DNA of 64,000 nucleotides, taken from NCBI RefSeq assembly GCF_009914755.1, contig NC_060925.1, one strand, 5' to 3'. The notes under the pieces are model-generated. The model had not been told where the DNA came from, searched no databases, and worked only from the letters and a program-made list of their open reading frames with translations. Positions 1-64,000 of the stretch are shown here, one piece after another. A program made the position numbers and the translations under genes. This DNA is from the human T2T-CHM13v2.0 reference genome, Homo sapiens. Numbering within the stretch: position 1 is the first letter of the stretch; every line of letters begins with the position of its first letter.

Positions 1-175
1 TGAAACAAAGTGGAACTCTATCAACAGCATGTGCCTTATAACATATTCTGTGTTATTAAAAGTCAAATTTGAGAAAACTAAAAATTGAGGATACTCATAA
101 AGACATTAGAAATGTTAAAAAATAAAAACAAGTAGCTAGACTTGGTAATTTCAGTGAGAAATGATTGATAGGCCC

Positions 176-561
176 TGATGTGGTTTGGCTCTGTGTCCCC
201 ACCCAAATCGCCTGTCAAATTCTAATTCCCAGTGTTGGGGGAGGGACCTGGTGGGAGGTGACTGGATCATAGGGGTGGATTTCCCCTGTGTTCTCCTGGT
301 GATACTGAGTTCTCATAAGATCTGGTTGTTTAAAAGTGTGTGTGTAGCACCTACCCCTGCTCTCTTTCTTTCCTGCTCCATCATGTGAAGAAGGTGCTTG
401 CTTCCCCTTCGCCCTTCCACCATGACTTTAAGTTTCCTGAGGATGCCCCAGCCATGCTTACTATACAGCCTGTGGAACTGTGAATCAATTAAACCTCTTT
501 TCTTCATAAATTACCCTGTCTCAGGTTGTTCTTTCTAGCAATGTGGGAATGGACTAACACA
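176..561 (+). mobile_element. MaLR solo LTR (THE1D/MSTA-type)
   Basis: Begins TGATGTGGTTTGGCTCTGTGTCCCCACCCAAATC and ends GGACTAACACA; ~386 bp; 5-bp TSD ggccc/ggctc (171-175, 562-566). Confidence 0.85.
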
Positions 562-669
562 GGCTCAGCGTCCCTTTCTTAACTATTTCACTCCATTTCT
601 GGAGTTTGTATGAACCCTCCAAACTTGTGTGGTTCTCCTTTTCAAAATCACCAAATTAAAACTGATGCC

Positions 670-1345
670 TTTGCAGAGAGTAGCAGGTGGTTGCCAGAAG
701 CTGTGGGGTGGGGGAAATTGGGAGATGCTGGACAAAGGGTATAGACTTTCAGTTTAAGATGACTAAGCTCTGGGGATCTAACATACAACACACTGATTAC
801 ACTTACTAATACTGCATTGTATACTTGACATTTGGAGACAGTGGATTTTAAGTGGCTTCCCCCTTCCTCACCCCACATACACACAAATAGTAACTAATTG
901 TGGTGATGATAATCTTTTTTTTTTTTTTTTTTTTTTTTAAAGACAAAGCCTCACTCTGTCACCTGGACTGCAGTGCTGTGGTGCAATCAGGACTCGCAGC
1001 AGCCTCAACCTCCCAGATTCAAGCGATCCTCCCAACTCAGCACCCCTCACGTTCTCCCCACCCCCAACTAGCTGGGACTACAGGCATGCACCACCATGCC
1101 CAGCCAATTTTTTCTAGAATTTTAGTAGAGATGAGATCTCTCTTTGCTGCCCAGGCTGGTCTTGAACTCCTGGGCTCAAGTGATCCCCCCACCTCGGCCT
1201 CCCAAAGTGCTAGGATTACAGCTGTGAGCCACCGTGCCTGGCTATGATAATCATTTCACAATGTATCCATCTATCAAGTCATCACAGTGTACACCTTGAA
1301 TACATACAATTTTTAATCTGTCCATTATATCTCAATAAAGCTGGA
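670..1345 (+). mobile_element. Old L1M (L1MA/MB-type) 3' end, split by an Alu
   Basis: Typical L1M 3'UTR text (gtggttgccag...ctggggatcta...ctcaataaagctgg) on both sides of the Alu. Confidence 0.65.
915..1243 (-). mobile_element. AluJ-type SINE
   Basis: Poly-T then reverse Alu; TSD atgataatc at 906-914 and 1244-1252. Confidence 0.9.
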
Positions 1346-1394
1346 ACACAACAATAAGATTCCTTCAGCCCAGGACTGGAAATAAAGAAGCTCT

Positions 1395-2095
1395 TAGAAT
1401 GGTGATCATTAAAAAGTCAAGAAACAACAGGTGCTGGAGAGGATGTGGAGAAATAGGAACAGTTTTACACCGTTGGTGGGACTGCAAACTAGTTCAACCA
1501 TTGTGGAAGACAGTGTGGCGATTCCTCAAGGATCTAGAACTAGAAATACCATTTGACCCAGCCATCCCATTACTGGGTATATACCCAAAGGATTATAAAT
1601 CATTCTACAATAAAGACACATGCACACATATGTTTATTGAAGCACTATTCACAATAGCAAAGACTTGGAACCAACCCAAATGTCCAACAATGATAGACTG
1701 GATTAAGAAAATGTGGCACATATACACCATGGAATACTATGCAGCCATAAAAAAGGATGAGATCATGTCCTTTGTAGGGACATGGAGGAAGCTGGAAACC
1801 ATCATTCTGAGCAAACTATCGCAAGGACAGAAAACCAAACACTGCATGTTCTCACTCACAGGTGGGAATTGAACAATGAGAACACTTGGACACAGGAAGG
1901 GGAACATTACACACCGGGGCCTGTTGTGGGGTGAGAGGAGGTGGGAGGGATAGCATTAGAGATATACCTAATGTAAATGACGAGTTGATGGGTGCAGCAC
2001 ACCAACATGGCACATGTATACATATGTAATGAACTTGCATGTTGTGCACATGTACCCTAGAACTTAAAGTATAATAAAAAATAAAAATAACAAAC
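1395..2095 (+). mobile_element. 5'-truncated L1PA (about L1PA4-6): ORF2 C-terminus, 3'UTR and A-tail
   Basis: ORF 1399-1872 is the L1 ORF2p C-terminal domain (RCWRGCGEIGT...HCMFSLTGGN), followed by the L1 3'UTR and an A-rich tail. Confidence 0.95.
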
Positions 2096-2159
2096 ATTTT
2101 TAAAAGAATAAAAAGTATTTCTGCTTCTGGTAAAAAAAAAATAAAAGAAAAAAGAAAAA

Positions 2160-3064
2160 ACCCTGACAGTTAAGCTAACCAAAAGGTGATGTTTCCTTGA
2201 CTCACCCTCCTGGAGTCTAAGCCTTAGTGGGCAGCTCCATGTCCCACCTGGTGCAAGCTGTAATAGATATAATCTGAGGGGTTCAGCTTCATATTCATGT
2301 ACTAGTGCAGTGCTGATTACACAGCAGACTTGAAACAGTAGTAAATTGTAGAGAAGAAGGAAAAAGAGCTGAACCTGTAAGAACTCACTCATCATTTCTG
2401 TCTCATTCTATTGGTAGAAGTGAGATACAAGGGAAGCCCAGTTTCAAAAAGTGAGGAAATAGAGTCCATCTTTTGATGAGAGGAGCTGGAGAATACCATG
2501 GTCACCTTTTTTAGTTACATATCTCCTTCTGCCACAGTTATTTACATCCCATCCACAAGCAAAATATGCTTACCTCCTCTGCCAAAAACCTCCTATCGTT
2601 ATGGCATTAGGCTCTGGTTTAAAGTGTAGGATCTCATCATCAAAATCACATCCAGGCATGGATGAGGCTCTTTGGGAGTGGTGTTCAGGTTCTCTTCTAG
2701 TATGGCTCTTCTTGATCTAGAACCTGTGGACTGAAAGAAGGTACCTGCCATCTTGAACTCTCCACCCTTACCCAACATGCAACAGTGAGATGGACACAAT
2801 AACCACAAAGGATACTCCCATGGAAACAGAGATGTGTAGTCATCTTGGGTTCATAGAAAATCTGAAATGGTGCCAGGAACATGTGCCAGTTCCCTTTACT
2901 CTAGGGCCAGGGAATGTTCCTTAGAGCTCATTTTTACTTCCTTTGAATAGTTTCATATTATACAATGGTGCTATAATTGTACAAGAGGTAATCCTGTAAT
3001 AAATTCCATATGCTATATCACTCATAGTGGTTCTGTTTTTCTGATCAAACTCTGACTGATACAA
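2160..3064. mobile_element. Degraded MaLR/ERVL-type LTR and internal fragments
   Basis: MLT-like motifs (gaaatagagtccatcttttgatgagaggagct) and an LTR-end motif ggttctgtttttctgatcaaactctgactgataca. Confidence 0.45.
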
Positions 3065-3149
3065 GCCCAATTAAAAAGAGGTGCCCCCATTAGTCTCAGA
3101 ATTTTCTTTAGTGGCATTACTTACTGGATTCTGGATCTTAGATCTGTGG

Positions 3150-4000
3150 ATGATCCCTATCAGGTCAGGAAAGCTTCAGGAGCCACCAGTGGGATTTTGA
3201 TGTAAGGGATTCCAGGGGATACAAACAAATTTATGCCCTTAGAAAAACAACCACTTTTGGTCCAGTTGGAGCTACTTGAGTTGGAAGGTCTTATGGGTCT
3301 GGTGCCTACATCGTAGCAACAAAGCTTCTAACTATATTTTGAAACAGATTAAACTGCGAACAGTCCAGAGTGATGGCTCAGATCTGGAGCGAATTAAAAT
3401 ATCAATCGTACTTTAAGGAAGGGGCCAAAATATTACACTCACAAGAAGGCGGCATGGCAGACACTGGGCCTCCACTATTCTGAAGGATGGCTGTGTCAAC
3501 TGAGATCAAAGGGGAACCTGTGATAAGAGGAAAATACCCTGGTAGGATTTACAGTGGAAACACAAAGACTACTAGTGCGTCACGGATAGCAATGCCACCA
3601 TAACCTGAAATAAAGTTAAATGCTAGGCTCTGCCTTCCCACCCACATGCCCTCAGAAAAGAAGGACCAAGCAAATTGGCACAATATATTTAGCTCCAGGT
3701 AGTTTCAATGCAGACAGTACAAGAAGCCAGGTGATTGGTGGGCTGCGGCTGATGGGCTGACTATATGGTCACATAGATGGAAACAAAATGCCTCGATAAT
3801 TAGTGTAAACCCAGCTTGGGAAAAGTAACTATAGAAAGCCCTGCTGATGTATGTAGATACCAACTTGATGAGGGAGAGGTTTATAAATATATGAAATAGA
3901 TGCTCTAACTTGAACCACAAGCCTATAAAAAGGAAAACTGGGACAATAGGGGTTATTTCCATCTCTGAATCCAATAGATTAGGGAATTAAATGAAGAATA
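3150..4000 (+). mobile_element. Decayed class III (ERVL-like) pol fragment, RNase H region
   Basis: Translates to MPLEKQPLL (~3232) and WAAADGLTIWSHRWK (3739-3783), resembling ERVL FEKQLLA and WAVANGLAxWSxxWK motifs; many stops; boundaries approximate. Confidence 0.6.
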
Positions 4001-4345
4001 TAAAGAGGGTACTCCAACCACTTGGAGAGAATCTGAGGCACTTCCATACTGCATCAAGTGATGGTACACAACCAGATGCAGAAGAGGAAAATTACTTTTC
4101 AGAAAGGCTTGTGGGGTCCCTAATTGCATTCAGTTTTTCTTCTCCTTCCTCTAGCTGATGGGACTCAATGGATATATTCCCAAGGCAAAGAAGAAGCATT
4201 GCTAGGAGTTTTCCCTCCAATGAGGAAATGAGCTTGTCTGATAGGAGAGGATAGCTATTTAGGCTAGAATAAATACCTTCTATTAGTGTCAAACACTTAT
4301 TTTGCAGGACTAGAGGCCTGATTACTCAGAGAGAGACTTGCATTA

Positions 4346-4553
<208 letters not shown>

Positions 4554-5199
4554 GGAAGTAGTGGTGAAGGCAGAAACAGAAATAGGTAACTAAGAGACCA
4601 GATGACTCACATCTGGTGATGAACAAGCTAAGAAAAAAAGGCCTAAGATATAATGGACTAAAGTTATATTTACCCTTTGGTGACAATTTTGGCTACACTG
4701 TTACACTATATACACTATACTTTTAATTGTATTAGGGATGATGACAATATTTATGACCAGTTGTGCAACTCAACAGCCATTAGTGATTACCACTACGGCA
4801 GCTGGTTTTGTGTGTACTATATTGTGTGCTTGTAGGTACTCAGGATGGTAGCTTTTGCTGTTGCTACTTTTAGGTCAACCAATGTATCTGATGTGGAAGC
4901 AGAACCCCTGTGTCCTGTTGCCTGAACTACAAACAGTAATTGTAGTTACATTATAACATCAGCATCTGCCACATCTGCTGGAACAAATAATACAGATGTA
5001 GTATCTACTGGCACAAGAATTTCATGCTCACAACATCCTTGCTCTCCCATATAACCTGGACAGGAACCTATAACTAAGGAACCTATACCTAAACTATAAA
5101 CAAGCACACAGCCATTTCAAGAAGTTTCATGTGGGAATTCCTGTGTATTTACTGGTTTCAGATACTGAAGATATACCTACCAGTTAATTTCCTATGAAC

Positions 5200-5640
5200 T
5201 AGCAATTCTCAACCCTGGTTGCACATTAAAATCACCTGGCAGAATTTTTTTTGAAATAATTAAAAAAAATTTTTTATATGTCCAGGGCTGACTTTCAATA
5301 CATTTCAGCGAGAGAGTTGCTCTGCTACATAGGAAACCCCAAACCCCGACCCAGAAGCAGGTCGTCTCTGAGTGATTCAGCGCCAGGTTCCCTACGAACG
5401 TGCCTTGTATGAAGGGCGTGGGGGTGGCTGCCTTTTCGGCTGCACCCCATTTCCCAGGACTAGGGGCTCTCTGCACCCGACCCGGTCCCGGTGCACGGCC
5501 GGGCAGCCCGTCGGGACCTGGCAGAACTTTTAAACCACGTGATGCATGTGTTCCATCCCCAAAGATGATTTAATTGGTTTGAGTTGGATATATATATTTT
5601 TAAAGCTCCCCAGATGATTCCATAAAATGCATACTAGTAT
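5200..5640. mobile_element. MER5-type hAT MITE interrupted by a 28S rRNA retrocopy
   Basis: ttctcaaccctggttgcacattaaaatcacctgg ... aagctccccagatgattc. Confidence 0.65.
5250..5515 (-). pseudogene. Retroposed 3'-terminal fragment of 28S rRNA (LSU-rRNA / SINE28-like)
   Basis: Minus strand reads ...gacgacctgcttctgggtcggggttt...gtagcagagcaactctctcgctg...attgaaagtcagccct, matching the 28S 3' end; A-rich tail; TSD acctggcagaa(t/c)tttt at 5234-5249 and 5516-5531. Confidence 0.92.
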
Positions 5641-5670
5641 AAACAACAGGGCCCATACTGCGAACTAGCG

Positions 5671-6134
<464 letters not shown>

Positions 6135-6729
6135 AACTTGTGAAACAAGTTGCTGGTGTTTGAGCAAGCATCATTTTATTTCTACTAATGCACGAGAAAG
6201 ACAATTATCCCCAACATGAGCTGGGACAGAACTCTGTGGTCTTATGTGATTATTTGCACTTCTTGAGAATAAATCAGTTTTCCTGAAAATAATGTTTGCT
6301 AGACTTCCATGAGAATGAAGTTTTCTTCTGGAGAGCTAAAATTAGCCACACAGACGTTTGTCCTGATAATACTTAAGTAGAAATTCTTCTCTTCCACCCC
6401 TGCCCCTGCCTGCGCCCCCCAACCCCTCTCACCTCAAGAAATGATTCATGGTAGGGGCTTCTGGCTGTGAGACTAGGAAGCTAGGGAATATTTGCCCATG
6501 TAGTTACCATTTTCAATGCTCTTCATTATTTGGTGTAGATCCATAGTTCATCTGGTATCATTTTTTTCTGCCTGAAAGACTTTAACATTTATATTGTGTG
6601 GGTCTGCTGGTGAAGAATTCTTTCTGCTTTTGTACCTCTGAAAATATCATTTTTTTCACTTTCATTTTTGGAAGATATTTTCACTGGGTGTATTAGGGCT
6701 TTCCACAGAAACAGAACCAGAAGGATATA

Positions 6730-6837
6730 CAGGCGTTCCTTGTCATAAGTTGAGGAACGTCCTGAATATATATTGTTTTCCCACCATCACAAAGTAAAAA
6801 ATCATAAAGGGATCCATCGTAAGTCAGGGACCATCTA
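6730..6837. mobile_element. MER47/Tigger5-derived short MITE
   Basis: Ends ccatcgtaagtcagggaccatct; TA flanks. Confidence 0.6.
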
Positions 6838-7191
6838 TATAGACAGGTATAGCTAGATAGGAGTAGATTTATTATGAGAATTGGCTTACAAGATTATGGA
6901 GACTGAGAAGTCCCAAAATATGCCATCTGCAAGCTGGAGAACCAGGAAAGCTGGTGGTGTCATTCATTCTGAGTCCAAAAGCCTAAGAACCGGGGGAGTC
7001 AATGGTGTATCTCAGTATGAGGAGAGCTGCTGGTATAAATCCCACAGTGCAGTGGCCTGAGAACCAGGAGCTCTGATGTCTGAAGGTAGAAGATAGACAC
7101 CCTACCTCAAAAAGAAAGCTTTCTTCACCTTTTTGCTCTATTCAGGCCCTCAATGAATTAAATAATACCCACCCACCCTGGTAAGGGCAGA

Positions 7192-7490
7192 TTTTTTTTT
7201 TTTTTTTTAAGAGATGGAATCTCACTCTGTCACCAGGCTGGAGTGCAGAGGCGCGATCTTGGCTCACTGCAACCTCTGCCCCCTGGGGTTCAAATGATTC
7301 TCCTGTCTCAGCCTCCCAAGTAGCTGGGACTAGAGGCATGCGCCACCATGCCCAGCTGATTCTTGTATTTTTTGTAGAGACGGGGTTTCAGCATGTTGGC
7401 CAGGATAGTCTCGATCTCTTGACCTTGTGATCCTCCTGCCTCAGCGTCCCAAAGTGCTGGGATTACAGGTGTGAGCCACCATGCCTGGGC
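7192..7490 (-). mobile_element. AluS (Sc-like), inserted in the tail of the adjacent AluJ
   Basis: Full reverse Alu; outer TSD ggcagat flanks the two-Alu block. Confidence 0.9.
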
Positions 7491-7789
7491 TTTTTTTCTT
7501 ATTTTTTGAGACAGTGTCTCACTCTTTTACACAGGCTGGAGTGCAGTGGTGCAATCATAGCTCGTTGCAGCCCTGAACTAACTGGGCTCAAGTGATCCTC
7601 CTGCCTTGCTTCTTGAGTAGCTAAGGCTACATGTGCACACCACCATGCCCAGGTAATTTTTTATGTTTTGTAGAGATGGGGTCCTGCTATGTTAACCAGG
7701 CTGGTCTCAAACTCTGGGCATTAAGTGATCCTCCTGCCTCAGCCTCGCAAAACTCTGGGATTACAGGCAGGAGCCACCACACCTGGCTG
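7491..7789 (-). mobile_element. AluJ
   Basis: Reverse Alu with J-type text (gcaatcatagctc, ctgggctcaagtgatcc). Confidence 0.88.
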
Positions 7790-8079
7790 GCAGATCTTTA
7801 CTCAGTCTACTGATTCAAATGCTAATCTCTTCCAGAAACACCCTCACAGACACACCCATAAATAATGCTTTACCAGATATCTGGGCATCCCTTACTGTAG
7901 CCATATAAAACTTTGTGACATTAAATTAACCATCACACTGGGTATAGAATTCTAGATTGACAGGTTTTTTTTTTTTTTACAGTACTTTAAAGATACTGTT
8001 CTGCTATCTTCTCCATAGCAAAATAAGAAATTTGCTAATATCCTTGTCGTTTTCTTCTGTATATAATGTGTCTTTATAA

Positions 8080-8780
<701 letters not shown>

Positions 8781-8819
8781 TGAATGCACAAGTAAACTCA
8801 TTTCTACGCTCAGCGTGTG

Positions 8820-9440
8820 CATAGCATTATAGTTTGAATTGTATCCCTTCCCAAAAATATATGTTGAAGTCTTAACCCCCAGTACCTCAGCACCTCGGTA
8901 AGTGACTTTATTTGGAAATAGGATATTTACAGAGGTAATCAAGTTAAAATGAGGCTAGTAGGGTAGGCCATAATCCAATGACTGCATCTTTATAAGAAAG
9001 GGAAATTTGGACGCAGAGACAGATATGCAGAGGGAAGAAGATGTGAAGACACACAGCGAAGAGACAGCATAGTACTGGAGTGCTGCATGTATAAGACAAG
9101 GAAGGCCTGGGATTGCCAGCAAATCCAGGAAGCCAGGAAGAAGCAGGAAGCCAGAAGCCAGGAAGAAACAAGGAAGGTCTGGCCTGGGATTGCCAGCAAA
9201 CACCAGAAGCCAGGAAGAAACAAGGAAGGTCTGGCCTGGGATTGCCAGCAAACACCAGAAGCCAGGAAGAAGCAAGGAAGGTCTATCCCTTACAGGTCTC
9301 AGAGGGAGTAGGGCCCTGCTCATACCTTGATTTCAGACTTCTAGGCTCCAGAAATGTGAGACAATACATTACCATGCCTGACTCGTATGTTTTATACCAT
9401 CTGGTTTTGGTGCTTAACAACCCTAGGAAATGACTACATG
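8820..9440 (+). mobile_element. MLT1 (B/C-type) MaLR LTR with internal tandem expansion
   Basis: atgttgaagtcttaacccccagtacctcag, tttggaaatagg, taatccaatgact ... ccctaggaaatgactaca. Confidence 0.8.
9151..9284. repeat. 52-bp tandem repeat, ~2.6 near-identical copies
   Basis: Unit ccagaagccaggaagaaacaaggaaggtctggcctgggattgccagcaaaca starts at 9151, 9203 and 9255 (partial). Confidence 0.92.
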
Positions 9441-9588
9441 TGTGTTTCATACATGTGTTTGATTTGGAGCATTGCACATTACCATGCCGGACTCGTATGT
9501 TTTATACCATCTGGTTTTGGTGCTTAGCAACCCTAGGAAATGACTACATGTGTGTTTCATACATGTGTTTGATTTGGAGCATTGCACA
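9366..9588. repeat. 110-bp tandem duplication
   Basis: 9366-9475 and 9476-9585 differ at 2 positions. Confidence 0.95.
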
Positions 9589-10385
9589 GTTCCCAATCAC
9601 TCAATCTCCCTCTGCACAAACAAGTTACAAGAATCCATCAGGACCAGCAATCCACACTAGGGGTACAGCATACCAGGTCTGGAGCCCTGTTGGCTCTCCA
9701 TTATTCCACTTCATCAAGTGCCCTGTTTTTTGAGCAAATTGCAAGGTTTGCTAGACTGACCACTGGAAGATGGTGGCTGCTGCCTCAGTGAGCTTTTAAT
9801 TCAAAGGGACAACTGGTCTCTGGAACCAGGGAACCACCATGTTCAGTCCAGGCCAAATTGCCAAACTTCCCAGTTGTGAACTAAATAAATGATTGTTATT
9901 TTAAGTCACTGTGTTTTGGAATGGCTTATTACATAGCAAAAGATAATAAAGCCCTCTAATAATGCTTGCTTTAATATTTGTATATTTCTCATATGAATGC
10001 ATTTACTTTCTCTCTTTTTGTACTTGAATGAGTTTGGCTGAATATACAATTGTAAGTTGGCAGTTATTTTCTATCAGTTCACTGAAGACAGTTTTCTACT
10101 ATGTGCTAACACGGTTGCTGAGATCTGATGTCGGACTAATTACAGTATCTTTGTAAGTATTCTTTCTCTGTGAATATTTATTTCTCATTGATACACTACA
10201 GTTTCACACTGATGCATCCAGGGGATGTGTGTGTCCTGTCTTGGAAATGTTTCCTTCCTCATTCTGAAGATATGTGTGTCTTTTGTTAAGTCAGGAAATT
10301 CTCTATTTTCTCTTTAAGTATTGCCTCACCCTTTCTATTTTCTTCTTCCAGAACTCTATATTTGATTTCTCTCTCCCCCACCCGC

Positions 10386-11150
10386 TTTTTGTCTTCTGAG
10401 AGCAAGGTTTAATGATGACTCAGAATTATGATTATAATCATTTTTAAAGTACTACCAATTCCAACACGCTGTGTAGGAATTACTCAGACTTTTTACCCCT
10501 TTAACTTCTGAAAAACCGAAGTGACTAACCATTCCTGGACTTAGCTGAGGAAGTAAAATGCATTTCCTTATCAATAATTACCACAGAAAAGCACACTTAG
10601 CTTGCATTTCAAGTTGTCTTCAGTAAAGTCTCTTTTGCTTGCAATAGTTGTATTCTCCTGATTGCTCTTCTCCGACTTCTGTTCTCTGTAATAGAGATAG
10701 ATGTGTTGTGAAGGGCTACCTCCAAAGTCTTGCTTTTCCCTTTCTTTGCCTTGGGAGCACCTGGTGGGAGCAAGCCTTGCAGGTGCGGGCAATCGGTGGC
10801 GTCCATGGGCAGGGTAGCAGAGCTCAGCACTGCAGCTGGGCTGAGAATGGCCACTCTTGGTTTCTTTTGCTTCCACCTGGGAGACTTGCCCTGGCCTTTT
10901 CCTCTTTACCCTTTACCTGGCAAAGTAAACTTTTTCTCAGCTGAACGGGTGAGTGTGGTTTCCAATCCTAAGATGCAGAAGGAGGCCGAGTCCCCGCATC
11001 CCCCAGGGGCCATGCCCACAGGTCTGTTCCTTCAGCTTTCTCCTCCGTGCTGGTCCGGGACCCCCGCGGCTCCCATGCTTCTCGCCCGGTGCCTGTGAGG
11101 CCCGGATGTGCAGGGGACGGAGCCCAGCGCCAGCGACCTCACCCCCCCGG
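10386..11150 (-). pseudogene. Putative processed pseudogene, parent not identified
   Basis: CpG-rich 5' end, AT-rich 3' end, ATTAAA (10408-10413) 17 nt before an A5 remnant, disrupted ORFs, ctctcc on both flanks, interrupts old L1-like DNA. Confidence 0.6.
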
Positions 11151-11900
11151 CTCTCCATGTCTTTTAATTCCTTACATTTCTAATTATGTCTGTGCTGCAT
11201 TCTGGCTAACTTTTTAAAATCTAGCTTTATCTCCTCTTCATCTGTATCCCATCTGTTTAACTCTTCCATTGAAATTATTTATCTATTTTATATCTAGAAT
11301 TTTTAATTTTATCTCTGACCTTACCCTTTTGTCCTTTACTTCTTATGTTTTTATACCCTCTTTATTTCTTTAAATATTTTAAACATATTTGTTTTATATT
11401 CTCTACATGAAAATTCCAGTGTCTGATGAAGGAGCGTGCCTCATTTTGCTGTGTTGTTTCTGCTCTCACTGGGGCTTGTTTCCTCGTGGGTTTTGTAATT
11501 TTTTTTCCTGTAAGCTCATGTCCAGTTGATCTTAATTTGTGAGAATCCTTTGAAAACTGAAGGTTCATTTCTCTAGGGAGGATTTGTGTTAGTTTCTGTC
11601 AGGTGCTCCTGAGGTTACAACACTATGCAGATATGGTAAATCTGAAACTCCAAATTCAAAGATGTTCAAACATATGTTTGAATTCTCAGGTGACACTTCT
11701 CCTTTCTCACCCAAAGCCCAGCCTGTGTGGGAAATAATTTTTTTTTAAATAATGTATTTTCTTAGAGATCCCTGCTTTGTGCTTCCAACTGCTCACTTTA
11801 CATGAATCCAAGGCCCCCATCTCCTGTCTCTTGCATAGACTTCTACACCCAAGGCTTTATGTACTTGACATTGGTAATGCCCTCAGGGTAGGTATAGAGT

Positions 11901-11902
<2 letters not shown>

Positions 11903-11944
<42 letters not shown>

Positions 11945-11958
11945 CGGGGGGGGGGGGG
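11903..11958. repeat. (GT)20 microsatellite followed by G13
   Basis: Direct reading. Confidence 0.95.
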
Positions 11959-12280
11959 TGGTGAGGGGGTGCCTCAGAGCTCAGTTAGGGCTCTGGCTTC
12001 CTCCGTCCTCTTCAGTGATCCCCAAACAATTTCCTTACTTTCTTCTGCAAGCCTGTAAAGCATTATCCCTCAGTCCAATTCTTGAATTTCAAAACCATGT
12101 AATCATCCTCAAATTATTTCGCCTTATATATTTTTTTCAGGGGTACATTTGCATTTTGTTTTGTAATAATTACCTATATTTGCAAATATTTAACTGCTTT
12201 CAATGCCCACACCTGTCATTTTATGACTTGCTAATTCTAGAGCTAATTTTGCATTACTTAAAAAACTCATAGCACCAATT

Positions 12281-12585
12281 TATTTTTTTCCTTCCCCTCC
12301 CCCTCCTCATCCTGGGTCTCCGTTGCTGATGCTGGGTGCAGTGGTATGATCATAGCTTACTGCAGCCTCCAACTCCTGAGCTCAAGTGATTCTCCCACCT
12401 CAGCCTCCTGGGAAGTTGGAACGGCAGGTGTGAGCCACCACACCCAGCTAATTTTTTAAACTTTTTGTAGAGATAGGTTTTAGCTTTGTTGCCCGGGCTG
12501 GTCTGGAACTCCTGGCTTCAAGCAATCCTCCTGCCTTGGCCTCCCTAAGTGACGGAATTACAAGTGTTAGCCACTTCGCCCAGCC
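12281..12585 (-). mobile_element. Degraded AluJ
   Basis: Reverse Alu body with a decayed tail. Confidence 0.85.
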
Positions 12586-13306
12586 ACCCTTTTCTTATGA
12601 AAATTAAATGGGAGGTATATTTTATGAGATCTTTAAGAATCTCCATCTCCCTCACAAAATAAACATTTTTTTAAAAAATAAAGAAAATTGGTCAGGTGTA
12701 GTATTTTTGAGTTCTAAATCTATCTCCTCAATAAAAAGAAACAACTCTATGGATCACACTTCACTGTTTTCTGCCACTTAATGTCGAAATTCTGGGGGTG
12801 GTCTGTTTCTTTGAAGATATTTTGTCTTTCTTTCCAAGATTCTTATGGAAGTTTTAACTCATTCTTCATAAGACCTTTCCCAGCATATGTCAAGATAGAT
12901 GCCAGTCTCTATTTTCAAAAAAGGATGACCATATTGTAGGAAAAAACATCCTTTTTTTAGCTCAGGAATGTTTTCTTGTCTTCTTCTTGTACTTTTTTAA
13001 AAGAAGTTTTAAAATTTTTAATTGGAAAACTTACTAGCCAAACGTTGGTGCTCTAATTTTTACCTCCTATATTCTTATTTATCATTTATTATATATGTTC
13101 TTTTCCTCTGCCTTCTCAGAGAGCTTCTCAAGTTTTTATTCCGTTATCACTGATTTTTCCTCGGTATTATTCTCTTCTTTAATGCCTGCTTCAGACCAGT
13201 CTTTATCCCAAATAGGAGTGCAGTTCTGCTGTACTCCAAGAACATATCACAAAGCCTAGTGCATTATCATTTGTTTTGTAGCCTTTTAATTACCTACCTA
13301 GAGTGT

Positions 13307-13885
13307 TGTGATAATTAATTTTAGGATTAAGAAAAGTTAAGAAATACTTAGCTGGAAAATCATTATTTCTGGTTGTTTGTGAGGGTGTTTCTGGAGGAGA
13401 TTGGCATGTGAGTTGGTGGACTGAATAGGGAAGACCCATCCTTGATGTGGCTGAGCACCATCCAATTGGCTGAAGGTCCAGATAGAACAAAAAAGACAGA
13501 GGAAGGGCAAATTTGTTCTCACTTTCCTGGAGCTGGGACACCCTTCTTTTGCCCTTGGACATCAGAACTCCAGGTTCTCTGACTTTCAGACTCTAGGACT
13601 TGCACCAGCAGTCCCAGGTCCTCAGACTTCCAGCCTTGGACTGATAAGTTACACCATTGGCGTCCTTGGTTCTGAGGCTTTCAGACTTGAACAGCCACAC
13701 TACTGGCATCCCTGGTTCTCCTGCTTGTAGACGATCTGTCATGGGACTTCTAAGCTCTACAATCATGTAAGCCAATTGCCCTAATAAATCCTCTCTCTCT
13801 CTAATTTCTCTCTCTTTCCCTCCCTTCCTTTCTCCTTCCCTCCCTCCTGTTGGTTCTGTCTCTCTGGAGAAACCTAACTACTACA
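13307..13885 (+). mobile_element. MLT2 (ERVL) solo LTR
   Basis: tgtgataattaatttt ... ctctggagaaacctaactactaca; TSD agtgt/aatgt. Confidence 0.85.
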
Positions 13886-14074
13886 AATGTCTATGTGGGA
13901 TTTTAGATATTTGAGGAGAAACCAGTATTTTCAAATTTTCCACTAAACTAGCAACAAAGACATAGAAGAACACAGTAACTCACCTCACTAAAAACCTCAA
14001 TGTATCCTCAATGATAGAATTTGGGAAGACTTGCCAATAACTAGGTCAGTTGACTAGGTCAAAAAAGAAAAACA

Positions 14075-14393
14075 GGCCAGGCGCGGTGGCTCACGCCTGT
14101 TAACCCAACACTTCCGGAGGCCGAGGTGGGTGGATCACTTGAGGTCAGGCATTTGAGACCAGCCTGGCCAACATGGTGAAACCCCATCTTTACTAAAAAT
14201 ACAAAAATTAGTCAGGCATAGTGGCGGGTGCTTGTAATCCCAGCTACTCGGGAGGCTGAGGCACGAGAATGGCTTGGACCCAGGAGGTGGAGGTTGCAGT
14301 GAGCCGAGATAGTGTCACTGAACTCCAGCCTTGGCAACAGAGAGAGACTCTGTCTCAAAAGAAAGGGGGGCTGGAAAAAAAAACAAAAACAAA
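14075..14393 (+). mobile_element. AluSx-like
   Basis: Full dimeric Alu with interrupted A-tail. Confidence 0.92.
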
Positions 14394-15244
14394 CCTCCAG
14401 GTACCACTTGGGGAAAAAGTAGGCAGATATTTTCTATTTCTCTCTTGTTGTTTTGTGACTTAAAATATATAGGATCTGTAAAATCCTGAAGATCATGTAG
14501 CTAATAACAATTAATCTTGGAAGAAGAAACACTCTGAAAGTAGGTCTTCAGCTGGGTTGAAGAAAAAACACTTTCTTTTCTGTGAGACCTTCTGACAGTT
14601 TGGCCTCATCTTAGAATTCTTTAAAGATTCCTGAGTATTTCTGGTGGCATAGAGCAAGTTAGCCCTGCCATGCAGGCCAAGTGAGAGCCTTGTGACTGTT
14701 GCCTCTTGTAATAATAGCAAGTTATTTTGTGTGATATTTCTCTTATTACTTAAATCTCTGTAAAATCATGATGAAACATACAGCTTTAGTTTCTGTTGTG
14801 CTGTGCAGAATTAAGCAACAGGTGTGTCACACACATGGAAGGGAATAAGAAAGGGGAGAGCAGTGTTATCTTCCCAGGTCCTAAGTGGAGGGAGCAGTGG
14901 TTCTCCCATGTGGAGGGCAGCTGTGATCTCATGAGGATCATGAACACAGAGAAAGCCATGTTGGGGGAAGAGGAGGAACCATAATATGAGAAACCTATTC
15001 CTGGGCCTATGTGAGAAAGCACCTTAGTGAACTTTCAGAAGGAGCAAAGAACTCTGGAGAAGAAATAATTTTCAGCTATAAATCAGGGCTTGAAGCCATG
15101 GCAATTTAGTTATTAAAATAAATCTGACCTAAATTTGTAGTCAAAATCTGGTGAGGACAGGATATTTGTCTTACAACATAAAATGTATTTCTAAAAGTGC
15201 CCAAGGCCAAAACCTTTTGTTCTCTGAAGTATGTAAAAATATTA

Positions 15245-15557
<313 letters not shown>

Positions 15558-15904
15558 TTATTAATCTCTTTAGAAAAATATTCCTTCATAAATAATGCAA
15601 TGGTAAACCAGTTCAAGCCTGAGTGGAAAGATTACAATTTCTAAATTTGTTAAGTCCTATACTAATGAAAACAAAATTAGGGAGAGTGAGCATGTGCACG
15701 TAAAATTCAGCGAGCATAGCCCTGGGAATGTTATCAATTTTGGCGGGTGTTCTTCCTAATGCAGTTTATAACAACATGAGGGAAGTTAAAGCTATAGGAT
15801 GTTTGCATCATCTTCCTATTAATGTCACTTATGTGTATTTATACTTTGTACACATGATAAATAATAAAACAAGCTATTTAGTATTGAGATTGCTGAATAG
15901 GAAG

Positions 15905-16027
15905 CAAAGAGACAGCCTATGTCATTGACTAAGTCACTTAACCTCTCCTGGCCAGTTTTTTTGACTGCAAAAATTAGAGTTGGACAGGGTTGCTTCTAAG
16001 GCCTTTTCCAGCTTTAATATTTTATGG
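15905..16027 (+). mobile_element. MIR3-like fragment
   Basis: aagtcacttaacctctc core and tctaaggccttttccagct tail. Confidence 0.6.
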
Positions 16028-17045
16028 TTAAAATAGAAACTAAGACAAATAAATGTATGTTTTCAGAAAGATCAAAGGCATAAACATACCTCAGATTTAC
16101 ATCTCCTAAGGGGCATCATATACTTCCTTACACATAGCAGGTAGTCAGGAAAATATCTGTTGATTACATTTAAATTTTTTATGTGATTGGTTTCTTAAAT
16201 AAGTAGATGGAATGAGTTATTTCAAAGGCCTTTTCCAAATGTTATCTTCTGCTTAAAATGTAATTTAAGCCACATAAATAGTGTAGTTAGATCAATGAGA
16301 TTTTAAATTCAAGAACAGAAGTCTTATCTTTGATCTATGTATTCCCTTTGAAGCTTCATATTTTCTCCCATAGCAAGTGATCATGGAACTATCTCTGATT
16401 ATAGTTATTATTATGGTTATTTCTTTGCTCAGCTTTTCAAGTAGAATTGAACATTTTTTTAATATGAAAACACTGAACTATTTTCAAAACCCATTATGAA
16501 TTATATAATGTCTCTCCATTTCTTGCTATCTAAATGTACGTTATAAGAACAAGTGAACAATTGGGAACTGGGTACCCAAGTGAGTGAAATATTCTGTTCC
16601 TTAGTTTTCCTTAATGCGACTTTTAATTAGCTTTCCCATGCTTTAGATACTAAATTTATGAAGAATAAAAGTTAAAAGCCAAATGCTAATCTTGTATCAC
16701 TGCTTGTCTTGTATACTACTTGTCCTAGGATTTCTATATTACAACTAGGAAGATATGAATTAAAACCACCAAAGAGACTATAACCATAAATAACTTATGA
16801 CATATGTTCCATTATTAATTGAAAACTCATAGTTAATAAACTTTGGGAAGGAAACTTTCAGGCACATGGCATGGAATATGAAGGTGATGTTCTTTTTATA
16901 AATTTTAAAGGTAGCATATATTATACAAATTACTCAAGAGTTTACAAACAGAAAAAAAGGAGAAAAAATAAAATTCACGCGCACCCTATATTAACATGTA
17001 ATTCGTAGTGAAATGTGTGAAATATAAACACATGACTTTCACTTA

Positions 17046-17392
17046 TTCATTTTCACTTTACGCTTTTTAATTGAAATTAAATTAGTCACTTAACATACAT
17101 AATGCAGTGTTTGTTTTCCAGTCTAGTAGCTTTTCAGCATTCAGTTTTGAGGCTCATGGGAAATGTTACTTAGCATCAAGATGTGGTTTGATGAGTGAAC
17201 AATGTCAGTATCAACTGTACTTAACAGAAGACAGAGGGGCTGGGGTTAATCTGCAGCTAACAACATATAAAAATAAAAACAAACACAGACCCACAATAAC
17301 ATCAACATGCATTATTAGGCAAAGATCCAAAATTAACCCAACCCACACAGATTTCTTCTAAGCTGAGATTACACATGGAAACAGATACTTTA
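17046..17392 (-). other. KIFAP3: KIFAP3 3'UTR (3' boundary approximate)
   Basis: Runs from the tandem stops TGA TAA to ~20 nt past ATTAAA; U/GU-rich sequence follows. Confidence 0.75.
17066..17071 (-). terminator. KIFAP3: Polyadenylation signal ATTAAA of KIFAP3
   Basis: tttaat on plus strand, ~320 nt after the stop; downstream GU-rich gtcatgtgtttatattt. Confidence 0.7.
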
Positions 17393-17557
<165 letters not shown>

Positions 17558-20500
17558 TTAAGAGGCCTACATTTTTATACCACCAAGATTCTCTTCCTAG
17601 CAGGGATAGTGATTTAGGTGGATATCATTAACTTTTTTTTTAAGGTTAATAGAGCCATTAAAAGTGTATATAATAAAATACTTCTAACAATGTGTGTTAA
17701 AAGTATGGGAAACCTCTGTCAGTAGGTACTATTTGAAACAAAGTGGAAGAATCAAATCAGAAAAGTTTTATTTAATAAATTACTTATATATGGCTCTTAA
17801 GCAAAAATATGAAAAGATTTTACATGCTAGCAATGATCAGTAATATATTGCTAGGGAATGATAAAAATAAAACTGTAGTAAAGTGAGTTTTGCTGTTTAT
17901 AATGTCTTTTCATATGAAGATACAGGACTAATTCCACTTTTAGTAAAAACATGTGTTTGAGTTATATCAGTGAACTCTCATGCAGGGCCAAATCATACCA
18001 TAAGCCTATGATTAAAAGAACAAGATAAGGAATTTGACAAAATTTGAAAATTAGTCAGATTTGATCTGCAAATCCTTCCTCTGATTCCTCAATGCAAACA
18101 ATTACAAAACATATCTATTTCTTTTGAGTGACAGCAAGACAATTACAAATTTTGGTTCAACTTATTCTATGGGAATAACAGAAACCCAAAGATAACCTTC
18201 AGAGTTGTAAAGATAGCTTGAAGTATGTTAAACTTCATGATTATTATTTTAAAAAAATTACTTGTTGGTCTATTAATACATTATTTAGAGGAAAATCTGT
18301 TCTCCAAAGTCCTTTTTAAAGGTCAGGGAATTATCCAACACTTAGGAAAATGACAAAGTATTTATTTTGCCAGGCAGAACATGGTGGCCTTAACATGCTC
18401 ATGCATAGCTCATGCAGTGAATGCTAGTGAGCTTGACTTCCAATCAATGGACACCATTTGTAATGCAGAAATGTAAGCTTTGGAAAAATAAAACATATTT
18501 AAATGATTTAAGATTTAAGTTTGCACTACATGAGATGGAAAGATAATTTTCCCTCAATAGCAAAAACTGAATGTGATGAAAAAATATATTCACATAGGCA
18601 CTAACTCCCTGTCACACTCAGAGTGAGATTAAGTTGACACACTTTAGAAGTAACTATTAAAATGTTAAGGTTTTAAATAAATGTGTGAATGTGTGTGTGT
18701 GTTTGTGTGCACGCGTGCTTGTGTGTATTAAGATGGAACTAAAGAGTAAATGTAAAGAGCCAAAATACATATAACACATACTGGTCCAGTGACTCTGCCC
18801 TTTAGGAGAATGGAAGTTCTGAAATACAAGTTTCAGGTTAGCATTTGTACTGAGCGATCCTGGACAAAATTTGTTGTTTTGGGGTCCTTCTATATAAAAA
18901 CTCTGTCTATAGTTTCTCAAAGTTGGTTGAAATTTTTAAGTCTACATTTTATTTTGAAATGGTAAAAATATAGGCACTTTTTCTAACTTTGATCTCATGG
19001 GAAGAGAGACTAAATTTTGTGATGAGGAAATCAAGAGGTAGCTTAAAAGATGCTTCAGAAATTAGTGGAATCAGTGAACTAAGAGACACTGGTATCAGCT
19101 TAAAATTAGAGAAGTTATTGAAAACTGTTCTCTGCAAGCACTAAGGCTAACAAGTAATCATGTATCTAAAGAACTCTCAATTATATAACTGTTGATTACA
19201 TAGCTTGGATTTCAACTTGTTCCTTCTTCATCTTTCGCTTATTACCTGTCTTCAACCAGTCCTTATCTTTTTTAGCAACTCCTCTGAGGCCAAATAGCAG
19301 TAGACTTAGGTTAAACTCAAGTTAATCTTATGCTTGTTTCTCAATCTAGGGGCTATGGCAAGATCTATTTCAGTAATATGAAAACAAGAGGCATATGTGG
19401 GACAGTGAGGAAACATGCAAAGGCACCTTCAGAGTATCTCACAGACGACTTGTTAGCAATATCACTGTAATTCTACCTAAAAGAAGATGGTCCTCAGAAG
19501 GGAGTTCACCAGTCATTGGCACAGAACAAGGAGCGTCTCAGCTACAACGCTGGTTGTAGCAACCTAGGCAATTGCGTGGTGATCTGGTAAGCTATAACAC
19601 CATAAGGAATATCTGGCCTTTTTGCAGTTTGGTCCTCAATCAGGAAGGGAATTTAACATTCTCAGAGTCTGAGGCCATTCTACATTCAAGTTGCAAAATT
19701 CTCCCCCTTTTTTTTTATTTCTACGACTAATAGGCAAACTATTGATCACTGTAATTTCCCATGTAATTTGCCAACAGGTGAAATAATAAACTTAGATATT
19801 ACCTAATCCACCTGATGGTTATAACTTTCATTGTACATTAACAAATGGATTTTTCTTTTTAAAATATGTCATGCACATTGTTGATAAAAACCTGCAGTCC
19901 CAAGTAAGTGAAAGACTGGCCCTTGAGCACTGATGAGTCTGAGTTTCTGAACCTGTAAATCTCTGGTCTTGAACAGTATGGTCTTTAGGTTACTATGGTA
20001 AAGATCTATTTATGTAGTCAGCAGTTCACCCAGAGACATCTGTGTGTATTACAGTGTAGAGGATATCATTTAATTTTTCGAATTTCTATATACAAATATC
20101 GTTTTGGAAAAAAGGAATAAAATTTGAAACCAAACTCTAAAATGATCTTTTCTGGAATTCTCCATTATGTATCACAGATGAACTTGCTGTTTAAAGCAAA
20201 AAATATTTAAAACATTTATGATCAGTTTGGAGAGTACTTTGACATAGGTCCTAGGTCCTTTTGTATTATGAAAAATCAACTATATCTACATACATTTTTA
20301 ATTAAATTCACTGTGAAACATAACAGTTTGTTTCTTTAAACTCTCTCATTTGCTTCTTTCTAATATAGTGGGGGAAATCAGGCTTTCTAGGATGCTAAAA
20401 CCTGGAGACATTCTTTTGGAATATGTAGACACTTTACTTTTTTCCTTGGGAAAAGGATACAGCCTTGCTAATGCTGAGTTTAGTTCAAAACCCGGAGAGT

Positions 20501-21441
20501 TTTCCTTTAAACAGAAGCAGATAGATTCTTCATGTAAGTTCTTGAAAGAGATAGAAACTATGAATATAAAAAGGCAACGTTGCAGGAAAAATTGTGCTTT
20601 CCTGATCTGGAAAGACTTGACTTCAATAGTGTGTATCACAGGAATTTGTATGCCCTCACTAGGGGCCCTGAGAAGCAAGGAAAAGTAAGCTGTGACATGC
20701 CACATCTGCTCTTGCCTTGTGTGGCCATTTTGCTTCAGATAATAGTTTGAATATGTGGCTATTTATAAGTATACTGGAATTCAATCCAATCTTGTAGGGT
20801 GCATGTCTCTGTATGTACATAGTTTCTTCTTGCTACTCCTAACCCACATAAAATGTGGTGTATCCCTCTAGACTAGTATATGCAACTATTATAGTACTTT
20901 TTCTTTATAGGATTACTTATTTAGTGCCATTTCACCTTTTTCCTTCGTATTCAGATAACATATTTTGGACCTTTGAATCACCAAAATAGTGTCTCTTCCT
21001 GAAAATACATAATTCTGGTCCAAAGAAAATGGTTATTGTTTATTGTGAAAAGATAACTAGGAATGATAAGGCCAAAAAGTCAATCTGCCATTAAGTTTTA
21101 TCTCCCAAGAACAATTATTTCTGGGTACCTAGAAAGAAAAATGACAAATTCTTTAAAAGAGAAAAATTATATTTAAAACCCAACAACAAATAGAAAACCA
21201 TATCTAGAGTGTGTTTTTTTAAATAAACAAATTTAGAAATCTAATTAGCATTCAGCAAGCAGAAGACTGAATTTTTGCTAATATTTGCAAGACTTCAAAC
21301 ACATTTGTAATAGCAATCATTAGAATTCTAAACTTGATATGATTCAGAGCAGGAACAAAGAAATCTGGAAATGACAAGTGATGCTTCACATGCAGCACAT
21401 TACAAGGGAATGGCAGCCAGTAAAGAATCTCAGGCACTCAC

Positions 21442-21478
21442 AGGCTCTTATTAAATTTCTGGGCCAGAGTTGACATTC
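21442..21478 (-). other. KIFAP3: Candidate 37-nt alternative cassette exon B: (R)NVNSGPEI**
   Basis: Acceptor ttttcttctctttctacag|G and donor CCT|gtgagt; splice-site pattern only, no transcript evidence available. Confidence 0.45.
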
Positions 21479-21497
21479 CTGTAGAAAGAGAAGAAAA

Positions 21498-21606
21498 CCA
21501 CCTACCTCTGGCTGTTTGTGAGGCTTAATTAGTGCGTATTTGTAAAGCACTTTGAAATCCTTGGATGAAAAGTGCTGCATAAGTGAAAAGTATCATTATT
21601 TTATTA
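21498..21606 (+). mobile_element. Ancient MIR-family (MIR1_Amn-like) SINE 3' part underlying exon A
   Basis: acctacctc...tgtgaggcttaatta...tttgtaaagcactttgaaatccttggatgaaaagtgct...aagtatcattatt resembles the recalled amniote MIR/L2-type tail. Confidence 0.6.
21506..21574 (-). CDS. KIFAP3: Alternative 69-nt cassette exon A, KAP3B-like C-terminus (S)TFHPRISKCFTNTH* (coding part 21529-21574)
   Basis: Acceptor cttttcacttatgcag, donor GAG|gtaggt, phase compatible; predicts 772 aa, the length and HPRISKCF motif I recall for mouse KAP3B. Confidence 0.75.
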
Positions 21607-21814
21607 AAACGAGATAAAAGCAACACAAGCCTTTTTCTTCTTTTAAATTCCTAGGTCAGCAATATCAATGTAGAGCAAGTAATGAATTTATTAATAAATG
21701 GCTACAAAAAGAATAAATGCAGGCCAAATTATTTTTTCAAAGGCTCATGGAAGTCTTTGACTTGGGAACATTTTAAGAAATAATATTGGCTACACTTTTA
21801 TTCACAACATCCTT

Positions 21815-22270
21815 GACAGGGTCTATCCAGCTCTCTTCTGAACACCTCCAGAAGGAAGTGCTCACTACTTTGTCAAGGCAGTTCATTCCATTTGTGGATA
21901 TGTAAAACTGTTGGAAAGTTCTTTATTACACAGCTCTAAAATCCAGTTCAACTAGTCTTAGAATTACCCTCTGAAACCACACAAGGAGTCCAATTCTTCT
22001 TTGATATGACTGCTTCACAACCCTTGTTTATTCAAGCCTCATTACATGGTCTCTAATCTTTACCATCTCAGTTGCTCTCTAAAACCACTTCCATTTTCTA
22101 GTGTTTGTCTTCAAATGAAGAAGCTAAAATTAACGTGATACTTATGATGTGATCTGAAACCAGTACAGAATAAAAGATCCTATATCTGACTTTACACTAT
22201 TGTAGGCTAAAACTGTATTAATCTTAAACAAAAATTTTAAGAAGACATTATCACAAAGTTGCCTAATATT
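21815..22270 (-). mobile_element. L3/CR1 3' fragment
   Basis: tccagctctcttctgaacacctcca...gctcactact...ggcagttcattccat...ggaaagttcttt. Confidence 0.65.
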
Positions 22271-22869
22271 GACTGCTTATAATTGACTGTGTATATATGT
22301 GTATATATATATAACATTGAGTTATATATAGTTATATAATATTGAGTTATAGTTACATGTAACATTAAGTTTTTTCTGTATATATGTACAGTTGTGTGTA
22401 TACACACACACACACATTCAAAATTTTACTTATAACTACCATGCTAAATTTCATCTTTTTAGTCTGAGTCTGTCTTTAGGAATTCTATTCTTCCCAAGAC
22501 AAAATCATTTATGACTACATATTTATAAATAGGCAGCAGTGATTTTTCTTAACAAACCAGTCTTTGTGATCCATCAGGTAATATTGAAGGCTGGAATTCT
22601 TTTGGAATTGTCAAGTGAAAGAATTTAACATGAGCTGTTATAGGAAGAAACTTTCCAGGATATTATAAAACTGTATGAAATTACTTCTTCATAATTTTTT
22701 GGAATAGTTCATTCTTTTTATCAATTTCTCTAATATATTGATTATAGAATCAAAATCAGTATGTTTATCTTTCTAAGTAGATTGTTAATTGATCATCAGG
22801 GTAATTTCAGCTTAAGTATGATTTGTCATGGGAAATTTAGGTCTATTGTAATAGTGACTCTATATACCA

Positions 22870-24108
<1,239 letters not shown>

Positions 24109-24137
24109 ATCTTTTCTCTTTTAAAATAGTTTTTTTA

Positions 24138-24408
24138 GGCCAGATGCTGTTGCTTATGCCTAAAATCCCAGCACTTTGGGAGGCTGAGGTAGGCGGGTTG
24201 CCTGAGCCCAGGAGTTCAAGACATGGCAAAACCTCATTTCTACAAAAATACAGAAAATTATGCAGGCATGGTGGTGCACACCCATGGTCCCAGCTACTCA
24301 TGGGTTTGAAGCAGGAGGATCACTTGAGCCCAGGAGGTTGAGGCTGCAGTGAGCCATGACCGCCACTGCACTCCAGCCTGGGCAACAGAGTGAGTGAGAC
24401 ACTGTCTC

Positions 24409-24453
<45 letters not shown>
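24138..24453 (+). mobile_element. AluJ with an A44 tail
   Basis: Dimeric J-type Alu; A run 24410-24453. Confidence 0.9.
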
Positions 24454-24455
<2 letters not shown>

Positions 24456-26646
24456 AAAGTTATACCTTTACGAGTTGGGGACTGAGACTAAAGGAGAAGA
24501 ATTTGAAAACTGGCTGGAAATTTTAAAGGTTATATTTCATTGGAATGGAGCAAATTTTGCCCCCTTAGTATGGGAATATGCTTCATCAAATAACTGAGAT
24601 GCTGTGGTATTCCATGGAGATGAAATCAGATTGTAGAAGAAGCTTGCCCCTATCTTCTACAGGGCTGAACTGTTCTTGGAAAAGACAATATTTTCTCCTT
24701 GAAATTCTTACAATAAGAAGAGATGTGCAGGTTGAACGAAATAACGAGTATAAAACAATACCTAACACTAGTAAAATGATGTACTACTACATCGAGATCT
24801 AAATGTTTGTCATTTATAGACCAACCACTAGATGGAGAGCTTGTCTTACCACTGAGTATCAGGTACTTCTACAAAATTTCAAAGCAAGGATTATTAAATT
24901 TAAACTTCTCAGCACATTTAACATTCATAGAATGTGGCATCCATTGCTGTCGCAGATAATTAATGTCCAGTTTTATGATTATGAAATAATTTACAGCTAA
25001 ATAGAAATACCTATCAGTTACATGCAAAAAAAGTTTTGTGAATGTTGGGTGCCTAAGAAAATAGATCATAAGAAAAGAGGTTATAAGAAAAGATGCTAAT
25101 TGTCTTGAACACTGAAAAATGTAACATGCATGCATGTTAAAGTGCTATTACTATAACATAGCTTCTAAAATTTTTCATTGAACCAATATTAATGGCATCT
25201 TGTTTCTATAAATCTATATGTAATAAATATATATTTTAAGTTGCTCAAAGGTATTACTCATTTCTTTGGACTTGAACTTTTGTATTGTTGAGAAAATAAA
25301 ATCCAAGAGCATGGTTAAGCAGTCTTCTAATGAGTTTCACCAGCATATATCAAGTTTAGTTGTCATTTCCCATTTAGTTTTATTCTTAATCTTTTATATG
25401 CATAATTATAAATTTTCCTTTTATTACAATAAAACTAAATGGCTACAGCATCTTAAAGAATCTTATTCTTAATGAATTCAAACTAGTATTTTTTTTCAAA
25501 AATCAAGGGCAAATTATATGAGTAGTGGGAGGCTGTATTTAAAATACTCATCTGGAGTTTATTAAAAACATTTTTTGAAGGACATCTGTCAGTTCTAAGG
25601 GTGAAAAACAACACCTTGGGGAAAAATCCTTTCAATTTAGTTACTACACTGAGATACGTCAGATAAAAACTAATTTGTACTAATGATGAAGGGAACGTGT
25701 GTAAAATAGTTGCACTGATTTATTCTAAATGGTAAAGAAATTCCATTTCATTGACTCTCCTCTAATTTCATTCAAGTTATACTTTTCTTATACATCTCAA
25801 TCTGTTGATTAACCTGCCTCCAGAGTAATATTTTAGTGATTATATTTTAATGTGGAGATGTTATACTTGGTACTTTTTGATACTATATCATTGCATTAAG
25901 TTTTCTATTCCTTTTTATTAATTTACTTTTTTATTACATTTTATATAGTCTAATTGAGATTCTTCTATTAACTCTAATTCTTGGGCATCCTAACACTCTT
26001 GCTGTTAGAGCGCTTGTCGTGTACTGTCATGTACTTTACAAAGCTTTAAAACAAGGCTTATCAAATTTAAACTCCATGGCATATTGAACATTGATAAAAT
26101 GGGATTTCCATTACATTCTGATGATTCTCTTTCATGATGGTCCTTTTTATGTTTTCATTGAGATGGCTGTCCTAAAACAATCTAAATGGCAATTTCTTGA
26201 CTAAGGTTCCCTGAATTAAGTATACGGTGTAAATTCTGAACCCACTCATGTGCATGAAACAAGCTTGTGACTTCTCTTTCACATGGGTGACTATCTTCCC
26301 CTACCTAGGGTCTTTGAGCACAGACAGGTTTTGGCCACTTCTCTGGGCTGGTGAATTAACATCATTTAGTCCTCTTTTCAACTGATGAGAAAAAATTGAA
26401 ATTCCAGGCTTTATTTAGAGAATTCAGTTCCATCTTCCTTTACCAAATAACTCGTACCTAGTTCAATATTCCGGTTGGTGTTTTTTTGTCATTGGGGTAT
26501 TCCCTATCTTTCTTATGAACTTAGTCATATAAATTTCTGTTACATTTTTGTCCACCATTTACATATTATCTGCATAGGAGTGGTCCCTTCCAAATTAGCT
26601 CAGTCTATCATCTTGCTGGAAGTCCTTTTCATTTTATTATTACTTC

Positions 26647-26946
<300 letters not shown>

Positions 26947-29900
26947 CATTTTATTATTATTTATCTGCATATTCAAGGAAAAAAATATAAATTTTAGATT
27001 CCTCTGGCTCATAATAGGCTTTCTTGAAGAGAAAAATGACGTGCAAGAAATAACTGGAGCCATTAAAATATATTTTATTTTTCCTTATTTGTAGTTATTA
27101 ACAGAAAAAATGCTCTAATAGGTACCTAATGGAAGTTGTCAGATGTGATTATCAAGTTGAAATGAATATTTACTCAAACCTATAAAGGTCTTTGGCTTTT
27201 TCTGGCAATATTTTAATGAAGGTATGCCATCTAGTCATCTTTAACTTACATTTCTTCCATTAAGTACAAGGACTTCTTGAAACTGGCAGTTCTATACTAT
27301 CAAGCAATGCTTCATTTCATACCACCAAATGTTAAGGGAACTTGCTGAGCGGCTTAAATAACCCCTAGGTCAATAAACTGAGTCATTAGCACGTCCTTTA
27401 AATAATTGTTTGTCTGTTACTGGTTCAACATTTATATAATCTGTCATAATACCTTGGTTTTTTAAGGTACAAAAATTACTGCTATAGGTTTAAACTAGAG
27501 AATATCATGTAAGTAGCAATGTTTTTTCAGCGACAGTTTAACTATACTGTCTGGTACTGAGTGAGTTAAAGCCTGAACACCACAACTAATTACTATGTAA
27601 TGCTAACCTTAGTTGCTGGTTCATTTTGAGACTCTTTAAAATATGAACTGTGTATTTTACCCCTATGCACTCTCTTAATGATTTGTTTTTTTAGACTGAA
27701 ATCACTTCCAGCCATCAGTTATACTTTTGGTCTCTACATATGCACTTCTCCAAGCACAAATATTTCTTTTTCCTATTGGTCTGCCAGCCCTGTCAGAGCA
27801 AATTTCACTTTAAACTAAATGCTATGATACTTAAAACCTCTTGGATTACTCAGGCTGCTAGTGTGATCTGTAACCTTCCAAGAATGACAGCTAAACTTTC
27901 CAATTTGCTTATACTGTTTGGGGAACTAGAAAGCACATGCCAAAAGGAAAATGTTTCTGATGTTGAACAGAGAGGAAAGTTCTTGTTGGAGGTGGGGGCA
28001 AGAGACTATTAAGTACTGAAAAATACTAATAAGAAATGAAAATAAACTAAACATGCTGTAAAGTCTAAGACCTTAAACATAATTCAAAAGTTAATACTAG
28101 TACTAAAAACTCTGGCTAAACTGGTTAAAATATGAAAAATAACCTTTAGTTACTGTAGTTTAAGTGCCAACCAGAATCTTAAAGTGATAATGCACTATTG
28201 AAATGAACAAATTCAAAAAATGGAATATAAAATTATCACAAGTGCTACACAAAATGGGCTATATCAACTCCCCATCTTTCTTTATAAAACAGACAAGTCT
28301 GACATATGAACAAAAATCAAAGAGTTAATACAGCCATCTAACATGCATGCTACCCCCACGGACATAATACTAGTCTCTCTTATATGAATAAAAAACACTA
28401 CTGACATAACACCAGACTTTTTTTTTTTTTTAATTAATGTTAAGATTTTTTTTTGTTAAAACTCATGTCTCCAAAGTCCTTAAACAAATCATTCAGTTTG
28501 GGAACATTTTGGAATAGTTTAGAAACTTTTCACTTTAAGGAGGCAGACAAATGTTTGTCTTAAAAAAATCCTGAAAATCTTATCAAATGTAAGATGCTTA
28601 ATATAAAATCTCCTATTTATTTCATAATCTACTTATTCATTTGTGTCAATATTTTTTAGTCTAAAATAATAGTCAAATTACATTTGGATGATAAAAATCG
28701 AGCAATGACTGATAAAGATGTTTCTGGAAAGCTAAATCAAACTAACCTTTTTGCAAAATTGAGGGCAAACATATAGATAATAGAAATTATATTTAAACAC
28801 ATTAAAAGTGCATCTTTTTAAACAGCTAAGCATGATAACTTAAAAAATTTGATTCTAAACTTATAAATGCAAATATATACACACACATAAAGGCATTTCC
28901 TTGCTTTGTATGGATATTTCAAAAGATTTATAGTGGGCAGTATTATTTGATGTTTTGCAGCCATTAGTTCAGTAATTTCAGTAATAAATACAGGTCAGAA
29001 AAATATTTCACAGTTATTTAATGTCCTCTAGAACATTTAGGATCTCAGAATACTGTATAATATACCAGAAATGTATTAGAAGAACAGGAATTAAAGTAAA
29101 TCTCTACTATTATAAGCTTTCTTGGTCCTTAAGACTATATTTAACTGTTACATTATGGGTTTCTTTTTTAAAAAAGGTAAATTCATTTTCTGCTCAGGTA
29201 TAAGACTATAGATTATAAGATTACATGTCTTTTGATGATGAAGCATGGTATTTCTATATCATCTTCAAAGAATAGGGCTAAGCATCCTTTGGTCACACTT
29301 TGCATTGACATAAACAAATTCAGTGTAGACTGGAATGTAGAAATATATGACAATTGTTTATCTGACTTGTAAGAGTCATATTTTAAGTTAAAATTATTCT
29401 TAAATCAGCCTAAGGAAACACTATCTTTTTTCTTCTTTGTCACTCATGTACATCAGCATTTCCCCTCTTAATTTAAGGACTAGCAATTAAGTTTATGAAA
29501 TTCACCCAAACTAACTTAAGTACAAACTATGAACTTATCAATAACTCCTAAATTTTCTTAAAGTTAGTAGGGTGCAATTACTTCAAAACTAGAATATCTG
29601 AATGGGATTTGTGTCTCTACTGATGTAACTTTTTTCAGTCTATATCTGTAACTAACTTTGACATGACTTCTTTCTTTGTAAAATAAGAATAATGGCTATA
29701 TCTTTTAATATCTCTATGCCTTGAGATTATTGTATTTCCAAGAAAAGTACCCGCATATAGTATGTATTTGGTGGTGTTATTGTTATGACATATGAAAATG
29801 ATGAATACTTCCCTAGAAATGCTTAGGAAATTCTGGCTTCTGCCTAATGATCTAGACAGTTAAGGGATACTCTATCATACTTGGCATGCTTCATACACAT

Positions 29901-32900
29901 GCTTTCTGTTTTGCCTTTATAGGGCTCCTACATAATTCATAGAGATTTATGCCTCCACATAAACATACTAATTGTTGTTGCACTAAAATAATGCCGTGGC
30001 CAATCGTTCTTTCCTTTTACCGTAGTGAGACTGAACTGTTTGTACAAATAAGGTTATTCAATCAAAACCCTTTAGATTTTATGTCATGATTGATGAAAAT
30101 AACAACACCTTTAGGGATGAAACTTACTGACAGATTCTAGTTACATGCTTTTTCATCTTATTTGATACTCAGTGAGTTTATTTTCAAAGTAGTAAATCAA
30201 GGGTAAGGTTTTTAGTTATCTCATGCAAATCATCACTTCCCACATTGTACGCATTCCTATACTCAGGTTTACCGCCAGTGTTGGCTTCTCTTAGAAAAGT
30301 GCACACAGGTCATGAAAACGTTTAGGGTGGAGTATTTTCATTCTGCGATGTGTGTTGTCTTTGGGTTTGTGCCAACCTGACAATCTGGCACTTATAAGCA
30401 AAGCTGGGCAACTATGAGAATTCTTTAAGGAGATGGAATGCACCATACATTTTTGAGATTATCTGGGTTTTAGACAGTATTCTGAATGAACATATAGGTA
30501 TATCTATATTTGTTATTTCAAGTATGCAGGAACAGGGACAAATTGATTCAATTTAAAATAACTATGGTATCTACTTGCTGATGGCAAACAGTATCTCCCT
30601 TCCCCAGAGTTTGTTGGGGGATAAGGTAACATGCAACTGCATAAAATTGTAATAGTTTCTTTTTCCCCATAGTGTATAAAAAGAATGAGGTAAATTATAA
30701 TAGCCTAATATATATGAAGGCTTTGAAAACATTTTTAAAAATACTTTAAAAAATATTTGAATGCTTTTTAAAAATACTTTTTTGAGATTTTTTACAACTC
30801 TTAAAATGCTTTTTAAAAATACTTATTAATGCATTTTACAATGTTTTATAAAAATATTTTTTGACTTTTAAGAGCTCTTGCATATTTATCACCTCAAAAA
30901 ATATCTCAGCATGAAGTTTGGGCACCTATATCAATATAGCTTTATAGGTTTTTTTGTATAAATTTGAAAAGATGTAAATTTTAAGCTACAGTTGCATTTT
31001 AAAAATTTACTTGCCTAACTATGTTCATAGAAGCCTCCTCCCATCCTTTCATATTTGAGGGGCTCTAAATTAGCCACTTGATACTGTCTACACAAATCTG
31101 GATTCCTTTCTAAGATCGCTTTGCCTTTTAGTTTCTGACAGCCCAGTAGGAAGGTGCTGTTTTTGGCTGGAAAACCCTGAAAAAGCAGGGTGTATCAACT
31201 TTAGATATAGTTTCTTCTAAAGCTAAACAAAGAAAACAGGCTTAATATATATAAGATACATTGTATTTCATAAAATATAATGTTGACTTATGTTCATAAA
31301 AAGAGAACATATTCAGGAAATTATGTTCCTGTTTAAGTGTATTCAAAAGACTATTTAAAATCTTTAGCTTATTCAAAGGGTGCAAGACAGCATTTGTTAA
31401 TTCTGCCTTTCTACTCTAAAATGAGACCATAGAAATATGTAGCTTTTACTTAAGAATCAAGATAAATACACACAGATTTTACATATACCCATAATTAACT
31501 TTAATATTAGAAAAATGATTAGAAAATTACTAATAATTACGTTTAAATACAAAACAAAGCAGTATTTGAAAATAAATTATATGACAGAGTCCCATACTTG
31601 TCTCTTTGGAGCAGGTCTGAGTTCTATCTAATTCATGAAGGAACTGAGCAGTTAGATTACCAACTAATTTGGGCTAATATTGGAAGATTGTGTGTTAGCC
31701 TAAAATTCCTACAGGTAAATTCTATAAGATTATAGCTCATAATTAATCCTTTAACTCCAGACATCGCCTCCATTTTCAAATGACCACTTTTTAAAAATTA
31801 GAAAACCTGATGCATTTTAACAAATCCTTTATAATTTAAAACTCTTCCAATGAAAAGTGTTAAAAATTCATCAATAGCTATGATGTCAGTGTTAAAAGAA
31901 GTTCAAAGCCTAAAATGTTTTGTCTCTTGTTCCCTTGGGAACATTTTACATTTCTATGTAAAATGAAAAGTCAGTTTTAACTCAGTAAAACTTTCACCCA
32001 TGAGATGGGAGTCATAGAAAATCAACATTTATATCAAGCTCCTTGATAAAATGGTTCTCCCCAAACCTGTAATTATTCAAATTACATTTTTTAGGACTCT
32101 GATGTGTTTCTAAAGAGGCAATATCTCTATTACAAAGACACAAAAAGCTGCTGTTTCGACTAATCCTTCCAAACTACTTATTGTTTTAAAGAAGTAATTA
32201 AACACTAGTGAATTGTCAGACCATCAAAGTACGATGTTTTATGAAATAGCATATATAATTTAAAAAGTTGTATTTCAAAAATAATGTGGTTCTTTGTCAA
32301 ATATTGTACTGCTTAGCTTAGAGTGCTATAAAATCTGAACCTACTTACTTTTTTTCTAAGAAAATTCACATTCTCTAAATTTTGTGTGTGTGTATAAGAA
32401 GATACTAAAGGTCTGTGTTTTTGTACTAGAAGTAAGTCAATGAATGACACACTCCACATAGCATGCTCTTTACAAAAAATGAGGGGGAGTATTATTTAAG
32501 ATAATGTGGCATTCTTTTCTAAATATCATTAATTCTGTTTCCTCTTAAAATTAAGGAGAATTCAGAAATGTTTAACATGTTTATTCTGCTGGAAATATTT
32601 CCAATAGACAAATATTATTTATTCTATTTACACTAGAATAAACATCTTAAACATCTGAGTTCTCCTTAATTTTTAGAGGAATATATATTATATATATATA
32701 TATATTACTCAACATATTGGAGTAACATAAAAGTGGGCAGAAACAGGTAAAAGACCATTGATGTCCAGATACTGACAATGTAGTATTACTTTTATAAGCC
32801 TGATAATACTATTACCCTTAAATATTTTCAAAACAGAAAGCTGAAAGAATAATAAAGAGAATGCTTTAACTCATCTCAAAAAATTATATTTTTAACCCTG

Positions 32901-33341
32901 AACTATATAAGCCTCTTAAAGAGAATGAGATTATTTCTTACCGACCTCCATATCCCTAGACCTCATCCAAGTGCTTGTCAACTAAAAAGGTTATGAATAA
33001 AGGAAATTTTAAGTGTTAAAAGCAAACATTAAATGATTCTATATTTTATCCTATATTTTGTGCTTTATAAAGTTAATTTCACCTGTCATCACAGAAACTT
33101 TAAGTAAAATTATAAGTATCTTTTGGAAAGAGCAGCAATAACAACATAAAAATCCCAACAGTATATATGCTATTTTTATCATTTATTGACTACTAACAGA
33201 CCATTAGTTATAACCTGGTAATAGGAAAGAAACATGAACAAGGAAACTCTATTCATTTTAAGTATGGAGTAGTATTTGTTGCTACAGAACTTAAGCTATT
33301 GGACTATGAAAACTAATACAGATTTTTAAAATATTCTGATT

Positions 33342-33502
33342 ATCCTCTAAAGATACTCTAAAAATACAACCAACTAAAGATATAACTTTAAGATACAAGT
33401 CTAAAGATACAACTTTAAGATCCTCCAAAGATACAACCAACTTTAAGATCCTCTAAAGTCATAACCATCTTCTAAAGTTACACCATCCTCTAAAGATACA
33501 GC
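33342..33502. repeat. Degenerate minisatellite built on (c)taaagatacaac / atcctctaaag
   Basis: About ten variant units by eye. Confidence 0.75.
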
Positions 33503-34319
33503 CGTAAAAATTCTTAATACAAATACTCCCTGATGTTTAAACATGGAGCCATTCCTCCAGGTGCAACACAAAATTTACAGCAAATCAGCAATGAAATTGA
33601 CTATAACTGAAATTATGTGACTTCCAAGCATGTTTTCTACTGATCTTTCTCCATGAAAAATATAACTCCAAGAAAATAATTATTTTGCAATTCTAGTCAG
33701 TTGGTTATTGCTATTATTAATGAGAAATTGAATACTAATCATATTATTTCTTCCTCTGTTATGGTGAACCTATAATGTTTCTTTAGGCTAGATTAAAGTA
33801 GATGGACTAGAAATATGATTTTACACACTTGTAATATTGGGACATTATAAGAGTTGCTTTTGAAAATAAAATAAAATTTTTCTATGATAGAGACTGTGCT
33901 TAGATGGGTGTTTCTCAGTATATTTAATTAGACTTGTAGTAGTATAATACAAGTACACTACGAATCCCTTAACTGGATCTTAATTATGAAGGCAAGCATC
34001 TTCATCTATGTAAAATATAGCTACTTAAGGTCTGTTTTTATCTTACCTAGGTTATTAAAAAATTTTCCCATATAGCATAGGCTCCTATCAACAATTTTAT
34101 AATACAAAGCATATGATACTATAAGCAGGATATATAATACACATCTATTTGATTATATATTTAATAGATGGTATGCATTGTACATTTGAAAGGATACTGA
34201 AATAGTAAAAATTAAAATTAAGAAATTATAAAAAAGTTCACATTGAAAATGAAACAGCATGGGAAATGGAGTAAGACATCTATGTCTGAATACTGGCTCT
34301 GACCTTTAAAACTTCTATT

Positions 34320-35920
34320 AAACAAACGTCTATTGAGAACCTAGTGGTGCCAGTAGATAGAACTTTGAAAAAGACAGTCAAAGTTCTTGCCCATCTAGAG
34401 ACTGTATTCTTGTGGTAGGAGGGAGAATAAACAAGTGAACAAAAATTAAATTACTAGGTTAGATGAGGGAGAAGCAGCTTCTTTGATAATTCTCTTAGGA
34501 AAAGATTCTCTGAAGAAGGAATATTTGAACTGAGACTTGAAAGGTAAGAAGAAGCCAGTTATTTAAAAAGTCAAAAGACTATTCAAGTTAAGCACAAAGG
34601 TGACAAAGTGAGAAAGAACTTGGTGAATGTCTGGGGAAGAGAAGGGAGTCCAGAGTGGGTAGAATTAACAAGCAATTATAACTGGAATATTTGATGAGGC
34701 TGGAGATGTAGATAAGTGTCAAATAATGAAGGACTTTATAGAACATGGTAAGAAATTTGTATTTTATTACAGGAGTATGGGAAGCCAGTGAAGGCACGTG
34801 AGAGACGTGATATGACATACTTGAAAAAGATCATGATGGCTACTGTGGAAAAAATGAAGCAGAAGGGAAGTGCAGAAACAGGAAAATTAATTAGGCTATT
34901 GAGTAGTTCAGGTGGCAGATGATGGTGGCATGGAATAGGGTACTAACAGTGAAAATGGAAATAAATAGCCAAATTTCAGATCTATTCCAGAAATGAAATG
35001 AAAACAACAGGGCATGCAGATGGTTTGCAGTGGAGAGAGAGGCTAATGGTGAAGAAAAGGGAGATAATAAGGAAGATTCCAAAGTTTAAAGCTTGAACTA
35101 CTAGGTGGGATGGTGGTGACACATACTGAGACGAGAAGATTAAGGGAGGAACCTGTTTATATGTGAGAAATCAAAAGTTAAGTTTGATAATTTTATTAAA
35201 CATTCAATTTGATAGCATAAGGAATAAGGATGGTGCTGAGAGGACAAGTCTAAGCTAAAAATATAGGTTTACAAATGGTACTTAAAGCCATGGATCTGGA
35301 TGTAATCCTAGGTGTGGTGGGTGCAGTTAGAAAAGAGGGTCCCCCAAAACAGGGTATGGATAGAGAACAGGGATATAGCCCTGAAGTAACCAGCATTTAA
35401 ATGTGGAAAAGAGAAGGAATGGCCAGCAAAGAACATTGGGAAGAAATGACAAAGGGCTTAGGAGGAAAATCAGAAAAATGGGGTATCTTGAGAGCTGAAA
35501 GAAGGGAGTTTCAAAAAGCAGGGCCTGGTCAACTGTGTCAAAACCAGCTGAGAGGTAAAGATGAGAATGGTCCATTAGATTTGGCAATATGAAGACTATT
35601 GGTGATTTTGACAAGAGTGGGGAAGTTGAAGAGCACATGCAAGTCTTTTGAGAAGTTTTGGATAAAGGGAATTGAGAAACAGGAAGCAGTTGGAATATGA
35701 TGTGGGGCCAAAGAGTTTAACTTTGCAGATTCTGATTTATGTTTATATGTTGACAGGAATGATCCAGTAAAGGGGAAAAGAGTGACAACATAAAAGAAGT
35801 CCTTGAAAAGACAAGAATGGGGTCTAGAGTAAAAATGGGTTGATTGGATTTTGAAAAAACTTCTTTCATTGTAATAGAAGAAAGGTGGGCAAAGGTAAGA
35901 ATAGTTTATTGATTGAGTGG
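34320..35920 (-). mobile_element. L2 LINE, long 3' fragment including RT remnants
   Basis: Minus ORF 35327-35638 contains LYLSAGFDTVDQ (L2 RT motif LDLSAAFDTVDH); L2 tail near 34330. Confidence 0.8.
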
Positions 35921-35924
35921 TGGC

Positions 35925-36095
35925 AAGATAACCTGGGGTAAGTTGCTTAAACCTACATGCTTCAGTTTTCTTAATAATAGTGTCTCCCTTCTTCAGCTGT
36001 TGTGAAGAGTAAATTAGATAAGGGATGTAATAAATAGCAATTCATAAACTGCCTGGAACTCACTAAATATATTTCAATAATTGCCATCATCATTA
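35925..36095 (+). mobile_element. MIR
   Basis: acctggggtaagttgcttaaacct...cttcagttttc...gttgtgaagagtaaat. Confidence 0.65.
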
Positions 36096-36142
36096 TTGGT
36101 CCATCTATCTCATATTGTACATAGATCTGAAACCATTTAGAG

Positions 36143-36474
36143 CAGCAGCCCCGAACCTTTTTGGCACCAGGTACTGGTTGTGTGGAAGAATTTTTCCATA
36201 CATGGGGGAGGAGAGACGATTTTGGGATGAAACTGTTCCACCTCAGATCATCAAGCATTAGTTAGATCCTCATAAGGAGCACACAACATAGATCCCTAGC
36301 ATGCAGAGTTCACAATAGGGTTTGTGCTCCTATAAGAATCTAATGCCGCTGCTCATGCAACAGGAGGTGGAGCTTAGGCAGTAAGGTTTGCTGGCCTGCT
36401 ACTCACCTCCTGCTGTGTGGCCAAGTTCCCAACAGGCCATGGACAGGTACTGGCCTGGGAGTTGGGGACCCCTG
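36143..36474. mobile_element. MER1B hAT MITE
   Basis: TIRs cagcagccccgaac / gttggggacccctg; perfect 8-bp TSD atttagag at 36135-36142 and 36475-36482. Confidence 0.9.
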
Positions 36475-36638
36475 ATTTAGAGAATACCATTTAAAATAAT
36501 ACAATTAGAATAAAGATTGTGTATGTCACTGAAGTCAGCATTGTTTCTACTCCTTTCCAGCAGTTTCATTTAAAACTCTACTGGACTGTTCATGTCCCCA
36601 AAACAAATTCTTTTGAGCAGTTGCACTTGTTTAAGAAT

Positions 36639-36640
<2 letters not shown>

Positions 36641-36668
<28 letters not shown>
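36641..36668. repeat. (TG)14 microsatellite
   Basis: Direct reading. Confidence 0.95.
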
Positions 36669-36671
<3 letters not shown>

Positions 36672-39600
36672 AAAGACAACAAAAACTGAAGAAAACAATG
36701 TTTACTTCATGAAGAAACTTTCTGTGGACTTGCAAGGTTAGAATTTTGGGCAGATTTAAAGTTGCAAAGAAACGAAGAAGCAAACTATAGAAAAGGCCCT
36801 CAGATAAAGTCTAAAATTCTGTTTTCATCTTCATCTTTTTTTCACATGCAAACTATTATGTTACAATTTAAGTAGACATAGGTCTATTTGAAAACAATTC
36901 TAAGAGTATAAGCTACATTTTGAAAGTTCAACATTCTAACATTATACCTAATACCTTCTGAAAAGGCCCTGTGAGTGCTGCACCTCTTTCCTTTAAAATG
37001 TTCAAACCACTCCTCTTACCCTCCTCTTGTATTGGGGTAACTAACAACAGGCATTTCCCCAAAAGTGGATCCTCTTTTTATCAGGAGATCCGACTTTACT
37101 GTCCCCAATTCAGAAACAGTCTTCTGAGTTCTCAATACACTTTTGGTTATTGCTTTTATGGTAGTTGTCTAAATCAATAAATATTACATATTTTTTCTTT
37201 ATCTCAACATTTTGATTTTTATGAGGATGAGAATAATTTTTTCTGTGAAATTAGATGGCTAAAACAGTAACTGTGACTTCAATCTTCTGGGAAAATATAA
37301 GCTGATTTCCTTTTTTGATTTATTTTATAAAATTTCATATTTCCATATATAAATTTGACCTAATATAAATATACAATAAAATATATTTATCAATGACTAT
37401 CACCCAAGATGGCCCCCTGAGGGTGAATTTCTTGACAAAGAAGTTGCTAACTTCCAGTTGCCAACCACAAAAACAAAGCAGTAGAAAAGATAAGAGGTGT
37501 AAGTAAAAAATATATTTAACCTGTATTAACTGAATCAGGTAATTAATGCCTCAATTGAGAGGTTTCATTGTAACAAAAAAGAAAATAAATATGATTCTTT
37601 ATGTACTTTACTATGAGGATGCACATATTAATGTATAAAATTCAGCTTGCTTAAATGTGATTTTGAAATTCTATTGATTTATTCAACATATTCATAGTAT
37701 TTCCTTTATGTTTGTAAGGACCCATTTGATAAGATGGTATAGTGTATGTTAACAAGGGATATTTTTACTCTAAGAAGAGCTCTTATAAAGTGAAACTTCA
37801 ATTTTTTGAAATCCTTGAAATTCCCTTAAATTTCCTTAAGTACTGTGGTGTCTTCTCTATAATGAAAACTGAAAAATAATGTTATGACTCATTAAATAAA
37901 CTCAGTAAGTACAAACTTATGTTGAAACTAAACATACAAAATAACTAAAGAAATAACAAACCATTTTATTTTATTTGAGGAGAAAAAAGAAAAAAAGGCT
38001 TGGTCTTTAAAAAGGATTAAAATAAACTCAATTTATGGAGTCTTGGAATCTTCACGGCAGTGCAGACGGACTTCCACTTGCCCTCCCCTGGCCCACCTCC
38101 TGCACACCTTCTCCTCTTAGTTTATTCACATTTTAAATCTTTCTTCCAAGTTTGGCCTGCAACCACTTGACTGGATAAAGTAGGTCACTTGAAAAGGAAG
38201 AAAGCCCAATAAAATGAATTGCAAAGAAAACAAGATTAAACTGATTGTGCTGTTTTCATACATTGTAGCTGAAATTCTGCAAATATGCAGTTGGCTGTGG
38301 TTTGGCATTCAACAGAATGTGATCAGTAAGGAGGAAATTTTATTCTCATTAACTGCTGCAGATTTACTGCAGTGAAAAAGGGCTATGTAACCCAAGATGT
38401 GACAGTACAGAAAGATCAAAGCCATGGACTGGAAACTAAATAAACCCTCTGGCTACTTCCTGCAAGGAAAATTCACTTTGGCAATGTAGAACAGAGCCCA
38501 GTTAAAAACTACTCTCAGTTTTATGAGCTGTCATAGCAGTTCAAGTGGTTTGGACTGGCTGAGTTTATAACATTATATTTCCTTGTTTTTGTCTTAGATA
38601 CTTCTGTAAGCAGTTTTAAAGACGCCCCCCCCCCACCCCTTTAAAAAACACAACAACAAAAAACTAATTTCTTTTGATTGAAACCAAGAAGGTAACCACT
38701 AAACTTATTAACGCAGGTAGGTCTTCATTTGCAGATTCCTTTCTCATTTAATACAGCTTAATATTTTATTCTTAGATTTATTTGGTAATATAAATTTACT
38801 TAATAATTCATCTACAATCTGTATAATTCCTATTCAGAATAAGTGCAAATCAGTTTACAGAGCCCATATGGCTCATATCTGAGGAGTAAGCTATTTGTAA
38901 TAGCACATCTGTAAAGACTATGGGCAATATGGAGATTATGGGAATTAATATTACATTTAAAATTACATTTGAAAACCTGTAGGCCCTAGGTTTTAGCTGT
39001 TTCTTAAAAAACAAATATCTTAGAAAAAATATCTAATATTTCTAATATAAGAAATCTAACAACTGTTCATAAATAGTTAAATTACATTGTTAAATCAATC
39101 AAGACAACAATAGGCTAGATTAAATCTACCTTAAATTAGAAAATATCCCTGAGTTAAGGAGTAAGCTCAATATCATTACACTCATATTTAAAGGAAATAA
39201 AAGATGACATGCTCTATTTCTCTCCCTTATTTTTTTAAGGGGGAATAGTGATGCTTATTAACCAATTATATACAATTTTGTTATTCTCATTATAATATGA
39301 AGGAGCAAGCCTTTATGACGGTAATTTGCATTATATTACCTTAAAAATCATTTTTGTTTTTTACAATAAGAGCATTTCTAGGTCAAATATGTCATAAGAA
39401 CCGTCATCCTTGCTTAAAGACTTTCTTTCTTTCCATTTAAATTTACAACTAATTTCTATCTGTAAAGCCAACAAAAATGCAATACATGTGAAAAGTATAT
39501 GACGTTTAACACTAGATAATCACTCTTAAATGGTGATGATATAATTAACTTGCCAGACACAACTGGATTGGCTTCTGTGTCATTTTTTCTAGTACAAAGC

Positions 39601-39712
39601 TGTACCATAATTGACATGTTAACATTTTTAAAGGTTCCAGTCATATTCGGGTTACGTTTTAAATTTATAGACTCAATTATGCTGAATTTCTTCTACTAAG
39701 TCAAAGTCCTAA

Positions 39713-41260
39713 TGTCACAGGATCCTTGGGGTGTTGCTTTGCCACCCAGAAACCATTGTGGCTGGCGGCACCTTCTCCCTGAGTATTGTTTGCGCCCGCT
39801 GGGCTCGTTCTGCCCACTAGGCCCGATAGGCTGTGCTCAGCTTGAGCTACCAACCTGGATCCCACACCTGCCAAGGGTTAGCCAGGTGTGGAGCGGCGAG
39901 GGTTGTGTGGGTGACCAAGCGCAGGGTCTGGTCACCACGCACAGCAGGCATGCTGGCTGACTGGCTACTATGGCAGGGTGGTTAGCTCCAGGCACTGGTA
40001 CAGGTGCTGGCTCTGTGTGAGGCTGCAGATGGACCAGATGTACCGCACGCAGCTTCTGCTCTGAGCAACTGCGTCTGGATGAGGGAAACACAGAGGCGCC
40101 CAGAAACCTGGAGAAACTGGGAACCGCAGAGCCCCACAGAGGGTGTCACATCCCTGGCTCAGGAGCAACTAGGTCTGGGCTCTTGGAAGAGCCACAGCTC
40201 TTCCCTCCTTCTCGTTTCCCACAACATGGTGAGTGGGGGCGACGTGTTTCAGCCCCGTTTGTGTTACAGCTCTTTGAGTCCTGCCATTCAGGTCCCAGGT
40301 TCTTGTTTCCCATCCAGGAAGAATGAGGTTAAGTGGACAACTGGAGGGTAAGCAAAGGGGAAGAGGAGCTCCATTGAGTGACAGAACAGCTCTCAGGAGA
40401 CCCAAAGTAGTAGCTCCTTTCTGCAGGCGGCCTGACGAGTGTCCAGCTCTCAGCAGAGAGGAGATCTGCAGTGGGTAGCTCCTTACAGCAAGCAGGTAAT
40501 CCCCACGTCTGTATGAGTCTGGCTGAGCCTGGGGTTTTTCTAGGCTCAGAAGGGAGGAAGTGCATGCTGATTGGTCCATGGCTGGCCATGGACAGGGCCA
40601 GAAAAAGTACAAGTTCTCACTTTGGGTGGGAGACTCCACCTGGAACCGGCAGCCTGGTCCCCAGGCTCAGGCCATCCCTGGTTAGAAGGTGGGGTTTCAC
40701 TGGGGATTCACTCCTTTTTGCCCAGGAGCCTGCCTGTTGCCATCAACATGCCATCCAGGGTGCCCAGGCAGCCCATACTAAGCCACCTTCAGCACCCCCT
40801 GGCCTCCCTCCCTGAGCTTGTAGGTGCCCAAAGCTTCAGAGGGGGCTGAGGCAGTGGGGGGCGGGGGGGGCTGGTGTGTCAGTACCGCCCCAAGTGCAGG
40901 CACACCCAGCCAGGTCGTGACAGTGCCTGGGCTTGGCTTCAACTTTGCTGCAAAATTGGAGCAGGCACCGGCAACAGGGAGAGGCCAGGGAGTGGAAGCA
41001 GGCACTTCCGAACCTGCAGGGGCAGGGGGCCTTCCCCAGGCCCCCAAGAGCACAGGGATGACCTGGTCTCAAGCTGTGGCTGGGCGGCTGCAGCTGTGCC
41101 CAGGAGTGTGGGGCTCCTGGCCTGCCAACTTGGCAGGGGGCAGGGCTCATGCCTCTTCCCAGCCTGACAGCTCTGTGTAGCTCACAGTGTCAGCTGCGCC
41201 TCCCCAACTGCAGCTGGCATCCCTGCAGCAGCTGCTCCAGATGGGCCACTGCTGCCATCA
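39713..41260 (-). mobile_element. MER52-type ERV1 solo LTR (~1.55 kb, GC-rich)
   Basis: Minus strand begins TGATGGCAGCAGTGGCCCATCTGGAGC and ends CACCCCAAGGATCCTGTGACA; 4-bp TSD ctaa at 39709-39712 and 41261-41264. Confidence 0.88.
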
Positions 41261-42214
41261 CTAATAAAGTTACAATAAATTTGGTTTTATTTGGGAGCAT
41301 CTTTGGGCTTTCTATACAGCTAATGTGCATGCCTTCAAAATTTTTGCTCAGATTAGCAGATTTAAATTGAACACTAACTTGAAGAGGGTAGTTCTGTCAC
41401 AACTTCTCTTGTTTCTAAAGTTTCAAAAGAAAGCGAATCACTTGAAATATTTTTTCAACTCAGGACTATAATTTCTCTAGGATAAAACATCTTCCCAAGT
41501 TTCCAGGATTCTAAGCCTTGATTTGTGGCTCATATGTCTATATTTCAGTTAAGTTTACAATTTACTAATGCCGATGTGTGATAATCTAATAAAATCTGCC
41601 CTTAAAGGTTATAGGCCCAATTTACTAATAAAACCTAATTCAATTCTCCTTGGGAAATGCAAATCATTAGTGTCCAAGCAGCAGAACTGAATTTCCTTGC
41701 CTTTTCTATATTAGAAAGAAGCTGTCTCTCTAAGAAGTCTAAACAAATAAGAGAAATCAGACTATTAATAAGCCCATGAGCATTCATTTATGAGCATTTT
41801 TAAAACAAATGAATTTTGCATTTTAAAACAATGCAAAAATTTAAACTGGTTAATTAGCTGAATAAATGATTTTTAAGAGGCATTTACCCTTCTAGACTGA
41901 GAATATCCCACTTATTTCATTCCCATTTTTTATACAACTGGATTTAATCTGTAGAGAATTTAGTGAACTAAGATAATTTAAAGGTAGTGAACTAATTACT
42001 TAATGTATTAATAAACCCTTAGCTGCTTGCTTCCAAGCAAATCTGAATCACCAGTTTGCAGTAAACCATGTCAAATGTATTAAATCAAACTGGGTAAACA
42101 GTATGTCATCTTGCACAACAAAACCTACATATCTTACTCTGAATTTTAATAACATTTATTTTAAACTTTCTGAAGTACAGTTCACTGATAAGACTAATAT
42201 ATCTGCTTGTCATC

Positions 42215-42440
42215 TGGAGGCAATAATGATGTAATAGTAGGAGTGTTGGCTCTTACCAAGCTTAAAGGCTTCACTATTAGCTACCTGGTTTTAGGCTAGT
42301 TCCTTAAAAATATCTGAACCTTAATTTTCACATTGTGAAAATAGGGACAATATTACTCCTTGCCCTATAACCTCACACACTTTTTAATGATCAAATAAGA
42401 TACATGAAGATTTAAATGCAAGATAAATGTAACTTATTAG
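42215..42440 (+). mobile_element. MIR
   Basis: tctgaaccttaattttcacattgtgaaaatagggacaata core. Confidence 0.6.
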
Positions 42441-45400
42441 ACTTCATATACTTAGATTTAGAGTAAAAAGGCTTAAACATTTTATTCTTTGAATCTTTTA
42501 GAAGGCTCCTAAGGTATTCCACCTTCTTAACTAAAAAAGTAATTGGGACAGCTACTATGAAAGTACACAGAAAGAAAAAAGGGATTTCATGTAAAGATTA
42601 TGTAAGATCAAGACTCTTATAGTATAAAAATTTTTTATTTGCTTTGATTTTTTCCTTATTAATTAGAACTATGTTATGACATAGCTATTGCACTCTTGTT
42701 CTCCTGTTTTTACCATCCCACAAGTTTAAGAGTAAAATGACCACTGCATTATCTTAGGAATAATTTTACTTGTCATATAGTACTATTTCTTATGGTTTTA
42801 CTCAAAAAATTTTACTGTACACTTCTGCTTCATTAATACTGAAGAAGGTGGAAAGAACTTAAAATTATTTCTATTGGTCTTACCTACCTATGTCATTTAT
42901 TACTTGGCTTGAAATAGATGTTTACATATATTGAAAATAATGTCATTTGGATAACTGAATACAATTATAACAAAAATTTGCACAGATCTGAGTATTTTTA
43001 GATCAAATCATATACCATGCCCGAATCAGAGCAACTTTTAAAAGTAAACAGGACACTGTATTATTATCCAACCTTACTGTTGCTATAAAGAGGTTCTACT
43101 GAGTATGTTTAAATCATGACTTAAAATTCTATTTAAATTGAGAAGCAACCCTTGCAAATATCCCAACCTGGATCCAGCTAAGAACAAGTATTAGGGACTT
43201 ATGCAAATGTGCATGTCAAGAACAAAGTGTAAATAAAATGTATGACAGTGACTTGCATTCAATGATATTTTTTTAATATTATACTATGTTTCATAATAGA
43301 CTTATCTTAAAATATGTTTACATATTAAGAGTAAGTCAACAAATCTGTTATAATGTTTTAATACATGAAAATCAATATAAATGGATTGAGCAAATATTCT
43401 TAACCATACTGTCTGCTATCTGTTACTAGAATTACAGATGTGGCAGTGATGTATCCAATTTTATGCTATCAAAACATCATATATGAATAAAATTTTTATA
43501 AAAAACATTTTTAATAAGGAAGAGGAAAATTAAAAGTTCACTGTGGTAAATCATTTAAAAAGTGAAGAAGTTTATGAAAGGTGGATATTTATTAGTAAAT
43601 GTATCTATTTTGACTTATTTTAACATTCACATATAAAGTTTACTTAGAGTACCAGTGTAATATAATCTAGTATGTAGACAAAAATCTCATGGCACAAAAA
43701 TAACGTTGTAAAAATGTTTATTCCACTACCCTCAATGTATCAATTTTCTTTGACACATAATAACTTATTTATCAGTCTTTATGTTTATCTCTGATTATTT
43801 CATATGGACAAATTCTTAGAAATAAAGTTATAGAGTAAAAGGAAGTAAACAATCTAAGGCTCTTGTTCTTTATTACCAAATGCCTTTCATAAAGGTTTTA
43901 TTAAATTCTACAACAGGTGTTTAGGAGTGCTGTTTTGCTTTGATGTGTGGGTATTAGCACTAGAAATTATTTGGCAATTGATAGGTGAAAATGTTATGTC
44001 TGCTTTATTTTGTAAACACCATGTCTAGAAAAATGGCTAAGTCAGTTTTTTTGAAAGGCTTCATGAAGCATGTTTTCTGCTGAGAAAAAGTAATATGAAA
44101 TTCATAAATAATAGAAAAACTATGATCATCTTTGGTAAAAAAAAGTAATAACACACTAAATGAAGCAGTATTTTAGTCAATGATTATTTTAAAAAGATTT
44201 TATAGGTTTTTAGCAATTAGGTTAGTTCTTACAATGCTGAACAAATGGTTGGTGTCAATGTCTATCAAAGAAAATGCTTCTGAGAGGTTCTTTTCACTTT
44301 TTTGATCCTTCCATCTAATTGCTATGCTATGGCCACAGTAATGAAGATCATTGAACTTAAATTATTAGAACAAATGAGTTTGGGTTATTAATTAAAAATT
44401 GATAAAGGACTTATCAAAGAAGGAATTTTGCAGGCATATTTACTTTCCTCTCAATATAAAAGAATTTTTTGCTTGGCCAAATTAAGGGCTGTAAAATAGA
44501 CAACTTAGTTTCTCTTCTGAATAACTGCTTTGAAACAAACTCATAATATACAGTTCTAGTAATATGTAGTTCTGTAAACACTGCACAATGCCTTTTAGAC
44601 AGAGAATATGTAATTTTGAGGTTGCTTTCTCAAGGGAAAAAAACAGTAAACTAAATAGCTGAGTATAATTAAGGCAGCCTTACAGCTAAACAAATAAGTC
44701 TAATTTTTTTATATGTAGAATTCTAGAATTAAAAAATCATACATTTAAAAATTTGGGTAAAAGATTATTTCTTATATTTTAAAGAAATAATTTTTTAGTT
44801 CTCCTCAGTATGATTTTTAAAAGTACAACTAATATCCAACTGTGATTTAATATTTGAAAAAAAAGAGACCAAAATAGAAGGCATATGTATATGTAATATA
44901 TAATACATATAATGCATAAAAAAGTTAATATTAAAGTACTCTAAGAAAAGAAAAAGAGGCAGGCTATAACACACACATAGAAAATGAAAGTTTAAGAGTC
45001 AGATGGCTCAGATAATGCATACATCTAGTTTGTCTTTGACCCCACTGAAATGGTCAGTAAATGACATCACTGTGCCAACCACAAAGAAGAACTCCAGGCT
45101 CTCTGAAAAATATTTTTCAAAGCCCCAAGGAAACCTAAGCAGTCTCTGCAATTTTTTTTCCAGTTTATGAAAATTGGATTCCTATAAAAGAAAAATGGAC
45201 CATTTTTACTGCAACAAAAACTGATTTGTAAAAGCTGGAAGCAGTTTAAAAATACCCTTAACATGCGGTTCTTGTTAGTCTTGAAAAGTAAAAGTTATAA
45301 TAAAAAAATGGTCCAAAAATATGGTGCAGATACATGGTATACATAACTGGAAAAAAGCTAGTCTTGCTCCTATTATTTTTAATTAGCTTCAAAAGCAAGT

Positions 45401-47979
45401 TCCACTTTACTTTCTAACACCAGTTCAGATTTTAGGAGGGGAAGATTTACATTTGACGCTCTGGGATTGGCAACTCCATAGCTATTGCCTTAGAGCCCTA
45501 ATGCATTTTGCATTAGCTCTAAATGTTGGGAAATCCTGGCGCCAAGAGGTTCAAACTGATAGTGACACATGTCTAAAACCCAGGATTCACTGTCCAACTG
45601 CCAATATCTATTTTATCAAACATCCAGTCTTCTTATAGAATGGGATAGATGAGTTTAACAGTTTTCACTGTTTCCAATTAAACTGCATTGCTATCTTACA
45701 AAAATGAAGGTATTCAGATTAAGAAGGACCCCCTGACTTGGATTTTAAGAAAAATACCAATTTCAACTATTTAAATTCTTCTCTAAATCTGGCTTAGTTT
45801 CTCAGATTTTAATACATTCATCCTATTACTGAACCTTGTCATTTTATGAAGAAATAAATAATTTTTCTTTAAACAATTAAAAAAACCCTTGTGTCATACA
45901 AATTAGCAATTTGTTATTTATTACATGAATCCACTCAAACTGAAACATTAAGAAAACAGAGAATGAAAAGCCATGAGAACTGGCTGAAGAGTATGCCACT
46001 TGGCACTGTCATATTGTTTCGTGTTTTATCCCACATATTGTTATACTTAAATCATTGAAAACAATGGTAATGATAAAAGTTCACCTTTTATACATTAATC
46101 AAGTATTACTCTTTCTCCAGATAACTTGACAGTGTTTATTTATCAAAGACATATGAAGAAGAAGCAGGGAAAGAATTTATAAATCATCTGGACCATTTCC
46201 CTGATTTAAAGGAAAAACACCCAACAACTCCAAATAGACAATTTAATCTTTTTAAGATATTTAGAGAATCAGCTTTTTCAATACGTAAAGATCAATTCAG
46301 CTATTATTCTTTCACAGTTAACACAAATTCTTCATGTTGTCCATTAAGTCTGCTTATTCTCATCTTTACAGTAGAGATGAAGAATGAGTTCAACAACTTC
46401 TCTTTAATTAACTTGCATTTCTTGAAAAAGATTCCTACTTTGCTTAAAATCGGTTAAAATTAAAAATTTCAAAAATATTTTTGAATGACTATTATTTAGT
46501 TTAATGAGATTTAAATTCACCTATAGGATATCAGGAGCTGAAATGTAGCCATAGTTTAAAATTTCACATTATGCAGCAAAATTATCATATTGAAATATAT
46601 GAATAATTATGTAACAATTTAAAATACTTAAATCTTTGAATTGAAAAATATGCCACACTTTCAGATCCATGGATACTGTTAAAAAAGAGCTTAGAGGTCC
46701 TATTAAAAGGAGAATCTAACCAACCACAAATGATTGAATAAAAGCAAAAAAGCAAATGATTCCAGAGTAAGTCAGTAAAACAAAGTGTGAAAAAGAAGAC
46801 TATGAATCTTTGGCTATATTGTGTAATCCGTCTGTGGCTCTGCTGATACAGTTTAGGGTCCCTTTTCATTTGTTCTATTACCTACCACAAAATTTGAGGA
46901 AATTCATTGTGAATTATTTCTTCTAAACATGAAAAAAGTGATACAGTTAAATGTGATTGAAGGCCTTAAAAATTACAAAAGACAAGAGATGAAAGTCTTA
47001 ACTTTCTCAGGGAAAGTTCTTTCTAAAGGGCAAACAATTCTCAAATGAAAATAATTATAAAATTGTATCATTCTTTTGATTTGAAAAACAGTCTATAGTA
47101 AGTTTTATTAACTAATCTTTTAAGTCAATATTACTGGGATATGTCTTTTGTGAAGTAAAAGAAGCTACTTACATATTTTTACTTTTGAAAAGAAAGTAAA
47201 GGTACAAAGGTAAAAGGATTTTCCCAAAGTCATGTAAAAAAATCTTATTAACAGAATGGAGGAATAAAATGCTGAAATCTTTGGACCCAGTACATAACTT
47301 GTGGAATACATTTATCTCTCTCAAAACTTTTATTAGTTTATAAAGTAATCATTTTTGAGCACTAGAAATTAGAGATTTTGCTGAATTGAGCAAAAAAGGA
47401 TTTTCTGTATTTTAGTGAAAATGTTTAGTTTTTTAAAAGTCACATAATTAAATTTAAAAAAAGCAAGTCTTTCTCAAATAAGTAATGCATGATTTATAGC
47501 AGTTGGTTTTCTTTAGATTCACAGTATCTGCAGGAGATACAAAAATAATGTTTTGCTAAAAGTAAAACATAAATGGCAGAATAATTAATCTTATAAATGC
47601 TATAAGCAAAATTTTTCAATATAAATATTAAGATCACATATCTAAATCATTTCATCCTTTCCCAATTATGTTTCAGAAAACATTTGTACAGTGAATTGTC
47701 ACCTGATAGAGTACAGTATTTATAATGATTAAACAGAGCCTCTGTTTAAATAACTATAGCTAATAAAGCCAGAAGCATCAGAAGTAATCAAAAGCCATAT
47801 GCTTTCTAGTATTTAACCATGTTTAGCTTTTATTTCCTAAGGCAAGGTGTTTCTTACTATGACAATCTAGTACACAGATGAAACAATTTTTAAAGGGCTA
47901 CTATTTATTTAAAGTACACTACAGAACACTGAACTACACAAAAGGTTATTACATTTCATGTAATACTCCTATGATTTTC

Positions 47980-48288
47980 CACCATGCTTTTAAACTTTGG
48001 GTCATGACCATCAGCAAGTTGTAAAATCAATTTAGTGAGTTGCAGTTTGCATTTAAAACAGGAAGTGGAATATAATAAAATATAATTGTGTATTACAGGT
48101 AGAGTACCATTTTAAGAAATTTTTGTTTTACACATATATATAGGTAGATAAATATATGTAAACAGTTTACATATATATGTATAGGTAGATACATGTATAT
48201 AAACAAATATGTATGTATGCATTAAGTTCAAATATGAAAGGTATTTCTTTTAATGTGGGTTGTGATCAAAAAAGCTGAAAAATCACTA
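47980..48288. mobile_element. Charlie4-type hAT MITE
   Basis: aaactttgggtcatgacc...aaatcaatttagtgagttgc ... gggttgtgatcaaaaaagctgaaaaatcact. Confidence 0.6.
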
Positions 48289-48312
48289 CAGTATATTTTG
48301 TGTCCTCCAAAT

Positions 48313-48570
48313 GAGGCAGCATGTTATACTGGAAAGAACATAAACTTTGGTGATATATACACCTGAGTTCAAATTGTTGCTCCATCATCCTACTTGTGTG
48401 AATTGGTTAGTTAACCTTGAATTTTTAGAGCTGTGATTTCATCAGTAAAACATATAATAATACTTGTTTTAAAATGTTGCTGTGCAAGTTAAAATATATA
48501 CGATGAATATTTGTAAAACAGATTATATACAATGGATAATCCATAATGGCTGAAAATATAATTAGTATTA
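48313..48570 (+). mobile_element. MIR
   Basis: gaggcagcatgttatactggaaagaac...acctgagttcaaat. Confidence 0.6.
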
Positions 48571-49215
48571 AATTAAAATAACGCTACAAGTGATCATTAA
48601 GAGTTATCGCACATTGGTCACAACTGTATTGTTCATTTAAAAAATACGTGAACATATCTTACACATAGAAAATAGCTTATCCTAATGAAAAGTAGAATTT
48701 AAGAAGAAAAAAATTAATAATTTAATGAAAAAATTACTAGGCTTAAGGGAAAATAACACTATAACTGTTCACTGGACTAGCTTAATGTGAAATGTCAACG
48801 GTCAGCCTTAATTAAAATGTTACACCTCTAGGAATGATATGAAGAGAAAAATATTGTTTATACTTTCTGGCGAGATTTTAAAAATCTATTATATTATTAT
48901 GTAATAAAGCTGGATATATGCTGTGGGGAACTTTATTATAATTGCAAAACAATACTGGCCTGACTTTTTTTTTCTCTTAATTATTTTAATAAAATGCCAT
49001 CTAGGGAGGAAAAGTCTTCAATTTAATAAAAGCACCAACTTTTTAAAAACAGCTATGTCTTGGGTAATTGTTAAAATACACATCTTCTGTTCTCATTTTA
49101 TATTTTAATGGCTTTGGAAAACACTCAGAAACAATCTGCATTCATTAATTAGGCAAAAGTATTGTTTGTGTCAACAATCTATATTTTCCAACTTGAAGAG
49201 CATATTTTGTTTTAG

Positions 49216-49519
<304 letters not shown>

Positions 49520-49715
49520 TTGTGATCTCCATTTTTTAAATACAGAAAATGTGACTTCATAAGTTAATTTAAAATCAAACAAACATGCCCTTGAAAAGAT
49601 TGAGGGTTTTTTCCCCCCTCTTAATGAAAAAGAAGAGAAATGGAGAGTGAAGAGGATTTTAGCTTTCCAAAAGCAACAGATACTACACATTAGATTTTTC
49701 TTGGAAAACTGTTTA

Positions 49716-49979
<264 letters not shown>

Positions 49980-52316
49980 TTAAGTACTGGTTCACAATAA
50001 TGCAGCACAACAACTGAACATTCATTGAGCATCTACTATGTATTTGGCACTATGTGAGTACAGAGAGGAATTAGTCTCTGCCTTCAAGCAGGCTTATGGT
50101 CTCGTATGGAGAAGAAAGAAAAAGATAAGGAAGGGAAGCAAGGTGGGGACAGACAGTAAGGATGGTTCAGGCTAAGGAAATAGAACAAATAAAGGCAAGG
50201 AGGTATTAAATAGTTTGGTATTGGTAAAGGGTAATACTTTGTTGTATTTCACAGCTTTATTAGTGTAGCATGATTAGGGAATCAGATATACCAAATAAAA
50301 TAAGTGAATTTCTAAATAAGCAATATTTGACAGTTTAAGTGCCAGACATTAAAACACACACACAAACTTACATTAGAAATCTTCATATAGTTTACACTCC
50401 TTATATTCTTAAAAGGATATACTATACAGAAATATTCCTTGATTATTCAATATTCATTATAAATACTAAATATTGTACAGTCCCTAGCGTTGTGAGATAT
50501 ATCTGATTACCTACGCTAAATAGTTCTATACTAGTATGCTTATTATTCTTTGCTTATAAAGTGCTTCTTTCCCTAAATTTAAGTATTTGTTAAGACATTT
50601 TCCTGATTATAGAGTTGTACTACTTTCTCATTTGTTCCAATCTAAGAATCTAGATAACCTATTTTTGATAGAATTATGAATAAGGTAAGAATAAAAAGAA
50701 TCTGAGGAAAAAAAGATCTAAGTGATGGCTTCAGAGCTGTTCAATGAATAGAACAAATACGTTAGTATACTGCTTTTGTAATAACTATTTGGACAGCTTT
50801 GAGGCCTTTCAAAGTTTCCTTTTCTGAAAGTATGCTGGGTTGTTGAGTGGCCTGCAGATAAACATTAGCTAGGTCATACCTACCACATTGTTTATACATT
50901 TGGCACACAGTATAGGCAAATTATTCAATCACCAAATGATTATTTTATACTTAGCACATGCAAATACTGTGCTAGGTCCTGTGGGAAATGTATAAAATTA
51001 CAATACATAACCTCTGTTTTTAAGAATTTTAGTTTAAGTGAAATATAAGACAAACACTTAAGATGCAATTAAAAATGTAATTTATAATAAATGATATACA
51101 GAAGGAATGGATATAAGTACCCAATAAGTGTGGAGGCAGTAAAAGCTATAGAGGGGTCAGAAAATTCTACTTTGAGTGGAGGTGGCAGAAGTGTAACAGA
51201 TTTGAGTCTGGAAAGACAGGTAAGAGTTAAATGACGAAATCTGTTTGAGGAGTAAGGGTCTAAAAAATTGAGTGAATGGTAAAACTAAGTAATAGAGTTG
51301 GCAAACGAATTAAGTGGGGTAATTTGTATTTCCATAAGACTCTCATACTACTCATTTGATACATATATCCATGTTACACATCATATATTAATTACATATT
51401 ATTATTTAATTGTCAAATTGTTAATGGACACCTTTGGTATCTGTCCTATTACTTTACTAATTTAAAATACTTAAGAGATTGCTTGAGTTTCTACAGAAAG
51501 TGTCAGTAATATTTAATCCAGTTTTTATGTCCACTAGAAGTTAAAGTTTCTATAAATCAAAAAGACCAGCTAAACACTGAAAAGTTACAAAAAAATGAAA
51601 TCATGGAAAATGACAAGACACCACAGACTGACAGTAAAGCAATGTAAAAAAATCAATTTTATATGGATTCTAGCCATATAAAAACTTGTGATTTTATATA
51701 TAGTAAACTTTTTAAAAATGGCTGGGATTTTGTGAAAGTGGCTAAAACTAACAAACTAACAAAACTAACAAAAATCAACAAGTTCCTCTGTTAAATTAAA
51801 ACCAAAGAATTGAGAATCGGAGTTTAAGAAACCTGCCAATTTTAGAGGAACAAAGCTAAGTAAAATGCCAAAATAAAATATATGCCACACGTGGAAAATA
51901 CACACAAAGATATTCGGCATGCCAATAAAATAAAAGAATTTAACACTAAGAAATATTTCATAAATAAAGCCAAATGAAAAGATATGTGAATTATGTAAAA
52001 AAGTTTATACTTATAAAATATGACATAGTGAAGTGATCCAGATTAGGTAGAAATTAAGTAAAAATCTGACCAAATTCTCAACATCTTATTTTTGATTCAG
52101 AATGCCTATTGTCTTCAAAGGGAACAATGAGTAGCAAAAGGATAAATAGAAATACAGGGCACTAGAAAATGGGCGATCATCAAATAGAAATCAAATTAAA
52201 AATTTTTTACTTCAAAGATTCAGCCAGAAATTGTATAAATCCAGAATACAACTAGTTCAATAATATGTCTACTCTTATGTGAATAAAAAAAGAGTAAATT
52301 TATACCACTGAAGTTC

Positions 52317-52601
52317 TTTTTTTTTTTTTTTTTTTTTAGACACAGGGTCTTGCTCTGTTGCATAGGCTGGAGTGCAGCGGTACAATCACAGCTCACTGCA
52401 GCCTCAAACTCCTGGGTTCAAGTGATCCTCCTGAGTAGCTGGGACTACAGGGATGTGTACCACCACATCTGGCTAATTTTTAAAATTTGTTGTAGAGACG
52501 GGGTATTTCCCAGGCTGGTCTTGAACTTCTGGCCTCAAGTGATCCCTCTTGCCTCAGCCTCCCAAAGAGCTGGGAGTATAGGTGTGAGCTACAGTGCCCA
52601 A
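52317..52601 (-). mobile_element. AluJ
   Basis: Poly-T and reverse J-type Alu with small deletions. Confidence 0.88.
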
Positions 52602-53346
52602 CTTCATTTTTAATTTTCCTAGGACACTGTGGTTGATTAAGTAAACTGCAGCTTCTACAGTGCCCTTTATGGCTTGACAAAAGTTAGGCAGCTCTGACAT
52701 ATGAGTAATCTTTCTTTACTAGAATGAGGTATAAAAATTCTGTTAAAGCCTCTCATCCCAAGCACCTCAACTTCTTTGGAAATATCTTATTTTTTCTTAA
52801 CATTGTTCCACCAAAATTAATTCTTTTAGGGAAATATTAAAAAAGAATCATAGCTTCTTATTTATTCTCCAAATAAATCTAGGAGTGTCTTAAATTCCTA
52901 CTCTAAACTTGTTTCAAAGATATTAACAAGGAACTAAAGTATTTCATGGAACATTTAAATGACCAGAGAACAAACAGGAAACACAGATGATATACACCAT
53001 AACACTCTAAGCTATAGAGTATTATACACATTTACAGTACTCAATTATATAAAACCTTTTAGACCACAGTTATAAACCACACCTTTCTGAGATGCCCCAA
53101 GTAAGATGATAAAGGCAGTTATGAACAAAACAGAGCATATACTAGAACAGTGATGAAACCAAAGCAAATTTGTTGTCAACACAGGTAATTTATCAACCTT
53201 CTGATTTCTGAAAGCCAGTTTTAAAAAACTGGCTTATAAACATTGTGAATTAAAAAAAATACAAAAACTCAGTATCTTCTTATATATCATCTTGTATATC
53301 ATATACTCTTACTGAAATACAGTTCTTTTTTTTTTAACTCTTTTTC

Positions 53347-53632
53347 TTTTTGAGATGGAGTCTCGCTTTGTTGCCCAGGCTGGTGTGCAGTGGTGTGATC
53401 TTGGCACACTGCAACCTCCACCTCCGGGTTCAAGCGATTCTCCTGTCTCAGCCTCCCGAGTAGCTGGGATTACAGGCGTGTGCTATCACATCTGGCTAAT
53501 TTTTGTATTTTCAGTAGAGACGGGGTTTCACCATGTTGGCTAGGCTGGTCTCGAACTCCTGACCTTAAGTGATCCACTTGCCTTGGCCACCCAAAGTGCT
53601 GGGATTACAAGCATGAGCCACTGTGCCAGGCC
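53347..53632 (-). mobile_element. AluS (Sx-like)
   Basis: Reverse Alu flanked by aact(c/t)ttttt duplication. Confidence 0.9.
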
Positions 53633-53645
53633 AACTTTTTTTCTT

Positions 53646-54111
<466 letters not shown>

Positions 54112-54689
54112 TAAAGTCAAATGAAAATATAATATTGGGCTCTTTGGTGAACTAGCTAAAGGTGAAATTGTGACGGTATGGGAGAAAATAGATGTCAATA
54201 GTGTAGAGTATGAGAAAAAGAAATAACTAAAATGATGAATCTTATTAATAATTTATTTGACTATACTTTACAAGACACATCACAGAAATACATAGGTAGT
54301 ATGAAAACTATGTTTTTTACAATATTCCTGAGATAGAACAAACCATTTTAAGCTTCATATTCCAGTAATACATTCACATACTAAGATTCACTAAAATTAA
54401 TGAAGAACAATTAAAAAATAAAAAGTCATTTAGATATATGTAGTAGCAATACGGCTTTATAAATGACAAAATATTTCCTCTATGGGTAAAAGTACTAAAG
54501 CAAACAGCTTCATTTTCATAATAGCAAAGGACATTAATTAATGACTACAATCACAATAATTTTAGACTAAGTAAAAAATACTGTAACTAAAGGAGATGCT
54601 AGTTTTGTATTTCACATAATACTAAGATTTTTTTTAAAAAAACATGGGAGAATCATATACATTTGACTATTAAATAGTCTGAAAATACA

Positions 54690-55030
54690 GAGAATGATGC
54701 TAATGACTAGAAAATAGCACATGCCATTTCATTTTAAAGTAAAAGATAAGACCCAGGGAATTACGAGCCTCTCAGTTTAACCTCTGTGGCTGAAAAGCTG
54801 CTAAAGCTGTCCTTATCAGAAACAGCCTAAATTTTCAGGGAGACGCAGAGGCTTAAAAACATGGCTCAAGCATTCAAACAAATCTGCAGGAGTACAAATT
54901 TATCTGACGTTTTCTGATGCTACAATCATACACAATAAAGGAAAGGAGGCTGATATTATCTAGATTTCCATGAGACACATCAAGAAATGCTACAGGGATT
55001 CATTTAGTCCATGGACTATCCATGGAAAAT
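54690..55030 (+). mobile_element. CR1/L3 reverse transcriptase remnant
   Basis: Translates DPGNYEPLSLTSVAEKLLK (CR1 motif DPGNYRPVSLTS), with later HG and DII-LDF-like motifs. Confidence 0.75.
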
Positions 55031-56139
55031 GATGTAGGTAAAATAATTACTAAACTAAAAAAAATTGCTTGCTATAAGAAATTTAGTTTTAGACTCACAG
55101 CATGTAATTTCTACTGTCAAATGTCTATCATATCATCAGGCTATAGATTAAAAAAACCTAAATGTTTCTAAGTTTTGGTGTATGAAAATATACATAACTG
55201 TTTTCTCACAAAAGCATAACCTATACATTGTAATTAAAAAGTATCAGAAAAATATTTAGGATTTTCACTTTAAGAGGTTAATTTAAATTAATTTTGGAAA
55301 TGTGGTATAACTGTTTAGAAATCTGTTTTGAAATTTTAATTGTATTAAAACAACAATGATGAATACTGAGGTGGTTAATAGCTTTATCTGGTTTTGGAAA
55401 CTGGTAATTGATTCATTATGAAAGTTAGCTATCAATCTTCAAAGCAAGAAACTTGATTCCAAGAATATTCTGATTTCTATTAAAAAAATTCACATCATAT
55501 ATATTTTATATCATCTTACTTCATGAATACTGAATATGTAAGGAACAGCTGTTTGCCATTACTGAACTAAGAAATTCTGTTTGGTTGAAATTAATGATCT
55601 ACTCCATCTGGTTTGAAACACAAAGCAGCATTTCTTAACTACTGTAAAGTTCAGTTAGGAAGAAATCTATTTGATTTTCAGAGTAAAGCATAAGTTTTCC
55701 ATGATTTAAGTATCTATACCAAATACAAAAAATAATACATAATATCTATGGAAAATTTGCACAATACACAATTAAGAAAACACATGAATGAAAGTGTGAG
55801 TGGTATTATTAATGTGAGTACAGTGATCAGATGTAATAGTAATTTACATAATCATCCAATCATTGATCAAATTGTTCAGATAAAATGAGATAATACACAA
55901 AATATTTAGAGAACATATATTGAGAACACTAAATGCATAGTAGAAACACATAGTAGAAAATAAGGTGAGTCACTAATTCAGATATAATCGCCTTAATGAT
56001 TTTTATCTTCAACTTGCTAGAGATTTTAATTATTATAGAAATCCTTTCCTTCCTCTCCTCAACTAAATGACTTCAATGAAGTAATATTAATGTTGGCAAC
56101 AGTACAAAACAGTGAGAGCTGGAATATGCAAAAACTTAC

Positions 56140-56161
56140 CAATCTTTGTGTCAAACTCATC
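56140..56161 (-). other. Candidate 22-nt microexon introducing a premature stop
   Basis: cctttttccaag|GATGAGTTTGACACAAAGATTG|gtaagt; splice-site pattern only. Confidence 0.3.
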
Positions 56162-56709
56162 CTTGGAAAAAGGTAGTAATGCAGAATCAAAAAGGTTATA
56201 ATACATGTAAGATTTACATAAATATTAAATTTTACCTTAAAAACATTAGCATAGTTTAGAAAGAATAAACAATTACTCTAAAGTGCCTAAATCGTCCCCA
56301 AAGTTACCATATAGAGTTTGGTAGTTTGAAACTAAAGCAAAACCATGGCAAAATTAAACTGTTAAGATTAAATACCTTGGAAAACAAATGATGAATAAAT
56401 TATGCATTTAATAAATGCAGAAGAAAAATGAATATTACATTTTTGAACGGAAGTCAGAAATCTTGAAGTTGTCCATTTAAGTTACACATTCTAGCAATTA
56501 ATAAACATCTAAGAACAATTAATTTTCCTGGCTACAGCGTTTTAGGGAGATTCCATCAAAGACTAACTTGGAAAAAAAAAATGGTAAGTTAATAGGTTTG
56601 CTTATTATATATAGATGCTACATCTAAAATCATTAGCAGACCATTCATAAACTAAAAGAAGTGCTTATTAAGCTTGGGAATGTGCAAGGCTGGCCGACTA
56701 AAATCTCTA

Positions 56710-56943
<234 letters not shown>

Positions 56944-57276
56944 CTATTGAAAACAAACAGTCAACTGTTATTATATAAGCTAACTCACTTGGCACTCAGA
57001 CGGCAATATTTTTATCTCTTGAGAATTTTGGGGGCCCTTCACTGGGTCAGAGGAAGCACTACAAATACCTGTTCAGGATTATTTTATATAATAGCCAACA
57101 AAAAGCAATTACATACATAAAGAAGTCTGTGTTTGTATTATCGATCACTAATGGCAATGGCAAACACTAGAAAAGTTTAAATTTCATAAATTCTTATTTA
57201 ATATTACATAAATATTGCCAGAATTTAAGCGAGCAGTAAGACTTCAGTTTCCAAAGAGTTCTTGTGACTATAATTA

Positions 57277-57707
57277 AAGTTGACCTTAGAACAAAATGGA
57301 TTTCAATTGCACAGGTCCACTTATACATGGATTTTTGTTCCACCTCTGCCACCCCTGAGACAGCAAAACCAAGCCCTCCTCTTCTTTCTCCTCCTCAGCC
57401 TACTCAATGTGAAGACAATGATGATGAAGATCTTTATGATGATTCACTTCCACTTGGTGAATAGTAAATATATTTTCCTTATGATTTTCTTAAAAATATT
57501 CCTTTCTCTAGCTTACATTATTGTAAGAATACAGTATATAATACATATACAAAATATGTGTTAATCAACTGTTTATGCTATTAGTAAGGCTTCCAGTTAA
57601 CAGTAGGCTATTAGTTTATGTTTTGGGGGAGTTAAAAGTTATACATGGATTTTCAACTGTGTAGGGGGATTGGTCCCCTAATACCTGTGTTGTTCAAGAG
57701 TCAACTG
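57277..57707. mobile_element. Tigger2a (MER28) MITE
   Basis: TIRs agttgaccttagaacaa / ttgttcaagagtcaactg; ~430 bp; internal cctactcaatgtgaagac. Confidence 0.85.
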
Positions 57708-58662
57708 CATTTGTGGCACTAATGACAGGTAGTTAGCATAAAATGACATATTTTGCTGTATCTTTTAGTCTAGATAACACTGGGGGAAGTACTGTTAAAG
57801 TATTGTTTTAGCTGCTAAAATGGTTTACTAAAGAAAACAAATATCAGAATTGAATTTAATTTTTGTTCCAACCACAAATTAATGATCTTATCTTATTTAG
57901 TTGTAATTATTTCTTTAAATGCTTCTTGTTTTGATCATAAACTCCTATGGAGCAAGATTAGGTTATTCACTGACAGGTGTATCTGTAACACTTGTCAGAA
58001 AGAAAGTTCTTGGTGAATGGTTTTGAAGGACAAACAGGCAAATTACTGTAAGCTACAGCAGAACTTCTCCATCTACTACTTGTCCCATAGGTTGCAGCTA
58101 CTACTGAGTAGTGTATTGCTTTAACAATGGACAGCAGAAATGATAGCATGGATAGAAAATAAAAGGCTTCAGATATTTCATGTCATTGTTAGAGTTCTTG
58201 GTTTTAAATTCCTCTGTCATATCTTTAAACACATTTGGTTACAGCTGTCTAAAAAGGAGTTAGAGGGATGCAGGGTAATAGCACTATTAAGGTGATCACA
58301 AAAACTAAGAGGTAGACCAAATATATATTTTAGTTAAATGCTAAGCAATTTTTCAACTCAAGCTGAGACTCAAATCAAAATCACAATCACATAATACATT
58401 TCTGGGATATAAAAATAAAATCTGAGACTTTATAATAAATGTAATTATTATTGTAATTTTCTTGTTAAAATTTTAACTTGTTGAAGTTTCACATTATCAG
58501 CAAATCCTAGCAGTGTCAGTTGTCAGATTGCATGTGCTATAATGTACATTTAAAAAATATATAGATGCTCCCTTTCAACTGAAGTTGGGGAAGGTAGAGG
58601 ATATTTTTTGACTATAGTAATGCTAGTGACAATTTTGCTACCAAATTACTAAACTTGATTTT

Positions 58663-59187
58663 CTTTTTAATTTTTATTTTAGGTTCAGGGATACATGTGC
58701 AGATTTGTTATATAGGTAAACTGTGTGTCATGGGGGTTTGGTGTACAGATTGTCACCCAGGTAATAAGCATAGTACCAAATAGGTAGTTTTCAGTCCTGA
58801 CTCTCCTCCCACCCTCTACCCTTAAGTAGGTCCTGATGTCTCTTGTTCCCTTCTTTGTGTTCATGTGTACTCAATGTTTTAGCACCCATTTATAAGTGAG
58901 AGCATGTGGTATTTGGTTTTCTGTTCCTGTGTTAGTTTACTTAAGATAATGGCCTCCAGCTCCATCCATGTTGCTGCAAAGGACATGATCTCATTCTTTT
59001 TTATGGCTGTGTAATAGTCCATGGTGTATATGTATAACATTTTCTTTAGCCAGTCTACTGTTGATGGGCATTTAGGTTGATTACACGTCTTTGCTTATTG
59101 TAAACAGTGCTGCAATGAACATGCATGTGCATGTCTCTTTATGGTAGAACAATGTATATTCCTTTGGGTATATACCCAATAATGGGA
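58663..59187 (-). mobile_element. Older L1PA (about L1PA13-16) 3' end
   Basis: tacatgtgcagatttgttatataggtaaact...cctttgggtatataccca; minus ORF has VPLLGIYPKEY. Confidence 0.88.
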
Positions 59188-59197
59188 CTTCTTTTCT

Positions 59198-59501
59198 TTT
59201 ACCTTTTTTTTGTTGTTGTTGAGATGGAGTCTTGCTGTTACCCATGCTGGAGGGTGGTGGCACGATCTCAGCTCACTGAAACCTCTGCCTCCTGGGTTAA
59301 AGTGGTTCTTGTGCCTCAGCCTCCAGAATAGCTGAGATTACAGGTGCCTGCCACCACCACCCGGCTAATTTTTGTATTTTTGGTAGAGATGGGGTTTCAC
59401 CATGTTGGCCAGGCTGGTCTTGAACTCCTGACCTCAGGTAATCTGCCTGCCTCGGCCTCCCAAAGTACTGGGATTACAGGCGTGAGCCACCGTGTCTGGC
59501 C
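59198..59501 (-). mobile_element. AluS at the L1 5' junction
   Basis: TSD ggacttcttttct at 59185-59197 and 59503-59515. Confidence 0.9.
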
Positions 59502-59979
59502 AGGACTTCTTTTCTAATAGTTATCTATTAACATTTCTATTAGTCATCAATCTATTTCCTAATATTATTTTTTAAAATTAAGTTGCATAAAATTAAGAGC
59601 TATCATAAACATTATGTAAAAATAATAAACATTTTTTATTCAACTGATAGTTTTAATAATTGAAGATATTAAATTATTTTCAGTTGATAAAGATCAACTG
59701 AAGATCTTTACGTCAGTTAAATCTGATACTAAACTATACTTGAAATAGACTATTCAGATATAAATAATAAATCCAAATGTCATACCTCCTTAGTATTACT
59801 GATGTGGTCACAGTGACTGAATGTGATGGTAATTTATACAACCACCCAATCACTGATCACACACAAATTATTCTGCCAAAAGGAGATAATACATATAAAG
59901 CATTTAGATAACTTATATTGAGAACACTTAATAAATGTTAGCCATTACCTTAATTAAAGTAACGGCTCTCTGACATATG

Positions 59980-60100
59980 TGCCATAATTATCAACATCTT
60001 ACAAATGAGAAAATGAGGCCCTGAACACTGAAGTAACTTGATCCAGGGTACACAGCTGGCTGTGGCTACTACAGCACTGTAAGCCTCGGGCCAGCAATGT
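59980..60100 (-). mobile_element. MIR
   Basis: ttacaaatgagaaaatgaggccctgaacactgaagtaacttgatccagggtacacagct. Confidence 0.7.
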
Positions 60101-63100
60101 GGAAGAGGCAGTTAAACAGAGGATAAATGAACATTTGTCAGGGTTCCTGCAGAATGGATTCTTTATTGAATGAGAATATAACAAATAACCCCCAGGGACA
60201 ACTTTCAGTTCTAAGATTTCGTAAGCAAGCAGTGATATGGGAGGAAGTCATTGACCAAGGAGTGATATTGGAAGAAGTAGCTTCTGGTCTGGTAAGTATA
60301 TTAATATTATCCTATCGTATTCTCAATCATGCTCTCACTGAGCTGGCCATACTTGGGTGGGTATTGGGAAAAGAGGGAGTTGAAAAATAATATGCACAGA
60401 GATGTTGTTTACAAGCAGTTTTGTGGTTCACTTTGGGCTTCCAAAATTAAATAAAATACCAAGCGATACCTCATTATGTAATATAGGCATATGATCAGCT
60501 TCAAAGTAATTTAGCCTAAATGCTAAATATAACTGTGAACCTCTTTAAGATTCATATAACTTCACAAGAGTACACTTTTTGTTGCCATATGTGTGTCTGT
60601 GTATGTGCTCAATTAAAGTTAGCTGCAGAAAGATATTGTCATATTAGAAATGGCCAGATAATTTACAAAGAGTGATCACATAATCATACAGTAGAAAGAA
60701 AGGATAAATTTATTATATCAATTAGGGTAAGACATTTAATACATTAAAAAGCAAAATGATAATGTGGACAAATTGTCCATACTAATTGGCATTTTTTCTA
60801 AAAAATAAGTTGGTTGCAGGTTACCAAAACTCTCAGAATATGCTTTATAAAATACTAGAAATCCTAGCAAGTCCACATTAAATACAGAACTAATTTGAAT
60901 GTTATTTTTTTAAAGAATAGTAAGTAGCTTGTTTCACTTGGGAAGAGGCATAAAACTAATTTTTCATTTTGGTAGAAAAATTTAAATCTGATTGAATTAT
61001 CTCAACAAAGAGGTATTCCTTCAAGGAAAAAGAAAAATCATATGATCTGATGATTTCATTGTAATTTAAATTTCAAGCATATTCATTCCTGGTGTAAAAA
61101 CAGGGGTTAAAATTCAGTCAAGTGCCCAAAGCATATAAAATATGTGGTCTGCTATTCCAGTAAGAGTAAAACTTGACTCCTACTAATACCTGTGAAATGT
61201 TACAGAGGTAGGTAATATTTAAAATAAAAATATCCTTAAACTACATTTCCACAAAATGTATTTAGCCTAGGAAGTAATGCTTTGCAAAAATAAACAAAAA
61301 TCCTGCTTACTCCGAGTTATCATTTCACACCCTCTTTTAAGATTATCCTAATTTAACAATAACAAAAATATATCTAATAAATGTAAAAATGTGTAACAAA
61401 GAAGTTTCTTCATAAACAATTGCCCTTCTAACTTTAGCCTTCTTATCACCCTACGAGCTTACATCATTATTCTTATTAATAAACGTATACATACAAGGCT
61501 CAGTTTAAAAAGAGATTATCAAATCTATTTGACAAAAGTCCAAACACACAAACCAAAAATATCCATGAGCATCCATGACTAACTTTTGATATTTTCTTGG
61601 TAAAACTGATCTTCCAAGGCAGTGAGTTAGCACAGAACCTAGCACCAAATGTAATGACTGCCCTTACACATTCCTTTAAAATTTTCACCTTCTCTCTTTT
61701 ATCAGTTTTTTATTGAATTATTGTATAGAACCAGTGCATCTCTTGACATTATAAGCCTAAAAAGTATGGTAGCAATGATACAGATTGTACTATCATTTTC
61801 TTACTTAAAATAATTGTATTCTAACTTTTAAGCATTTCGTACTATAAAACAATAGGTTTAATCTCTACGACTAACATACTAATTAACATGCATTATTGTT
61901 TACAGGATCACAGTAAAAATACCACGGTTATTTTCTCAGCTCTAAAAAAGAAGCAAAACAGCTCTTCTCTCAGGAAATACGACACAGCACATGTTATTCT
62001 ATACCAAACTGTGTATTTAGGATATTGAAAATTATATCTTGCAAAAGATCCAACAATGATTCCAGAATCCTACTAGGATGAATCTACTACATTGGCAAGC
62101 AGAGTTTTCCTAAGAGGTGGCCTTGAAATTAAATATGTGTGTATGGTTCTTTGTTATAGATCATAGACGGAAAATGGCAAAAAAAAAAAAAAAAACCTTG
62201 GCTTAACAGTATGAAAGCCTTAAAAGTTTTTCCATTTAAAGTCTTAAAGAGTCATAACATAATTTTGAAATAATATTTGGAGTTTCATGATTATAAAAGT
62301 AATATTTTCATTGTTGAAAATGGAAAATTACAGGAAAAATGCCTATAAAAACTTTAGCAAGATAGAACCACAATACTATATCCCACCAGTTTTCAATGAC
62401 TTTCTTAACTCTAACATCAATGGATAACTGGATAAAATATGTGTTTAAAAAATTTACAGGCTGAGTATGAAATATTATTGAGATATTGGACTTGTGCCAT
62501 AAAAGTTTGCTCTAGTTTGTGATAATGTTGCCTCAGGTTTTCAACTGTTTACCAAATAAAGCATCTTAGAATGAAATATGCCATAAGGAACACAATATTC
62601 ATTAAAATATTTTTACTTCTCCTTTTCCTTAGTAGTAAATGTTACTTAGAATCAAATGAAATAGCATTGTTTTGCTGTATAATACTGACCATTTATGTTT
62701 ATGTTTCTGAAAAGGTTTACCAGATTTCTTGAAAATGAAATATTTTAGCTTATGGTTGTTGAGATTCTATTTACCAAGTACAGTAAATTAATAGGCTAAG
62801 ACAATGGTTTTAGACTTCAGGAAAGGTTCAAAAGCACATTTGGGGGACAAATATTAAAAGTAAATCAACTGCCACCTACTATACCTGTTTTATTAAAGGG
62901 TCATTTGCAGACTAAAAAATGTGAGAAAGAATCTCAAAGTAAAGATACACAGTACTTTCCCAAAATAAAACATGTTAACAACATTATATCCCCCTCCTGG
63001 ACAAAACTTTCCTTTTTTATTTTTTTCCCTTTTCCATTTCAGTGACAATTTGCTGTATCACATTCCTATGGACCATCATTCGGGAATCTCTATCTTCTCT

Positions 63101-63199
63101 ATGTGCTCTGGGAATCCTCAATGAATATAGTTTAGTAGCCATGGCAAAGTGAGTTTCTTTGTGTTTCAGCATCTGCATTTATAGCTATTAATAATATGG

Positions 63200-63390
63200 T
63201 ACTGCATAATATAAAGAACATTGGATTAGGAGTCAGGAGACCTGGGCTCTGGTTCTAGCTCTGCTACTAACTGAAGTATGCAACCTTCTAAAGGTATTCT
63301 AATCTCTCTTGGTCTCAGATTCTTCATTTGTAAAATGAAACAAAACTAAGACTTACTTAAGCTCTAACATTCTAAATAAAAACCTATGAT
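63200..63390 (+). mobile_element. MIR/MIR3
   Basis: aaagaacattggattaggagtcaggagacctgggctctgg...tctcagattcttcatttgtaaaatg. Confidence 0.8.
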
Positions 63391-64000
63391 TTATACCATG
63401 AATTCATAAAGCTGTTGAAATAACTATCCCAAATAACTGAAAAATACTGGTAGGATAGGAGTTTCTTTTATAAAGTTAACAAGCAATTCTTAAATGAAAA
63501 CCCAATGTCAAAAAATTTTAATCAACATACATCATTAAAATAAATTTCTCTAACCCCATCCACCAATCTCTAGTCCCTTCTTATTATTCACTCCCCTATA
63601 CCCCCAGCCCCATATCAGAAAATAATTATGAGAATTCAGGGATATCACAGCTGAATCACAGCTAAGGTATGTCATCAAAACCTATCCAAAGCCTTTGTGG
63701 AAATATTCTAGGATTATAGTTTTTTCTTCATTTTTGAAATACTTCTTTTCACAAGGAGTACACCCTGGTGTCTTGGCTTTGAGACTTGAGTCTATTGTGT
63801 ATTTAAAGAAAAACATGCTTTGTTTTTTATTTCCTTCTCTTCTTAGCTCCTGACATTATGATTTTAAGCACTCAGTATCCATAAATTCTAAAGTGTCGTG
63901 AAAGACTGATGGTTTGATTTTACATGGAATGTGCCATCCTTTTTGAAGTCCTACATCGTTTTGTTTACTAGTTAACCACTGAAACATTATGAAGCCTTAA

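What the first reader, a model, noticed from the sequence alone, without database searches (positions are those of the whole stretch)
21389..21574. Two stop-containing cassette exons 27 nt apart: a predicted mutually exclusive C-terminal switch for KAP3
Seen: exon A (21574-21506, donor GAG|gtaggt) is followed after only 27 nt by a strong acceptor (ttttcttctctttctacag) and exon B (21478-21442, donor CCT|gtgagt), which encodes R-NVNSGPEI then TAA TAA. The plausible branch points for B (CACTAAT, CCTCAC) lie inside exon A, and UGCAUG sits at 21389-21394 just downstream. Known: 27 nt is below the minimum spliceable intron, and stops under ~50 nt from the last junction escape NMD. Inference: KAP3 could have three stable tails (792 aa Tyr-rich, 772 aa, ~766 aa), chosen by steric exclusion and possibly RBFOX, altering kinesin-2 cargo binding or Tyr phosphorylation. 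I do not know of exon B being described.
Basis: partly seen in the sequence, partly recalled or inferred. Interest (0 to 1): 0.8.

Follow-up and report, generated by a model that had tools for sequence, protein, structure and literature searches.

The report
KAP3B exon plus unproven neighbour pseudo-exon
The first of the two "exons" is the already known brain-enriched KAP3B exon of KIFAP3, and the second is a very good-looking but unproven splice-site pair sitting in the same ancient repeat element, so a third KAP3 protein tail remains a prediction.

Summary
The sequence facts hold. Exon A (21574-21506), a 27-nt spacer and candidate exon B (21478-21442) are as described, TGCATG lies at 21394-21389, and the predicted proteins are 792, 772 and 766 aa. 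Exon A is annotated and matches the published short isoform KAP3B. A human RNA-seq and RT-PCR study reported a brain-specific, NMD-escaping KIFAP3 cassette exon, and mouse "exon 20" behaves alike.

My addition is that 21601-21454 is one copy of an old dispersed repeat. A profile built from ten other genomic copies hits it at E=1.5e-23. Its consensus carries the A donor motif and, about 31 nt later, a pyrimidine-AG. The 27-nt juxtaposition is therefore inherited.

B's site pair ranks 2 of 40,928 by a crude matrix. Several things argue against B:
- it is in none of nine RefSeq transcripts;
- no paper mentions it;
- it is 37 nt long;
- its only consensus branch points lie 41 and 51 nt upstream, inside exon A, behind 4-5 AGs.

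No junction reads or other mammal's genome could be checked. B is most likely an unused or trace pseudo-exon, but this stays open.

The parts
49717..49816 (-). Penultimate coding exon of KIFAP3. It ends ..CCT GGC AG|gtaaac, leaving two bases of a codon.
   Evidence: hub annotation.
21454..21601 (-). One copy of an old dispersed repeat (core-SINE/MIR-like; the name is recalled). It lies so that its consensus donor-like and acceptor-like motifs are on the gene's sense strand. It spans A's acceptor, exon A, the spacer and the first 25 nt of B.
   Evidence: A profile of ten other genomic copies hits here at E=1.5e-23. Single-sequence nhmmer hit 10 of 14 loci. Own-genome search.
21506..21574 (-). 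Exon A, the annotated alternative exon (KAP3B type). It has a weak acceptor (rank 127 of 2,966) and a strong donor GAG|gtaggt (rank 5 of 2,343). The stop TAA is at 21531-21529.
   Evidence: hub annotation; literature.
21479..21505 (-). 27-nt spacer, made of A's donor followed by a purine-free 15-nt pyrimidine run (21497-21483) and ACAG. It is either B's polypyrimidine tract or a PTB/TIA-type intronic element for exon A.
   Evidence: The repeat consensus has about 31 nt here.
21442..21478 (-). Candidate exon B, 37 nt, reading R-NVNSGPEI then TAA TAA (21453-21448). Its use is unproven.
   Evidence: It is not in the hub's RefSeq exon list.
21436..21441 (-). B's donor intron part, gtgagt. The exonic side, CCT, is non-consensus.
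   Evidence: rank 29 of 2,343. Only 1 of 10 repeat copies has GT here.
21519..21529 (-). The only two yUnAy branch-point candidates for B, with the A at 21519 and at 21529. Both lie inside exon A, 41 and 51 nt upstream of B, with 4 and 5 AGs in between.
   Evidence: rule from PMC1431707.
21389..21394 (-). TGCATG (RBFOX-type hexamer), at +48 from B's donor and +112 from A's donor.
   Evidence: It is the only copy between 20000 and 23000.
18782..18818 (-). Annotated alternative exon, also 37 nt. It gives a frameshifted 794-aa tail and confounds any +37-nt RT-PCR product.
   Evidence: hub annotation.
17393..17498 (-). Coding part of the last exon, encoding the canonical Tyr-rich tail.

Best explanation
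One old SINE-type repeat in the last large intron of KIFAP3 supplies both features.

**Exon A.** Its 5' part became exon A, the known brain-enriched KAP3B exon. That exon ends the protein at 772 aa and escapes NMD.

**Candidate B.** The repeat's consensus also carries a pyrimidine-AG about 30 nt after the donor motif. An acceptor-like site therefore sits 27 nt behind exon A by descent, not by design. B is most likely an unused or trace-level pseudo-exon, for four reasons:
- it is only 37 nt long;
- its donor has a poor exonic side;
- it has no consensus branch point in the usual window;
- U1 snRNP on A's very strong donor would sit between B's only consensus branch points and its pyrimidine tract.

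**The flanking motifs.** If the pyrimidine tract and TGCATG are functional, I infer that they act as downstream intronic regulators of exon A (PTB/TIA-type and RBFOX-type).

**Shown versus inferred.** Shown here are the anatomy, the frames, the repeat origin, A's annotation and the published brain-specific use. Inferred are B's silence and the regulator role.
For: **Exon A is known**
- It is in RefSeq (hub table). The 772 aa agree with KAP3B as the 'short isoform' (passages).
- Goldstein 2016 (PMC4878813; passages and sections 9-10) reports a novel brain-specific KIFAP3 cassette exon.
  - It was validated by RT-PCR in 14 tissues.
  - It is PhastCons-conserved.
  - Its stop lies within 55 nt of the last junction.
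- Mouse Kifap3 exon 20 gives two C-terminal isoforms. Kifap3 is also listed among CNS-regulated splicing events.

**Repeat origin**
- An own-genome search found 5 other copies at 75-82% identity.
- nhmmer hit 10 of 14 loci.
- A profile of the ten other copies hits 21601-21454 at E=1.5e-23. In that alignment consensus ggtaggt lies over A's donor and consensus ..tatag over B's acceptor.

**Against B being used**
- It is in none of the nine RefSeq transcripts. Exon 18818-18782, with acceptor rank 579 and donor rank 196, is annotated.
- There is no yUnAy adenosine in B's 21-nt AG-free zone. The nearest is 41 nt upstream, with an AG 16 nt after it. The three used acceptors that I compared each have one at 19-31 nt, inside their AG-free zone.
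- Gooding 2006 allows bypass only of AGs within about 12-15 nt of the branch point.
- 37 of 39 strong site pairs in the window are not annotated exons; the other two are exon 49816-49717 and B itself.
- The mouse RT-PCR is described as included versus skipped forms.
Against: - B's acceptor is the best-scoring of 2,966 AGs, and the pair ranks 2 of 40,928.
- The tract has 1 purine in 15 positions (21498-21484). In the ten other copies the homologous stretches have 3 of 12 or more. This hints at selection for pyrimidines.
- TGCATG lies 48 nt after B's donor, with a chance of 0.026.
- Goldstein 2016 states that RT-PCR between the flanking exons showed additional KIFAP3 splice variants, which were recovered at higher sensitivity. 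I could not see S4 Fig or S1 Table, so one of these could be B.
- The repeat homology of B itself is weak. Pooled identity is 0.44 over spacer plus B, against 0.68 over exon A. A profile of the downstream part alone did not hit B.
- My matrix is recalled and crude.
- No junction data and no other mammalian genome were available.
Confidence: 0.6

Rival explanations
1. B is a real, tissue-restricted micro-exon, for example in neurons, muscle, testis or photoreceptors. It is spliced from exon 49717 using a branch point inside exon A, and it is mutually exclusive with A. It gives a stable 766-aa KAP3 that lacks the Tyr-rich tail, and it is switched on by RBFOX and/or by loss of PTBP1.
For: - It has top-ranked splice signals.
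- Two yUnAy branch points lie 41 and 51 nt upstream.
- Its stop lies 9 nt from the last junction.
- TGCATG lies at +48.
- A pyrimidine tract rich in UCUU/CUCU fits the pattern named in the title and abstract of PMC4317164 (search listing).
- Goldstein 2016 mentions unexplained additional RT-PCR variants.
Against: - It is absent from nine RefSeq transcripts (hub table).
- 0 papers hold the peptide string. KIFAP3 did not occur in the 5 of 6 supplementary files of PMC4317164 that could be searched.
- There are 4-5 AGs between the branch points and the tract.
- A's donor, rank 5 of 2,343, lies between them.
- Its signals are inherited from a repeat.
- 0 of the 120 listed KAP3 proteins have this tail. 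That search also found 0 with the known A tail, so it has no power.
Confidence: 0.2
2. The B signals are used, but not as exon B. One option is that B's donor serves as an alternative 5' splice site of exon A. That exon would be 21574-21442, 133 nt, giving the same 772-aa protein with its stop 87 nt from the last junction, so it would be NMD-prone. The other option is that a branch point at 21519 leads to use of the earlier TAG|G. That exon would be 21501-21442, 60 nt and in frame, giving an 812-aa protein.
For: - Lengths and frames were computed.
- The first AG that is far enough downstream of the branch point is preferred in step 2 of splicing (PMC1431707). The AG at 21503 lies 16 nt after 21519.
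- Goldstein 2016 mentions additional variants.
Against: - A's own donor is far stronger than B's (6.26 against 3.81).
- No pyrimidine tract precedes the TAG at 21503.
- Neither form is in RefSeq (hub table).
Confidence: 0.08
3. B's acceptor opens an alternative last exon that ends at an intronic poly(A) site. That transcript would give the same 766-aa protein without needing B's donor.
For: AATAAA lies at 21044-21039, about 400 nt after B, and the acceptor is strong.
Against: - Only one hexamer is present and I saw no evident downstream element.
- No such transcript end is annotated (hub table).
- The same branch-point problem applies.
Confidence: 0.03

Closest known systems
KAP3A/KAP3B isoforms of KIFAP3 (Yamazaki et al. 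1996; the paper was not held, so it is recalled and cited through the reference list seen)
   Same: Exon A gives the short C-terminal variant. It is 772 aa here. It is used as 'KAP3B', and the mouse alternative exon 20 appears.
   Different: Nothing differs for A. B would be a further, undescribed tail.
Exonised antisense MIR elements, for example the FGB intron 1 MIR pseudo-exon activated by a point mutation (PMC4615370, passages)
   Same: An exon and a pseudo-exon are carved out of an old SINE whose consensus offers splice-like motifs. A silent copy can need only small changes to be used.
   Different: Here one part is a conserved physiological exon. I could not compare B with the FGB exon because no sequence was in hand. 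The MIR name is recalled and was not tested against Dfam.
Sterically enforced mutually exclusive exons (alpha-tropomyosin exons 2/3; recalled, and mentioned as a distant-branch-point case in PMC1431707)
   Same: The gap between two exons is too short, and the branch point too badly placed, for them to be joined.
   Different: In tropomyosin both exons are proven and regulated. Here the second exon is unproven, and its branch points lie upstream of the first exon's donor.
RBFOX/PTBP1-regulated micro-exons of 51 nt or less (PMC4317164; title and start of abstract only) and the c-src N1 downstream control sequence (recalled)
   Same: A short exon, a CU-rich tract and a downstream UGCAUG. The same layout also fits control of exon A from its downstream intron.
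   Different: No binding, expression or conservation data for this locus were available.
Intronic pseudo-exons (general concept; review PMC8819188 seen in search listings only)
   Same: Good splice-site pairs that are not used. 37 of 39 strong pairs in this window are not annotated exons; the other two are exon 49816-49717 and B itself.
   Different: B scores higher than nearly all of them and abuts a real exon.

Membership tests
Known KAP3B-type alternative C-terminal exon | An annotated cassette exon between the last two canonical exons that ends the frame early and gives about 772 aa. | tested here: met
   The hub table lists 21506-21574.
Known KAP3B-type alternative C-terminal exon | The same exon is alternatively used in mouse. 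| tested here: inconclusive
   Mouse exon 20 gives two C-terminal isoforms. No mouse sequence was available to prove orthology.
Transposable-element (SINE) exonisation | The exon lies inside a copy of a dispersed repeat. | tested here: met
   5 other genomic copies; 10 of 14 loci by nhmmer; a profile without the KIFAP3 copy hits 21601-21454 at E=1.5e-23.
Transposable-element (SINE) exonisation | The splice sites map to motifs of the repeat consensus. | tested here: met
   Consensus ggtaggt lies over A's donor, and GT is kept in 4 of 10 copies. Consensus tatag lies over B's acceptor, and AG is kept in 2 of 10. B's donor GT is kept in 1 of 10.
Transposable-element (SINE) exonisation | The repeat is identified as MIR by a curated repeat library. 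| not testable with these tools
   No Dfam or RepeatMasker is available. The name rests on my recall of the core motifs.
Sterically mutually exclusive exon pair | The intervening intron is too short, or the branch point is misplaced. | tested here: met
   The spacer is 27 nt, and the only yUnAy adenosines lie upstream of A's donor.
Sterically mutually exclusive exon pair | Both exons are actually spliced into mRNA, never together. | not testable with these tools
   A is used (annotation). For B there are no junction data, and it is absent from RefSeq.
RBFOX/PTBP1-controlled micro-exon | An exon of 51 nt or less with UGCAUG in the proximal downstream intron. | tested here: met
   B is 37 nt and TGCATG lies at +48. 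The chance of at least one within 60 nt is 0.026.
RBFOX/PTBP1-controlled micro-exon | Tissue-specific inclusion, and conservation of the exon and the motif. | not testable with these tools
   No RNA-seq, CLIP or other vertebrate genomes were available. KIFAP3 was not found in the 5 of 6 searchable supplements of PMC4317164.
NMD-immune premature stop (50-55-nt rule) | The stop lies less than about 50-55 nt upstream of the last exon junction. | tested here: met
   23 nt for A, 9 nt for B and 46 nt for B plus the 37-nt exon. A plus the 37-nt exon gives 60 nt.
Functional 3' splice site | A consensus branch point within the AG-free zone or about 15 nt upstream of it. | tested here: inconclusive
   The AG-free zone is 21 nt and holds no yUnAy. 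The nearest (21519) lies 16 nt before the AG at 21503, just outside the rule of PMC1431707.

The most novel reading that the evidence does not exclude
B is a genuine, switch-like micro-exon that is repressed in most cells. The repression would come from PTBP1 on its CU tract and from U1 on A's donor. B would be released in a narrow cell type such as mature neurons, photoreceptors or spermatids. One exonised SINE would then encode two mutually exclusive, NMD-immune stop exons, so that KAP3 has a 766-aa tail in addition to the 792-, 772- and 794-aa forms. Each form would differ in the Tyr-rich end that is a kinase substrate and a possible cargo-binding surface.
Probability: 0.1. Interest if true: 0.55.

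Novelty: new member of a known kind. Interest (0 to 1): 0.27.

Why it matters
**Biology.** KAP3 is the adaptor subunit of heterotrimeric kinesin-2, which works in cilia, axonal transport and APC transport. The long isoform KAP3A is listed among the substrates of the tyrosine kinase PTK6. That the phosphorylated residues lie in the C-terminal tail is my recall. Splice choices that swap the tail could therefore change regulation or cargo choice.

**What is new.** The solid new point is modest. The KAP3B-specific exon and its neighbour signals come from one old SINE copy. My search for KIFAP3 with 'exoniz' found 0 papers. This explains why a superb-looking acceptor sits 27 nt behind a real exon.

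**Practical point.** A +37-nt RT-PCR band cannot prove B, because the annotated exon 18818-18782 is also 37 nt.

**If B were used.** It would be a neat natural case of two sterically exclusive stop exons born from one transposon.

Tried and rejected
- **Self-BLAST of 21300-21700 within the window.** There was no significant second copy; the best other hit had E=0.027. The repeat was only seen genome-wide.
- **Own-genome search with 21360-21560.** It found only itself, so B's part has no close relatives.
- **Profile of the repeat part downstream of the donor.** It did not hit B. It did hit 63342-63215 (E=5.2e-6) and 59985-60053 (E=0.013).
- **RNA fold of 21400-21600.** The z-score was +0.18, so there is no special structure masking or presenting the sites.
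- **Rfam scan of 20500-22500.** It gave 3 matches at E 0.69-0.74, all far below gathering scores, so no RNA gene is present.
- **Processed pseudogenes as fossils of spliced isoforms.** None exist for the 3' exons.
- **Protein database search.**
  - 783 relatives were found and 120 were listed.
  - 0 had a B tail, but 0 had the known A tail either, because clustering hides isoforms.
  - The search is therefore uninformative.
- **Literature.**
  - 'NVNSGPEI' gave 0 papers.
  - KIFAP3 with 'exoniz' gave 0 papers.
  - Two loosely framed searches returned lists without KIFAP3 splicing content.
  - A KIFAP3 mention in PMC8152425 concerns an alternative-promoter event.
- **Closed or unavailable sources.**
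S1 Table and S4 Fig, which may name the exact KIFAP3 exons, were not seen.
  - Yamazaki 1996 is not held.
- **Recursive splicing at B.** I rejected this by eye. Joining exon 49717 to B recreates ..CAG|GAATGT, which is not a donor.

Full report
**1. The observation**

- Exon A runs 21574-21506, after ..cttatgcag, and ends GAG|gtaggt.
- The next 27 bases (21505-21479) are A's donor, a 15-base pyrimidine run (21497-21483) and ACAG.
- Candidate exon B is 21478-21442 (37 nt) and is followed by gtgagt.
- TGCATG lies at 21394-21389.

The upstream coding exon 49816-49717 ends with two bases of a codon. The last exon starts at 17498.
- In that phase A reads S-TFHPRISKCFTNTH-stop.
- B reads R-NVNSGPEI-stop-stop.

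A script that joined the exons by coordinate gave the following:

| Splice form | Protein | Stop to last junction |
|---|---|---|
| Skipping | 792 aa | stop in last exon |
| A | 772 aa | 23 nt |
| B | 766 aa | 9 nt |
| Annotated exon 18818-18782 (also 37 nt) | 794 aa, frameshifted tail | stop in last exon |

**2. Is it more than chance?**

I scored every AG and GT on the sense strand of the 46,955 transcribed bases. The matrix was simple and its frequencies were recalled, so it is a crude stand-in for MaxEntScan.

| Site | Rank |
|---|---|
| B acceptor | 1 of 2,966 AGs |
| B donor | 29 of 2,343 GTs |
| A donor | 5 of 2,343 GTs |
| A acceptor | 127 of 2,966 AGs |
| Annotated 37-nt exon | 579 (acceptor) and 196 (donor) |

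- As a pair, B ranks 2 of 40,928 acceptor-donor pairs 25-300 nt apart.
- 39 pairs are at least as good as the weakest constitutive sites here. Of these, 37 are not annotated exons; the other two are exon 49816-49717 and B itself. Site strength is thus a poor predictor.
- TGCATG occurs 21 times in 46,955 nt. The chance of at least one within 60 nt is 0.026, and within 120 nt it is 0.052.

**3. What exon A is**

The hub's RefSeq table lists 21506-21574 as an exon of other transcripts.
- KAP3B is described as the short isoform of KAP3A and is used as a reagent in several papers (passages).
- Goldstein et al. 2016 (PMC4878813; passages and sections 9 and 10) found a then-unannotated, brain-specific cassette exon in human KIFAP3 in Body Map RNA-seq.
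  - They validated it by RT-PCR with flanking-exon primers in 14 tissues.
  - They noted PhastCons conservation like that of annotated exons.
  - They placed its stop within 55 nt of the last junction, and so named it a likely NMD escaper.
- That description fits A. The paper's text gives no coordinates, and I could not open its figures or supplements, so the identification with A is an inference.
- In mouse, 'Kifap3 exon 20' is an alternative exon that gives two C-terminal isoforms. It was measured by RT-PCR in two sets of tissues, with the products sequenced.
- Kifap3 is listed among CNS-regulated splicing events.

The 'switch' between the 792-aa and 772-aa tails is therefore already known.

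**4. A repeat underlies both**

- A search of the window's own genome with 21400-21600 found five other places at 75-82% identity. Two of those copies used as queries found more.
- Single-sequence nhmmer hit 10 of the 14 loci tried, spanning window 21606 down to 21475 at most.
- A profile built only from the ten other copies hits the window once, at 21601-21454, with E=1.5e-23.
- In that alignment the consensus ..tgtgAggtaggt.. lies over A's donor. About 31 consensus positions later..cccattgtatag lies over B's acceptor. The alignment runs 25 nt into B with posterior values of about 0.5-0.9.
- The donor-then-pyrimidine-AG arrangement is therefore ancestral to the repeat. The KIFAP3 copy has lost four bases there.
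- The core motifs match my memory of the MIR/core-SINE family in antisense orientation. No repeat library was available to test that name.

Caveats:
- Homology is strong over exon A (pooled identity 0.68). It is weak over spacer plus B (0.44) and at background downstream (0.34).
- A profile of the downstream part alone did not find B.
- Among the ten copies, GT at A's donor is kept in 4, AG at B's acceptor in 2, and GT at B's donor in 1.
- The KIFAP3 tract has 1 purine in 15 positions, while the homologous stretches of the other copies have 3 of 12 or more. This may reflect selection for pyrimidines.

**5. Would B be spliced?**

B's AG-free zone is only 21 nt and holds no yUnAy adenosine.
- The two that exist (21519 and 21529) lie 41 and 51 nt upstream, inside exon A. 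Four and five AG dinucleotides lie in between, the last one 16 nt after 21519.
- The three used acceptors that I compared (A, 49816 and 17498) each have a yUnAy adenosine 19-31 nt upstream, inside their AG-free zone.
- Gooding et al. 2006 (PMC1431707, passages) state that the 3' site is found by a search for the first AG after the branch point. Only AGs within about 12-15 nt are bypassed.
- B is therefore at best borderline. A branch at 21519 might instead select TAG|G at 21502, which would give a 60-nt in-frame exon and 812 aa.

Three further points count against B. The second and third are inference from general knowledge:
- A's strong donor lies between these branch points and the tract.
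- B is a micro-exon.
- B's donor has C and T at -2 and -1.

**6. Direct evidence on B**

There is none either way.
- B is in none of the nine RefSeq transcripts (hub table).
- The peptide string occurs in 0 papers. KIFAP3 with 'exoniz' gave 0 papers.
- Of the 11 papers holding KIFAP3 and 'alternative exon', 8 were listed. I read KIFAP3 passages in 7, and none mentions a second stop exon.
- KIFAP3 is not in the 5 of 6 searchable supplements of the micro-exon survey PMC4317164.
- There are no processed pseudogenes to serve as fossils.
- Of 783 KAP3 relatives, 120 were listed. None has the B tail, but none has the known A tail either, so that test has no power.
- The one open lead is Goldstein's remark that RT-PCR showed additional KIFAP3 variants, which were recovered at higher sensitivity (S4 Fig). 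These may be the now-annotated 18818-18782 exon, or B, or both.

**7. Best reading**

- A single old SINE gave KIFAP3 its KAP3B exon and, by descent, a neighbouring pseudo-exon that is probably unused or used only in traces. My confidence is about 0.6.
- If the pyrimidine tract (+9 to +23 of A's donor) and TGCATG (+112) are under selection, the economical reading is that they regulate the brain-enriched exon A from its downstream intron.
- That layout resembles the c-src N1 downstream control sequence (recalled) and the RBFOX/PTBP1 theme of PMC4317164 (title and start of abstract). This step is inferred.

Rivals:
- B is a real tissue-restricted micro-exon (0.2).
- The B signals are used in another way, as an alternative donor of A or through the earlier AG (0.08).
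- B's acceptor opens an alternative last exon ending near the AATAAA at 21044-21039 (0.03).

**8. Novelty and interest**

- The A/skip switch is known.
- The repeat origin of A and of the B signals is a small addition of a known kind, namely transposon exonisation (passages in PMC2879366 and PMC4615370).
- B itself is an untested prediction with specific reasons for doubt.
- Interest is about 0.27. If B proved to be a regulated exon, it would deserve about 0.55.

Noticed in passing
18782-18818 (-): The RefSeq-annotated alternative exon is exactly 37 nt, like candidate B. Its splice scores are weak (acceptor rank 579 of 2,966, donor rank 196 of 2,343). It shifts the frame to give a 794-aa protein that ends inside the last exon.
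   Followed up: partly
63215-63342 (-) and 59985-60053 (+): These are two further copies of the core part of the same repeat family in the window, found with the profile of the downstream half (E=5.2e-6 and 0.013).
   Followed up: no
39868-40107 (-) and 36407-36454 (-): These unannotated acceptor-donor pairs score as high as B (ranks 1 and 3 of 40,928). They lie beside or inside the RefSeq 'enhancer' 36970-39653 and near the 'silencer' 40756-40923.
   Followed up: no
17393-17395 (-), and proteins: The human frame ends ..GGA TCT TGA TAA. Most other mammalian KAP3 proteins listed end ..GSR, whereas the two Pan proteins end ..GS like human. The human stop may be a recent change of an Arg codon, with the old stop directly behind it.
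   Followed up: no
49714-49717 (-), and proteins: Reading through the donor of exon 49717 gives AGg taa, that is one Arg and then a stop. 4 mammalian gene models of the 120 listed, and several bird and reptile models, end in exactly this way. They are probably truncated or intron-retaining models.
   Followed up: no
P0015 (Phodopus roborovskii model): Its tail after ..SFPG (SKCYFNNT..) resembles the human exon A frame (..ISKCFTNTH). This hints that rodents use the homologous repeat-derived exon with a different boundary or stop.
   Followed up: no
21600-21605 (-): An AATAAA hexamer lies 26 nt before exon A's acceptor, inside the A/T-rich end of the repeat copy. It also makes A's polypyrimidine tract poor.
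   Followed up: no

What the first reader, a model, noticed from the sequence alone, without database searches (positions are those of the whole stretch)
21498..21606. KAP3B-like exon appears to be an exonised antisense ancient SINE tail
Seen: exon A adds S-TFHPRISKCFTNTH*, with the stop 23 nt before its donor. Recalled: mouse KAP3B is a 772-aa isoform with an HPRISKCF-containing tail, and this exon predicts 772 aa. The plus strand closely resembles the 3' tail of amniote MIR-family SINEs (tgtgaggcttaatta...tgtaaagc.ctttga.atcct.ggatgaaa.g.gct...tattatt), with both splice sites inside the element. Inference: an old retroposon was exapted as a protein-coding alternative C-terminus before the primate-rodent split.
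Basis: partly seen in the sequence, partly recalled or inferred. Interest (0 to 1): 0.75.

Follow-up and report, generated by a model that had tools for sequence, protein, structure and literature searches.

The report
KAP3B tail exon from ancient SINE
The small alternative exon that gives the kinesin-2 adaptor KIFAP3 its short "KAP3B" tail lies backwards inside the remains of an ancient MIR-type SINE that supplies both splice sites, the 15 codons and the stop; this is a clear but ordinary case of a well-known way of making new exons.

Summary
On the minus strand, 21506-21574 is a 69-nt exon with AG (21576-75) and GT (21505-04) at its edges. It reads S-TFHPRISKCFTNTH-TAA, with 23 nt between stop and donor. 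Swapping the 35-residue KAP3A tail for these 15 residues gives 772 aa if KAP3A is 792.

The plus strand is a two-part retroposon remnant:
- A MIR profile built only from 30 loci fetched with a published MIR-core motif hits 21458-21555 (E=1.1e-4). There were 0 hits in the reversed window and in 20 shuffled windows.
- A tail profile built from 16 other human copies, with this copy left out, hits 21553-21599 (E=4.8e-8).

Both splice dinucleotides are already present in the family consensus.

Not shown:
- The Dfam family name and any amniote-wide spread.
- The mouse KAP3B tail sequence.
- Selection on the peptide.
- The pre-rodent age. This rests on the element's decay and on one hamster gene model with a similar tail.

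Verdict: a new member of a known kind (antisense MIR exonisation), of moderate to low interest.

The parts
21458..21555 (+). Body of a MIR-type CORE-SINE in sense orientation. It covers profile positions 86-185, from the 3' part of the core (TCTGAGCCTCAG...) to ...TGTAAAGYGCTT. No tRNA-like head and no core motif were detected upstream.
   Evidence: nhmmer with a profile built only from loci fetched by the published MIR-core motif: E=1.1e-4, 16.3 bits. 64 of 98 aligned columns are identical to the data-derived MIR consensus. Controls gave 0 hits. The core motif is absent within 3 mismatches and ARAGORN finds no tRNA.
21553..21606 (+). Alternative SINE 3' tail (consensus of other copies TGAGATCCTTGGATGAAAGGTGCTATATAAGTACAAAGTATTATTATT), ending in an A/T-rich run. 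It differs from the canonical MIR tail (AGCACAGTGCCTGGCAC...).
   Evidence: A tail-only profile from 16 other human copies, this copy left out, has its only window hit at 21553-21599, E=4.8e-8, and 0 hits in about 91 kb of MIR-core loci. BLAST alignments to 5 copies run to 21606.
21506..21574 (-). Alternative cassette exon ('exon A', KAP3B-type), 69 nt.
   Evidence: Sequence. It is listed as an exon of other KIFAP3 transcripts in the hub's RefSeq table.
21575..21576 (-). Acceptor AG (ttatgcag|C). On the plus strand it is the CT of the family consensus GCG-CT-ATA.
   Evidence: 5 of 16 other copies keep CT, and the consensus is CT.
21504..21505 (-). Donor GT of GAG|GTAGGT, the antisense of the MIR box ACCTACCTC. 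This copy keeps the box perfectly.
   Evidence: Of 16 other MIR copies covering the 9-mer, 5 keep AC (=GT) and 1 keeps ACCTAC.
21532..21574 (-). Coding part: the third base of the split Ser codon plus TFHPRISKCFTNTH.
21529..21531 (-). In-frame stop TAA, the antisense of TTA in the SINE's GGCTTAATTAG segment. It lies 23 nt before the donor.
21540..21580 (-). Predicted pre-mRNA hairpin. An 8-bp stem AGCACUUU/AAAGUGCU includes the acceptor AG, with an inner 3-bp stem. It is the palindrome of the SINE tail.
   Evidence: strand folding gives -10 kcal/mol, z=-3.0, and 2 of 200 shuffles fold as well. The antisense of four other copies gives z -0.6 to -1.9.
49717..49816 (-). Upstream constitutive exon, ending ...TTTCCTGGCAG. 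It supplies the AG of the split codon.
   Evidence: and the hub table.
17393..17498 (-). Coding part of the last exon: the KAP3A tail (S)[34 protein letters not shown], which exon A replaces.
   Evidence: The tail is conserved from sharks to mammals among the listed representatives.

Best explanation
Origin. Window 21458-21606 is the 3' two-thirds of an ancient MIR-type CORE-SINE. It belongs to a minor subfamily with its own 3' tail and was inserted antisense into the last long intron of KIFAP3.

How the exon is made. Read on the gene strand, the element offers latent signals that the spliceosome uses as a 69-nt alternative exon:
- The antisense of the MIR box ACCTACCTC gives the donor GAG|GTAGGT.
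- The antisense of GCG-CT-ATA in the tail gives the acceptor (Y)AG.
- The antisense of the SINE's A/T-rich end gives a weak T-rich tract upstream of the acceptor.

Effect on the protein. The exon enters in the frame left by exon 49717-49816 and adds Ser plus 14 residues. It stops at a TAA that is also SINE-derived. So the 35-residue, deeply conserved Tyr/Gly/Pro-rich KAP3A tail is replaced by a 15-residue tail, giving the 772-aa 'KAP3B' form.

Inferred, not shown:
- The stop is only 23 nt from the exon's donor. By the 50-55-nt rule the mRNA should escape nonsense-mediated decay if the next junction is the last one.
- The main functional effect is probably loss of the conserved KAP3A tail rather than a gain from the new peptide.
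- The weak pyrimidine tract and a hairpin that pairs the acceptor AG may keep the exon alternative.
For: - Exon anatomy, frame, stop and the 23-nt distance.
- The exon is annotated in RefSeq (hub table).
- Human KAP3B is described as 'a short isoform of KAP3A' and used as a cDNA clone, and KAP3A is 792 aa (passages of PMC7948393).
- MIR body. The published core motif gives 4062 genome matches against 0 for the control. A profile from the first 30 such loci (46 copies after 4 rounds) hits 21458-21555 on the plus strand at E=1.1e-4 and ends exactly at ...TGTAAAGCACTT. Controls gave 0 hits.
- Tail. There are 5 dispersed copies at 75-82% identity. The 19-mer motif gives 55 matches against 10 for the control. 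16 of 32 examined loci share the tail over more than 60 profile positions. The profile built without this copy gives E=4.8e-8.
- Body and tail belong together. 7 of 29 tail-bearing loci have a same-strand MIR-profile hit that abuts the tail and mostly ends at profile position 181-187.
- Latent splice sites.
- Deep conservation of the KAP3A tail.
Against: - The MIR-body hit is weak in absolute terms (16.3 bits, 65% identity to the consensus). A first, cruder MIR profile missed it at E<=10.
- This copy has no tRNA-like head and no core motif.
- 22 of 29 tail-bearing loci show no adjoining MIR body. The tail could therefore also belong to a partner LINE.
- No protein-level or cross-species proof of the tail. 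0 of the 120 listed KAP3 representatives (of 790 hits) carry the human tail. The only B-like tail, a hamster gene model, differs and reads past the human stop.
- One paper numbers its 'KAP3B' constructs up to residue 793, so isoform naming in print is not uniform.
- Some transcripts may also include exon 18782-18818 (37 nt). That would put the stop 60 nt from the last junction and weaken the decay-escape argument.
Confidence: 0.85

Rival explanations
1. The exon is SINE-derived, but the new 15-residue peptide itself is the selected product: a functional KAP3B-specific C-terminus kept by purifying selection since before the primate-rodent split.
For: - KAP3B is a named isoform used as cDNA in several labs (passages).
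- The donor box is perfectly kept, 9 of 9 positions, in a copy that is 65% identical overall.
- A hamster model splices the same upstream exon to a similar SKC(Y)F.NT tail.
Against: - The hamster tail lacks TFHPRI and does not stop where the human exon stops. That argues against a conserved peptide.
- No B-type tail in PDB chains or among the listed database representatives.
- The exon is 55 of 69 identical to the family consensus against 23 of 32 for the tail side outside it. That is not a clear difference, and the copies were found through likeness to this one.
Confidence: 0.25
2. The exon is splicing noise or an unproductive by-product. Latent splice sites in an antisense SINE are used at low level without any isoform-specific function.
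For: - Weak, purine-interrupted pyrimidine tract.
- The acceptor AG is paired in a predicted hairpin.
- Sela 2007 (passages) reports that most TE exons carry stops or frameshifts, and found only 4 MIR exons orthologous between human and mouse.
Against: - The stop is placed 23 nt from the donor, so decay is not expected if the next junction is the last.
- The isoform has been cloned and named, with human cDNA clones used in the passages; its original cloning in mouse is recalled, not checked.
- The splice-site boxes are kept where most sister copies have lost them.
Confidence: 0.2
3. The region is not a SINE remnant. Either the resemblance is chance, or it is only the 3' end of a LINE whose tail the SINE family borrowed.
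For: - 22 of 29 tail-bearing loci show no adjoining MIR body.
- This copy has no head and no core motif.
Against: - The independent MIR profile hits 21458-21555, directly abutting the tail, with 0 control hits.
- 7 other loci show the same body-tail junction.
- The genome-wide E-values of the copies are 8e-10 to 9e-6.
Confidence: 0.05

Closest known systems
Exonised antisense MIR elements (Krull et al. 2007; Lin et al. 2009; Sela et al. 2007)
   Same: An old MIR-type SINE sits antisense in an intron. Both splice sites come from the element and make an alternative cassette exon. Sela 2007 (passages) describes MIR exons as old, diverged and with strong 5' splice sites.
   Different: The major MIR 5' splice site named by Sela 2007 is CTA/gtaagt. 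In the data-derived consensus that is the antisense of ACTTACTAG just 5' of the core. This exon uses another box, ACCTACCTC -> GAG|GTAGGT. Its acceptor and most of its coding part lie in a non-canonical tail. KIFAP3 does not occur in the main text of Sela 2007.
FGB intron 1 single-hairpin MIR exon (PMC4615370)
   Same: An antisense MIR exon whose splice sites sit in a stable hairpin that controls inclusion (passages). Here the acceptor AG is paired in an 8-bp stem.
   Different: The FGB exon is a disease-activated cryptic exon with both splice sites in the lower stem. Here only the acceptor is paired, the exon is a normal annotated isoform, and the role of the hairpin is untested.
MIR1_Amn / MIR3-type CORE-SINE subfamilies (RepeatMasker/Dfam names)
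   Same: By recall, these subfamilies join the MIR core to a tail of the type ...GCGCTTTG...AAAGCGCTATATAA...TATTATTATT, like the tail consensus found here. MIR1_Amn is listed in human and bird repeat annotations (passages).
   Different: No consensus of these families was available. The name is a recalled lead, not a test. The 19-mer count (55 against 10 control) suggests a few thousand copies at most by my rough estimate, so a minor family.
KAP3A/KAP3B isoforms of the kinesin-2 adaptor (Yamazaki et al. 1996)
   Same: A shorter isoform differing at the C-terminus. The human exon predicts 772 aa.
   Different: The 1996 paper is not held. That mouse KAP3B is 772 aa with this tail is recalled only.

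Membership tests
MIR / CORE-SINE | Sequence homology to the MIR body | tested here: met
   A profile from 30 loci fetched by the published core motif hits 21458-21555 on the plus strand, E=1.1e-4, profile positions 86-185. 0 hits in the reversed window and in 20 shuffled windows.
MIR / CORE-SINE | Core motif GCTGTGTG N20 CCTCTCTG (ZNF768 site; abstract of PMC6344866 as listed) | tested here: not met
   No match within 3 mismatches near the element. The only window match is at 40454-40489. The alignment starts at the last four bases of the second box, so the copy is 5'-truncated or decayed there.
MIR / CORE-SINE | tRNA-derived head | tested here: not met
   ARAGORN finds nothing in 21200-21700, and the MIR profile does not align upstream of 21458. 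This is expected for a 5'-truncated old copy, but the head is not shown.
MIR / CORE-SINE | LINE-type 3' tail shared by many dispersed copies | tested here: met
   5 copies on 4 other chromosomes (C3, C8 twice, C10, C20). 16 of 32 loci share the tail over more than 60 positions. The leave-one-out tail profile gives E=4.8e-8. 7 loci show the same body-tail junction.
MIR1_Amn (Dfam/RepeatMasker family) | Best match to that family's consensus or HMM | not testable with these tools
   No Dfam/Repbase library is offered. Rfam has no match. The name is recalled.
Exonised transposable element | Both splice sites and the exon body lie inside the element | tested here: met
   Acceptor 21576-75 and donor 21505-04 lie within 21458-21606.
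Exonised transposable element | Transcript evidence for the exon | not tested
   Taken from the hub's RefSeq table and from passages naming human KAP3B cDNA. No RNA-seq data were available here.
Exapted (selected) coding exon | Orthologous exon with kept splice sites and frame in other mammals | tested here: inconclusive
   No non-human vertebrate genome is held. One hamster model has a similar but not identical tail (21 of 5000 shuffles reach the score). No other B-like tail appears in the 144 stored proteins.
Stop codon that escapes nonsense-mediated decay | Stop less than 50-55 nt upstream of the last exon junction | tested here: inconclusive
   The stop is 23 nt before this exon's donor. 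Whether the next junction is the last depends on use of exon 18782-18818 (37 nt), which I could not check.

The most novel reading that the evidence does not exclude
The palindromic stem-loop of the SINE tail, originally the kind of 3' hairpin that a partner LINE's reverse transcriptase recognises, now serves in the KIFAP3 pre-mRNA as a structural switch. It pairs the acceptor AG of the KAP3B exon and so sets the KAP3A/KAP3B ratio. The exon's selected role would then be to delete the deeply conserved Tyr-rich KAP3A tail in a regulated way. This copy keeps the stem far better than its sister copies do: z=-3.0 against -0.6 to -1.9.
Probability: 0.12. Interest if true: 0.55.

Novelty: new member of a known kind. 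Interest (0 to 1): 0.33.

Why it matters
KAP3 is the cargo-adaptor subunit of heterotrimeric kinesin-2, which acts in cilia, axonal transport and APC transport. Its two isoforms are used interchangeably in the literature. The B-specific tail turns out to be the antisense reading of a decayed SINE, and it replaces a tail conserved from sharks to humans. That gives a concrete reason to ask whether the isoforms differ through loss of the conserved tail. It also adds a clean coding example, with an in-frame SINE-derived stop placed to avoid decay, to the catalogue of MIR exonisations. It does not open a new class of mechanism.

Tried and rejected
- Tail search in the large protein database.
- A first search with the 63-aa upstream exon listed 120 of 790 KAP3 hits, none with the human tail. 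A second search with the hamster model's last 70 residues found no further B-like tail. The database is clustered at 90% identity, so B isoforms are probably hidden inside A-type clusters. Absence there means little.
- PDB: no chain matches the tail. The two KAP3 chains found are 693 and 589 aa.
- The first MIR profile, a MAFFT alignment of 30 extracts, did not hit the element at E<=10. The tail-family profile hit only 1 of 30 MIR extracts, weakly. Both had poorly aligned 3' parts, and I replaced them with an iterated nhmmer profile.
- Exon-versus-flank conservation against the family consensus was rejected as evidence. The alignment is shifted by 2 nt at the donor side, and the copies were chosen through likeness to this one.
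- The two CpG decays in the hairpin arms are compensatory, but half of all decay combinations would be, so I give this no weight.
- Rfam: no family in 21300-21800.
- Papers. KIFAP3 + exonization gave 0. KIFAP3 + transposable element + exon gave 8, none relevant by title or abstract. The peptide word gave 0. Yamazaki 1996, Krull 2007 and Lin 2009 are not held.
- The odd tail of P0004 (Piliocolobus) does not map to this window.

Full report
1. THE OBSERVATION

On the minus strand the sequence reads ...cttttcacttatgcag|CACTTTTCATCCAAGGATTTCAAAGTGCTTTACAAATACGCACTAATTAAGCCTCACAAACAGCCAGAG|gtaggtgg.
- The exon is 21574-21506 (69 nt), with acceptor AG at 21576-75 and donor GT at 21505-04. It coincides with the 'exon of other transcripts 21506-21574' in the hub's RefSeq table.
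- Translation from 21573 gives TFHPRISKCFTNTH*LSLTNSQ.
- The upstream exon 49717-49816 ends ...GGCAG|gtaaac, so AG plus the first exon base C gives Ser.
- The TAA is at 21531-29, and 23 nt follow it before the donor.
- The last exon contributes 35 residues to KAP3A: the split codon plus [34 protein letters not shown].
- With human KAP3A at 792 aa (passage 'KAP3 (661-792)' in PMC7948393), the exon-A form has 792 - 35 + 15 = 772 aa.

All descriptive parts of the finding are therefore correct.

2. IS THE PLUS STRAND A REPEAT?

The human assembly could be searched.
- The 141-nt stretch 21480-21620 found five other places, on C20, C8 (twice), C10 and C3, at 75-82% identity with E 8e-10 to 9e-6. All 6 candidates were scored, one being the query itself.
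- BLAST of 21200-21900 against these five loci aligned only 21495-21606. The repeated unit is therefore short and sharply bounded on the 3' side by an A/T-rich run.
- A 19-nt degenerate motif from the best-kept part gave 55 genome matches at up to 1 mismatch, against 10 for the reversed-pattern control.
- I examined 32 loci: the 5 above plus 27 non-duplicate loci fetched by the motif. Iterated nhmmer found the tail in 29 of them. In 16 the alignment spans more than 60 profile positions. In the other 13 it covers little more than the motif that fetched them, which says nothing.

3. WHICH REPEAT?

No Dfam or Repbase library is available, so I built an independent reference.
- The abstract of PMC6344866 (seen in the listing) gives the MIR-core motif GCTGTGTG(N20)CCTCTCTG. 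It has 4062 matches in the genome against 0 for the control.
- The tool returned the first 30 loci in chromosome order, so I did not choose them. Starting from one of them, four rounds of nhmmer over those 30 loci gave a 46-copy profile. Its consensus runs ...GCTGTGTGACCTTGGGCAAGTTACTTAACCTCTCTGAGCCTCAGTTTCCTCATCTGTAAAGTGAGGATAATAGACCTACCTCATAGGGTTGTTGTGAGGATTAGATGAGATAATGCATGTAAAGTGCTTAGCACAGTGCCTGGCAC.
- Searched against the whole 64-kb window, this profile gave six hits. The fourth is 21458-21555 on the plus strand: E=1.1e-4, 16.3 bits, profile positions 86-185.
- The reversed window and 20 block-shuffled windows gave no hit at E<=10.
- The alignment ends at ...TGTAAAGCACTT. There canonical MIR copies go on with AGCACAGTGCC (8 of the 12 copies that reach this point), while the KIFAP3 copy goes on with TGAAATCCTTGGATGAAAAGTGCTGCATAAGTGAAAAGTATCATTATT.
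- That second part is the tail shared by the dispersed copies. A profile of the tail alone, built from the 16 other copies with the KIFAP3 copy left out, has its only window hit at 21553-21599 (E=4.8e-8). It has no hit in the roughly 91 kb of MIR-core loci.
- In 7 of the 29 tail-bearing loci (L002, L003, L005, L017, L022, L023, L037) a same-strand MIR-profile hit abuts the tail, mostly ending at profile position 181-187. Body and tail therefore belong to one element type.
- In the other 22 loci no body was detected. They may be 5'-truncated copies, or 3' ends of the partner LINE.

Weak points:
- A first, cruder MIR profile missed the element.
- The copy is only 64 of 98 identical to the MIR consensus and 80 of 112 to the tail-family consensus, where the others range from 57% to 84%.
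- It has neither the core motif nor a tRNA-like head.

Conclusion: 21458-21606 is the 3' part of a MIR-type CORE-SINE of a minor subfamily with an alternative tail. It is in sense on the plus strand, hence antisense to KIFAP3. By recall the tail resembles what RepeatMasker calls MIR1_Amn or MIR3-type. That name, and any amniote-wide distribution, could not be tested.

4. HOW THE EXON ARISES FROM THE ELEMENT
- Donor. The donor GAG|GTAGGT is the antisense of the MIR box ACCTACCTC. The KIFAP3 copy keeps all nine bases. Of 16 other MIR copies that cover the box without a gap, 5 keep the AC that gives GT and 1 keeps ACCTAC.
- Acceptor. The acceptor AG is the antisense of CT in the tail consensus GCG-CT-ATA. 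5 of 16 other copies keep it. In this copy TATAG has become TGCAG.
- Pyrimidine tract. The tract upstream of the acceptor (ttttaataaaataatgatacttttcactt) is the antisense of the SINE's A/T-rich end. It is weak.
- Stop. The stop is the antisense of TTA in GGCTTAATTAG.

So both splice dinucleotides were latent in the family consensus and have been kept here, while most sister copies lost them. This suggests constraint but does not prove it.

Sela et al. 2007 (passages) describe MIR exons as old, strongly diverged and having one major 5' splice site, CTA/gtaagt. In my consensus that site is the antisense of ACTTACTAG, 5' of the core, so the KIFAP3 exon uses a different box.

5. LIKELY WORKING
- Inclusion of the exon replaces the KAP3A tail. 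Among the listed representatives that tail is conserved from chimaera and shark to mammals (GRP.TAYG[YF]RPD[ED]P.[YF]Y).
- The only B-like tail in the database, a Phodopus roborovskii gene model (...FPG-SKCYFNNTVSLCGCGGNQ), aligns with human SKC-FTNTH*L. The score is 28, shuffles give 15.1 +/- 3.5, and 21 of 5000 shuffles reach it. It lacks TFHPRI and reads on where the human exon stops.
- This hints that the same element is spliced in a rodent while the peptide is not kept. I therefore favour, as inference only, removal of the conserved tail as the main effect.
- The stop lies 23 nt from the donor. By the established 50-55-nt rule the mRNA should escape nonsense-mediated decay unless exon 18782-18818 (37 nt) is also included.
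- The pre-mRNA around the acceptor folds into a hairpin whose 8-bp stem AGCACUUU/AAAGUGCU includes the AG: -10 kcal/mol, z=-3.0, with 2 of 200 shuffles folding as well. It is the palindrome of the SINE tail. Four sister copies folded in antisense give z -0.6 to -1.9. Whether it regulates inclusion is untested. A hairpin-controlled MIR exon is known in FGB (PMC4615370, passages).

6. WHAT IS KNOWN, AND NOVELTY
- Antisense MIR exonisation is a well-described class, and KAP3A/KAP3B are known isoforms.
- I found no statement in print that the KAP3B tail exon is SINE-derived. KIFAP3 + exonization gave 0 papers. KIFAP3 + transposable element + exon gave 8 unrelated papers. The peptide word gave 0, and Sela 2007 has 0 occurrences in its main text.
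The exon may well be listed there, and any RepeatMasker track would show the overlap.
- The 1996 KAP3 paper is not held. The mouse 772-aa tail is recalled only.
- One paper numbers 'KAP3B' constructs to residue 793, so naming in print varies.

7. VERDICT

The SINE origin, the antisense orientation and 'both splice sites inside the element' are supported. Family name, age and exaptation of the peptide remain open. This is a new, or at least not explicitly published, member of a known kind, of moderate to low interest.

Noticed in passing
window 49711-49718 (minus strand); proteins P0005, P0008, P0015, P0018, P0059, P0060, P0070, P0073, P0078, P0079, P0110 and others: Many predicted KAP3 proteins of mammals, birds, lizards and platypus end in ...FPGR, ...FSSR or ...FPSR. 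In human the donor of exon 49717-49816 is AG|gtaaac, so reading into the intron gives AGG (Arg) then TAA. These one-residue tails look like intron read-through or truncated gene models, not a third real tail.
   Followed up: partly
window 17393-17498 (minus strand); one search list: Human KAP3A (this window) ends ...YYYGYGS*, and the bonobo and chimpanzee representatives (and one lemur model, P0012) also end ...GS. Nearly all other listed vertebrate KAP3A tails end one residue later (...GSR...GAR...GTR). This fits 792 aa in human against the 793 quoted for rodent constructs.
   Followed up: no
window 18782-18818 (minus strand): The second alternative exon of the hub table is a 37-nt AG/GT-flanked exon (tttcag|AACTTCC...GGACCA|gtatgt). 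The MIR profile does not hit it. If it is included after exon A, the stop would lie 60 nt from the last junction.
   Followed up: partly
window 63226-63341 (+), 60060-59964 (-), 35931-36030 (+), 15930-15993 (+), 42280-42357 (+): These are the other hits of the MIR profile in the window (E 4.5e-12 to 0.02). They are ordinary intronic MIR remnants. 35931-36030 lies just upstream of the annotated enhancer 36970-39653.
   Followed up: no
proteins P0067 (Tyto alba), P0043 (Chelonia), P0081 (Protopterus), P0071 (Tachyglossus): Several non-eutherian KAP3 models carry extra residues between the ...FSS/FPG exon and the conserved last-exon tail, for example RFGAECKQIV in the barn owl. This suggests a different in-frame cassette exon in the same intron in those lineages.
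   Followed up: no
L031 1480-1556 (+) and 1631-1561 (-): Two copies of the alternative SINE tail lie in inverted orientation a few bases apart at one locus on C6.
   Followed up: no
PMC4895226 against PMC7948393: 'KAP3B' constructs are numbered 449-793 and 512-793 in one paper, while another calls KAP3B the short isoform of the 792-aa KAP3A. Isoform naming in the literature is inconsistent.
   Followed up: no
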